In this document: positions 1-5,107 of the stretch, piece by piece | Layout of the letters: each line of letters opens with the position of its first letter | Position numbering within the stretch: position 1 is the stretch's first letter | DNA from: a virus | Lineage: Duplodnaviria > Heunggongvirae > Uroviricota > Caudoviricetes | IMG/VR virus record: IMGVR_UViG_3300000301_000108 | DNA: 5,107 bases | Direction: 5' to 3' (one strand) | Notes under the pieces: generated by a model | Databases searched by the model: none | Told to the model about the DNA's origin: nothing | What the model saw: only the letters and a program-made list of their open reading frames with translations | Program-made: the position numbers and the translations under genes

Positions 1-109
1 AAATCGGTGGAGCTGCATGACAAAGTCATCGGGCATTATCTGAACATAAAACACCATCAATAAGTTGGAGTCATTACCGAAAATACTCAAATGCCCTCCT
101 CATTGGACG

Positions 110-141
110 AAAAAAATGCTGGTGGGAGCACTCCACCAGCA
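110..141 (-). terminator. Rho-independent terminator closing the minus-strand gene array
   Basis: Perfect 9-bp inverted repeat TGCTGGTGG (117-125) / CCACCAGCA (133-141) with a 7-nt loop. On the minus-strand transcript the hairpin is followed directly by a run of 7 U (plus-strand A-run 110-116). It sits about 22 nt downstream of the TGA stop at 163-165. Confidence 0.65.
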
Positions 142-162
142 TTAAAAGTGACACTGTAACTA

Positions 163-1396
163 TCAGCGAACGTAAATAGTGCCGCCGTTCTCTTTTTCCC
201 ATGCATCGCTACGTGCATAGCAAACATCGAGAAGTCTTCTTGCCGCAGTTTCCTCTAAACCCAATTCGACAACCAACTGCTCATGACGGCGGGTAACCAC
301 ATCAAACAGGGTATGCAGCCCTTTAGTTGCCAGATCATCAATGAATTCCGGTTCGAACGGCAGCTCTGCATCTGCCAACATAACCTCTTGCGCCCACTCA
401 ACTCGACGGACCAATTCCGGGCGGCGGCTTTCCATCTCTTTACAGATCAATTCATGGAAGAACTCTACCCAACCTTCCGGCTGAAACTCGCGGAAAATTG
501 CCAACGGCTGGAAGTTTGGCATCAACCATTCGTTGATTCGGATATCAATGGCATAGCCCATGTCGCAGCAGAACTGATAAGCAAAGTCCCGCTTAGAAAC
601 GATATAAGGACGCTCGTTATTGAACTCTTTAGGCGATGAGATCCCATAAGCCAGGAGGCGCGGGAAGAAGGAGATTTGCCCTAACGTCGGATGAAGTTTG
701 CTTGCAGGGAAACGGCGCTNNNNNNNNNNNNNNNNNNNNNNNNNNNNNNNNNNNNNNNNNNNNNNNNNNNNNNNNNNNNNNNNNNNNNNNNNNNNNNNNN
801 NNNNNNNNNNNNNNNTTTCCTTCTTGAGCGTCGCAAATTTGGCATTCTCATTAACCAGCGCGGTAACCTCTGCTTTTTTATTAGCAAATGCCACGCGCGC
901 CTCGCTTGCATCTTTAATAGTTTTTTTGAGCTGTTGGTTAAGGTCGGCGACCTGCTTACGCAGTTCCTGTCGCTCGCTTTTAGCTTTGTTATAGCGTTTC
1001 TCAAGGTTAAAAGGATCAAGTTTCATGATCTCTTTATATTGAGATTTTAGCGTTGAAATCTGTAAGTTCCGCAGTTCAACCATCGCGGTCATTTCATTGA
1101 GTTTTGTTTCCAGCTCAATGCTTATACGTTCGGCATTATCAGCACGCTGGTTGGCGTCATGCGTCGCATCGTCGATCGCGTCCTGTTGCTGGCGTTTCAA
1201 ATGTTCAATTTGCAGCTGAAGCTCTTCAATTTCTTTACCCTTCAGACCGAGATCCAACTGCATATTTTCAGCTGCATCTACCAGGGAGTTATGGCTATCA
1301 GCTTCTGCGTTATAAACATCAATAAGCTGTGCGTGAAGCATCTCCGCTGACTGAACCGCATTATCAAAAAAACGTGCTGTGAGGTCATCACAACTA
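163..1396 (-). CDS. Large hypothetical protein: N-terminal coiled-coil region plus C-terminal globular domain of unknown function; 5' end hidden in masked run 1397-1486
   Basis: Long minus-strand ORF with stop TGA at 163-165. The frame is open on both sides of the in-gene N-run 720-815 (96 nt, frame-preserving) and stays open from 1341 up into the N-run 1397-1486. The N-terminal half is rich in E/K/Q/L with heptad-like periodicity (e.g. EIEELQLQIEHLKRQQQ). The C-terminal ~200 aa are aromatic/Cys-containing and globular-looking. No family recognised by eye. Confidence 0.8.
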
Positions 1397-1486
1397 NNNN
1401 NNNNNNNNNNNNNNNNNNNNNNNNNNNNNNNNNNNNNNNNNNNNNNNNNNNNNNNNNNNNNNNNNNNNNNNNNNNNNNNNNNNNNN

Positions 1487-1586
1487 GCGCGGCCCGGATG
1501 TTCTGGATAATGGCCGGGATACCGGCATTCAGGACATCAGGGATAGATACATTTTCGATTGATTGGTTTTGTGCTGAAGTGCTCAT
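1487..1586 (-). CDS. Small hypothetical protein; only the N-terminal 33 codons are visible (MSTSAQNQSIENVSIPDVLNAGIPAIIQNIRAA), 3' end hidden in N-run
   Basis: ATG at 1584-1586 lies 1 nt after the TGA stop of the upstream 72-aa ORF (TGAAATG arrangement), with a weak GGAA Shine-Dalgarno. Its frame differs from the large downstream ORF, so it must end inside the masked run 1397-1486 unless there is a frameshift. Confidence 0.4.
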
Positions 1587-1587
1587 T

Positions 1588-1806
1588 TCAAAGTTCCGTA
1601 TTAGCTTGTGCTTCGGTCATTTTTCCTAAGTATGAAGGTGGAAGGACTACGCAATTTGTATCCAGTCCCTCACCTATGGCAGCCTGTAAAATTCTGGCTA
1701 AGGTGAGTCTCTTGTTGCGATACCTGGTGATGACATGCCTGATACCGCCGGTCGGCGTAACAAAGGCGATCAGCCAGTAGTGATATTTCCGTCGGAATGG
1801 CCACAT
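1588..1806 (-). CDS. Hypothetical 72-aa protein
   Basis: ATG at 1804-1806 preceded by AAGGTG (Shine-Dalgarno-like) 4 nt upstream on the minus strand. Stop TGA at 1588-1590 abuts the next start. No recognisable domain by eye. Confidence 0.5.
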   Translation of the reverse strand: MWPFRRKYHYWLIAFVTPTGGIRHVITRYRNKRLTLARILQAAIGEGLDTNCVVLPPSYLGKMTEAQANTEL

Positions 1807-1820
1807 AGTGCACCTTGTGG

Positions 1821-1886
1821 ATTGCTCTAATAAAAAACATGATGAGTGTACATCACGTTTTAAAAATAATGAATTATTAGAGCAAT
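1821..1886. promoter_or_regulatory. Nested inverted repeat / stem-loop inside the 97-bp intergenic gap (1807-1903)
   Basis: Outer perfect 13-bp inverted repeat ATTGCTCTAATAA (1821-1833) / TTATTAGAGCAAT (1874-1886). Inner imperfect 11-bp repeat AAAACATGATG (1834-1844) / CATCACGTTTT (1851-1861) with a 6-nt loop. On the minus-strand transcript the inner hairpin is followed by a U-rich tract (UUUUUUAUU). Confidence 0.5.
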
Positions 1887-1903
1887 ATTATTCTGATTCT
1901 CGC

Positions 1904-2590
1904 TCAAAAAAATGAGCTGATAAGGGGAAGCCAATCCTCTGACACTTCGCGAGGTCGCGGTTTGCCGTGGAAAAAGATTATTCGGCAGTCTTTTGGTAAT
2001 GCCCCATTCCCCCTGGAGTAACGCGCGCTCGCATATTTCGAACCAGGTTCCACAACATCGGCCTTGTAACTTACAAACCATCCCGGATACAGATCCTGAA
2101 ATGCTGGTGTATCATCACCCATAACCTTCCGCAAAAACCCCTGATCACCCCAGCATTCAGTAGTAACACAACGAGCAATCCAACCTTCCGGATCTTGCCA
2201 GAATGCACTCCAGATATGCGCTTTTACACTATTTGGTATCCACAGGGCACCGCTGCCACGATATTGTGGATGGTAAAAATCCCTAAGCATGGTGAAGCTG
2301 GTTGGTGGATTCTCTAGGATTGGGCGTATATCACCGGCAATAACCGTGTCCAAATCCAGATAGAACAGATCATCGGTTATATCCGGTCGGAACAACTCGA
2401 TTTTCGCCCACCAGCCACGGCACTTTTGCCACTGGTTGATCAATGGGACAACTTTGACGCCAGGTACATGTAAACGCTTCAGGTCTGTCAGGCAAATAAT
2501 TTCATAGCCTTTTGGCAGTTGATTAACCAGCCACTGCACATCGGAAGCGTTATAGTCACCACCAGAGCGAAGAACTAAAGCAATCTTCAT
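1904..2590 (-). CDS. GT-A fold glycosyltransferase, GT8-like (retaining-type signature), about 229 aa
   Basis: ORF from ATG 2588-2590 to stop TGA 1904-1906. Motifs: N-terminal MKIALVLRSGGDYNA (compare GT8 starts such as LgtC MDIVFAADDNYA), DxD-type ...WWAKIELFRPDITDDLFYLDLDTVI (compare LgtC YARLKLGEYIADCDKVLYLDIDVLV), and C-terminal IFFHGKPRP (compare the GT8 H-x-G-x-x-KPW motif). The start could lie further upstream inside N-run 2594-2787. Confidence 0.7.
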   Translation of the reverse strand: MKIALVLRSGGDYNASDVQWLVNQLPKGYEIICLTDLKRLHVPGVKVVPLINQWQKCRGWWAKIELFRPDITDDLFYLDLDTVIAGDIRPILENPPTSFTMLRDFYHPQYRGSGALWIPNSVKAHIWSAFWQDPEGWIARCVTTECWGDQGFLRKVMGDDTPAFQDLYPGWFVSYKADVVEPGSKYASARYSRGNGALPKDCRIIFFHGKPRPREVSEDWLPLISSFF

Positions 2591-2666
2591 GCTNNNNNNN
2601 NNNNNNNNNNNNNNNNNNNNNNNNNNNNNNNNNNNNNNNNNNNNNNNNNNNNNNNNNNNNNNNNNN

Positions 2667-3356
2667 NNNNNNNNNNNNNNNNNNNNNNNNNNNNNNNNNN
2701 NNNNNNNNNNNNNNNNNNNNNNNNNNNNNNNNNNNNNNNNNNNNNNNNNNNNNNNNNNNNNNNNNNNNNNNNNNNNNNNNNNNNNNNAAACGATCTGCGC
2801 CAGAAATTTCGCCACCAATATCATCCATCGAATCACTGATACGCTCGCGCGCCCAGACAACGTTGAAAAGCGGCACCTCCTTACCGAATTGATATTCATT
2901 ATCCGGATAGTCGGCATGGGCTATAACGATAGTTTCTTGCCCGGTGTTCAACTCAATGATATAGGGCAGTCGTCTTACCAACTCCACCAGCGCCCTGGCT
3001 AATATTTCCTGATCAGCGTCCAGCATGAAGAACCATTGACCGCCATTCATTAGCCAGTTATTCACGTTGCCATCTGGACTTAACGCATCAATCATCAGCC
3101 GCTCATGGTTCCCCATCACTGCCCTGAACCAGGGCATCTGCAATAGTTCCAGACATTCGACATTTTCAGTACCGCGATCGATAAGGTCGCCGACCGATAT
3201 CAGTAAATCCTGCGCCGGGTCAAAATCCACACGATGGAGTTCGGACATCAGTCTGGTGTAGCAACCATGCAGATCACCAACAACCCAGACATTCCTGTAT
3301 TTGGTACCGTCGATACGGTGATAAATTGTGGGTGCCATCATGTATTCTTCAGCCAT
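2667..3356 (-). CDS. Ser/Thr protein phosphatase, phage lambda PPase (ORF221/NinI)-like metallophosphoesterase
   Basis: Translation aligns along its visible length to lambda phosphatase: [78 protein letters not shown]. It contains the PPP-family GDxHG / GDxxDRG / GNHE motifs. The C-terminal ~40 codons are masked, so the 3' end (~2667) is estimated from lambda PPase length. Start may be ATG 3356 or the downstream ATGs at 3341/3338. Confidence 0.9.
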
Positions 3357-3964
3357 TCTTTAAGAGTCATCTGCGGAATACCTCCCATTTTCCCGCATGA
3401 AACAACGTCAATCTGTTCACGCGCAGACTGGAATAACAAAGGCAGGTGACTTAGATTTTTTGGCGTGCCGCCGGAGTGAACGCGTGGTTCTTGTGTAGCG
3501 TCAACGCCCACCAGGGCGACATGTTTGAATCCGATATGGAAAGCCAGGTTCAGAGCACCATATGCACTATTGCCGCTGGCAATTTCATTCTCATCTTCGC
3601 AAAGGCCGAAATGTGCGGACCAGCGCCACGCCCACCACTCGGGAGAATTCGTATTTTTTGGCTCCGTGCCGCGCTCAGCCACACGACGGAAGCACAGAAC
3701 GCCATCTCTGACTTCACGTTCTTTAACATCGGGTAGTGCCATGCAATAACAAACACCACGGCGACGGCGGCCACGACCAACGCGCCGCATATTGTCTGGC
3801 GATGGATCAAGGGTGAAAAAATAAGAAGCGCGGTTAAGCCAGTCGATGGCCCCATTGACCGCTATAATCGGCACTCCGCGCGGCGCAACAAAGTTTGCGG
3901 CGCTTGGGCCACTGCCGACGATAATAACGCGATCACTGCCTCTAAATTTATTCTTGGGAAACAT
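3338..3964 (-). CDS. Sialyltransferase-like / DUF115 (MptE/Maf-like) fold protein, paralog A (208 aa)
   Basis: ATG 3962-3964, stop TGA 3338-3340. N-terminal motif [10 protein letters not shown]...[11 protein letters not shown] resembles the h-h-h-G-N/S-GPSL ... N motif of Cst-II-type sialyltransferases and DUF115/Maf proteins. Internal [26 protein letters not shown] matches the second conserved block of that fold. The stop overlaps the phosphatase start (TGATG). Confidence 0.75.
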
Positions 3965-4482
3965 TGAATTGCACTGCTCCTACTTGCATTCAAAATATGT
4001 AAATCTGCGTGTTTTTTGCGGGTATCCAGGAACTGCTGTTGCCATTTTGAAATAGACACCTGCGTTGGATTCCGTAGGGCTTGAGGGTGCGCGCCATGCC
4101 AATGAAGGCCGTTTTGCAGAGAACAGTCATAGCCGACTAATACCACTACTTCAGCCCCTGATTCAGCAGCCAGACTGATAGCCTGCGCGCCGCTATTTAC
4201 CCCTTCCGCCGGTCCACAATATCGCCTGTACTCCAACGAAAATGATTTCGCCGCCGCCAGGTTGGCTGTCACTTTGCGGAATCTCCCTCCCGGTATGGTG
4301 GATCCGTATTGCTTCCACCATGACAAATCACCGGCGTATAAGGCATAAATGTCATCGAACATCTGCCAGGAATTGTTAACCGCGATGATTGAACAGCCAG
4401 TTTTTTCTATAGCAGCACAGTCCTCACGAGTGAGTGACGGACCGCTACCGACACAAAAAACAGTCCTAGTCGCCCTGGGTGG
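3862..4482 (-). CDS. Sialyltransferase-like / DUF115 (MptE/Maf-like) fold protein, paralog B; 5' end hidden in N-run 4483-4598
   Basis: The frame is open from stop 3862-3864 upward past the annotated ATG at 4362 into the N-run. The upstream extension reads ...TRTVFCVGSGPSLTREDCAAIEKTGCSIIAVNNSWQMFDD, the same GSGPS...IIAVN signature as paralog A, so the true start is upstream of 4362 (probably just inside the N-run). Second block SGAQAISLAAESGAEVVVLVGYD is present. Confidence 0.7.
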   Translation of the reverse strand, partial: PPRATRTVFCVGSGPSLTREDCAAIEKTGCSIIAVNNSWQMFDDIYALYAGDLSWWKQYGSTIPGGRFRKVTANLAAAKSFSLEYRRYCGPAEGVNSGAQAISLAAESGAEVVVLVGYDCSLQNGLHWHGAHPQALRNPTQVSISKWQQQFLDTRKKHADLHILNASRSSAIQCFPRINLEAVIALLSSAVAQAPQTLLRRAECRL

Positions 4483-4598
4483 NNNNNNNNNNNNNNNNNN
4501 NNNNNNNNNNNNNNNNNNNNNNNNNNNNNNNNNNNNNNNNNNNNNNNNNNNNNNNNNNNNNNNNNNNNNNNNNNNNNNNNNNNNNNNNNNNNNNNNNN

Positions 4599-4697
4599 AT
4601 TCATTTCAGCGATTACCGGGTCCACTACAGCATCTGCTTCCTGTTCATTACGCGGCATGATCGATGCCAGCGATTCATAATTAGCCTTGAATGACAC
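4599..4697 (-). CDS. Small hypothetical ORF (MSFKANYESLASIMPRNEQEADAVVDPVIAEMN...), 3' end hidden in N-run
   Basis: GTG at 4695-4697 preceded by GGGAGA with 6-nt spacing (a strong Shine-Dalgarno). The ORF track extends this frame to a GTG at 4739, which lacks an SD. Its frame differs from paralog B, so it must terminate inside the masked run. Confidence 0.35.
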
Positions 4698-4739
4698 GAT
4701 TATTCTCCCGATGTTAATGTGCGCTATATCAAAGAGCAC

Positions 4740-4808
4740 ATATGCACTAATTAATTTATTATTTTAAGCAGCATACAACCACTTGTCGCCGTTCAATACA
4801 TGCTCAAT
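4740..4808 (-). promoter_or_regulatory. AT-rich intergenic region, candidate internal promoter for downstream minus-strand genes
   Basis: About 70-bp AT-rich stretch between the VRR-NUC-like gene and the next ORF. The minus strand carries TTGAAC and TTGTAT -35-like hexamers and TATGCT / ATTAAT -10-like hexamers, but no pair has ideal spacing. Confidence 0.25.
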
Positions 4809-4903
4809 NNNNNNNNNNNNNNNNNNNNNNNNNNNNNNNNNNNNNNNNNNNNNNNNNNNNNNNNNNNNNNNNNNNNNNNNNNNNNNNNNNNNNNNNNNNN
4901 NNN

Positions 4904-5107
4904 AAGGCTTATGTATTCCAGGATGGCGGTTATCGCTTGTTCTGCACCATACGCAAGAACGACGTAGTAACCTTCCTCTCTAAGCCTGCGCATCCAGGCG
5001 ATCTGCTCTTTCGTCGGGGCTTTACCATTTGGTTCTTTAAGCTCAATTCGCATGCGGTGATGCTGCCAACTTACTGATTTAGTGTATGATGGTGTTTTTG
5101 AGGTGCT
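4904..5107 (-). CDS. VRR-NUC domain (PD-(D/E)xK-type) nuclease-like protein, partial: 5' end beyond window, 3' end inside N-run 4809-4903
   Basis: Minus-strand frame is open from the window edge. Visible sequence ...RMRIELKEPNGKAPTKEQIAWMRRLREEGYYVVLAYGAEQAITAILEYISL matches the C-terminal half of VRR-NUC domains (E-x-K catalytic motif, then a helix). Such genes are typical of lambdoid early regions. Confidence 0.6.

Follow-up and report, generated by a model that had tools for sequence, protein, structure and literature searches.

The hairpin that carries a Chi octamer in each of its arms near the left end of the window (the whole 5,107-nucleotide stretch of viral DNA analyzed here) is probably, with a likelihood of roughly 0.8, an intrinsic terminator or attenuator that ends the C1-controlled pmgR-pmgS transcript of bacteriophage P1, and termination is expected to take place there in vivo. 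Judged by its sequence, the window is DNA of P1 or of an IncY phage-plasmid and not of phage lambda. The features discussed below are collected in Table 1.

Table 1. Position, strand, and basis of the features of the window; positions count from its first nucleotide.
Feature	Position	Strand	Basis and remarks
Right end of an IS1 copy, foreign to P1 at that position	1..78	+	97.4% identity to bases 78-1 of the annotated P1 IS1
pap remnant truncated by IS1: TTG start (90-88) and three further codons	79..90	-	P1 pap CDS start = 83787
T7 tract of the probable terminator (A7 on the + strand)	110..116	-	Last two T pair at the stem base
Probable intrinsic (Rho-independent) terminator hairpin, 3′ of pmgS	115..143	-	Fold and terminator scan; 19 nt past the pmgS stop (163-165)
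Chi octamer GCTGGTGG	118..125	+	Exact; P1 minus-strand site 83752, against the local orientation trend
Chi octamer	133..140	-	Exact; P1 plus-strand site 83737, in the orientation of most Chi over the 16 kb upstream of pac
pmgS, putative morphogenetic/scaffold-like protein	163..1586	-	Interrupted by two masked N runs; stop codon 163-165
pmgR, first gene of the C1-controlled pmgR-pmgS operon	1588..1806	-	ORF list and P1 annotation
PpmgR promoter and C1 operators (former Op86a/b), approximate	1821..1886	-	P1 annotation 82152-82217, mapped via the alignment
Chi in pmgQ	2408..2415	-	P1 81624, + strand in P1
Chi in ppp	2984..2991	-	P1 81125, + strand in P1
Left end of another IS1 copy, oriented like the first; truncates pmgM	5056..5107	+	100% identity to bases 768-717 of the IS1 in P1

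A Probable Terminator Hairpin Downstream of pmgS

The sequence at positions 110-143 (aaaaaaATGCTGGTGGgagcactCCACCAGCATt) contains a stem of 11 bp, the arms of which, AATGCTGGTGG (115-125) and CCACCAGCATT (133-143), enclose the 7-nt loop GAGCACT (126-132). In the RNA of the minus strand this hairpin is the centroid structure, a 71-nt stretch having a minimum free energy of -23.1 kcal/mol (z = -2.95), and a scan of the window for terminator-like structures ranks it at the top, with 11 pairs, six of which are G-C, and the tail TTTTTCGTCC. The elements of an intrinsic terminator are all present, i.e., a stable G+C-rich hairpin, a T7 tract directly 3′ of the stem and a gene upstream on the same strand; the preliminary description of a terminator-type hairpin is thereby borne out in its fold, its T7 and its place after pmgS. 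The T tract is found on the minus strand only, the stem being followed on the plus strand by TTAAAAG, which makes a poor terminator, and the hairpin would therefore terminate leftward transcription out of pmgS. RNA polymerase moving along the minus strand would transcribe AAUGCUGGUGG-AGUGCUC-CCACCAGCAUU and then the U tract, and hairpin and U tract together would release much of the pmgR-pmgS transcript ahead of pap.

The spacer from the stop codon of pmgS (83714) to the start of pap measures 72 bp in intact P1 and holds the hairpin. No promoter of its own is annotated for pap, and the terminator must therefore be leaky. Published RNA-seq of P1vir infection gives, at 10 min in the wild-type host, log fold changes of 9.99 for pmgS, 8.45 for pap and 9.72 for pmgT, and of 9.09, 7.78, and 9.05, respectively, in a dksA host (PMC8201110 Table S1). 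At the level of genes, pap thus stands about 1.3-1.5 log units under pmgS at 10 min, and the step is almost gone at 30 min (PMC8201110). The step, a modest one, would fit a leaky terminator or attenuator situated ahead of pap.

The hairpin resembles the intrinsic terminators of enterobacteria and their phages by its G+C-rich 11-bp stem, its short loop, the T7 directly after the stem, its position 19 nt past a stop codon and a pairing that was kept by compensatory change in a relative. It differs from them in two respects. On the one hand, its G-rich arm comes 5′, whereas the terminators of E. coli more often have the C-rich arm first. On the other hand, it is placed inside an operon-like row of genes, before the promoterless pap, as a leaky attenuator would be. 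The same 10-bp arms form A-run/T-run terminators in Gottfriedia/Bacillus, Bacteroidetes, and Prevotella genomes, i.e., in bacteria where the GCTGGTGG octamer is not the Chi signal. Two unrelated Chi-rich viral contigs hold terminator-like hairpins with Chi arms in the opposite order, GCCACCAGC-loop-GCTGGTGGC and then a T run (L325, 6446-6466; L318, 3311-3332); Chi-bearing terminator stems thus recur outside P1.

A 60-nt stretch around the hairpin occurs in 542 of 5,426 complete E. coli genomes as a single copy, with 532 of its 544 places on plasmids, 12 on chromosomes and no annotation beneath. A dispersed repeat or mobile hairpin was rejected because of this one copy per genome. An Rfam search of positions 1-719 of the window returned no family match, only a chance-level one (E = 0.81).

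Identity of the Window and Its IS1 Junctions

Positions 79-5061 of the window are colinear with P1 from 83798 down to 79211, at 93-99% identity. The first aligned segment, 79-719 (P1 83798-83158), matches P1, P7, SJ46, RCS47 and similar phages of the genus Punavirus at 97.5-99.4%, and every phage match is to this same group, neither the identity nor the synteny expected of lambda DNA being found. According to the annotation of P1, only ppp has a distant counterpart in lambda, the phosphatase of that phage. Among plasmids, close relatives belong to the IncY P1-like phage-plasmids, about 90 kb in size. The minus strand carries pmgS, pmgR, pmgQ, ppp, pmgP, pmgO, pmgN, and the 3′ part of pmgM, and PmgS is 98-100% identical among P1-like records. 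Motifs of the form ATTGCTCTAATAA are visible in the region of PpmgR and its C1 operators; by the annotation of P1, these drive the pmgR-pmgS operon, the end of which coincides with the hairpin.

Masked N runs occupy positions 720-815, 1397-1486, 2594-2787, 4483-4598, and 4809-4903, which is why pmgS, among other open reading frames, appears in pieces in the ORF list. The five runs replace P1 intervals of 15, 10, 117, 40, and 15 nt and are each 76-81 nt longer than these; the same extra length is seen at the first two runs in an E. coli contig (L460). The extra length may be padding introduced by the masking, or additional DNA of the source. Positions 4599-4808, in the region of pmgN and the Oppp operator, are only 93% identical to P1, compared with 97.5-99.3% in the rest of the window.

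On both sides the P1 sequence gives way to IS1 (Table 1). At the boundary at 78/79, IS1 has inserted secondarily and interrupted pap behind codon 4; in plasmids, IS1 transposases are annotated beneath the match to positions 1-78. This IS1/pap junction is common to at least 12 resistance plasmids among the best matches; in pTetA_020022, it borders a resistance region with IS26, fosA3, sul2, and aph genes. The apparent boundary of the element is the IS1 insertion, which brought a resistance region into a P1-like plasmid. At the other end, P1 homology stops at position 5061 (P1 79211), inside pmgM, which is left without its 5′ two-thirds at the right IS1 end. A P1 segment of 5 kb, from the truncated pmgM to pmgS, is thus bracketed by two IS1 ends in direct orientation. 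The right junction, in pmgM, was not seen among the matches listed.

Conservation of the Hairpin Among Relatives of P1

Across 88 loci of the P1 clade, the arms vary at two of 21 sites and the flanks at 10 of 70. The loci of this clade, about 90 in number, have diverged by 1-3%, which gives little power to separate arms from flanks, and conservation within the clade was rejected as evidence for Chi on that ground. The T tract comprises six to eight T in the 88 relatives, and the loop (126-132) has five variants of 7-8 nt. On the transcribed strand, which is the minus strand of the window, these read AGTGCGC, AGTGCTC (that of the window), AGTGCGTC, AGTGCAC, and ATTGCGC; variation is locally concentrated in the loop, within surrounding sequence that is 98-99% identical. 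One natural variant (L027) reads GTTGGTGG, in which a G.U pair is kept and Chi would be near-inactive by the published rules of recognition (PMC5041463).

A sister lineage, represented by Cronobacter phage JK004 and contig L087, has a PmgS that is 69.5% identical and a hairpin followed by T8 at the same place. Its arms are GCTGATGGG and CCCATCGGC, the natural arms of JK004 being also given as GCTGATGG and CCATCGGC. Compared with P1, both members of one pair have changed, from G-C to A-U, and two other pairs have become G.U wobbles, one of them by a U-A to U-G change; in a covariation count, 96.6% of the alignment cells are paired, vs. 30-70% when the partners are slid, with compensatory evidence that amounts to one independent event. 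Both Chi octamers are gone from the hairpin of this lineage, despite the 103 Chi of the JK004 genome, and their loss argues against an essential role of Chi at the hairpin of the window. In a Salmonella lineage the place is taken by a different and weaker hairpin and pap is absent, and in one further lineage among the relatives' loci compared no hairpin was found at the place. These comparisons support the view that the conserved object is the terminator hairpin and not Chi.

Chi Octamers of the Window and of P1

Both Chi octamers that the preliminary description had placed in the arms are there as exact matches, one on each strand. An octamer that lies wholly inside a perfect stem arm reappears on the other strand, and the two Chi are therefore one observation; any asymmetric signal in a stem shows on both strands and must not be counted twice. 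The window holds four Chi, vs. 0.12 expected, a count that none of 200 shuffles reached. P1 has 50 Chi in 94.8 kb, 31 on the plus and 19 on the minus strand, Chi being its commonest octamer. These 50 sites are already published (Lobocka et al., 2004; Subramaniam and Smith, 2022, as cited in PMC12315714), and both Chi of the hairpin are part of that count and of an already known Chi excess. When measured against the density of P1, about 2.3 Chi would be expected in the approximately 4.4 kb of P1 DNA in the window, and the four that are present are no significant excess; the enrichment for which a count of Chi had been proposed is essentially the background of the element. Equally, the remark that phage lambda lacks Chi sites has no bearing on P1 DNA, P1 being Chi-rich and in need of host RecBCD and RecA (PMC12315714; PMC10028697).

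Chi is likewise over-represented in JK004 and in the P1-like plasmid CP053320.1, which has 61 copies, and is the top octamer in both. The 103 Chi of JK004 (MZ188976.1; L472 + L473) lie in 93.8 kb, i.e., 1.1 per kb or twice the density of P1; E. coli has about one Chi per 4.6 kb, and JK004 about five times that density. The records that carry the Chi of the hairpin come from Escherichia, Salmonella, Shigella, Klebsiella, and Cronobacter, and enteric RecBCD enzymes share this Chi octamer. To recognize 5′-GCTGGTGG-3′, RecBCD must arrive from the 3′ side; it then nicks the DNA 4-6 nt 3′ to the octamer (PMC5041463). By this rule, the octamer at 118-125 is oriented for an enzyme moving from high to low coordinates of the window and that at 133-140 for one moving from low to high; the earlier statement that RecBCD would meet a correctly oriented Chi from either side agrees with it (PMC5041463). 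The 3′ flanks of the two sites (nucleotides 4-7) are CACT and GCTC, which are neither among the preferred contexts, AAGG and AAAA, nor among the most disfavored (PMC5041463). Both octamers could act as Chi.

Between 74 and 90.8 kb of P1, 11 Chi lie on the plus and four on the minus strand, and three of these four partner a nearby plus-strand site. The pac site is at 90.8 kb, and packaging of P1 runs from pac toward lox; the plus-strand Chi would thus face RecBCD entering at the unpackaged pac end. The Chi of the hairpin resemble those of E. coli and of P1 at large in that the octamers are exact and belong to a phage of enteric hosts which is enriched in Chi and depends on RecBCD, and resemble the other Chi of P1 in that one copy is co-oriented with its neighbors upstream of pac. 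They differ from ordinary Chi in being the two arms of one stem, 7 nt apart and opposed, with both predicted nicks in the loop. Opposed Chi on linear or rolling-circle DNA were reportedly used by Dabert, Ehrlich, and Gruss in 1992 to protect such DNA from RecBCD. The hairpin shares with that design one correctly oriented Chi per direction of entry; the sites of that design are engineered or separate and near DNA ends, whereas here they form a natural 29-bp hairpin in mid-genome. A further likeness is to the LLS class of Chi-rich lambdoid phages without a Rec module, which are unrelated to P1 and in which Chi is enriched so that host RecBCD aids recombination (PMC12315714). That paper contains no occurrence of a hairpin or terminator with Chi (PMC12315714), and a full-text literature search found no description of Chi in a terminator, hairpin or palindrome of P1. 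The presence of Chi in the terminator stem is an unremarked detail.

Other Chi Palindromes of P1

A second tight Chi palindrome, AATGCTGGTGGACTGCGCCACCAGC, lies inside gene 25 of P1, a tail gene (P1 77742-77763; L005, approximately 30242-30263), and closely resembles the pmgS terminator. Its arms (CAG CTG GTG ... TCC ACC AGC) keep all six synonymous positions in JK004 and in four other loci sampled outside the P1 clade (L345, L346, L347, and L348). They are also kept in nearly all loci of the P1 clade, two of which have CTG replaced by TTG, removing one Chi. Of the neighboring codons, 18 of 20 vary, including the two codons of the loop. The gene 25 homologue of JK004 is not beside pmgS, the synteny being different, and is found elsewhere in the genome (record approximately 37427); the palindrome motif was not found in the plasmid CP053320. 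The pattern shows selection on the arms in gene 25, which may be aimed at each Chi separately, at the two together or at a hairpin. In the tciB region (P1 70708-70730) there is a third hairpin with Chi, TGCTGGTGGATTTCACCAGCA, which is imperfect: its stem has 8 bp and its second arm is one base short of Chi.

Origin of the Chi Pair

The stem would carry Chi because P1 as a whole is strongly Chi-enriched and depends on host RecBCD and RecA, and, once one arm is Chi, the complementary arm is Chi on the other strand. A non-coding stem one substitution short of Chi, as in JK004, may have drifted or been selected into Chi, and a compensating change in the second arm would then have made the second copy. 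In an E. coli-type host each exact Chi could switch a passing RecBCD, with a nick within the 7-nt loop; whichever side the enzyme came from, it would cross one arm and then meet an active Chi in the other. The P1-plus copy (133-140) would fit the pac-facing trend, and the other copy is probably a by-product of the stem. Pure coincidence of Chi and a terminator arm is not a comfortable account: a stringent scan of P1 gives 14 sites with a hairpin and a T run, among which about 0.03 would be expected to have Chi wholly in an arm and one does, and null models for pairs give P values of 0.008-0.06.

The preliminary description held that the hairpin marks or protects the boundary of a mobile element or a prophage/host junction, and the end of IS1 does lie only 32-37 bp from it in the window. 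However, P1 sequence flanks the hairpin on both sides in P1 and about 90 relatives, an internal position that is followed by an intact pap; the IS1 junction is present in only a subset of plasmids (the 12 best matches), P1 is an extrachromosomal prophage and has no host junction, and nearly all of the E. coli places counted above are on plasmids. What was taken as possible host-like flanking sequence is P1 DNA, and next to no credence can be given to a boundary role. Very improbable, too, is the idea that a dimeric protein, of P1 or of the host, binds the inverted repeat as DNA and that the repeat is no RNA terminator. In favor of such a site are the perfect 11-bp inverted repeat and the very similar palindrome inside gene 25; against it, the loop or spacer is the most variable part, with a length of 7-8 nt within the P1 clade. 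The compensatory pair of JK004 preserves pairing rather than sequence, and a T tract follows the stem directly on the coding strand. Moreover, no known P1 operator is alike, the annotated C1, ParB, RepA, and Lpa sites all being different, and there is no Rfam family match.

Less improbable, yet still unlikely, is the idea that the opposed Chi pair is itself a selected two-way module, which stops RecBCD and loads RecA from either side, a hairpin giving two sites per substitution pair. It is favored by the Chi richness of P1 and its need of RecBCD and RecA, and by two tight and two looser opposed pairs in P1, all in the order GCTGGTGG...CCACCAGC. The P values given above for the tight pairs, against uniform and jittered nulls, point the same way, as do the small number of Chi-bearing terminator arms expected and the gene 25 pair, with its six synonymous arm sites kept in five relatives outside the P1 clade. 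Nevertheless, the pair is missing from the orthologous terminator of the JK004 lineage and no such hairpin exists in the Salmonella lineage. Tight opposed pairs are not in excess in JK004 (103 Chi) or CP053320 (61 Chi), where a trend common to the P1 supergroup had been sought, and both arm orders are about equally frequent in Chi-enriched viral contigs (29 vs. 21 distinct palindromes, or 12 vs. 10 families at enteric G+C, among the matches listed). From the position of pac, the site would lie about 7 kb upstream of it, outside the terminal redundancy of early headfuls, and selection on each Chi singly, or on the hairpin, explains the same data. No good evidence was found that the Chi pair was selected as a unit at this hairpin. 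A broader version, in which opposed Chi hairpins are a selected device of the P1 family, i.e., compact RecBCD switches with nicks in the loop, the pmgS terminator being a recent recruit and the gene 25 pair old, is quite unlikely. Termination of the pmgR-pmgS transcript, with Chi arising in one arm and copied by pairing into the other, stays the preferred reading.

A rule of arm order was also considered, by which GCTGGTGG-loop-CCACCAGC would be favored since each 3′ tail would end in the loop, hairpin-free. As a general rule it was rejected on the counts of palindromes and families just given and on the Chi terminators of reverse order in L325 and L318. The scans of the viral collection returned at least 120 matches for each order, so that the order counts refer to the matches listed; among these, the bias is absent from the short-loop palindromes of Chi-rich viral contigs. 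In P1, JK004, and CP053320 together, opposed Chi within 100 nt number 8 vs. 1 in the GCTGGTGG...CCACCAGC order, a statistically weak difference in which 8 is the number of independent cases, nine having been counted with the gene 25 pair common to P1 and JK004.

Implications

The Chi-bearing hairpin was accurately observed, and it is an ordinary feature of a phage that is very well known. With the window assigned to this well-studied phage and the hairpin explained by routine termination, the result matters little. If it were true that opposed Chi pairs are a selected unit, they would be a small new element in the management of RecBCD by Chi-dependent phages.

Follow-up and report, generated by a model that had tools for sequence, protein, structure and literature searches.

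A probable P1-type pmgR-pmgS transcription unit between two IS1 copies, and a predicted (HhH)2 domain at the end of PmgS

Positions 163-1806 of the window, as the whole 5,107-nucleotide stretch of viral DNA analysed here (IMGVR_UViG_3300000301_000108) is called, almost certainly correspond, judging by their sequence, to the known pmgR-pmgS gene pair of bacteriophage P1. The explanation that best covers the data overall, and which is considered likely together with the mechanism proposed below, is that this pair forms a transcription unit of a P1-type phage-plasmid (Table 1). The region shows 98.4% nucleotide identity to phage P1, and the 19 P1/P7-type phage records compared are 98.1-98.5% identical over 2.4 kb with conserved gene order. 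The order ppp-pmgQ-pmgR-pmgS-pap is common to the window and P1, and on alignment the gene table of the P1 record (AF234172) agrees with the window feature by feature, with pmgR, pmgS, PpmgR and OpmgRa/b annotated at the aligned positions. Operators, promoter and terminator are shared with the P1 pair (AAQ14062/AAQ14063; Op86a/b), which the P7 record names shtA-shtB; PmgQ is 5 residues shorter in the window than in P1 because of an indel at the 3' end of pmgQ. Both pmgR and pmgS are already catalogued genes rather than new ones, and as a genome-scan find they are ordinary, belonging to one of the best-known phages. A published list of 21 core genes that are extremely conserved in P1-like phage-plasmids includes the pair (PMC9603915).

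Table 1. Features of the pmgR-pmgS region and of the borders of the P1 fragment in the window.
Feature	Position	Strand	Remarks
IS1 copy, 3' end	1..78	+	right inverted repeat ends at 78; left border of P1 fragment
pap remnant (3'-phosphatase/5'-kinase-like gene)	79..90	-	TTG start 90-88 + 3 codons, then IS1
Intrinsic-terminator-like hairpin	105..143	-	stem-loop 143-115; T-run + tail 116-105
pmgS	163..1586	-	one gene, truly 1263 nt / 420 aa; PHROG 1660
PmgS (HhH)2 domain, residues ~359-412 (predicted)	190..351	-	RAD51/RadA N-terminal, RNAP alpha-CTD type
PmgS alpha/beta domain, residues 237-350 (predicted)	376..717	-	3-stranded sheet + 3 helices; compact
PmgS coiled-coil region, residues ~42-232 (predicted)	816..1383	-	AF2; part hidden by 720-815 mask
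pmgR	1588..1806	-	72 aa; phrog_3177, E = 4e-47
C1 operator OpmgRb (former Op86b)	1821..1837	+	consensus match; maps onto P1 AF234172 feature
Predicted sigma-70 promoter PpmgR	1857..1885	-	-35 TTGCTC 1885-1880; -10 TAAAAC 1862-1857
C1 operator OpmgRa (former Op86a)	1870..1886	-	overlaps -35; P1 record: controls pmgR and pmgS
Second IS1 copy, 5' end	5056..5107	+	52/52 nt identical to IS1 left ends

An initial annotation, made from the letters of the window, had compared the genes with those of lambdoid prophages; the backbone is that of a P1-type (Punavirus) phage-plasmid and not of a lambdoid prophage. The annotation had recognised no standard lambdoid gene for late regulation or lysis, and in this it was right: no such module (Q-type antiterminator, holin, endolysin or spanin) was found in the window, and ppp, a NinI-type phosphatase, is its sole lambda-like gene.

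Three co-oriented ORFs had also been described in the segment. Their common orientation is confirmed, all of 163-1806 being read from the minus strand, but the number of genes is two. The supposed small ORF starting MSTSAQ is not a separate gene and constitutes the N-terminus of the large protein, PmgS; the latter, predicted to have at least ~410 aa, is encoded by a single 420-aa ORF in an unmasked plasmid copy. For a check proposed at the time, whether the frames around 1397-1486 are separate genes, that plasmid, which is 99.6-100% identical and carries the ORF uninterrupted, points to a single gene. The 90 N at 1397-1486 stand for 10 real bases and the 96 N at 720-815 for 15, giving 25 masked bases in all. 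The reading frame seems to change because the difference between 90 and 10, 80, is not a multiple of 3, and the frame change in pmgS is an artefact of the over-long N-run; the two over-long runs also explain why the gene spans 1424 nt in the window. More generally, spurious frameshifts and spurious 'small ORFs' can arise wherever an N-mask differs in length from the bases it hides. Apart from the masked bases, whose reading the plasmid copy predicts, the pmgS frame stays open through each of its 408 visible codons, and 406 of the 408 visible residues are identical to those of P1. The two substitutions are S148L and L279R, the second at an alignment column without variation in the P1 lineage, and given L279R and the truncated phage, this copy of PmgS may have lost its function.

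The P1 portion of the window is a 4,977-bp fragment (pmgM' to pap') enclosed by two directly oriented IS1 copies. The left border element matches the ends of annotated IS1 copies over 77-78 nt at 97-100%, and in a near-identical unmasked plasmid PGAP annotates this junction with an IS1 transposase. Homology to P1 starts at window position 79 (L003 4501, with the pap CDS start at L003 4512). The second IS1, in the same orientation as the first, forms the right border and truncates pmgM (VRR-NUC). Unlike in P1, both pmgM and pap are truncated by IS1, and pmgR-pmgS look terminal because the left copy cut pap, the next gene, after 4 codons. What had been taken for a 3'-terminal module thus owes its position to IS1, and IS truncation can in this way give an internal gene pair the appearance of terminal cargo.

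The left stretch is carried by 655 of 5,426 complete E. coli genomes (~12%), counted at >=80% coverage of window 1-2000, which runs from the IS1 end through pmgS and pmgR into the last part of pmgQ. The right-hand IS1/pmgM junction gave no match in species-representative genomes and no contiguous match in complete E. coli genomes. Near-identical copies reside in 77-102 kb plasmids, adjoining resistance-gene and IS26/IS5 mosaics, and in another plasmid the IS1 copies enclose no more than pap, pmgS and, where pmgQ would lie, a partial ORF. Such surroundings, together with the like-oriented IS1 ends on both sides, the truncation of both pap and pmgM, and L279R, would fit a pair that is here an inert passenger in a decaying P1 remnant. 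This alternative is compatible with the best explanation and is regarded as possible but doubtful, given that pmgR is intact and identical to its P1 counterpart, that pmgS is open wherever it is visible, and that the promoter, operators and terminator are all intact in the window. Furthermore, the left-hand junction has many carriers with a length of 77-102 kb (most 88-98 kb), as expected of a whole P1-like plasmid.

It is probable that pmgR and pmgS constitute one transcription unit with PpmgR, the C1 operators and a terminator of its own. A scan with the C1 operator consensus found two operators compared with 0.02 expected by chance. The gap upstream of pmgR had been called structured, and it does contain a perfect 13-nt inverted repeat (1821-1833 / 1874-1886), the arms of which are the two C1-operator matches; an RNA element was dismissed for this gap, where the structure is that of the operator pair, and an Rfam scan of the window returned no match. 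PpmgR was transferred from the P1 annotation by alignment and lies below the reach of a generic consensus scan, being too weak for it, and is for that reason counted as predicted. The strong terminator that had been noted is also present, as a strong hairpin with a run of T's directly after the stop of the large ORF. It separates the stop of pmgS from the start of pap, has an 11-bp stem with 6 G-C pairs and a 7-nt loop, folds with an MFE of -27.7 kcal/mol (z = -2.46) and is conserved in P1. Given the C1 operators, repression of the operon is expected in the lysogen. Once C1 repression is lifted, the host sigma-70 RNA polymerase would start at PpmgR and transcribe both genes, with translation of pmgS coupled to that of pmgR, and most transcription would end at the hairpin. 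The P1 record also places a late promoter, LPpmgL, upstream, and read-through from it might express the pair late. A plasmid-maintenance (KfrA-like) role for PmgS was thought unlikely by inference, since the operon would be C1-repressed in the plasmid state.

The 72-aa ORF noted initially is pmgR, and its product is complete and identical to P1 PmgR in 72 of 72 residues. Its TGA stop lies one base from the ATG of pmgS (TGAAATG), and this spacing makes translational coupling of the two genes likely. In distant P1-like contigs, PmgR homologues of no more than 36% identity are syntenic, lying upstream of PmgS homologues. PmgR (8 kDa) is required for infectious virions; in its absence tails and incomplete heads pile up unjoined, and the deletion is complemented in trans (PMC9024508).

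PmgS matches PHROG 1660 ('PmgS-like head morphogenesis') over its full length (residues 1-420, E = 3e-195). The coiled-coil N-terminal part and globular C-terminal part expected of the large protein were both recovered. In the AF2 model the coiled coil consists of two long helices, 42-160 and 166-232, joined by a conserved K-L-D-P break, of which P165 hardly varies within the family; the P1 record places a coiled coil at aa 75-220. A search of the C-terminal part by fold had been suggested, and it succeeded for the tail, which was recognised as (HhH)2, and not for the preceding alpha/beta part, which has no structural match and no recognisable relative. The profile of this middle domain found only designed helical repeats among PDB sequences (E >= 0.02), and on the predicted model it is a novel domain. 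It is marked by the motifs NEWLxP and HPxLxxRxxWA, and its conserved residues are hydrophobic, Pro or Arg and form no catalytic-looking motif. By analogy with RmuC-like proteins, in which a nuclease accompanies a coiled coil, a PD-(D/E)xK nuclease was tried for the middle domain and rejected, as the family conserves neither an acidic nor a lysine motif and no fold match was found.

New here, along with the unmatched alpha/beta domain and the early settings of the homologues outside P1, is that PmgS ends, according to its structural model, in a (HhH)2 domain of the RAD51 N-terminal type. The modelled fold superposes on solved (HhH)2 domains, the family profile finds the RAD51 NTD at E = 8e-8, and the full-family profile searched against PDB sequences gives only HhH and coiled-coil matches. 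Among 55 diverse relatives, Pfam HHH_5 was detected in 17 and RNA_pol_A_CTD in 13, whereas the P1-type PmgS alone gave no match to Pfam HhH at E <= 1, and the G-I-G signature of the relatives is missing from its second hairpin. When PmgS, PmgR and PmgQ were scanned with Pfam, NCBIfam and PADLOC, no domain rose above threshold, the sub-threshold matches of PmgS being coiled-coil noise (TPR, LPP, SMC, LmuB, JetC). Over the searches as a whole, the helical arms drew only weak matches of the coiled-coil type, to SMC, LmuB and myosin. Compared with RAD51/RadA and the RAD51 paralogues (PDB 1b22, 8gj9, 8faz; Pfam HHH_5), in which the (HhH)2 domain is N-terminal, that of PmgS is C-terminal, comes after the coiled coil and the alpha/beta domain, which is unrelated, lacks an accompanying RecA-type ATPase core and, in the P1 protein, has a degenerate glycine motif in the second hairpin. 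The related domains of RNAP alpha-CTD and the NusA acidic repeats are parts of the transcription machinery that act partly through protein contacts.

The family comprises 118 clusters of the same architecture, and all 55 diverse relatives match PHROG 1660. In the P1-like lineages sampled, pmgR is kept directly upstream of the PmgS homologue. Non-P1 temperate phages carry the homologue without pmgR, in early, non-structural operons. One such locus reads ExoVIII - RecT - unknown - PmgS homologue - Dam - RdgC ... integrase, a second RecT - Gam-like - PmgS homologue, and two others DNA methyltransferase - PmgS homologue; in another phage the homologue is the first gene after a CI-like repressor, towards the integrase. 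Distant homologues are thus embedded in early-left-operon modules with RecE/RecT, Gam-like, RdgC and Dam proteins, whereas the P1 gene has pmgR as its partner and follows ppp and pmgQ. This context is guilt by association from ~10 loci, several of them from one Aeromonas prophage lineage. Single-protein scans for related loci found none for one query, and for the others one informative locus and 35 loci of a single Aeromonas lineage. A literature search for 'PmgS-like' matched only in an unrelated context.

Given its (HhH)2 tail and the early recombination and methylase neighbours in non-P1 phages, an early accessory protein associated with DNA is a likelier identity for PmgS than a structural protein, and a DNA-linked early role as such is plausible but tentative. 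The protein would be elongated and coiled-coil, probably oligomeric, with the alpha/beta domain and the RAD51-N-terminal-like (HhH)2 domain at its C-terminal end. Early in lytic growth it would most likely bind duplex DNA non-specifically or dock onto a partner in DNA transactions. Against DNA binding it counts that some (HhH)2 domains, among them alpha-CTD and the AR domains of NusA, are used for contacts between proteins as well. The role envisaged is accessory to DNA recombination, end handling or protection, and not that of a virion part. A more specific proposal, which we consider rather unlikely, is that PHROG 1660 is mislabelled and is a widespread early repressor-controlled coiled-coil family, with a new alpha/beta domain and a RAD51-type (HhH)2 tail, that travels with RecET/Gam/methylase modules in temperate phages and acts on DNA ends or recombination intermediates, or blocks a host nuclease or SMC-type defence; if this were true, PmgS could help the incoming linear P1 genome to survive or circularise. 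Being dispensable, early, putatively DNA-binding and conserved in P1-like plasmids, PmgS may reasonably be considered for a part in the still poorly understood first stages of P1 infection (end protection, cyclisation, conflict with host nucleases).

A morphogenetic PmgS, which as a coiled-coil scaffold or chaperone would assist PmgR in completing heads or in the behaviour of the sheath and would be redundant in the laboratory, appears improbable. Existing labels favour it ('putative morphogenetic function' in P1, 'ShtB sheath contraction' and 'ShtA' in P7, and the name of PHROG 1660), although the pmg names were assigned as 'putative' without assay. It would also suit the shared and probably coupled operon with pmgR, deletion of which leaves heads and tails unjoined, the conservation of the pair in all P1-like lineages sampled, and the long coiled coils often found in scaffolds and tape-measure chaperones. 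However, the pmgS deletion plaques normally, being one of 24 knockouts without a change in plaquing or antirestriction, and PmgS is absent from the main text of that study, including its table of the virion proteome (PMC9024508). A CRISPRi screen likewise scored pmgS as non-essential (PMC10695390). Homologues outside the P1 lineage, lacking pmgR, lie among recombination, methylase and repressor-proximal early genes and not in structural clusters, the recognisable domain is of the nucleic-acid type predicted above, and a Pfam Phage_scaffold match is noise (E = 0.58). The 'head morphogenesis' label of the family has no experimental support, and domain make-up, neighbourhoods outside P1 and knockout phenotype all run against it. 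The labels of PHROG 1660 and P7 ShtB, and the co-transcription of pmgS with a gene of morphogenetic phenotype, speak for their part against the DNA-linked reading.

The initial annotation had speculated that accessory cargo, with a defence, exclusion or anti-defence function, sits at the end of this operon. The pair is instead core-conserved (PMC9603915) and terminal only through IS1; no defence-system model matches either protein, and pmgR is essential for infectious virions. The expected repression in the lysogen would moreover be the wrong expression state for a prophage-encoded defence. A narrower proposal, of low probability, makes PmgS accessory cargo for conflicts: it would counter defences or nucleases early on (RecBCD or SMC-like systems, for instance), or else be an effector of exclusion or defence. 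The protein is dispensable in the laboratory host, its predicted promoter is early and repressor-controlled, the neighbours in one P1-like relative include a weak Tad2-like match and a Sequestin-family protein, and in lambdoid relatives the homologue adjoins a Gam-like end-protection gene in the operon usual for anti-host genes. In contrast, no defence or anti-defence model is significant for PmgS, which has no Pfam or NCBIfam effector domain and no catalytic-looking motif in its middle domain. A role in the lysogen is at odds with C1 repression, P1-like plasmids keep the gene as part of their conserved core and not as a variable one, and antirestriction activity was unchanged in the knockout set that includes pmgS (PMC9024508).

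The search with PADLOC models that had been recommended gave no match for PmgR or PmgQ, the neighbours being the P1 genes ppp, pmgQ and pap. For PmgS it gave weak matches confined to the coiled coil, which faintly resembles LmuB and JetC, the best being LmuB (E = 2e-4; next 8e-4); TIGR02169 matched the same arm region at E = 4e-4. Coiled-coil ATPases of the SMC/Rad50/LmuB kind do have long helical arms with a conserved break, as in PmgS, but the latter is without a Walker A/B head, hinge or zinc hook, and no AAA or SMC_N Pfam domain was found in it. An SMC/Rad50-like identity was rejected, as the matches are limited to the arm region and the ATPase head is absent. The SMC-type matches cover only residues ~53-235 and reach 18 bits against a cut-off of 729, and the arms of PmgS are flanked by a short helix at one end and by the alpha/beta and HhH domains at the other.

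By every available sequence test, the finding at 163-1806 belongs to the pmgR-pmgS operon of phage P1 and is therefore already known. A 2.4-kb query spanning it matched 19 P1/P7-type records in the phage collection (98.1-98.5% identity) and no other record there, and window 1-2000 is present to at least 80% in 655 of the 5,426 complete E. coli genomes, usually on a plasmid of about 80-100 kb. In P1 (AF234172), the gene order in the window's direction of transcription is pmgM, pmgN, pmgO, pmgP, ppp, pmgQ, a promoter with two C1 operators, pmgR, pmgS and pap; pmgR and pmgS are named shtA and shtB in P7. The sizeable ORFs of the window all lie on the minus strand, in agreement with the co-orientation reported in the initial annotation. 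Judged by its sequence, the 4,977 bp between the IS1 ends is a piece of a P1-type phage-plasmid.

Features of the window and true lengths of its masked runs
Feature	Position	Strand	Detail
IS1 3' end	1-78		same orientation as second copy
pap remnant	79-90		TTG and three codons, then IS1
Terminator hairpin	143-105	-	11-bp stem, 6 G-C pairs, then T-run
N-run	720-815		96 N for 15 real bases
N-run	1397-1486		90 N for 10 real bases
pmgR	1588-1806	-	72 aa, 72/72 identical to P1
C1 operator OpmgRb (Op86b)	1821-1837		consensus match; named in P1 record
C1 operator OpmgRa (Op86a)	1870-1886		consensus match; governs pmgR and pmgS expression according to P1 record
Predicted sigma-70 promoter PpmgR	1885-1857		TTGCTC-17-TAAAAC
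N-run	2594-2787		194 N for 117 real bases
pmgP	3338-3964	-	208 aa
pmgO	3862-4482+	-	
N-run	4483-4598		116 N for 40 real bases
N-run	4809-4903		95 N for 15 real bases
IS1 5' end (second copy)	5056-5107		same orientation as first copy

The two IS1 ends stand in direct orientation around a pmgM'-to-pap' fragment, an arrangement resembling a composite transposon or a deletion scar; the N-terminal part of pmgM (VRR-NUC) and all but four codons of pap are gone. The right-hand IS1/pmgM junction was absent from the genome collections searched (species-representative genomes, and complete E. coli genomes for a contiguous match). Plasmid p1_KH_005 (5366-9267) retains, between IS1 copies, no more than pap, pmgS and a partial ORF where pmgQ would lie, and small IS1-bounded P1 remnants with pmgS therefore arise repeatedly and independently.

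The true lengths of the masked runs were obtained by aligning the unmasked segments of the window to its near-identical unmasked twin, plasmid pTetA_020022 (99.6-100% identity). Since the N-runs are not length-true, false frameshifts and inflated lengths are possible in any ORF that crosses them. The first run carries 81 excess bases and keeps the frame; the second carries 80 and breaks it, which explains the two frames previously flagged around 1397-1486. Of the three ORFs counted initially in 163-1806, the small one (start MSTSAQ) and that of the large coiled-coil protein thus form one gene, pmgS. It is a single ORF of 420 continuous codons in both the twin plasmid and P1, and very probably in the window copy, where 25 bases are masked. 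Similarly, ppp is listed at 266 aa in the window against 230 aa in the twin, and the ORF at 1904-2917 (listed as 337 aa) is pmgQ (228 aa) fused to a stretch read out of frame through the 2594-2787 mask.

Read directly, the sequence TGAAATG leaves one base between the stop codon of pmgR and the start codon of pmgS. The intergenic gap upstream of pmgR, described earlier as structured, contains a perfect 13-nt inverted repeat formed by the two C1 operator consensus matches (two seen against 0.02 expected by chance). The adjacent promoter is a prediction, too weak to score in a generic promoter scan, and Rfam returned no match in the window. The strong terminator proposed initially was borne out (fold z = -2.46), but the module is not terminal: in P1 the hairpin lies between pmgS and pap, and the terminal appearance arises only because the IS1 insertion cut pap. 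On loss of repression by C1, sigma-70 polymerase would initiate at PpmgR and transcribe pmgR with the coupled pmgS, mostly halting at the hairpin. Late expression could be added by transcripts that read through from promoters further upstream, LPpmgL (annotated as late in P1) among them.

Pfam, NCBIfam and PADLOC gave nothing above threshold for PmgS, and its weak matches (SMC, LmuB, JetC, TPR, myosin) are confined to residues ~50-235 and thus reflect coiled-coil composition. The protein is not a member of the SMC/Rad50 class, having no ATPase head, nor of any defence family. Close homologues numbered 29 in 5.8 billion proteins, on contigs of 90-98 kb and with identities as low as 53%, besides a single one at 27%. 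When 1.84 billion cluster representatives were searched with a profile, 118 clusters were recovered, mostly of 370-470 aa and aligned end to end. Searched against PDB sequences, the profile of 55 diverse family members matched the human RAD51 N-terminal domain (E = 8e-8), archaeal RadA/Rad51 and the RNA polymerase alpha-CTD (E = 1.6e-6), all at profile positions 333-390. The RAD51 N-terminal domain binds DNA. Pfam detected HHH_5 in 17 and RNA_pol_A_CTD in 13 of the 55 members. P1 PmgS has lost the usual glycine motif of its second hairpin. By structure and family profile, its C-terminus is of the (HhH)2 fold class, although single-sequence Pfam thresholds are not reached. Of the coiled coil plus effector domain envisaged earlier, the coiled coil therefore stands, and in place of the effector there are an unrecognised domain of binding type and an (HhH)2 module.

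An Ala-Ala C-terminal end (…KAA, …EAA, …VAA) occurs in 21 of the 55 members (e.g., P0086 and P0053), far above chance; P1 PmgS ends in …IYVR. By analogy, such ends recall the ssrA-type degrons that ClpXP recognises, which would point to proteins with a short lifetime.

Both pmgR and pmgS were among 29 P1 genes deleted in frame by Gonzales et al. (2022; PMC9024508). Deletion of pmgR gave no infectious virions, with tails and incomplete heads in lysates, and plaque formation was recovered in trans (PMC9024508). Five genes were essential and pmgS was not one of them; this places it among the 24 knockouts without a plaquing defect and with unchanged antirestriction activity, and PmgS is absent from the main text, including the virion proteome table (PMC9024508). 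CRISPRi also scored pmgS as non-essential (Piya et al., 2023; PMC10695390). Both pmgR and pmgS are among the 21 extremely conserved genes of 77 P1-like phage-plasmids, outside the eight variable regions (PMC9603915). A literature search outside the original P1 genome paper found no paper giving PmgS a function.

Gene neighbourhoods were compared at about ten independent loci. In P1-like lineages (on contigs that carry DarB-like giants, Lpa, ParM and pap-like genes), the ORF directly upstream of the PmgS relative always belongs to the PmgR family (phrog_3177/9115; 36% identity at locus L005). No PmgR homologue was found at the loci outside this lineage, so PmgR and PmgS are separable; there the PmgS-like gene sits in operons that are early and non-structural. 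The order in an Aeromonas prophage is ExoVIII-like exonuclease, RecT, phrog_1376, PmgS-like gene, Dam, RdgC and, at a greater distance, integrase. The phrog_1376 protein (L006, 8862-9950; 362 aa), conserved in Aeromonas prophages, may be a functional partner of the PmgS-like protein, replacing PmgR. A lambdoid element carries RecT, a Mu-Gam-like/Sipho_Gp157 protein and the PmgS-like gene, with the Cro/P replication arm opposite. In two elements the gene is directly 3' of a DNA methyltransferase, and in another it comes first after a CI-like repressor, pointing to the integrase. Across the wider family, the neighbours are DNA-transaction and anti-host genes rather than head or tail genes.

New here are the description of PmgS at the level of domains and the case that the label of its family, 'PmgS-like head morphogenesis' (phrog_1660), is probably wrong. 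PmgS would be elongated and probably oligomeric, with an (HhH)2 tail that touches duplex DNA non-sequence-specifically or binds a partner in DNA transactions during early lytic growth. Its domain, the gene neighbourhoods and the negative results on morphogenesis tentatively favour such a DNA-linked early role, and the lost glycine motif of the second hairpin weighs against it. It is possible, if rather doubtful, that PHROG 1660 is an uncharacterised family of early accessory proteins for DNA ends, recombination or anti-nuclease action.

The window copy may itself be an inert passenger, a state that is compatible with the main reading and conceivable, though not likely; IS1 on both sides, the truncation of pap and pmgM, and the change L279R in its PmgS speak for it. 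Residue 279 (window ~589-591) is Arg where P1, the twin plasmid and 11/11 aligned P1-lineage homologues have Leu (KRDFAY vs KLDFAY), the column being invariant across the P1-lineage alignment. Most distant relatives have a hydrophobic residue at this position, which falls on a beta-strand of the middle domain, and L279R may be damaging.

A morphogenetic PmgS, as the labels state, is improbable. It has in its favour the operon shared with pmgR and the database names, of which the phrog_1660 label is inherited from the P1 gene name. The knockout phenotype, a reported virion proteome that does not list PmgS, and the relatives' neighbourhoods argue against it. The defence or anti-defence cargo proposed initially fits a dispensable, early-expressed gene and some neighbours, but is quite unlikely for one that is core-conserved, C1-repressed in the lysogen, without a model match and without effect on antirestriction. 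In an 86-kb P1-like relative (L011/L012), a weak Tad2-like match and a Sequestin-family gene (7081-7584 and 11479-11934) lie on either side of the PmgR/PmgS pair, Tad2 being an anti-Thoeris family, which hints that this region gathers anti-defence genes in some lineages.

Among the other genes, PmgQ (PHROG 'glycosyltransferase') has 228 aa in the window and the twin plasmid compared with 233 aa in P1, a difference that stems from an indel at the extreme 3' end of the gene (window 1888-1906); the protein is otherwise 97% identical to P1, and PGAP marks the twin-plasmid pmgQ as frameshifted. The ~100-nt overlap of pmgP and pmgO in different frames is also present in the P1 annotation (pmgP 80152-80778, pmgO 79592-80254) and is unusually long for two genes without assigned function.

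Follow-up and report, generated by a model that had tools for sequence, protein, structure and literature searches.

The closest described system is the control region of the pmgR-pmgS unit in bacteriophages P1 and P7. In the GenBank records of both phages (AF234172 and AF503408), both arms of the inverted repeat analysed here are annotated at orthologous positions as protein_bind features for 'phage repressor C1'. The P1 record places the operators OpmgRa and OpmgRb together with the promoter PpmgR within positions 82152-82217 and adds that OpmgRa 'controls expression of pmgR and pmgS' and that OpmgRb is a 'monovalent C1-controlled operator'; in the P7 record the sites are named Op(sht[a]) and Op(sht[b]). 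A second relevant P1 locus is OpmgT (formerly Op88, with promoters P1pmgT and P2pmgT), which carries the same 13-nt core followed by NNNN-NN-ATTTTTAAAAC. Op88 also shares the annotated -35 hexamer TTGCTC and -10 hexamer TAAAAC, 17 bp apart, but it stands as a single operator, lacking both an inverted partner and an intervening hairpin. The operator consensus of C1, ATTGCTCTAATAAATTT, has been called asymmetric, and a ternary complex with Lxc has been described (PMC8546580). Of the genes under this control, pmgR is reported to be essential by knockout, with mutant heads and tails remaining unjoined and the defect being rescued in trans (PMC9024508), and of the genes that P1-like phage-plasmids have, pmgR and pmgS belong to the 21 that are most conserved (PMC9603915). 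CRISPRi essentiality data are uninformative for pmgR, because the knock-down missed pmgR itself (PMC10695390).

The locus studied here lies in a viral stretch of 5,107 nucleotides, hereafter the window. Judged by its sequence, the window is P1/P7-like DNA, and the element belongs to an IS-flanked stretch of a P1-like plasmid, not to phage P1 itself. Positions 1500-2580 are 97.7-98.1% identical to phages P1, P7 and other P1-like phages, and are up to 99.7% identical to P1-like plasmids, found in 677 of 5426 complete E. coli genomes. The P1 annotation was transferred to this segment by taking the window coordinate as the L001 coordinate minus 1001. The resulting minus-strand gene set consists of pmgS, pmgR, pmgQ/hdmD, ppp, pmgP, pmgO, pmgN and a truncated pmgM. 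The first gene of the pmgR-pmgS unit is pmgR (shtA in P7; 1588-1806, minus strand; start codon 1806-1804), encoding a protein of 72 aa that is 100% identical to P1 PmgR; the second is pmgS (shtB in P7; 163-1586, minus strand), the ORF of which is interrupted by two N runs. The last gene of the upstream unit is a pmgQ/hdmD homologue (1904-2590, minus strand; stop codon 1904-1906), which is the gene that a first-pass annotation of this DNA had called a glycosyltransferase. That annotation had recognised neither the P1 origin of the DNA nor PpmgR between the arms.

The two units are separated by a gap of 97 nt (1807-1903), which is bounded on the minus strand by the stop codon of pmgQ/hdmD and the start codon of pmgR, as first reported. 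The gap had also been described as the only sizeable non-coding one in the array; it is indeed the largest, yet another of about 66 nt lies between pmgN and pmgM, and within it is the annotated C1 operator Op83/Oppp (4741-4757). A search of the whole window against Rfam in E-value mode yielded no match in the gap, the sole match elsewhere being a chance snoRNA. We consider it highly probable that this gap holds the operators and the promoter from which a P1-like phage-plasmid controls its pmgR-pmgS unit. The analysis shows the identity of its sites with the operators annotated in P1 and P7, the near-invariance of the arms and, in distant relatives, their replacement by a lineage-specific repeat. 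The asymmetry of the operator, the role of Lxc and the RNA-seq step that enter this explanation are taken from the literature.

The outer repeat was recovered by a repeat finder exactly as initially noticed: ATTGCTCTAATAA occupies 1821-1833 on the plus strand and, after 40 nt, its exact reverse complement follows at 1874-1886. Of 3000 dinucleotide-preserving shuffles of the 97-nt gap (31% GC), 1 contained a perfect inverted repeat with arms of at least 13 bp. We read the arms as the conserved 5' parts of two inverted, asymmetric 17-bp C1 operators that face each other, with centres 49 bp apart. One is OpmgRa (formerly Op86a; ATTGCTCTAATAATTCA, 1870-1886, minus strand), the promoter-proximal site, which overlaps the annotated -35 hexamer; the other is OpmgRb (formerly Op86b; ATTGCTCTAATAAAAAA, 1821-1837, plus strand), which points the opposite way to Op86a and closely precedes the pmgR ribosome-binding site. 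The latter is represented by a Shine-Dalgarno-like AAGGTG (1811-1816, minus strand), read from the sequence 4 nt before the ATG at 1806-1804. A small palindrome over the pmgR start (1801-1820) was discarded as a candidate element: it is unconserved, and its upstream arm is the region's most variable spot.

Each of the two operators has three mismatches to the 17-bp consensus, all within the last five positions, and the window holds two consensus matches where 0.02 are expected, a number that none of 200 shuffles gave. In the alignment, the sites correspond base for base to OpmgRb and OpmgRa of P1 and to Op(sht[b]) and Op(sht[a]) of P7, and the locus shares with these phages the flanking genes (pmgQ/hdmD upstream, pmgR/shtA downstream), the 13-nt cores, the 32-nt spacing and the orientation. 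The predicted binding of C1 at Op86a and Op86b follows the GenBank annotation, and the repeat itself is the already described P1 control region Op86a/Op86b-PpmgR.

The outer repeat had initially been proposed as the operator of a dimeric DNA-binding protein. The annotation and the consensus bear out that it is a protein-binding operator, but not that it is a dimer site, as it comprises two separate asymmetric C1 sites. The 13-nt arms are 40 nt apart, compared with a typical overall length of 14-20 bp for the site of one dimer, and each arm is a full copy of an asymmetric site that is also found singly, at Op88. The adjacent small proteins, which had been suggested for gel-shift experiments, are the wrong candidates, because C1 is encoded elsewhere on the phage; its gene, c1, lies beyond the 5.1-kb window.

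To place the locus among its relatives, approximately 250 loci with relatives of PmgR were gathered, those of P1 type providing 36 distinct versions of the region. Of these, 20 were aligned, which together represent six lineages, namely those of P1, of the window, of Cronobacter phage JK004, of one Salmonella plasmid and two from IMG/VR. A scan of GTDB species representatives for PmgR returned only two further E. coli-type loci and one spurious match. The arms hardly vary across about 36 variants; among the 20 aligned ones, 11 of the 13 arm positions are invariant, none is changed on both sides and none covaries; this near-invariance without covariation argues that the arms are a protein-recognition sequence and not an RNA stem. 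The 17-mers are separated by a constant 32 nt (33 nt in two rare variant types), and the 13-nt arms stand 53 bp apart, start to start, in nearly all P1-like loci fetched. Arms and 32-nt separation are both kept in JK004, the Salmonella plasmid and the two IMG/VR lineages, the PmgR proteins of which are 75-83% identical.

On the plasmids of more distant relatives from Citrobacter and Pantoea, whose PmgR is 34-35% identical, the corresponding place upstream of the pmgR homologue is taken by another perfect inverted repeat. These replacement repeats read ACCATACTAATT-N20-AATTAGTATGGT and AGATACTAAAATAT-N18-ATATTTTAGTATCT. The Citrobacter motif occurs 15 times (at most two mismatches) in 50 kb of plasmid, compared with 3.2 expected occurrences, and several of its sites are intergenic by the CDS table; this recurrence, together with the intergenic sites, is what would be expected of a repressor regulon with scattered operators, such as the C1 regulon. 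The general layout is thus kept despite the change of motif, with two putative inverted repressor sites bracketing a short AT-rich core. The operators span 66 bp in P1-type loci and 44-48 bp in Citrobacter and Pantoea, a difference of about 20 bp that is too imprecise for helical phasing.

Such a bracket is familiar from other temperate-phage switches, in which two repressor sites likewise flank the -10 hexamer and the start site, and in the Citrobacter and Pantoea P1-like plasmids the same arrangement is built with a different motif. C1 acts as a monomer on asymmetric sites with the corepressor Lxc, unlike the dimers that occupy palindromic half-sites in other temperate-phage switches.

These comparisons also bear on whether the whole nested structure could be one long RNA hairpin, serving as a terminator, attenuator or processing site, with an outer repeat that is no protein site. 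The folding-energy check that had been proposed does agree with nested pairing: for 1795-1915, the minus-strand RNA has a folding energy of -34.6 kcal/mol (z = -5.6; none of 200 shuffles was as good), and the predicted fold includes both the outer and the inner stem, while the plus strand of the same interval reaches -27.5 kcal/mol (z = -3.4). We nevertheless regard a single long hairpin as very improbable. Its outer arms follow the C1 operator consensus and bear that annotation, the invariance of 11 of the 13 outer pairs comes with no covariation, the same 13-mer stands alone at Op88, and the arms of the distant relatives consist of another motif that recurs above chance, in several cases at intergenic sites.

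With the outer arms read as operators, the promoter between them can be considered. The P1 GenBank annotation predicts a sigma-70 promoter, PpmgR, with the -35 hexamer TTGCTC at 1880-1885 (minus strand), inside Op86a, and the -10 hexamer TAAAAC at 1857-1862 (minus strand), 17 bp from the -35. Both hexamers are weak, and the annotated -10 is without the usual final T. Nor is this -10 conserved, as it reads TGAAGC in Cronobacter phage JK004 and TAAAGC in L095, although it speaks for this hexamer that the same ATTTTTAAAAC also follows operator Op88, at the annotated P2pmgT. An alternative -10 candidate of the form TAnnnT is the hairpin loop TACACT (1845-1850, minus strand), a role that we infer. 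Across all C1-type lineages its sequence is TACACT, TACGCT, TATCAT or TATTAT, with the T, the A and the final T constant, and TATCAT is found again between the arms of the unrelated Citrobacter inverted repeat. In TACACT the key A and T are present, but the -35 is poor, and we consider the loop an equally good -10 candidate as the annotated TAAAAC. The annotated -10 is questionable, because TAAAAC is unconserved while the TAnnnT of the loop is constant. A promoter and terminator scan of 1400-2300 called nothing in the gap, either -10 candidate included, and the same scan on the Salmonella relative likewise left the gap without a call.

Published expression data for P1vir fit a promoter at this place. 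At 10 min in a wild-type host, the log fold changes are 7.39 for pmgO, 6.99 for pmgP, 6.95 for ppp and 7.05 for pmgQ, and they are 9.02 for pmgR and 9.99 for pmgS (PMC8201110, Table S1). In a dksA host at the same time, the upstream genes are at 6.1-6.6 compared with 9.0-9.1 for pmgR and pmgS (PMC8201110). Expression therefore steps up 4-8 fold across the gap at 10 min in two hosts (from PMC8201110), which fits a separate early promoter for pmgR-pmgS that starts independently of the upstream unit, PpmgR itself being a predicted promoter. The initial claim that the gap separates two transcriptional units is upheld by the P1 annotation and by this step from pmgQ to pmgR. At the other end of the unit, a strong intrinsic terminator follows pmgS (105-143, minus strand; a T run behind an 11-bp stem in which 6 pairs are G-C; -15.9 kcal/mol), and, read from 143 to 105, it marks the end of the pmgR-pmgS unit. 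Downstream of it, the P1vir value of pap at 10 min is 1.5 log2 units lower than that of pmgS (PMC8201110), and this drop past the pmgS terminator fits a two-gene pmgR-pmgS unit. The 30-min RNA-seq was considered as a test of termination and set aside, since its values are log fold changes with unclear length normalisation and pmgR is very short (PMC8201110).

The timing in these data also speaks to whether the region might be one of the Lpa-dependent late promoters of P1, which combine a 9-bp inverted repeat at -22 with a -10 hexamer. Such an identity would suit the morphogenetic role of pmgR, and a late-promoter pattern derived from the annotated LPpro, LPlyz and LPdar (AAGTnAYTw-N4-TAnnnT) finds one match with two mismatches at 1857-1875. 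The three annotated late promoters, however, read AAGTGACTA, AAGTGATTT and AAGTTACTT, respectively, each followed by N4 and TAnnnT, and the gap's sole match is within chance (6 found, 3.1 expected) and needs window-specific bases that are absent from P1. Moreover, late genes reach only 3-5 at 10 min, when pmgR and pmgS are already high (PMC8201110). A late promoter at this position is thus hardly credible, and we retain the early, C1-controlled PpmgR. Silence of pmgR-pmgS in the prophage, followed by an early switch-on once repression is lifted, would accord with C1 as the regulator.

Between the operators lies the inner imperfect 11-bp repeat (1834-1844 and 1851-1861), in which 10 of the 11 positions are complementary, as noted at first pass. 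The odd pair, 1839/1856, is A.C on the plus strand and G.U on the minus-strand RNA, and it is a perfect G-C pair in P1 and P7. On the minus strand the hairpin (1834-1861) consists of the 5' arm AAAACGUGAUG (1861 to 1851), the loop UACACU (1850 to 1845) and the 3' arm CAUCAUGUUUU (1844 to 1834). The U-rich run that had been noticed behind it is confirmed as UUUUUUAUU (minus strand, 1837 to 1829), which directly follows the hairpin and also forms the distal end of Op86b; pairing with AAAA is also possible for its first four U. The T6 after the hairpin is invariant in all lineages, though the operator consensus at this place is AAATTT. In the P1 and P7 GenBank annotation of the gap the hairpin is unmarked, and no terminator feature appears in the P1 stretches examined.

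The alignment of 20 variants points to conservation of the pairing. The stem core is CGTGATG/CATCACG in the P1 lineage, compared with CATGGTG/CACCATG or CGCCATG in Salmonella, JK004, L095 and L096. Between the P1 and Salmonella lineages, four substitutions have occurred in the 14 core stem positions, and they are confined to two complementary pairs, one changed from G-C to A-U and the other from A-U to G-C, for which we estimate a chance probability of roughly 0.002-0.005. Six further stem pairs vary by wobble only, and 96.8% of the cells in the alignment are paired. The base pairing of the hairpin therefore appears to have been maintained in evolution, although the two compensatory changes may sit on a single branch. 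Folding energy on the coding strand is -11.2 kcal/mol in the window and -13.0 to -13.6 kcal/mol in four other lineages, compared with -5.8 to -13.3 kcal/mol on the opposite strand across lineages; the 7-bp core alone has -6.7 kcal/mol in the window and -6.7 to -9.1 kcal/mol overall. The wobble variants, among them the C-to-T change of the window and A-to-G changes in JK004 and L095, pair on the coding strand only. By a hand tally, single-site changes comprise 4 transversions, about 7-9 transitions that keep pairing on the coding strand and 3 that keep it on the other strand; the excess of coding-strand wobble (p about 0.07-0.17) is no more than suggestive.

With a scan of our own that accepts a hairpin ending at a run of at least 6 T in 8, two hairpin-plus-U sites were found in the window, the gap hairpin and the pmgS terminator, both on the coding strand and after terminal genes. 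Shuffled windows contain a mean of 1.04 such sites compared with the two observed, so that the pattern alone is not rarer than chance. Like intrinsic terminators such as that of pmgS, the gap hairpin forms on the coding strand, has a U run directly behind it and is located just past the final gene of an upstream unit; it differs from the pmgS terminator in its weaker core (-6.7 to -9.1 compared with -15.9 kcal/mol), in being A-U rich and in overlapping a promoter and an operator. The hairpin is absent from the Citrobacter and Pantoea lineages and is thus not essential to the architecture.

It might be argued that the inner palindrome is core promoter DNA only, holding the -10 in its loop or 5' arm and the start site and having no RNA role, so that its symmetry would be incidental or would have a purpose at the DNA level, for example the spacing or phasing of the two operators. 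The invariable TAnnnT of the loop, the TAAAAC that the 5' arm has in common with the Op88 promoter, the -10-like hexamer that the hairpin-less relatives keep between their operator arms and the unremarkable frequency of the hairpin-plus-U pattern would all suit this explanation. Promoter function needs no pairing, however, and yet the four stem substitutions all fall in two complementary pairs; likewise, the coding-strand energy stays constant while the sequence and the opposite-strand energy vary. On balance, we find promoter DNA alone a rather unlikely account of the palindrome.

A different explanation for paired changes is that the palindrome is the site of a second dimeric regulator, encoded by the phage or the host, whose half-sites co-evolved with the protein. 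An 11-bp palindrome with a 6-bp centre between two repressor sites has a shape appropriate to such a role, and symmetric double changes suit a palindromic protein site as well as they suit an RNA stem. The single-side variants are less easily accommodated, since most of them allow a G.U pair on the coding strand but not on the other, and the half-sites are asymmetric in JK004, L095 and the window. In addition, the P1 and P7 records annotate no such site, the -22 box of Lpa is absent, and sites for CRP, LexA and FNR, compared by eye with the consensus sequences, are unmatched. We therefore judge a second regulator quite improbable.

This leaves the reading we prefer for the inner element, in which the hairpin and U6 would form a weak, promoter-overlapped intrinsic terminator for the upstream pmgN-pmgQ unit, a proposal on which we are evenly divided. 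The earlier suggestion of a weak terminator or attenuator gains from the compensatory substitutions, and it loses from the simple scan, which made no call, and from a pattern that is not rarer than chance. Still somewhat more tentative is the broader notion of a conserved terminator inside a promoter: within a module of 66 bp, the same bases would serve two operators, a promoter and a terminator with an insulating role.

Combining these elements, we propose the following course of events. In the prophage, C1 would bind each asymmetric site separately, helped by its corepressor Lxc, with the upstream site Op86a overlapping the -35 region of PpmgR and the downstream site Op86b covering the transcript start. 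Upon inactivation of C1, PpmgR would fire early, and with either -10 candidate transcription would begin within the hairpin or immediately behind it, so that Op86a would cover the -35 or the region upstream and Op86b the first bases transcribed. Transcripts of pmgN-pmgQ would stop at the U6 run, whereas those from PpmgR would escape termination, because a start within or after the hairpin leaves out the 5' arm.

What is new here is the conserved coding-strand hairpin with its U run and the doubt about the annotated -10; the rest is known. The repeat can be named with confidence and belongs here to a P1-like phage-plasmid, of which E. coli has many; automatic annotation of these plasmids leaves out the operators and often pmgR too. 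The conserved hairpin and U run between the operators offer a testable detail, and they may insulate pmgR-pmgS from the upstream unit. The relevance of these findings is limited to work on P1 gene regulation and to P1-derived vectors.

The window also differs from its described counterparts in individual bases, only a few of them within the gap. The distal end of Op86a reads TTCA where P1 has TTCC, and the next two bases differ as well. Relative to both P1 and P7, one base of the stem is changed from C to T, producing the G.U pair, and one base after Op86b is different. Finally, an extra T in the T run at 1908-1914 places the pmgQ stop codon 16 nt upstream of its position in P1.

The four nucleotides at 1817-1820, lying between the C1 repressor operator Op86b (1821-1837, plus strand) and the pmgR Shine-Dalgarno sequence, are hypervariable among P1-like sequences that are otherwise more than 97% identical. 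At least nine versions occur (CTAC, CCAC, CCAT, ATAC, CCAA, TTAC, CTAT, CAAA and CTGC), and very little variation is seen in the operator arms that adjoin them. Given this hypervariability, a small palindrome at 1801-1820, covering the pmgR start codon, is not a conserved element. In the closest plasmid, pTET-GZEC065 (NZ_CP048027), an A-to-G change falls inside the Op86b core (ATTGCTCTGATAA..., positions 2914-2930 of the fetched locus).

On the other side of the gap, the T run at the 3' end of pmgQ/hdmD (1908-1914) has seven T in the window versus six in P1 and P7. The additional T shifts the reading frame, placing the stop codon at 1904 versus the P1-equivalent 1888, and the pmgQ/hdmD gene of pTET-GZEC065 is likewise a frameshifted pseudogene according to its RefSeq annotation. 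For pmgR, reported to be essential (PMC9024508), the PGAP/PLSDB gene list of most P1-like plasmids has no entry (given as 'none') at the position of the tblastn match.

A third annotated C1 operator in the window, Oppp (former Op83; 4741-4757, plus strand, TATGCACTAATTAATTT), lies immediately downstream of the annotated PpmgN, the promoter of the upstream transcription unit. It differs from P1 by one base and from the C1 consensus at four positions, and was therefore missed by our operator search, which was limited to three mismatches.

In the distant P1-like Citrobacter freundii plasmid NZ_CP056338, the motif ACCATACTAATT, or A-ATACTAATT, is repeated above chance, for example at locus positions 13922, 22540, 25607, 31937, 45621, 47627, 49239 and 49271, and several sites are intergenic when checked against the CDS table. 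One site is upstream of a pair of ORFs (25632-25880 and 25947-26807) adjoining the terminase genes; judged by size and position, these may be coi- and c1-like genes. The motif is probably the operator of the C1-like repressor of the Citrobacter lineage, with a specificity unlike that of P1.

Directly 3' of pmgS, a strong intrinsic terminator is predicted on the minus strand at 105-143, where an 11-bp stem with six G-C pairs (-15.9 kcal/mol) is followed by a T run. The annotation of the corresponding stretch in the P1 record has no terminator feature after pmgS. In published RNA-seq of P1vir at 10 min, pap is below pmgS by 1.5 log2 units (PMC8201110).

The window has five runs of N (720-815, 1397-1486, 2594-2787, 4483-4598 and 4809-4903), all of which exceed the P1 stretch that they replace by 76-81 nt, the window-to-P1 offset jumping by the corresponding excess at each run; the same shift is found with pTET-GZEC065 as the reference. 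No single constant converts window to P1 coordinates, and the lengths of ORFs that cross these runs are artificial.

Both borders of the window are IS1 ends, which we compared with the respective termini of the IS1 element carried by P1. The left (1-78, 97% identity) interrupts pap and the right (5056-5107, 100% identity) interrupts pmgM, a VRR-NUC domain gene. Since their orientation is identical, the segment pap'-pmgS-pmgR-pmgQ-ppp-pmgP-pmgO-pmgN-'pmgM is, as read from sequence, a P1 segment flanked by direct IS1 copies. The left IS1/pap junction is present in approximately 40 complete E. coli genomes, while on the right side pTET-GZEC065 carries IS5 in contrast to the IS1 of the window.

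Follow-up and report, generated by a model that had tools for sequence, protein, structure and literature searches.

A C1-controlled operon of a P1-like phage-plasmid carries a three-gene glycosyltransferase-type cassette with virion proteins as possible targets

The window analysed here, a stretch of 5,107 nt from the IMG/VR virus record IMGVR_UViG_3300000301_000108, carries the C1-repressor-controlled pmgN-pmgO-pmgP-ppp-pmgQ operon of a P1-like phage-plasmid. The assignment of the pmgO, pmgP and pmgQ products (O, P and Q hereafter) to the glycosyltransferase type is well supported, and co-occurrence and natural fusions show that the three act together as one cassette, whose chemistry is predicted. 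Gene neighbourhoods suggest virion proteins as the target. The overall reading, that O, P and Q build a glycan on virion proteins, chiefly those of the head, with the phosphatase Ppp standing apart, is favoured tentatively, with confidence somewhat short of even.

Megablast and annotation place the whole fragment at 98-99% nucleotide identity to P1, P7, RCS47 and SJ46, and the five-gene operon is also found at 98-99% identity in hundreds of P1-like plasmids. The P7 equivalents are hdmA-hdmB-hdmC-ppp-hdmD, and GenBank AF234172 and AF503408 are the P1/P7 records of the locus. Gene order, overlaps and C1 operators are shared with P1 and P7. However, in the window the fragment is bracketed by two IS1 ends, pmgM is truncated, PmgQ stops five residues early (a T7 rather than a T6 homopolymer run), and the region upstream of pmgN is of the P7/RCS47 type and not of the P1 c1.100 type. 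The first-pass annotation had wrongly placed these genes in a lambda-type nin region; their neighbours are P1 pmgM/pmgN on the upstream side and pmgR/pmgS on the downstream side, with no nin, Q or replication setting, which rules out a lambdoid context. It had also allowed that its proposal would fall if the genes were a common, already annotated nin-region module of known function. The set is indeed common in P1-like plasmids and already carries RefSeq product labels there ('alpha-2,3-sialyltransferase', 'metallophosphoesterase' and 'glycosyltransferase'), so this objection holds in part, but it does not extend to a nin region or to a known function. No functional study of pmgO, pmgP or pmgQ was found in the literature. 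The P1 listing gives pmgO, pmgP, ppp and pmgQ as non-essential, and in the P1 knock-out library plaquing and anti-restriction are unaltered for the non-essential pmg genes.

The left edge of the P1-derived fragment is the 3' terminus of an IS1 element (1..78; these 78 nt are 97% identical to the final 78 nt of IS1 in plasmid NZ_CP060066), a junction common to many P1-like plasmids. The right edge is the 5' terminus of another IS1 copy, oriented like the first (5056..5107; 92% identity to the IS1 start in NZ_CP060066), and this junction is present in a few P1-like plasmids, such as NZ_LT883139.1. Three minus-strand genes provide context only: pmgS (163..1586), which encodes a coiled-coil protein with 99% identity to P1 pmgS and is interrupted by N-runs at 720-815 and 1397-1486; an ORF between pmgS and pmgQ (1588..1806), taken from the ORF list, P1 annotation and essentiality data; and the VRR-NUC-like 3' part of pmgM (4764..5055), cut on its 5' side by IS1. 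Two C1 operator-like sites at 1821..1886 (1821-1837, plus strand; 1870-1886, minus strand), which correspond to OpmgRb/OpmgRa of P1 by pattern match and annotation, delimit the pmgN-pmgQ transcription unit on its downstream side. Each has three mismatches to the pattern ATTGCTCTAATAAATTT, and two matches were obtained where 0.02 were expected. At the upstream end, window 4599-4808 was mapped onto P1 (L001) 3960-3751, which, with P1 annotation, puts the equivalent of the C1 operator Oppp (Op83) at 4741..4757 on the plus strand; this sequence, TATGCACTAATTAATTT, has four mismatches to the C1-site search pattern. The PpmgN promoter equivalent maps in the same way to about 4770-4796.

The first operon gene, pmgN, is a small acidic ORF recognised by P1/P7 annotation and PHROG 2350 (function unknown); its 5' part is visible at 4599..4697 on the minus strand and the rest is masked, with a GTG start at 4697 preceded by GGGAGA. 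It is followed by pmgO (3862..4600), whose first ~40 codons are masked by an N-run at 4483-4598, pmgP (3338..3964; 208 aa, complete in the window), ppp (2587..3356; C-terminal third masked by an N-run at 2594-2787) and pmgQ (1904..2590; 228 aa). These four genes all lie on the minus strand, and the co-orientation and tight coupling noted earlier are confirmed by their overlaps: 103 nt between pmgO and pmgP (C-terminal pmgO codons, given as ~20, over the pmgP start), 19 nt between pmgP and ppp, or ATGA if ppp starts at 3341, and ATGA between ppp and pmgQ. The N-runs exceed the homologous stretches of relatives by 76-81 nt, and reading frames are therefore not transferable across them.

PmgO and PmgP are basic proteins (pI 9.3 and 9.5) of 208-220 aa, and both contain VGSGPS...IIAVN. 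BLASTP detects only a weak match between them (E 0.003, N-terminal motif only), but at the profile level their relationship as distant paralogues is clear (hhalign probability 99.4%, E 3.5e-21, 170 columns, 22% identity). A Maf glycosyltransferase was the top match in a fold search, and the predicted fold is common to Maf and MptE; for PmgP the fold search was needed, as neither the single sequence nor the family profile gave anything meaningful against PDB sequences. The Pfam family PF01973 has a gathering threshold of 34.6 bits, which P1 PmgO (23.4) and window PmgP (20.9) miss, with matches limited to the C-terminal ~35 profile positions, although some family members pass it (P0241 at 44.6 bits and P0288 at 44.1 bits). 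NCBIfam offers no model for any of O, P, Q and N, PADLOC found no defence-system match among the four proteins, and a BFVD fold search returned many uncharacterised phage MptE-like proteins, none with an annotated function.

The O-family profile matches only the Cst-II/Cst-I sialyltransferases in the PDB, with marginal E values of 0.003-0.4, and PmgO falls in PHROG 4603 ('alpha-2,3-sialyltransferase'). In the hmmsearch alignment, the Cst-II G-x-G-P-S nucleotide-binding loop and the N31, T131/S132 and D154 columns align with the O family and are invariant or nearly so. However, an invariant His (H141) stands in the Y162 column and an invariant Asp in the N51 column, and no conserved counterpart of the Cst-II catalytic residue His188 was found in the O family, the invariant residue there being N179. 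In Cst-II, Tyr156/Tyr162 contact the phosphate and His188 is the catalytic base. Since the Tyr162 and His188 columns are not kept, PmgO and PmgP should not, on their sequences, be filed as members of GT42. The donor must differ as well, because the Campylobacter enzymes (CAZy GT42) use CMP-sialic acid, which E. coli K-12 and most hosts do not make, and its use by PmgO or PmgP is unlikely in hosts without sialic acid synthesis.

PmgQ contains YLDLD and HGKPRP motifs, and its predicted fold is GT-A Rossmann-like, with GT8 structures as nearest neighbours. No Pfam family matches P1 PmgQ even at E <= 1, Glyco_transf_8 included, and its placement as a compact GT8-like enzyme follows instead from the fold and from the family profile against the PDB (E 6.8e-8). 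The DxD motif, D79-L-D81, does not vary among 51 homologues and lines up with that of AgtA, GlyE and glycogenin. G148-D149-Q150, at least 90% conserved along with H208-G209-P211-P213, aligns with the GDQG of glycogenin and GlyE, and the C-terminal His motif (H-x-x-G-x-x-K/R-P-W) aligns with HFLGQTKPW of glycogenin. Profile and fold searches thus back both enzyme calls of the first-pass annotation, namely two DUF115/MptE/Maf/Cst-II-like paralogues and a GT8-like GT-A enzyme downstream.

The diversity of the cassette was surveyed by a species-dereplicated genome scan; a scan of viral contigs with a PmgP alignment returned only P1-like contigs with 99-100% identity and was of no use for this purpose. 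O, P and Q occur together in about 25 unrelated prophages or islands of Alpha-, Beta- and Gammaproteobacteria and Bacteroidota, including loci from Pseudomonas, Ochrobactrum, Alloalcanivorax, Zhongshania, Commensalibacter, Methylophilaceae, Brevundimonas, Sinomicrobium, Mesorhizobium, Rhizobium, Sphingomonadaceae, Citrobacter phage phiNP and E. coli phage IME392. Natural fusions join O to P (P0241), Q to P (P0336), P to Q (P0249 and P0317), Q and P to a SAM methyltransferase (P0298), and a methyltransferase to P (P0339), which indicates that the three work together. Sugar-type methyl- or acetyltransferase genes often accompany O, P and Q, and the accessory genes inside the cassette are of the sugar-tailoring type: methyltransferases (SAM and FkbM), a hexapeptide acyltransferase and additional GT-A genes. 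The operon itself has long been known; the co-occurrence and the fusions are new here. That the four P1 genes are merely adjacent, unrelated 'morons' with no common pathway would agree with the individual dispensability of each in P1, but for O, P and Q it is contradicted by their co-occurrence across phyla and their fusion in several orders, and it is extremely unlikely. Only Ppp behaves as such a view would expect, in that it is indeed an independent insertion.

The GDLHG, GDLIDRG and GNHE motifs of this phosphatase can be read in the translation of window 3356-2788. It matches the lambda phosphatase (NinI, PDB 1G5B) end to end, at residues 11-229 with E 6e-95, as well as Pfam Metallophos (E 9e-16) and a NinI-like PHROG. 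Its earlier description as a lambda-type enzyme, here a PPP-family Ser/Thr phosphatase, was correct, as it is a clear orthologue sharing all metallophosphoesterase motifs. However, lambda NinI sits in the nin region, whereas Ppp lies between two transferase genes of the P1 operon. No Ppp homologue was found within ~7 kb of O, P or Q in any non-P1 locus examined, and a phosphatase fusion was never seen among the natural fusions that link O, P, Q and methyltransferases. Given this absence from all non-P1 loci and all fusions, sequence comparison identifies ppp as an insertion, acquired separately and confined to the P1 lineage, that separates pmgP from pmgQ. An integral role in the pathway is ruled out on the same grounds, Ppp is probably outside the glycosylation chemistry, and the earlier picture of a module built around the phosphatase has to be given up. 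This also bears on the decidedly unlikely idea that PmgO and PmgP belong to the MptE- or thiamine-pyrophosphokinase-like (pyro)phosphotransferases and use a sugar or small molecule as substrate, perhaps paired with the P1 phosphatase: Ppp is a protein phosphatase orthologue missing outside the P1 lineage, the Cst-I/II matches and the Maf fold described above point elsewhere, and the constant partners, covalently fused ones included, are a GT8 glycosyltransferase and sugar-type methyltransferases.

The setting of the cassette suggests what it may act on. In 13 of the ~25 independent loci it lies at most three genes from capsid, portal, MuF or terminase (TerL) genes; it comes immediately after the major capsid gene, or with one gene in between, in L003, L004, L098 and L118, and in L119 it follows within a few small genes. 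This proximity spans HK97/ClpP-type, MuF-type and T7-like head modules. In four loci the cassette occupies the late lysis/terminase junction. In Pseudescherichia and Serratia chromosomes the O gene is directly 3' of Big_1/invasin inverse-autotransporter (giant Ig-domain) adhesin genes, and in two alphaproteobacterial prophages the cassette follows collagen-repeat protein genes. Other settings include DNA ligase and PolX (IME392), ribonucleotide reductase (Sinomicrobium) and a fimbrial operon on one contig. In P1 itself the operon has baseplate/tail genes on one side and pmgR/pmgS on the other, with the capsid gene not adjacent, and its promoter is a sigma-70 promoter under C1 control, with no obvious late promoter of its own. 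A search of capsid tails beside the cassette for Ser/Thr-rich candidate acceptor sites gave nothing convincing. The region of the head genes is, moreover, known to attract unrelated cargo, as in the portal-Acb1 fusion of L110.

These neighbourhoods weigh against a lipid acceptor. P1 adsorbs to the LPS core, and during lytic growth the cassette could remodel a glycolipid of the host envelope (LPS/LOS core or some other lipid-linked glycan), destroying or masking the receptor so that progeny are not lost on debris or infected cells. Such an acceptor is conceivable, as the closest GT8/GT42 relatives include the LPS/LOS-core enzymes LgtC and Cst-II, but this explanation is unlikely: surface-conversion genes are seldom found among capsid, portal and MuF genes or in late operons, a position there allows little time for export, and linkage to adhesin and collagen-repeat genes points to protein acceptors. 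The C1 operators, moreover, imply silence in the lysogen, which rules out classical lysogenic conversion.

A DNA target is very unlikely. P1 DNA is a classical substrate of restriction, and Dam/Mod methylation is its only known modification, which counts against glycosylation or hypermodification of phage DNA as protection from restriction. No C5-methyltransferase, TET/5mYOX, hmC/hmU synthase or DNA kinase was found beside the cassette in the loci examined, the adhesin-linked chromosomal copies are hard to reconcile with such a role, and the unaltered anti-restriction of the P1 knock-outs speaks against it, even though the basic character of PmgO and PmgP and late expression would be compatible with DNA modification and phage GT-A/GT8-like enzymes are known to glycosylate 5hmC in DNA (preprint 10.1101/2023.12.21.572611). 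The first-pass annotation had named DNA, virion proteins and host surface structures together as targets. Gene context favours the virion proteins, anti-restriction is disfavoured by the knock-out phenotypes, and superinfection exclusion or lysogenic conversion is disfavoured by the C1 operators that bracket the operon.

In the preferred reading, virion protein glycosylation, three soluble glycosyltransferase-type enzymes would build one glycan. PmgQ would be a GT8-type, metal-dependent, probably retaining hexosyltransferase with a host UDP-sugar as donor, and PmgO and PmgP would be paralogous enzymes with the Maf/Cst-II (CMP-ulosonic-acid transferase) fold. The cassette has no sugar-biosynthesis genes, so the donors must be host nucleotide sugars; speculatively, CMP-Kdo is the donor that first comes to mind for O and P when the host is Gram-negative. 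The acceptors would be virion proteins, head proteins above all, glycosylated in the cytoplasm in late lytic growth, much as Maf acts on flagellin and mycobacteriophage glycosyltransferases act on capsid and tail-tube subunits. Maf, GlyE, Skp1 alpha-GalT and glycogenin, which give the best structural matches, are all protein-glycosylating enzymes. Against this reading, P1 virions are not known to carry a glycan: two papers, on the P1 proteome and on its head structure, do not mention one, and an Acinetobacter 'RNA and sugars' paper concerns host glycans and not virion glycoproteins. Any benefit would show only under certain conditions, through particle stability, adhesion, or masking from antibodies or adsorption sinks, which would fit the dispensability of the operon in the laboratory. 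A bolder version, doubtful as a whole, is that the cassette represents a widespread, previously unrecognised virion O-glycosylation in Gram-negative phages, P1 among them, in which Maf-like enzymes draw an ulosonic acid from the universal CMP-Kdo pool of the host and add it to capsid or other particle proteins, the GT8 enzyme extends it, methyl- and acetyltransferases are optional, and bacteria have co-opted the system for Ig-domain adhesins.

In P1, a paradigm phage and a workhorse for E. coli geneticists, about one fifth of the genes are still without a function, and 'putative morphogenetic function' has been the placeholder given to this operon since 2004. A vague annotation is replaced here by a specific hypothesis that is cheap to test, since the knock-outs already exist. 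If virion glycosylation is correct, it would extend to Gram-negative phages a phenomenon documented mainly in mycobacteriophages and giant viruses, would bear on phage-therapy immunogenicity, particle stability and the glyco-engineering of phage particles, and would define a new small protein-glycosyltransferase family related to Maf and the sialyltransferases. Should the target be LPS or DNA, the cassette would nonetheless give a model phage a new host-takeover or anti-defence function.

Compared with known systems, the enzymes are compact. The Maf flagellin glycosyltransferases (PDB 5MU5, MptE-like/DUF115) have ~630 aa and extra domains, whereas PmgO and PmgP resemble ~200-aa catalytic cores with 17% sequence identity to Maf; and, unlike the Maf setting, no O/P/Q locus examined contains flagellar or NulO-biosynthesis genes. 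PmgQ, at 228-233 aa, is likewise much smaller than the retaining GT8 enzymes GlyE, Skp1 alpha-GalT (AgtA), glycogenin and LgtC, with 13-17% identity. The virion glycosylation of mycobacteriophages (Freeman et al. 2023, Cell Host Microbe, as cited in PMC10877033) and the capsid glycosylation of chlorovirus PBCV-1 (A64R, PDB 2P6W) involve other enzyme families and host phyla; in both, the particle glycans have been shown by experiment, whereas those proposed for the P1-like cassette are predicted from gene context.

Positions 1850-4750 of the window are 98-99% identical to phages P1, P7, RCS47 and SJ46 and their relatives in a megablast search against phage genomes. Every gene in the window is carried on the minus strand: a truncated pmgM (5055-4764), pmgN (from 4697 into a masked run), pmgO (4600-3862), pmgP (3964-3338), ppp (3356-2587), pmgQ (2590-1904), pmgR (1806-1588) and pmgS (1586-163). 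The central genes are named pmgN-pmgO-pmgP-ppp-pmgQ in the P1 record and hdmA-hdmB-hdmC-ppp-hdmD in the P7 record, and in both phages they are flanked by pmgM upstream and by pmgR and pmgS downstream. The first-pass annotation had placed them in a lambdoid nin region; given this identity and the annotated P1/P7 gene order, that framing is wrong, and the locus is the P1/P7 operon.

The window is bounded by IS1 sequence in direct orientation, with an IS1 3' end at 1-78 and an IS1 5' end at 5056-5107. The P1-derived DNA between them (79-5061, ~4.98 kb) extends from the truncated pmgM through pmgS; the bracketing removes the N-terminal ~120 codons of pmgM and breaks at the start of pap. Both junctions are present in sequenced P1-like plasmids, such as NZ_LT883139.1, and the arrangement is either composite-transposon-like or the result of two IS1 insertions into a P1-like phage-plasmid. 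Despite its "morphogenetic" label, pmgM (4764-5055) encodes a VRR-NUC-like nuclease domain, detected below the Pfam threshold, and PHROG relates PmgM to "Holliday junction resolvase". Five runs of N, at 720-815 (96 nt), 1397-1486 (90 nt), 2594-2787 (194 nt), 4483-4598 (116 nt) and 4809-4903 (95 nt), correspond to 15, 10, 117, 40 and 15 nt, respectively, in both P1 and plasmid NZ_CP060066. All five exceed the matching stretches of relatives by 76-81 nt, and frames and distances across the masks are therefore unreliable.

A sigma-70 promoter (~4796-4770) and the operator Oppp of the C1 repressor (4757-4741), both mapped from the P1 record, precede pmgN. Two further C1 operators, placed by the P1 record and matched in the window, lie just after pmgQ (1821-1837 and 1870-1886), where a pattern search gave two matches and chance alone would predict 0.02. 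Because the promoter and operators bracket them in this way, pmgN, pmgO, pmgP, ppp and pmgQ are a single repressor-controlled transcription unit, which a late promoter located farther upstream, LPpmgL, may also transcribe. Neighboring genes overlap. The ppp and pmgQ ORFs share an ATGA, and pmgP and ppp overlap by 19 nt with the annotated ppp start at 3356, or by an ATGA (3341-3338) if ppp instead uses the ATG overlapping the stop codon of pmgP. This alternative may be the true start: the alignment with lambda phosphatase begins only at Ppp residue 11, and a start at 3341 fits the lambda N-terminus better. The pmgO/pmgP overlap is unusually long at 103 nt (3862-3964), compared with only 7-11 nt between such genes in other phages. 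The final ~20 residues of P1 PmgO run past the conserved C-terminus of its family, and the DNA encoding them also encodes the conserved N-terminal nucleotide-binding loop of PmgP. Near the 3' end of pmgQ (~1911-1917), seven T residues replace the six of P1 and shift the frame, so that PmgQ ends in LISSFF (228 aa) in the window and in FFERESE (233 aa) in P1; this is either a sequencing/homopolymer error or a harmless C-terminal variant.

In a pairwise comparison, PmgO and PmgP resemble each other only in the N-terminal GSGPS...IAVN region (E 0.003). When alignments of 47 PmgP homologues and 19 PmgO homologues from related loci were compared using hhalign, the similarity extended over 170 columns (probability 99.4%, E 3.5E-21), and on the basis of these alignments the two proteins are genuine, ancient paralogues. 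A PDB search with the PmgO-family profile matched only Cst-II and Cst-I (E 0.003-0.4). Conserved positions in the PmgO family align to the GNGPS loop, N31, N51, T131/S132, D154 and Y162 of Cst-II; however, an invariant aspartate occupies the N51 column and an invariant histidine the Y162 column, and no conserved equivalent of Cst-II His188 was found in the family alignment. PmgO and PmgP are thus predicted to share the Cst-II active-site architecture, yet given these altered columns and the missing histidine, they are not GT42 members. Ppp aligns end to end with lambda phosphatase (1G5B, E 6E-95). The motif-based family calls made initially, including the relationship between the two upstream paralogues, were therefore correct.

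The genes themselves have long been known, and the bare observation is not new. They have carried the label "putative morphogenetic function" in P1 ever since its genome was annotated and are called "head morphogenesis" in P7, while RefSeq and PHROGs already designate PmgO an "alpha-2,3-sialyltransferase" and PmgQ a "glycosyltransferase". A genome-wide CRISPRi screen found pmgO, pmgP, ppp and pmgQ to be non-essential, and the same report lists all four as non-essential in a P1 knock-out study (PMC10695390). In the knock-out study, 24 non-essential P1 deletions plaqued normally and left anti-restriction unchanged (PMC9024508). A literature search found no paper assigning a function to pmgO, pmgP or pmgQ. 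What appears to be undescribed is the conserved O-P-Q cassette (hereafter, O, P and Q denote PmgO-, PmgP- and PmgQ-like genes or proteins) with its methyltransferases, the fact that it is independent of Ppp, the fusions among its members and, in proteobacterial phages, its preferential location in the head module.

Both PmgP, with 328 matches and with 629 of 1.84 billion cluster representatives, and PmgQ, with 136 matches, have homologues well outside P1-like elements. About 25 independent loci were compared by running local profiles of O, P, Q and Ppp against them and annotating the neighboring genes with Pfam. The order O-P-Q is found in Pseudomonas, Brevundimonas and Citrobacter phage phiNP, with an extra GT-A-like gene before Q in Commensalibacter, one unannotated gene there in E. 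coli phage IME392, and a methyltransferase gene in Zhongshania. Other arrangements include P-methyltransferase-Q-O (Alloalcanivorax), O-Q-P-FkbM methyltransferase (Sinomicrobium, Bacteroidota), O-acetyltransferase-Q (Mesorhizobium) and O-O-methyltransferase-x-Q (a sphingomonad), and P-Q, O-Q or Q alone is found in other loci. Several homologous proteins are fusions: O-P (P0241), Q-P (P0336), P-Q (P0249 and P0317), Q-P-SAM methyltransferase (P0298) and methyltransferase-P (P0339). Co-occurrence across phyla and these Rosetta-stone fusions show, at the level of sequence, that O, P, Q and the sugar-tailoring methyl- and acetyltransferases work in one pathway. The phosphatase had initially been considered the center of the module; the same evidence identifies it as a lineage-specific insertion, with Ppp homologues confined to P1-like elements in the profile searches. 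In the Pseudomonas prophage (L003:9254-9835), a 193-aa gene following the trio has an LDVD motif, and its product looks like a candidate fourth, unrelated GT-A glycosyltransferase.

The cassette very probably encodes cooperating glycosyltransferase-type enzymes, and their product would be a short glycan that in some cases is methylated or acetylated. The fold of O and P would also permit a kinase-type activity, which is quite unlikely given its poor fit to the constant GT8 and methyltransferase partners. Since the cassette lacks sugar-biosynthesis genes, its donors must be host nucleotide sugars. The GT8 enzyme, PmgQ, would use a host UDP-hexose, and for the Maf/Cst-like pair PmgO and PmgP, an appealing guess would be CMP-Kdo, the one CMP-ulosonic acid common to all Gram-negatives.

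In 13 loci, capsid, portal, MuF or large-terminase genes are found no more than three genes away from the cassette. The cassette directly follows the major capsid gene, or is one gene past it, in HK97/ClpP-type prophages of Pseudomonas (L003), Ochrobactrum (L004), Zhongshania (L098) and Onishia (L118), and is a few small genes past it in a T7-like contig (L119). It is located between the MuF and capsid genes in Mu-like heads (L104, L110, L115), just ahead of head-completion genes (L116), after the terminase (L099) or after the portal (L102, L107, L108). In four loci (Alloalcanivorax L006, phiNP L112, Buttiauxella L103 and Serratia L117), it occupies the late operon's lysis/terminase junction or sits within a lysis cassette. 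Exceptions adjoin DNA ligase and PolX (IME392), ribonucleotide reductase (Sinomicrobium) or a fimbrial operon (one contig), or have an uninformative neighbor (L100). LgtC and Cst-II are among the relatives of these enzymes and P1 uses LPS as its receptor, which would suit remodelling of the LPS/LOS core; this is unlikely given the poor fit to the late/head context and to C1 repression.

Two prophages of alphaproteobacteria have O located after a gene whose product combines collagen repeats with a CBM5/12-like C-terminus. Between their portal and PmgO-like genes, alphaproteobacterial prophages encode proteins (L106:4258-5091, L109:5188-6378 and L107:5617-6672) that share an MFDGKAF... N-terminus, continue with a linker or with collagen triple-helix repeats and end in a CBM5/12-like domain; these may be head fibres, and they are possible acceptors of the glycan. 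In Pseudescherichia MAGs and Serratia plymuthica, O is directly 3' of giant Big_1/invasin inverse-autotransporter adhesin genes, with P and Q nearby. Several surface proteins of the Big_1/invasin type, among them an inverse autotransporter of 1178 aa, are encoded in this chromosomal island (L092:281-13419, also L093-L096; L117:1-7603), and in Serratia a Q-P pair lies between holin and phage lysozyme genes. Glycosylation of DNA, for which phage GT-A enzymes provide a precedent, is very unlikely given these adhesin-linked copies, the lack of hmC/hmU pathway genes beside the cassette in the loci examined and the lack of an anti-restriction phenotype.

The acceptors would instead be proteins and, in phages, virion proteins, as suggested by recurrence of the cassette inside head-gene clusters and late operons, by its linkage to adhesin and collagen-repeat genes, and by its nearest structural relatives, Maf, GlyE, Skp1 alpha-GalT and glycogenin, which glycosylate proteins. 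Against a virion target, the P1 operon does not adjoin the capsid gene, and no report of a glycan on P1 is known; the P1 proteome and head-structure papers make no mention of glycans. Phage head regions also collect unrelated cargo: the sphingomonad prophage has a gene (L110:3362-5224) whose product joins a portal protein to an anti-CBASS Acb1 phosphodiesterase domain, and this gene lies immediately ahead of MuF and of the O-O-methyltransferase-Q cassette. The full proposal, a cooperating glycan cassette with host donors and virion-protein acceptors in phages, is tentative, with a little under an even chance of being correct. P1 is a model phage, and mutants for a direct test already exist in the knock-out library of Gonzales et al. 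2022. A fourth line of evidence for protein acceptors is a precedent, the glycosylation of capsid and tail-tube proteins in mycobacteriophages (Freeman et al. 2023, as cited in PMC10877033). If the cassette does glycosylate virions, it would represent virus-encoded virion glycosylation by different enzyme families and in a different host group.

Follow-up and report, generated by a model that had tools for sequence, protein, structure and literature searches.

Introduction

The glycosyltransferases of family GT8 for which structures have been reported include Gat1 (PDB 6mw5), glycogenin (1ll2 and 3t7m), LgtC (1g9r) and GlyE (5gvv). They are characterized by a GT-A fold, a DxD motif, a GDQ motif, a lysine after strand β3 and a C-terminal histidine followed by a basic residue and a proline. 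The DxD motif serves Mn2+ and the diphosphate of the UDP-sugar, and the C-terminal motif, H-x-x-G-x-x-K-P-W, supplies a metal-binding His and a diphosphate-binding Lys. A second set of enzymes, comprising the Maf flagellin glycosyltransferases, the Cst-I and Cst-II sialyltransferases (GT42) and the pyrophosphokinase MptE, contains the relatives of two proteins encoded next to the gene described here. Phage glycosyltransferases that act on the virion have been described for Che8-type mycobacteriophages, in which they glycosylate the capsid (Freeman et al. 2023, according to the accounts given in PMC11256854 and PMC12582341).

Bacteriophage P1 carries a gene, pmgQ, whose product already bears the label "glycosyltransferase" in RefSeq and in PHROG 1962 (P1 PmgQ, YP_006557.1; its P7 counterpart HdmD, AAQ07556.1). 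Plaques form without the gene, as neither knock-outs nor a CRISPRi knock-down caused a plaque defect (PMC10695390; PMC9024508); knock-outs of pmgO, pmgP and ppp also exist (PMC9024508). Since the pmgQ knock-outs plate normally, no phenotype supports its designation as a "putative morphogenetic function" or a "head morphogenesis" gene. A literature search found no functional study of pmgQ, of hdmB to hdmD or of a cassette combining PmgQ with PmgO or PmgP; pmgQ is a known yet uncharacterised gene. We analyzed a copy of it in a stretch of 5,107 nucleotides, hereafter the window, taken from the Caudoviricetes record IMGVR_UViG_3300000301_000108.

Results

Identity and boundaries of the gene

The ORF is read on the minus strand from an ATG at position 2590 to a TGA at 1904-1906. 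The preliminary description had given its product about 229 aa; the ORF is real, and it encodes 228 residues, the figure of 229 being reached only when the stop codon is counted. The ORF shares ~98% DNA identity and the start codon with P1 pmgQ and P7 hdmD. Across 994 nt the DNA is 97-98% identical to 19 P1-like records, and the gene order of the window from pmgS to pmgM is syntenic with P1 and P7. The protein matches PHROG 1962 with an E-value of 1.8e-125, residues 1-228 being aligned to profile positions 1-225 of 230. On the basis of these alignments and of the model described below, the ORF is very probably pmgQ (P7 hdmD) of a P1-like phage-plasmid, with a predicted product of the GT8-like enzyme class. 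The features of the locus are listed in Table 1.

Table 1. Features of the pmgQ locus, in positions of the window.
Feature	Position	Strand	Remarks and basis
pmgQ / hdmD CDS	1904..2590	minus	228 aa and TGA stop; predicted GT8-like GT-A glycosyltransferase
A7 homopolymer (T7 on coding strand)	1906..1912	.	Shifts the stop codon; usual last 5 residues (ERESE) lost
H-G-K-P-R-P (aa 208-213), condensed GT8 H-x-x-G-x-x-K-P-W	1952..1969	minus	Conservation in 57 relatives
G-D-Q (aa 148-150), aligned to the "GDQ" catalytic-centre motif of GT8 enzymes	2141..2149	minus	D149 57/57, Q150 53/57
Y-L-D-L-D (aa 77-81), predicted DxD metal/nucleotide-sugar motif (D79, D81)	2348..2362	minus	D79, L80, D81 57/57
G-W-W-A-K (aa 59-63)	2402..2416	minus	W60, K63 57/57
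V-L-R-S-G-G (aa 6-11), N-terminal β1-loop of the nucleotide-binding half	2558..2575	minus	V6, G10 invariant
ATGA overlap (ppp stop / pmgQ start; translational coupling)	2587..2590	minus	P1 annotation; L001 and L009 sequences
ppp, lambda-type Ser/Thr phosphatase	2587..3356	minus	Pfam Metallophos E 3e-14; P1 annotation, translation
pmgP / hdmC, Maf/MptE/sialyltransferase-like partner (208 aa)	3338..3964	minus	
pmgO / hdmB, distant pmgP paralog, partly masked (4483-4598)	3862..4600	minus	P1 annotation mapped; PHROG 4603
pmgN / hdmA, small first gene of the operon	4466..4697	minus	P1 and P7 annotation, mapped coordinates

The preliminary description had also suspected that the length was underestimated and that the true start lay in the masked run at 2594-2787, where unmasked sequence might reveal a much longer N-terminus. 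Such an extension was rejected. The start codon is settled, since an in-frame TGA lies three codons 5' of the ATG in the unmasked sequences of P1 (L001) and of a near-identical contig (L009), and since the ATG overlaps the ppp stop codon in an ATGA junction, which is kept in 43 of 44 P1-like loci. The masked run therefore conceals the 3' end of ppp and not additional PmgQ. The C-terminal 39 codons of ppp fall inside this run, which is padded (194 N in the window versus 117 nt in the relatives).

At the other end of the gene, the window has a run of seven A residues versus six in P1 and P7. The one extra A results in a protein of 228 aa versus the usual 233 aa; among the 44 P1-like loci, 42 encode 233 aa and one encodes 228 aa. 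The residues lost lie past the last conserved column of the family alignment, and relatives end at varying positions.

Fold and conserved motifs

Searches with the single PmgQ sequence in Pfam, in NCBIfam and, using phmmer, in the PDB returned nothing significant; the window protein had no Pfam match at E<=1 and none in NCBIfam. A clear answer as to its class came only from a profile of the family and from a predicted structure. The profile, built from 57 relatives, matched Gat1 (6mw5, E 1.2e-7), glycogenin (~1e-4) and GlyE (1e-4) in the PDB; the DxD, the GDQ and, its histidine apart, the C-terminal motif line up in these alignments. The AF2 model of PmgQ (pLDDT 95.2, pTM 0.92) displays a GT-A fold, a single Rossmann-like α/β/α domain. 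When this model was compared with the PDB using Foldseek, the best 50 matches were all GT8 enzymes (probability 1.00, TM 0.5-0.64, identity 13-16%), among them Gat1, glycogenin, WbbM, LgtC, GlyE, XXYLT1 and LARGE1. PmgQ is a soluble protein of ~230 aa with a GT-A fold in its predicted structure, and profile and model together show that its closest relatives are the retaining, Mn2+/DxD-dependent GT8 enzymes Gat1, glycogenin, LgtC and GlyE. The Pfam family PF01501 is the only Pfam glycosyltransferase family found among the 57 relatives, of which 12 match it weakly (best E 0.019, none significant). The designation as a GT8-like glycosyltransferase is thus upheld by the profile, the fold and the catalytic positions, in a protein that stays below the PF01501 threshold.

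PmgQ shares with the solved GT8 enzymes the GT-A fold, the DxD, the lysine and the GDQ listed in the Introduction, and it has a candidate for their C-terminal histidine with its basic residue and proline. In the model a β-strand spans residues 2-7 at the N-terminal motif, of which L7, R8, S9 and G11 are at least 90% conserved in the 57 relatives. The motif that contains Lys63, the predicted nucleotide-pocket lysine, is aligned by the profile to the "TKL" lysine region of Gat1. The DxD block is kept, as had been proposed at the outset; YLDLD is aligned to the DxD of Gat1, glycogenin and GlyE, and it stands some 23 residues closer to the N-terminus than the glycogenin motif does (profile position 71 against residue 96 of 1ll2). 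The G148-D149-Q150 triplet is aligned to GDQG in glycogenin, GDTG in Gat1 and GDQS in GlyE, a centre that we take to correspond to the Gln189 region of LgtC.

The C-terminal motif departs further from the GT8 pattern. The H-G-K-P signature named in the preliminary description is present at aa 208-211, and its H208 (56/57), G209 (56/57) and P211 (57/57) are conserved, but K210 is found in only 16 of the 57 relatives. The conserved basic residue is instead R212, which is Arg in 47 and Lys in 8 relatives (Arg/Lys in 55/57). HMMER places the glycine and the P-R-P of this motif on the G..KPW of glycogenin, with the histidine offset by 2 residues. The histidine and the basic residue are 4 positions apart in PmgQ versus 6 in the GT8 consensus, the motif, which is preceded by F, reading H-G-x-P-R-P in place of H-x-x-G-x-x-K-P-W, and just 20 residues follow the histidine.

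The protein had been called unusually compact. This is accurate with respect to classical GT8 enzymes, whose solved relatives have 239-310 residues, but not within its own family, in which the 57 relatives range from 186 to 267 aa. With a family median of 215 aa, P1 PmgQ is on the long side, and compactness is the norm. Proteins of about 190-240 aa are usual in this family, which has no fewer than 4,300 clusters when grouped at 50% identity and is covered by no curated Pfam or NCBIfam domain model.

The operon and its other genes

By homology to P1, pmgQ is the last gene of the C1-controlled operon pmgN-pmgO-pmgP-ppp-pmgQ, and pmgR lies downstream of it. A promoter and terminator scan of the gap between pmgQ and pmgR revealed two C1 operators and nothing else. 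The pmgO and pmgP genes overlap by 103 nt. PmgO matches PHROG 4603, labelled "alpha-2,3-sialyltransferase", with an E-value of 1.9e-59, and is related to the PmgP family (hhalign E 1.3e-4 across 128 columns); both proteins have a Maf/MptE/sialyltransferase-like fold. The preliminary description had regarded the adjacent genes as paralogs of pmgQ. This is wrong as stated: hhalign gives a probability of 0.3% for a relationship of PmgO and PmgP to PmgQ. At 208 aa, PmgP is far shorter than Maf, which has 632 aa; it scores below the Pfam threshold and is putatively either a glycosyltransferase or a kinase. No PADLOC defence model matched the operon proteins.

Genomic context beyond P1

The neighbours of the non-P1 loci were identified from same-strand ORFs and local HMMs. 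The preliminary description had proposed a small enzyme that may rely on its neighbours for substrate recognition, and the general idea of joint action with them gained unexpected support: a gene resembling pmgO or pmgP (PmgO/P-like) is found near the PmgQ-like gene in 25 of 37 non-P1 viral loci and in 28 of 61 bacterial genome loci, in 13 of the latter directly adjacent to it. Moreover, the two are fused in one ORF in at least two lineages (L068; L069/L078/L086), in both domain orders, and one of these fusions carries PF01973 at 72.5 bits; a 421-aa ORF in L068 (5989-7254) is an example of such a natural fusion. In a relative with 52% identity (L052), two MptE-like genes abut the PmgQ-like gene. 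PmgQ-like and PmgO/P-like genes are conserved partners, often located right after the major capsid gene in other phages.

At the non-P1 loci, ORFs upstream of the PmgQ-like gene include 18 major-capsid matches as well as portal and protease matches, and those downstream include head-tail connector, head completion, gp10-like, tail completion and tail tube proteins. Called genes of L003 and L005 are arranged in the order major capsid protein, small ORFs, PmgQ-like gene and connector. Prophages of Onishia taeanensis (L005) and Martelella endophytica (L004) are examples with the cassette beside the capsid gene. Neighbours or fusion partners of PmgQ-like genes comprise FkbM and other methyltransferases, a sulfotransferase and GT2 enzymes. 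The two-enzyme cassette seems often to be extended by methyltransferases and sometimes to be a single fused polypeptide.

As a separate observation, capsid proteins encoded beside the cassette have short C-terminal tails rich in Ser, Thr, Gly and Ala, a trait seen without a control set.

Other contexts lie outside head modules. The pair of Citrobacter phage phiNP is located between Rz and terS, and the Chlobot gene stands alone beside tail-fibre genes. The 33 bacterial loci (of 61) without a partner are in cellular contexts, some with an O-antigen ligase domain, GT2 or FkbM; Wzy_C (4), GT2 (2) and FkbM (3) were found near such chromosomal homologs.

Ppp was also considered as part of the conserved cassette and was rejected. 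Homologs of Ppp gave 0 matches at the non-P1 loci; the phosphatase is found only in P1-like elements and is therefore outside the conserved cassette.

Discussion

PmgQ would be expected to be a retaining enzyme that takes a hexose from a UDP-sugar and attaches it to a glycan or protein acceptor, and it may belong to the same pathway as PmgO and PmgP, its Maf/sialyltransferase-like neighbours. The acceptor would most likely be a virion structural protein, because many siphophages and prophages have the pair placed after the major capsid gene and before the genes of the head-tail connector, where it is often accompanied by SAM methyltransferases. This gene arrangement suggests virion glycosylation as the leading hypothesis for PmgQ, with the genes as a phage-encoded virion glycosylation cassette. 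We put forward a virion protein as the target tentatively, as a possibility drawn from gene order. P1's own operon is located far from the capsid gene, which argues against such a target, and the paper on the P1 virion proteome does not name PmgQ, PmgO or PmgP as virion-associated, nor does "glycos" occur in its text. A broader version is somewhat doubtful: that a widespread, undescribed two-enzyme cassette O-glycosylates proteins of the capsid or of another part of the virion in phages of Gram-negative bacteria, pmgO-pmgP-ppp-pmgQ being the P1 version, and that P1 virions bear an unnoticed glycan. Such a glycan would be built from host UDP- and CMP-sugars.

The Che8 type resembles the PmgQ cassette in that phage glycosyltransferases are encoded in a small cassette, and its glycans are on capsid proteins. 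The PmgQ cassette usually follows the capsid gene directly, and the likeness would be one of outcome. The hosts of the PmgQ cassette, unlike those of the Che8 type, are Gram-negative, and its partner is Maf/MptE-like. Homology to the Che8 type was not found: when 50,697 phage records were searched with PmgQ by tblastn, the 31 that matched all belonged to phages of Proteobacteria and none to an actinophage.

PmgQ, PmgO and PmgP might instead modify a host envelope glycan (LPS core, O-antigen or exopolysaccharide) and so hide the receptor from phages, either in the lytic cycle or, for moron-like copies, in lysogens. The LPS core is the receptor of P1, and the majority of GT8 enzymes in bacteria act in LPS/LOS core glycosylation. 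The structural matches of PmgQ include LgtC and WbbM, the PHROG label is that of a sialyltransferase, and NCBIfam gives a weak hint from PmgP to the Kdo-III transferase WaaZ, at an E-value of 0.11 that is far under threshold. The lambdoid moron positions of the phiNP pair and of the Chlobot gene, the latter also beside lom, point in the same direction. So do the partner-less chromosomal homologs, whose cellular contexts with O-antigen ligase, GT2 and FkbM mean that a surface-polysaccharide acceptor fits as well. However, most phage copies are positioned between capsid and head-tail connector genes, which implies late expression and little time for new LPS to reach the surface. To judge from the annotated operator, C1 keeps the P1 operon switched off in lysogens, so that it would have no role in lysogen superinfection exclusion. 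Furthermore, the best relatives in sequence and structure, Gat1 and glycogenin, are cytosolic protein-glycan enzymes. Taken with this evidence, envelope modification appears rather unlikely.

It is less probable still that PmgQ serves as a takeover or counter-defence effector which, much like a glycosylating toxin, adds sugar to a protein of the host cytoplasm or to a small molecule. Its place beside the capsid gene in other phages would then be incidental. A soluble GT-A enzyme, as predicted by the model, with kinship to protein-directed GT8 members would suit this role, the Ser/Thr phosphatase Ppp in the operon suggests protein-directed action, and the gene is non-essential on laboratory K-12, as accessory genes would be. 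Yet Ppp is confined to P1-like elements, and repeated insertion into head modules, with methyltransferases alongside, is a pattern more typical of enzymes that build glycans on structural proteins. The lack of a PADLOC match also speaks against an effector, within a library that holds no counter-defence genes.

Glycosylation of phage DNA in a base hypermodification pathway is very improbable. Some phage glycosyltransferases do decorate DNA (bioRxiv 10.1101/2023.12.21.572611), and single matches to Mom, a DNA methylase and PAPS-reductase/DUF3440 occur near a few PmgQ homologs. Against this, no hydroxymethylase, TET-like or other base-modifying gene is a conserved neighbour, the partners being Maf/MptE-like proteins and sugar-type methyltransferases, and no DNA glucosyltransferase is found among the best 50 Foldseek matches of the PmgQ fold in the PDB. 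To our knowledge, P1 DNA is not glycosylated, and we know of no DNA glucosyltransferase that is GT8-like.

Finally, it is extremely improbable that the window copy is a decayed, inactive remnant, a view drawn from its homopolymer frameshift with the loss of five residues and from the normal plaques of knock-out and knock-down phages, since every catalytic motif is intact, the ERESE end falls outside the conserved columns at a point where relatives differ, the active-site columns are invariant in a family conserved across phyla, and the AF2 model is confident up to about residue 220.

The finding itself is mostly ordinary: pmgQ is a known P1 gene, already labelled as a glycosyltransferase, of a size typical for its family and with a certain start. 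The wider interest lies in a large family with a GT8-like fold that is outside curated models and genetically tied to a Maf/sialyltransferase-like partner. To date, demonstrations of virion glycosylation come mainly from mycobacteriophages, in which it alters antibody recognition. If virion glycosylation by the PmgQ cassette holds true in Proteobacteria phages, including P1, a workhorse of the laboratory, it would have consequences for phage-therapy immunology, adsorption and stability, and it would provide functions for four P1 "pmg" genes.

Identity and ends of the ORF

The ORF under study is pmgQ of P1 (hdmD in P7), a previously known gene. The 5.1-kb window shares 97-99% identity with the pmgS-pmgM region in P1, P7, SJ46 and RCS47, and its genes all lie on the minus strand in the P1 order pmgS, pmgR, pmgQ, ppp, pmgP, pmgO, pmgN, pmgM. 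The product is already labelled 'glycosyltransferase' in RefSeq, and PHROG 1962, which bears the same label, matches it end to end (E 1.8e-125). Comparison with P1 and with L009, an IMG/VR contig 99.4-100% identical to the window outside the masks, revealed that all five masks exceed the sequence they replace by 76-81 nt. As a result, the window distorts both coordinates and reading frames at the masks; ppp and pmgS, for example, look frame-shifted in the ORF listing.

The masked stretch before pmgQ corresponds in P1 and L009 to the last 39 codons of ppp, and in both the pmgQ frame contains a TGA three codons before the ATG, which excludes the longer N-terminus that the preliminary description had allowed for in the mask. 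The start codon and the ppp stop codon share the sequence ATGA, a junction kept in 43 of the 44 P1-like loci compared. At the other end, the protein terminates in ...LISSFF* because the window has A7 at 1906-1912 instead of the A6 of P1 and P7, which gives ...LISSFFERESE*. A 233-aa product is encoded in 42 of the 44 P1-like loci and one of 228 aa in a single locus; the residues missing from the window copy lie outside the conserved core. Thus, the N-terminus is settled and the C-terminus of this copy is slightly atypical.

Two perfect P1 C1-repressor operator cores, ATTGCTCTAATAA, are located in inverted orientation between pmgQ and pmgR, one of them immediately adjoining the end of the usual 233-aa frame. 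PmgM, encoded upstream of the operon, is labelled a VRR-NUC domain nuclease in RefSeq P1, not a morphogenetic protein.

Coordinates of features in the window and in related loci (L, collected loci; P, related proteins)
Feature	Location	Remark
pmgQ ORF (-)	ATG 2590 to TGA 1904-1906	228 residues
Masked N run	720-815	96 nt vs 15 nt in P1 and L009
Masked N run	1397-1486	90 nt vs 10 nt in P1 and L009
Masked N run	2594-2787	194 nt vs 117 nt in P1 and L009
Masked N run	4483-4598	116 nt vs 40 nt in P1 and L009
Masked N run	4809-4903	95 nt vs 15 nt in P1 and L009
C1 operator core	1821-1833 (+)	corresponds to P1 OpmgRb
C1 operator core	1874-1886 (-)	corresponds to P1 OpmgRa
ppp	2587-3356	
pmgO/pmgP overlap	3862-3964	103 nt
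pmgM	4793-5053	
Three-gene unit	L052:1808-3614	without ppp
Viral fusion ORFs	L068:5989-7254, L069:1962-3239, L078:5200-6474, L086:5659-6963	
Multidomain fusion proteins		P0319, P0292, P0333, P0334, P0241
Capsid genes with Ser/Thr/Gly/Ala-rich tails	L005:5849-7243, L054:4036-5241, L093:3429-4634	and others

PmgQ is related to GT8 enzymes

As a single sequence, PmgQ has no Pfam or NCBIfam match and only one, marginal match in the PDB, to Gat1 (GT8; E 0.077, in the DxD region). Among 5.8 billion proteins searched, 136 relatives were found, nearly all of 190-240 aa and none with a precomputed Pfam domain. A family profile built on 57 diverse members matched Gat1 (E 1.2e-7), many glycogenin entries (~1e-4) and GlyE (1e-4), with the DxD, GDQ and C-terminal motifs in register. 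The AlphaFold2 model computed from the relatives' alignment (pLDDT 95.2, pTM 0.92) had only GT8 enzymes among its best 50 Foldseek PDB matches (probability 1.00, TM 0.5-0.64, identity 13-16%), including Gat1, glycogenin-1 and -2, WbbM, LgtC, GlyE, XXYLT1, LARGE1 and 3tzt. When the 57 members were scanned against Pfam, PF01501 (Glyco_transf_8) was the sole glycosyltransferase family met, in 12 members and always below threshold (best E 0.019). PmgQ is thus very probably a GT-A enzyme with GT8 as nearest kin that falls outside the present curated GT8 model; 'GT8-like' is apt for fold and ancestry, not for strict membership by the curated threshold.

Residues V6, G10, D36, W60, K63, D79, L80, D81, D149 and P211 are invariant in the 57 sequences, and Q150, H208 and G209 nearly so. 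Both motifs pointed out earlier, YLDLD (residues 77-81) and HGKP (residues 208-211), are kept with the exception of K210, which varies; the conserved basic residue is R212. The family motif F-H-G-x-P-R-P is a condensed variant of the GT8 H-x-x-G-x-x-K-P-W.

The protein had also been called unusually compact. This is true against the solved GT8 domains among the best 50 Foldseek matches (239-310 residues), than which PmgQ is ~30-70 residues shorter. In the profile alignment to glycogenin the DxD lies ~23 residues nearer the N-terminus (profile position 71 = residue 96 of 1ll2), and only 20 residues follow His208. It does not hold within its own family, whose 57 aligned members measure 186-267 aa (median 215). 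When 1.84 billion cluster representatives were searched exhaustively with the profile, 4,302 proteins scored E<=1e-10, the best 150 of which are mostly 190-250 aa. P1 PmgQ even exceeds the family median, owing to two small insertions. One family member, P0120 (390 aa), has an N-terminal extension of ~185 aa with a segment, 'GSQRLCALRAL', that by eye resembles ParB/sulfiredoxin.

Conserved partners and gene fusions

PmgO and PmgP, previously taken for adjacent paralogs of PmgQ, are distantly paralogous to one another (E 1.3e-4 over 128 columns) and not to PmgQ, the PmgQ and PmgP families giving a profile-profile probability of 0.3%. Both have weak matches to PF01973 (MptE-like) and to PHROG 4603 'alpha-2,3-sialyltransferase'. 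Their genes overlap in different frames, as in the P1 annotation; because the first β-strand of PmgP already begins at residue 12, there is little room for a later PmgP start codon, and the overlap may have a regulatory meaning or reflect an over-long pmgO annotation.

We sampled PmgQ-like loci from IMG/VR, two prophages and one genome per bacterial species, and screened the ORFs in them by a local HMM, iterated from PmgO and PmgP as seeds. A PmgO/P-like gene was present in the fetched flanks of 25 of the 37 non-P1 viral loci and 28 of the 61 genome loci (directly adjacent in 13). Hosts were Alpha-, Beta- and Gammaproteobacteria, Planctomycetes, Zixibacteria, Saccharibacteria and one Woesearchaeota MAG. 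Partner proteins tested against Pfam gave the same weak MptE-like signal. In four viral contigs a single ORF of 421-434 aa joins a PmgQ-like domain (~1-220) to an MptE-like domain (~200-420); these ORFs form two lineages with only ~37% identity in the N-domain. Among the best 150 family representatives, 18 are multidomain, in both domain orders and some with SAM methyltransferases or GT9- or GT29-like segments; in one of them PF01973 scores 72.5 bits and passes its threshold. Judged from gene neighbourhoods and fusions, PmgO and PmgP are conserved partners of PmgQ. The natural fusions would lend themselves well to predicting the structure of the inter-domain interface.

The ppp gene was ruled out as part of the conserved unit, since a local HMM search of the collected loci detected Ppp in none outside P1-like elements. 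In L052, a 52%-identity relative on a 96.8-kb contig, two MptE-like genes abut the PmgQ-like gene, which suggests that ppp was inserted into an older unit of three genes.

Genomic position of PmgQ-like genes

In the non-P1 viral loci, the 3 kb preceding the PmgQ-like gene encode, on the same strand, 18 major capsid proteins (PF05065 in 12; three further capsid families, 2 each), portal and prohead protease, as well as 7 Pfam-detectable MptE-like proteins, 6 FkbM methyltransferases and 2 GT2. The gene is followed by ORFs for the head-tail connector (7), for head completion (12), for HK97 gp10-like proteins (13), for tail completion (15) and for the tail tube. In about half of the loci, which are not independent lineages, the PmgQ-like gene lies <=3 kb downstream of a capsid gene; the chance for a randomly placed gene in a ~45-kb genome is ~7%. 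By independent gene calls, the Martelella and Onishia prophages have the order terminase, portal, protease, capsid, small ORFs, PmgQ-like gene, (methyltransferase), connector/head completion, tail. Other positions occur: phiNP carries the cassette pair between Rz and terS, Chlobot, a lambdoid phage, has the PmgQ-like gene alone beside tail-fibre genes, and further copies come from jumbo phages and from EP_H11, there in a region that is uncharacterised. The 33 partner-less bacterial loci have mostly ordinary chromosomal contexts, a few with O-antigen ligase domain, GT2 or FkbM genes.

HK97-type major capsid proteins encoded just before the cassette end in a short Ser/Thr/Gly/Ala-rich tail (e.g. 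TIGSSGA, VLTSGA, DGLPASA) after a conserved ...RPEAFVKGDF. This tail, read only in cassette-bearing loci, could be an acceptor site.

Proposed role

In all likelihood PmgQ is a soluble GT-A enzyme that carries a DxD, has GT8 ancestry and retains intact active-site residues. Its gene is translationally coupled to the upstream gene and belongs to a lytic operon under C1 control that also encodes two Maf/sialyltransferase-like proteins, partners to which the family is tied by conserved adjacency and gene fusion. The enzyme would be a retaining transferase that uses a UDP-sugar as donor and catalyses one reaction in a short pathway of glycan assembly. Virion structural proteins would be the likeliest acceptors given the post-capsid position, the methyltransferase co-occurrence and the cytosolic protein-directed kin (Gat1, glycogenin; Maf); we propose this target tentatively. 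A precedent is mentioned in passages of two papers citing Freeman et al. 2023 (PMC11256854, PMC12582341), according to which phage-encoded glycosyltransferases of Che8-type mycobacteriophages glycosylate the capsid; tblastn of phage records detected no kinship of these enzymes to PmgQ.

P1 pmgQ, pmgO, pmgP and ppp are non-essential by CRISPRi (PMC10695390), and a table in that paper cites a knock-out study as likewise scoring them non-essential. Single-gene knock-outs of P1 pmg/upf genes plaqued normally in 24 of 29 cases; among the Pmg proteins discussed in that study only PmgC and PmgG are virion-associated, and glycosylation is unmentioned there (PMC9024508). The discrepancy for pmgN, essential by CRISPRi and non-essential by knock-out (PMC10695390), could be due to polarity in the operon. 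Our literature search found no paper on what pmgQ or the cassette does.

The main rival, modification of LPS or another envelope glycan, is in our view rather unlikely; it draws on the LPS-core role of many bacterial GT8 enzymes, the moron-like positions of PmgQ-like genes in lambdoid phages and the location of some chromosomal homologs in polysaccharide contexts. Roles as a host-protein effector or in DNA glycosylation, or an inactive remnant, are less likely.

The pmgQ observation is thus real, and its special features are largely explained by a known gene of family-normal length with a settled start. The larger result goes beyond the original claim: a widespread PmgQ-like and Maf-like cassette adjoins capsid genes, which makes virion glycosylation a concrete, cheaply testable hypothesis for P1 and many Gram-negative phages.

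Follow-up and report, generated by a model that had tools for sequence, protein, structure and literature searches.

pmgO and pmgP of P1-type phages, an ancient duplicate pair of probable sugar-transferase genes whose conserved overlap is dual-coding over part of its length

The DNA analyzed here (the window; 5,107 nt, IMG/VR record IMGVR_UViG_3300000301_000108) is 98.8-99.3% identical at the nucleotide level to records of P1-type phages (Punavirus) and is, judged by this match, a segment of such a phage. Two minus-strand genes, called paralogs A and B in an earlier note, correspond to pmgP and pmgO of P1 (reference records, also for hdmB and hdmC: GenBank NC_005856, AF234172 and AF503408). 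P1 pmgO/pmgP and P7 hdmB/hdmC are the same genes as those of the window (98-99% nucleotide identity), with the same 103-nt overlap, already annotated in the GenBank P1 and P7 records, and in the same operon downstream of Oppp. The PmgP protein of the window differs from that of P1 by two amino acids. GenBank labels the two products as 'putative morphogenetic function' or 'head morphogenesis'. The genes and the operator are placed as follows.

3338-3964, minus strand: pmgP (paralog A; P1_gp089; hdmC in P7), 208 aa, predicted MptE-like/Maf/sialyltransferase-like fold
3862-4600, minus strand: pmgO (paralog B; P1_gp088; hdmB in P7), 220 aa in P1, annotated ATG at 4600-4598
4466-4697, minus strand: pmgN (51 aa in P1), first gene of the operon, BLAST-mapped from the P1 annotation and partly masked
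4741-4757, plus strand: Oppp (Op83), C1 repressor operator of pmgN-pmgO-pmgP-ppp-pmgQ, BLAST-mapped from the P1 annotation

The pmgO ORF ends at 3862 on the minus strand, and its upstream end runs into a run of Ns (4483-4598) that masks the start. The ORF described in the earlier note is present, and its annotated ATG maps from P1 to window positions 4600-4598 instead of beginning at 4598. The frame looks broken in the window because the N run is 76 nt too long (116 nt vs. 40 nt in P1 and P7). As annotated, pmgN overlaps the start of pmgO by 59 nt. On this map, pmgO and pmgP are neighbours in the operon pmgN-pmgO-pmgP-ppp-pmgQ, which C1 would repress.

The two proteins had been noted to share two motif blocks, and both blocks are indeed present in each.

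3902-3928, minus strand: strand beta1 and glycine loop of PmgP, V-I-I-V-G-S-G-P-S, residues 13-21, with invariant columns in alignment A3
4435-4461, minus strand: strand beta1 and glycine loop of PmgO, V-F-C-V-G-S-G-P-S, residues 22-30, with G-P-S invariant in alignments A2, A4 and A5
3500-3577, minus strand: second shared block of PmgP, residues 130-155 (26 aa), matching Pfam MptE-like and WaaZ
4126-4197, minus strand: second shared block of PmgO, N-S-G-A-Q-A-I-S-L-A-A-E-S-G-A-E-V-V-V-L-V-G-Y-D, residues 110-133, matching Pfam MptE-like, Cst-II and WaaZ

Structure models place beta1 at residues 12-16 of PmgP and 21-25 of PmgO, and the I-I-A-V-N part of the first block lies directly beyond the G-S-G-P-S coordinates in both genes. 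Pairwise BLASTP of PmgO against PmgP recovers only the first block (E 0.003). The family profiles, compared with hhalign, align over 162 columns (probability 97.5%, E 7.8e-12), spanning about residues 17-202 of PmgO and 8-208 of PmgP; a fused homologue (P0051, see below) was left out of the PmgO alignment for this comparison, since its PmgP half would have matched itself. PHROG cross-matches were found at 2.2e-5 and 6.2e-4, and tblastn with PmgP matches solo PmgO-like ORFs at 6e-5 to 9e-4. The extent and score of the profile alignment therefore put the likeness far beyond chance. pmgO and pmgP are an ancient duplicate pair of genes, probably for sugar transferases.

AF2 models of PmgP and PmgO (pLDDT 93.9 and 87.6, respectively) match best the structure of a Maf glycosyltransferase, and also those of Cst-I and GT29 sialyltransferases. 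The modelled fold is the one shared by MptE and the central domain of Maf, and the same as that of the GT42 sialyltransferases Cst-I and Cst-II; each protein is a single domain of about 200 aa with an MptE-like/Maf/sialyltransferase-type nucleotide-sugar fold. A fold search of BFVD returned only uncharacterized phage proteins and MptE-like/DUF115 labels. At the sequence level, neither protein reaches the curated 34.6-bit gathering threshold of Pfam PF01973 (MptE-like, DUF115), with 20.9 bits for PmgP and 22.9 bits for PmgO, and the match covers only the last 30-36 profile positions; precomputed PF01973 hits are present on some homologues. The architecture of the Maf flagellin glycosyltransferases (about 600 aa, multi-domain, in a flagellar context; about 630 aa with extra domains in 5mu5) is not found here, the window encoding single domains of 208 and 220 aa in a phage early operon.

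The closest experimentally studied sequence relative of these proteins is WaaZ (CAZy family GT73), the Kdo-III transferase that acts on the inner core of the LPS in E. coli and Salmonella. The PmgP family aligns with the WaaZ family over almost its full length (hhalign probability 78.8%, E 1.7e-5, 192 columns), including an I-I-x-x-S-G-P-(T)S motif, I-A-V-N-G and an A-x-x-A-x-x-I-A-Y-x-L-x-x-x-x-I-x-x-x-G-x-D block followed by a conserved Arg, while the PmgO family shares its C-terminal half (42.5%, E 2.6e-4, 83 columns). A single WaaZ sequence reaches only 15-16% probability. WaaZ proteins carry PF01973 and PF27901, and the fused homologue shows faint matches to both families. By sequence, then, the WaaZ link appears moderate for PmgP and weak for PmgO, below what establishes membership. 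WaaZ also differs in being a single chromosomal gene of the waa locus encoding about 283 aa, whereas PmgO and PmgP are about 200 aa, phage-borne and duplicated.

Similarity to the Campylobacter enzymes Cst-I and Cst-II (2p56, 1ro7; GT42) is not significant by sequence: the PmgO profile matches Cst-II chains at E 0.28-0.93, with its N-terminal G-x-G-P-S-L block aligned to G-N-G-P-S-L of Cst-II, and the PmgP profile gives no match to them. E. coli K-12 is not known to produce CMP-sialic acid or CMP-pseudaminic acid. For these two reasons, we regard the PHROG/pharokka label 'alpha-2,3-sialyltransferase' as a fold-level label only. A PDB sequence search with the PmgP profile returned nothing meaningful, and an NCBIfam search with PmgO, PmgP and PmgQ gave no match. 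In PmgO, G-Y-D-C-S is followed by an invariant H-W-H-G-x-H; in PmgP, the His of L-S-H-L-P is invariant. An additional C-terminal domain of about 310 aa is present in some PmgO-like proteins; it has no Pfam match, matches the heptosyltransferase WaaF only below threshold (E 0.16) and does not match WaaC.

The overlap of pmgO and pmgP, described earlier as unusually long, does extend over 103 nt (3862-3964), with pmgP in the -1 frame relative to pmgO. Its elements are the following.

3962-3964, minus strand: ATG start codon of pmgP, formed by the last base of PmgO Q187 (CAA) and the first two bases of C188 (TGT)
3977-3981, minus strand: AGGAG Shine-Dalgarno motif for pmgP, read from the sequence, in the PmgO R182-S183 codons AGG AGC
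3916-3964, minus strand: dual-coding part of the overlap, PmgO C188-S203 and PmgP leader M1-V16 in the -1 frame
3862-3915, minus strand: run-on part of the overlap, 54 nt, PmgO A204-L220 and its TAG stop

The pmgP frame has an in-frame TAG five codons upstream of the ATG at 3964, and contains no ATG, GTG or TTG between this ATG and the invariant glycine loop at codons 13-21. The AGGAG motif lies 12 nt upstream of the ATG, longer than the optimal spacing. Of 18 diverged adjacent pairs, which share ancestry, 15 have a pmgP start (NTG) in the -1 frame on the Cys codon of C-[F/Y]-P in PmgO, and in these 15 the overlap ranges from 40 to 133 nt; the same placement recurs in pairs down to about 37% identity. 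The pmgP frame is -1 in 16 of the 18 pairs and +1 in the other two, and one pair has a 4-nt overlap. GGAG or GAGG is present at the position of the pmgP Shine-Dalgarno motif in 13 of 15 paired pmgO genes vs. 4 of 60 solo genes (Fisher p 1.7e-9, the pairs sharing ancestry so that the counts are not independent events). The two-frame arrangement occurs in 19 phage records and in 80 IMG/VR contigs of P1 type, and one phage (P0051, locus L163) encodes both domains in a single 376-aa ORF. The overlap is thus real and evolutionarily conserved, not an annotation artefact, because there is no alternative pmgP start and the same start is used in diverged pairs.

The two parts of the overlap differ in their substitution patterns. 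In the first 49 nt (3916-3964), which encode the conserved C-terminal helix of PmgO (C-F-P-x-I-x-L-E-x-x-I-A-x-L-S, C188-S203), identity is 0.69-0.81 across all three codon positions. The lowest of these values, 0.69, is above that of the least-conserved position in every one of 317 single-coding control windows of 48 nt, which is at most 0.54. Purifying selection acts here in both frames, and within the overlap it does so only over these 49 nt. The remaining 54 nt (3862-3915) are read out of frame across the codons of PmgP G17-A35 (G-S-G-P-S...P-I-I-A), with an identity by pmgP codon position of 0.88/0.84/0.37. The most variable site is therefore position 2 of the pmgO frame. We found no constraint in the pmgO frame over this segment, substitutions following the pmgP frame only. 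The PmgO tails of homologues vary in length, some being shorter by 11 or 18 codons and others ending at unrelated points, and their sequences are unrelated; in the AF2 model, pLDDT declines from 79 to 67 along the tail. The last 17 residues of PmgO (204-220) are an unselected, lineage-specific run-on. The long overlap proposed earlier is therefore dual-coding for 49 nt and not for the other 54 nt, so that the possibility that the tail of paralog B is a local read-through holds for half of the overlap.

The arrangement resembles overprinting overlaps of phages and bacteria: two conserved ORFs overlap by 103 nt in different frames, and where one protein is conserved, the other is poorly structured. 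It differs in that dual constraint covers 49 nt only, the remainder being neutral run-on, and in that the overlap has created no new protein. The length of the run-on, with overlaps of 40-133 nt among relatives, is set by where a stop falls by chance in the -1 frame of pmgP.

Two other accounts of the overlap were considered. In prokaryotic annotations, an overlap of more than 60 nt often reflects a mispredicted start, and in L165 and L168 one gene caller did place the start of the pmgP homologue further downstream. pmgP might begin downstream of the pmgO stop, or pmgO-pmgP might be a single gene broken by a frameshift error in the sequence, but we consider this account almost certainly wrong: the pmgP ORF opens only five codons before its ATG and offers no other start before the glycine loop; a downstream start would delete beta1 and the G-S-G-P-S that is invariant in the PmgP family; the arrangement recurs in the phage records and contigs counted above and in diverged pairs with different overlap lengths; and the substitution pattern is that of dual constraint. 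A mis-annotated start or sequencing artefact is refuted by this start-codon, glycine-loop, recurrence and substitution evidence. It is also very improbable that a programmed -1 ribosomal frameshift, or slippage during transcription, makes use of the overlap to join PmgO to PmgP as in the fused homologue. The predominance of the -1 frame (16/18 pairs), the existence of that two-domain homologue and a heptamer, A-AAT-TTA, in the pmgO frame of P1 at I192-N193-L194 would fit such an event. However, A-AAT-TTA was seen at that place in P1 only and is missing there in the 70%-identical relatives L167 and L169. Other heptamers, in L085 and L118, lie at unrelated, non-sensical places; the chance expectation for a stretch of 34 codons is about 13%. 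Shifting frame at the heptamer of P1 would remove the conserved last helix of PmgO and, as the conserved PmgO end and the conserved PmgP start overlap by about 10 nt, no -1 shift keeps both. pmgP also has its own conserved start codon and Shine-Dalgarno motif, and the two +1 pairs and the pair with a 4-nt overlap do not fit a -1 shift. With no conserved slippery heptamer at a sensible fusion position, programmed -1 frameshift fusion was rejected.

As for activity, PmgO and PmgP could instead be small-molecule pyrophosphokinases of the MptE or thiamine-pyrophosphokinase type, making or destroying a metabolite or signalling nucleotide during lytic growth. The sole Pfam match, to PF01973 MptE-like, points this way, as does the presence in or near the operon of two phosphatases, the Metallophos protein Ppp (same operon) and the PNKP-type HAD protein Pap (nearby). 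We nevertheless judge this reading unlikely, though it deserves some weight, since the best structural match is to a Maf glycosyltransferase, with Cst-I and GT29 sialyltransferases matching too, among studied proteins only the Kdo transferase WaaZ gives a significant profile match over the full length, the N-terminal G-x-G-P-S-L block has its counterpart in G-N-G-P-S-L of Cst-II, and the neighbouring pmgQ is a glycosyltransferase by PHROG match. The pyrophosphokinase reading leaves the gene anatomy (paralogues, conserved overlap, run-on tail) unchanged.

The explanation we favour, with reasonable though far from complete confidence, is a paralogous pair of CMP-ulosonic-acid transferases with a conserved internal pmgP start and a run-on PmgO tail. 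PmgO and PmgP would most likely be glycosyltransferases using a CMP-activated ulosonic acid, probably CMP-Kdo. pmgP would be translated from its own ATG, which lies in the -1 frame within the pmgO codons for Q-C-F-P, with the AGGAG of its ribosome-binding site supplied by the codons of the invariant Ser-Arg of PmgO. The first 49 nt of the overlap encode both the last conserved helix of PmgO and a disordered PmgP leader of 12-16 residues, with both frames constrained; past this helix, the pmgO frame simply continues to its first stop, a TAG in the P-I-I-A codons of pmgP, adding 17 unselected residues. The earlier note proposed that the two proteins may have different donor or acceptor specificities. 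They probably act as a pair, either as a heteromer or in consecutive steps, a partnership suggested by the one phage that encodes both domains as one polypeptide and by the adjacency of the genes.

Both genes are dispensable under laboratory conditions. A CRISPRi screen found pmgO and pmgP non-essential (PMC10695390), and a table in that paper cites a knockout survey (PMC9024508) for the same result. The text of the survey names only PmgC and PmgG among previously uncharacterized Pmg proteins in the virion proteome (PMC9024508). The literature searched assigns no function to pmgO or pmgP, and the labels 'morphogenetic function' and 'head morphogenesis' are not borne out.

WaaZ-type Kdo addition accompanies loss of the terminal Glc-Hep disaccharide of the LPS outer core (PMC6358824); since the outer core is altered in this way, a WaaZ-like pair encoded by the phage could act on the phage's own receptor. 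One could thus speculate that PmgO and PmgP form a two-subunit WaaZ-related Kdo transferase, induced on C1 derepression, that remodels the host LPS core, the P1 receptor, although we hold this to be quite a long shot. If true, such remodelling could keep out superinfecting phages or prevent progeny from adsorbing to debris, and the conserved dual-coding junction would set the ratio in which the two subunits are made. For these two P1 genes, the present analysis replaces the labels 'morphogenetic', 'head morphogenesis' and 'alpha-2,3-sialyltransferase': their products are diverged paralogues with a WaaZ/Maf-like transferase fold that the phage can do without in the laboratory. The analysis also provides a worked example of how a long annotated overlap can be divided into a part constrained in both frames and a neutral run-on.

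The window, a phage P1-type (Punavirus) segment, has all of its genes on the minus strand; positions 3300-4760 match 19 phage records at 97.8-99.3% identity (megablast), P1, P7, RCS47, phi456 and SJ46 among them. The two tandem genes that an earlier note had singled out as paralogs A and B correspond to pmgP and pmgO, respectively.

Genes and signals around the overlap
1904-2593, minus strand, pmgQ: PHROG glycosyltransferase with a D-L-D motif
2587-3356, minus strand, ppp: lambda-type Metallophos Ser/Thr phosphatase
3338-3964, minus strand, pmgP (paralog A; P1_gp089, hdmC in P7): 208 aa, from P1/P7 annotation and ORF
3862-3864, minus strand, TAG stop of pmgO (paralog B; P1_gp088, hdmB in P7): 220 aa, from P1/P7 annotation and ORF
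3977-3981, minus strand, Shine-Dalgarno (SD) AGGAG for pmgP, predicted from sequence: 12 nt upstream of the ATG

The 103-nt overlap between the two genes was correctly recognized in that note and had been annotated before, in both the P1 and P7 records; its sequence is identical to P1 and differs from P7 by one base. Further overlaps in the P1 annotation link pmgP to ppp (19 nt) and ppp to pmgQ (4 nt). The upstream end of pmgO enters an N run that is longer in the window than in P1 or P7, placing the annotated pmgO ATG at 4600-4598; the 76 surplus bases break the apparent pmgO frame. Five N runs are each 76-81 nt longer than the corresponding P1/P7 stretch, so coordinates and frames across them deviate from the real sequence. 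Padding, scaffold gaps and hidden inserts are candidate causes.

N runs (length in the window vs. P1/P7)
720-815: 96 vs. 15 nt
1397-1486: 90 vs. 10 nt
2594-2787: 194 vs. 117 nt
4483-4598: 116 vs. 40 nt
4809-4903: 95 vs. 15 nt

pmgN and pmgO overlap too (window 4466-4600; 5167-5225 in P1 locus L001), by 59 nt with the P1 annotation, by 26 nt should Met12 be the pmgO start, and by 38-41 nt in Salmonella and Klebsiella relatives. The true pmgO start is uncertain, since the first 14 PmgO residues are modelled with pLDDT below 50.

PmgO and PmgP are real, old paralogues, as the earlier note had proposed. Pairwise BLASTP detects the G-S-G-P-S...I-I-A-V-N block alone (E 0.003), and homology extends beyond such short motifs at the level of family profiles. 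With 51 homologues for PmgO and 328 for PmgP, and with a PmgO-PmgP fusion protein (P0051) left out of the PmgO profile, the two families align over 162 columns (hhalign, probability 97.5%, E 7.8e-12), spanning about residues 17-202 of PmgO and 8-208 of PmgP. PHROG profiles cross-match (2.2e-5 and 6.2e-4), and a PmgP query finds solo PmgO-like ORFs at 6e-5 to 9e-4 (tblastn). The two proteins also have a common fold, with the same structures heading both match lists, followed in each by SteA, thiamine pyrophosphokinases and GT29 sialyltransferases.

Structure matches (values in the two lists)
Maf glycosyltransferase, 5mu5: 13.4 and 14.1
Archaeal MptE pyrophosphokinase, 8sd5: 12.6 and 11.6
Cst-I sialyltransferase, 2p56: 10.7 and 11.1

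PmgO-like genes in bacterial genomes are mostly solo, a PmgP-like gene lying within 3 kb in only 5 of 80 loci. Two PmgO-like genes are adjacent or close in three bacterial loci (L092, L125 and L154), the second copy being 27-28% identical to PmgO; tandem duplication seems recurrent in this family.

The PmgO family core ends near residue 202 with C-F-P-x-I-x-L-E-x-x-I-A-x-L-S, a segment that corresponds in the alignment to the C-terminal helix of PmgP. Among 18 adjacent pmgO-pmgP pairs gathered from bacterial genomes, IMG/VR contigs and assemblies, 15 place the pmgP start (ATG or GTG) on the Cys codon of the PmgO C-[F/Y]-P, in the -1 frame, the most diverged of them (Microbulbifer, L118) having about 37% PmgO identity. 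Overlap lengths in these 15 pairs are 40, 49, 67, 70, 100, 103, 109 or 133 nt. In the other three pairs, which are more distant, the PmgP leader is missing and the genes share 4 or 23 nt. An internal GGAG-type SD, formed by codons of the invariant Ser-Arg of PmgO or the next Thr-Glu, occurs in 13 of the 15 paired pmgO genes vs. 4 of 60 solo PmgO-like genes (Fisher p 1.7e-9, for pairs that share ancestry), and arises in three different codon contexts. One IMG/VR contig (2883489344_000002; L170:2005-2349) carries a seemingly truncated or frameshifted pmgO remnant about 150 nt upstream of an intact pmgP; pmgP can thus persist without an intact overlapping pmgO.

Identity to P1 was scored by codon position in an alignment of seven P1-like pairs (50-100% PmgO identity).

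Identity at codon positions 1/2/3
pmgO only, pmgO frame: 0.64/0.76/0.38
pmgP only, pmgP frame: 0.75/0.82/0.41
3916-3964 (first 49 nt of the overlap), either frame: 0.69-0.81 at all three
3862-3915 (last 54 nt), pmgP frame: 0.88/0.84/0.37

No codon position is relaxed in 3916-3964, where the least conserved position (0.69) exceeds that of all 317 single-coding 48-nt windows (mean 0.39, maximum 0.54). The pattern in 3862-3915 is purely that of pmgP, and variation is greatest at the second position of the pmgO frame, indicating that PmgO residues 204-220 are not under protein-level selection. Beyond the core, homologues carry 0 to about 40 residues of unrelated sequence, so that the conserved PmgO tail sought in homologues was not found. 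The pmgO stop follows the core directly in L085, and comes 11 codons earlier in three close relatives (L167, L169 and L174), where an Ala-to-Met difference in PmgP produces a TGA. Model confidence is lower in the tail (pLDDT 79 falling to 67), and a 17-codon stop-free run has about a 44% chance (uniform-codon estimate). The long overlap is thus of two kinds: a deeply conserved, dual-coding junction of 49 nt with a predicted embedded ribosome-binding site, and 54 nt of neutral run-on.

Neither a mis-called start nor a sequencing frameshift can explain the overlap. The pmgP ORF is open only five codons upstream of its ATG at 3964, and the start cannot be moved downstream, there being no ATG, GTG or TTG before the invariant beta1/G-loop (codons 13-21). 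About 100 P1-type sequences, as well as diverged pairs, have this arrangement, and the substitution pattern shows dual constraint. A programmed -1 frameshift joining PmgO to PmgP at the P1 heptamer A-AAT-TTA is unlikely: the heptamer is not kept in 70%-identical relatives, the shift would delete the conserved last helix of PmgO, and pmgP is equipped with a conserved start codon and SD of its own.

What might the pair do? The CRISPRi paper (PMC10695390) classes both genes as non-essential, from its own screen and with reference to the knockout survey (PMC9024508). In that survey 24 of 29 single-gene knockouts had no plaquing or antirestriction defect, and PmgC and PmgG are the only Pmg proteins that its text presents as newly virion-associated. 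Their 'morphogenetic' names are therefore unsupported. The P1 RefSeq misspelling 'norphogenetic protein' has propagated to many NCBI names of homologues (Escherichia, Salmonella, Citrobacter, Erwinia, Ochrobactrum and others); other records label them 'alpha-2,3-sialyltransferase'. Knock-down of pmgN (4697-4739 region) lowered plating about 100-fold, although its deletion is reported viable, a contradiction noted by the authors, who discuss CRISPRi polar effects in general terms; guides in pmgO or pmgP caused no such drop (PMC10695390). The operon lies behind the C1 operator Oppp (P1 annotation), so repression in lysogens is expected.

The fold is common to CMP-ulosonic-acid transferases (Maf, GT42, GT29) and pyrophosphokinases, and the latter activity is the main rival to a glycosyltransferase function. 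Judged by sequence profiles, WaaZ, the LPS inner-core Kdo-III transferase, is the closest studied relative. WaaZ proteins contain PF01973 and PF27901; their family aligns with that of PmgP over 192 columns (probability 78.8%, E 1.7e-5) and with that of PmgO over 83 (42.5%, E 2.6e-4). For neighbouring pmgQ the PHROG match is a glycosyltransferase family (E 2e-127), and neither Pfam nor NCBIfam gives a hit. Because of the WaaZ link and this neighbour we favour, with moderate confidence, a putative glycosyltransferase pair. E. coli K-12 is not known to make any CMP-ulosonic donor other than CMP-Kdo, which is thus the likely donor. In one phage contig (L163) the two domains form a single 376-aa protein, with a five-residue linker at the place of the P1 overlap; this is Rosetta-stone evidence that PmgO and PmgP may act together.

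Six proteobacterial loci encode fusions in which a conserved domain of about 310 aa follows the PmgO-like one; this C-terminal domain starts with G-M-x-G-L-G-D-x-I-Y-Q-R, ends in a C-x-C...H-x-C cluster and has no Pfam match.

PmgO-like fusions to the ~310-aa domain
L103:2983-4479
L117:948-2402
L122:3001-4365
L123:3001-4521
L130:3001-4539
L158:3001-4560

The best PDB match of this domain, below threshold, is the ADP-heptose LPS heptosyltransferase II, WaaF (E 0.16), which hints at an LPS-related role. WaaZ-dependent Kdo-III addition goes together with an outer core that has lost its terminal Glc-Hep disaccharide (PMC6358824); remodelling of the LPS core by PmgO and PmgP would be a speculative extension. 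Globally, pmgO and pmgP are an uncharacterised pair in a known enzyme superfamily, with a gene overlap also of known kind; new here are their full-length homology and common fold, the link to WaaZ, and the division of the overlap into a dual-coding junction with its predicted ribosome-binding site and a neutral run-on.

Follow-up and report, generated by a model that had tools for sequence, protein, structure and literature searches.

The methionine before GNHE in the phosphatase of P1-like phage-plasmids is the wild-type residue of its clade

The stretch of DNA considered here, referred to as the window, comprises 5,107 nucleotides of a Caudoviricetes record (IMG/VR IMGVR_UViG_3300000301_000108). 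It belongs to a P1-like phage-plasmid and covers the region from pmgM to pmgS on the minus strand, with 93.3-99.3% identity to the corresponding P1 region when the two are compared block by block. The phosphatase gene within it is P1 ppp, a long-annotated and already known gene for a lambda-PP-like Ser/Thr phosphatase of P1 type. It lies at 2587-3341 on the minus strand, as assigned by nucleotide identity, Pfam Metallophos and alignment with 1G5B, the structure of lambda phosphatase (lambda PPase). Its 516 readable bases are 97.7-98.5% identical to the ppp genes of P1, P7, RCS47, SJ46 and others, and 91.9% identical to that of phage D6. Matches to ppp number 702 records, from 683 of 5426 complete E. 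coli genomes, and nearly all of these are on plasmids of ~90-100 kb; many E. coli P1-like plasmids carry a metallophosphoesterase gene that is 100% identical to ppp of the window.

As in P1, ppp is flanked upstream by pmgP (3338-3964, minus strand) and downstream by the glycosyltransferase-like pmgQ (1904-2590, minus strand). At both junctions stop and start codons overlap in ATGA, the TGA of pmgP with the ATG of ppp at 3338-3341, and the TGA of ppp with the ATG of pmgQ at 2587-2590, and this suggests that synthesis of the phosphatase may be translationally coupled to that of two glycosyltransferase-like proteins. pmgP has a weak MptE-like match, pmgQ is annotated in P1 as a glycosyltransferase, and pmgO is annotated as a sialyltransferase-like or motility-associated-factor glycosyltransferase. 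In P1 the ppp operator, Oppp, to which the phage repressor C1 binds, is located just upstream of pmgN. Two start codons compete within 3339-3356. PGAP picks the ATG that overlaps the pmgP stop codon, and from this ATG, at 3341, the intact plasmid copy encodes 225 amino acids; the annotation of P1 itself uses an ATG 15 nt further upstream, at 3356 (MAEEYM..., 230 aa). P1 can form plaques without ppp (PMC10695390), so no argument for its function can be drawn from essentiality.

Two other features of the neighborhood are visible in the window or its close relatives. Near the 3′ end of pmgQ (~1904-1925), five codons before the stop, a T run is one base longer than in P1 and the last five residues (ERESE) are lost; plasmid pTetA_020022 has the same change, and RefSeq annotates its gene as frameshifted. 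In the same plasmid an IS5 element (L002:345-1313) cuts pmgM (VRR-NUC) short, upstream of the ppp operon, and the window, where readable, still aligns through the corresponding 3′ part of pmgM.

Reading of the window has to take account of five runs of N, at 720-815, 1397-1486, 2594-2787, 4483-4598 and 4809-4903, whose lengths differ from those of the sequence they replace. The 194 Ns at 2594-2787 stand for 117 nt, and the 90 Ns at 1397-1486 for what is about 10 nt in P1-like plasmids. Reading frames shift across these runs and the ORFs that read through them are artefacts. The run at 2594-2787 masks the last ~39 codons of ppp (~184-223), among them those for the GH motif, to which the last metal-binding His belongs. 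This C-terminal part, GH motif included, is intact in P1, as it is in plasmids that match the readable part at 100% identity, and with the motif under Ns it is only in relatives with an identical readable part that the full active site can be read.

Translation of the minus strand of 3090-3140 gives 17 residues that include FRAVMGNHE, just as the preliminary description of this DNA had stated. The codon for the Met, residue 76 of the protein and position 73 in lambda numbering, is ATG (CAT on the plus strand) and occupies 3114-3116, one base away from the 3113-3115 given there. The GNHE that follows is encoded at 3102-3113 and contains Asn78, a metal ligand, and His79, the general acid and a phosphate contact; the equivalent lambda residues, N75 and H76, are present in 133 of 133 relatives. 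GDLHG, with two metal ligands (lambda D20 and H22), is recognizable by motif and alignment at 3264-3278, and GDLIDRG is at 3171-3191, where Asp52 is the metal-bridging residue, Asp55 the partner of His79 and Arg56 the counterpart of lambda R53, the first arginine of the phosphate clamp. Alignment places the metal ligand His142 of the HAD motif (lambda H139) at 2916-2918 and the second clamp arginine, Arg165 of WARER (lambda R162), at 2847-2849. All these features are on the minus strand. The three motifs earlier said to be intact can indeed all be read in the window, as can His142 and Arg165.

Assignment to the PPP family is straightforward. The readable 183 residues score 54.4 bits against Pfam PF00149 (Metallophos; cut-off 21.5), the signature motifs GDLHG, GDLIDRG and GNHE are all present (motif definitions in PMC535813), and Arg56 and Arg165 align with R53 and R162 of lambda as the two-arginine phosphate clamp. 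With the window sequence completed from plasmid pTetA_020022 as query, residues 6-224 align with residues 3-221 of 1G5B (E=6.7e-95). The best NCBIfam matches, PRK11439 at 279.2 bits (cut-off 326) and PRK09968 at 238.9 bits (cut-off 332), both fall below the equivalog cut-offs, which means that the gene is an equivalog of neither PrpA nor PrpB. The Arg before GNHE of the 'RGNHE' PPPs (PP1/PP2A/PP2B, lambda, PrpA) is replaced by Met. By these sequence features Ppp is a bacterial PPP of lambda-PPase type, with every definable feature that is readable in the window and the last His motif masked.

Reference P1 (NC_005856) and plasmid pTetA_020022 both have FRAVMGNHE, and the same ATG codon is found in P1, the pTetA plasmid, D6, the P0017 type and P0026. 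A 43-nt probe centered on the codon, for which a megablast match is possible only if the codon is identical, matched at least 455 records in 453 complete E. coli genomes in its ATG form, while GTG and AGG versions of the probe had no match in this context in complete E. coli genomes. That the codon might be a sequencing error, as had been considered earlier, or else a mutation private to the window, is refuted: it is identical in reference P1, in P7-type and D6-type elements and in more distant relatives, and the records counted with the probe are independent and come from complete genomes.

Among the best 120 homologues the residue before GNHE is Arg in 88, Met in 29, Val in two and Leu in one. 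All homologues of at least 75% identity have Met or Val. At 72% identity or below the residue is Arg, the exceptions being a few incomplete sequences and a single Leu variant (P0100). In the close enterobacterial group, at 60-72% identity, Arg is present in 88 of 89, and being so nearly invariant there, its change to Met was a discrete event rather than continuous drift. All 22 readable members sampled from the two largest 90% clusters have Met, and neighbor-joining groups the Met and Val sequences in a single clade, of 25 tips. Val as an alternative state of comparable standing was rejected: P0008, which has it, represents a cluster of 1905 members, yet all the members sampled have Met, so that Val is a rare variant. 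Both Val variants, P0008 and P0013, derive from few contigs, and in both the Arg at position +5 is replaced by Leu (GNHELLMLD); P0012 combines Met with the same +5 Leu.

The Met clade shares further derived residues, M79L and H92N among them, and the coincidence of clade-specific changes with that from Arg to Met might be the trace of a change in function; a 90%/10% filter for clade-specific residues is passed by ten sites. Within the clade dN/dS is 0.10-0.24 (Nei-Gojobori). P1 and P0026, which are 75% identical, have diverged to saturation at synonymous sites, and yet both keep the ATG. None of the clade members examined has lost a metal ligand or either of the clamp arginines. Met, or rarely Val, is the inherited wild type of the whole P1/P7/D6-type Ppp clade, and its fixation together with purifying selection rules out an error in sequencing and speaks against decay or attenuation of the enzyme.

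The origin of the codon is less simple than the one-nucleotide difference between AGG and ATG might suggest. A diverged P1-like element with syntenic pmgP and pmgQ of 78-79% identity has a ppp that keeps the Arg, encoded by CGT; as this is the nearest Arg-bearing relative, an origin by a single AGG to ATG step is not indicated. Met-type ppp is also present in D6-type elements (L003, L005, L006, L007), in a neighborhood other than that of P1, and its occurrence in two neighborhoods points to movement of the gene between phage backbones. In the D6-type elements it follows small lambdoid-like ORFs (DUF4752, Ead/Ea22) and precedes a DUF968/HNH gene (pdcB-like). The D6 ppp itself (L007:3947-4639 versus L005:4001-4693 and L001) looks mosaic, with N- and C-terminal parts that match the P0017-type allele and a central part, including a 14-residue stretch, that matches the P1 allele, and this pattern suggests that Met-type alleles may have recombined with one another.

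How much is to be read into loss of the Arg depends on how conserved it is in the family at large. A search of 1.84 billion representatives of 50%-identity clusters yielded 9958 relatives at E <= 0.001, and conservation was assessed in the 133 near-full-length sequences among the best 150 of these. In lambda numbering, D49, D52, R53, N75, H76 and H139 are invariant in the 133 representatives; D20 and H22 are present in 132, with one gap, H186 is kept in 131 and R162 in 128. Position 73 is quite different in character. It is Arg in 42 representatives, Leu in 26, Met in 19, Lys and Gln in 11 each, Ile in nine, Val in five and Cys in three, with rare others, which puts Arg at 32% and Met at 14%; its entropy is 2.9 bits and it ranks 117th most conserved of 204 columns. 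The view that the Arg before GNHE is conserved is thereby refuted, and in terms of sequence, as distinct from activity, Met is common among phage phosphatases, an outcome that by the preliminary description's own account tells against its reading. The Arg of 'RGNHE' is characteristic of eukaryotic PPPs and of the lambda/PrpA subgroup and is not a catalytic residue conserved family-wide.

A residue that might compensate for absence of a basic side chain at position 73 was sought in the 133 representatives with Fisher tests of residue class against basic or non-basic state at 73. None was significant, as nothing among the ~1000 tests survives correction. The best hint is a basic residue at position 78 found only where 73 is non-basic (0 of 53 versus 10 of 80; p=0.006, uncorrected). 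In the Met clade position 78 is Arg, Leu or Asp, and with this variation Arg78 is not a required substitute.

The published accounts of the lambda active site place the phosphate contacts elsewhere. The abstract of Voegtli et al. 2000 is said to name Arg53 and Arg162. Arg53 and Arg162 in 1G5B, the equivalents of Arg96 and Arg221 in PP1, have been described as a '2-arginine clamp' for the phospho-substrate (PMC8249667), and the sulfate contacts in the lambda active site named by Shuman are Arg53 and His76 (PMC2190708). For PPPs generally, the phosphate-coordinating Arg that is named is the one in GDxxDRG, and the family signature is GNH(E/D), without an Arg (PMC535813). The assertion that the Arg before GNHE contacts the substrate phosphate does not agree with these sources, the published clamp being Arg53 and Arg162, the counterparts of which are both kept in the window protein. 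The residue does appear to matter in lambda: according to Zhuo 1994, as relayed in PMC2364625, R53A and R73A reportedly lower the affinity for pNPP and phosphate and leave that for metal unaffected. The side chain at 73 is on that account of consequence in the lambda background, and a kinetic effect of Met is conceivable. This second-hand R73A statement is all that was found in the literature on a structural role of lambda Arg73 or PP1 Arg122. Arg73 is thus reportedly important for the kinetics of lambda PPase, though none of the sources consulted lists it among the phosphate contacts. Phosphatases of lambda-PPase type are characterized by Mn2+/Ni2+-dependent phosphomonoesterase activity; the literature search found no activity assay for P1 Ppp or another Met-bearing member; a paper on an anti-defense phage phosphatase (10.64898/2026.01.28.702374) concerns a Macro-domain ADPR-1′′-phosphate phosphatase and is unrelated.

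These observations are best explained, and probably correctly, by P1-type Ppp acting like lambda PPase as a competent binuclear-metal phosphoesterase, with Met76 a tolerated, lineage-typical residue at a variable position; that it is competent is inferred from ligands and a clamp that are intact and from purifying selection. Ppp would then be a lambda-phosphatase-type, two-metal (Mn2+) phosphoesterase in which Asp23, His25, Asp52, Asn78, His142 and His189 would hold the two metals, Arg56 and Arg165 would clamp the phosphate, and His79, paired with Asp55, would protonate the leaving group. Since many different residues are tolerated at this position, and neither the metal ligands nor the clamp are located there, Met76 may well have a second-shell role. 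At most it would modestly change affinity or specificity, the size of any kinetic effect being a matter of expectation. Met being normal in P1 ppp and in hundreds of genomes, and the position varying freely, the residue can be regarded as ordinary; it is no error, nor would it signal that the gene is decaying or the enzyme dead. What survives of the earlier interpretation is the difference itself, Arg in lambda PPase and PrpA versus Met here; that the Arg is a conserved, phosphate-contacting one does not, and the significance attached to its replacement was overstated.

A different interpretation holds that Arg-to-Met, fixed with M79L and H92N, retuned the P1/D6-type enzyme. Phosphate binding might have become weaker with less product inhibition as a result, or the preference might be for a phosphoester or phosphoprotein other than that of lambda PPase. 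The lowered affinity for pNPP and phosphate reported for lambda R73A, with metal binding untouched, is in keeping with this (Zhuo 1994, as relayed in PMC2364625), as are the single ancestral, clade-defining nature of the event with its several co-inherited substitutions, the persistence of the Met allele under purifying selection in both P1-type and D6-type neighborhoods, and the retention of Arg (CGT) by the syntenic sister P1-like element. Nevertheless, shared derived substitutions occur in every clade, and with ten sites passing the same filter co-inheritance is no evidence of coupling; position 73 varies greatly across the family, and no other column shows significant co-variation with it. 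Furthermore, lambda PPase has no known physiological substrate (PMC2190708) and none was found reported for P1 Ppp, so that no difference in specificity can be framed. Retuning of this sort is on balance unlikely. A bolder form of it, in which the ancestral change of Arg73 to Met with M79L and H92N defines a P1/D6-type subfamily with altered phosphate affinity or substrate preference that was selected in two phage backbones for a target other than that of lambda NinI, is a conjecture to be viewed as distinctly unlikely.

Attenuation is the remaining alternative, namely that Met cripples substrate binding and that the protein is decaying or is kept for a non-enzymatic role. The mutational sensitivity of Arg73 in lambda, reported second-hand in PMC2364625, would accord with it, and the gene is non-essential in P1 (PMC10695390). 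It is however hard to square with dN/dS of 0.10-0.24 and maintenance of Met across saturated dS, with retention of the metal ligands and both clamp arginines by every clade member examined, with the frequency of Met, Leu, Ile, Val and Gln at position 73 in the family, or with the intactness of the gene in hundreds of genomes, and it is very improbable. A correction of more general import follows: as the Arg of 'RGNHE' is not a conserved catalytic residue, its absence before GNHE should not be taken as a sign of inactivation. For the gene itself the matter is of little moment, ppp being the annotated P1 gene and Met its normal residue. If it were true that Met retuned specificity, there could be a lead on the substrates of phage PPP phosphatases, keeping in mind that nothing here requires that reading.

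Set against known systems, the window gene is the same gene as P1 ppp (P1_gp090, YP_006556.1) and the ppp/pphA of P7, RCS47, SJ46 and P1-like phage-plasmids, with the same pmgP-ppp-pmgQ order, the same ATGA overlaps and the same FRAVMGNHE. There are only a few amino-acid polymorphisms, for instance I/L at residue 86 of the 225 (lambda 83) and A/T in the MLDA/TDQ stretch, and the window copy is partly N-masked. Lambda Ser/Thr phosphatase (NinI, 1G5B) aligns over its full length, and the annotation in the P1 record puts the product at 64% identity with lambda PPase; the two proteins have in common every metal ligand, the Asp-His pair and the Arg53/Arg162 clamp. The differences are Met here for Arg73 there, the clade-specific changes that include M79L and H92N, and a genomic context that is the nin region in lambda but the C1-controlled pmg operon in P1. 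E. coli PrpA (pphA) and PrpB (pphB) have the same bacterial PPP architecture of ~220 aa. The sequences that align with FRAVMGNHE are FRAVRGNHE in lambda PPase and CAVRGNHE in E. coli PrpA, so the earlier statement that both carry Arg is borne out; before GNHE PrpB has Lys, and it is reportedly an active phosphatase (Missiakas & Raina 1997). ApaH, the symmetrical Ap4A hydrolase (e.g. PDB 2DFJ), shares the N-terminal core of GDxHG, GDxxxRG and GNH(D/E) and, like the window protein, has a hydrophobic residue before GNH, in its case Leu, but only its first ~70 residues align, and its C-terminal half and its substrate are different.
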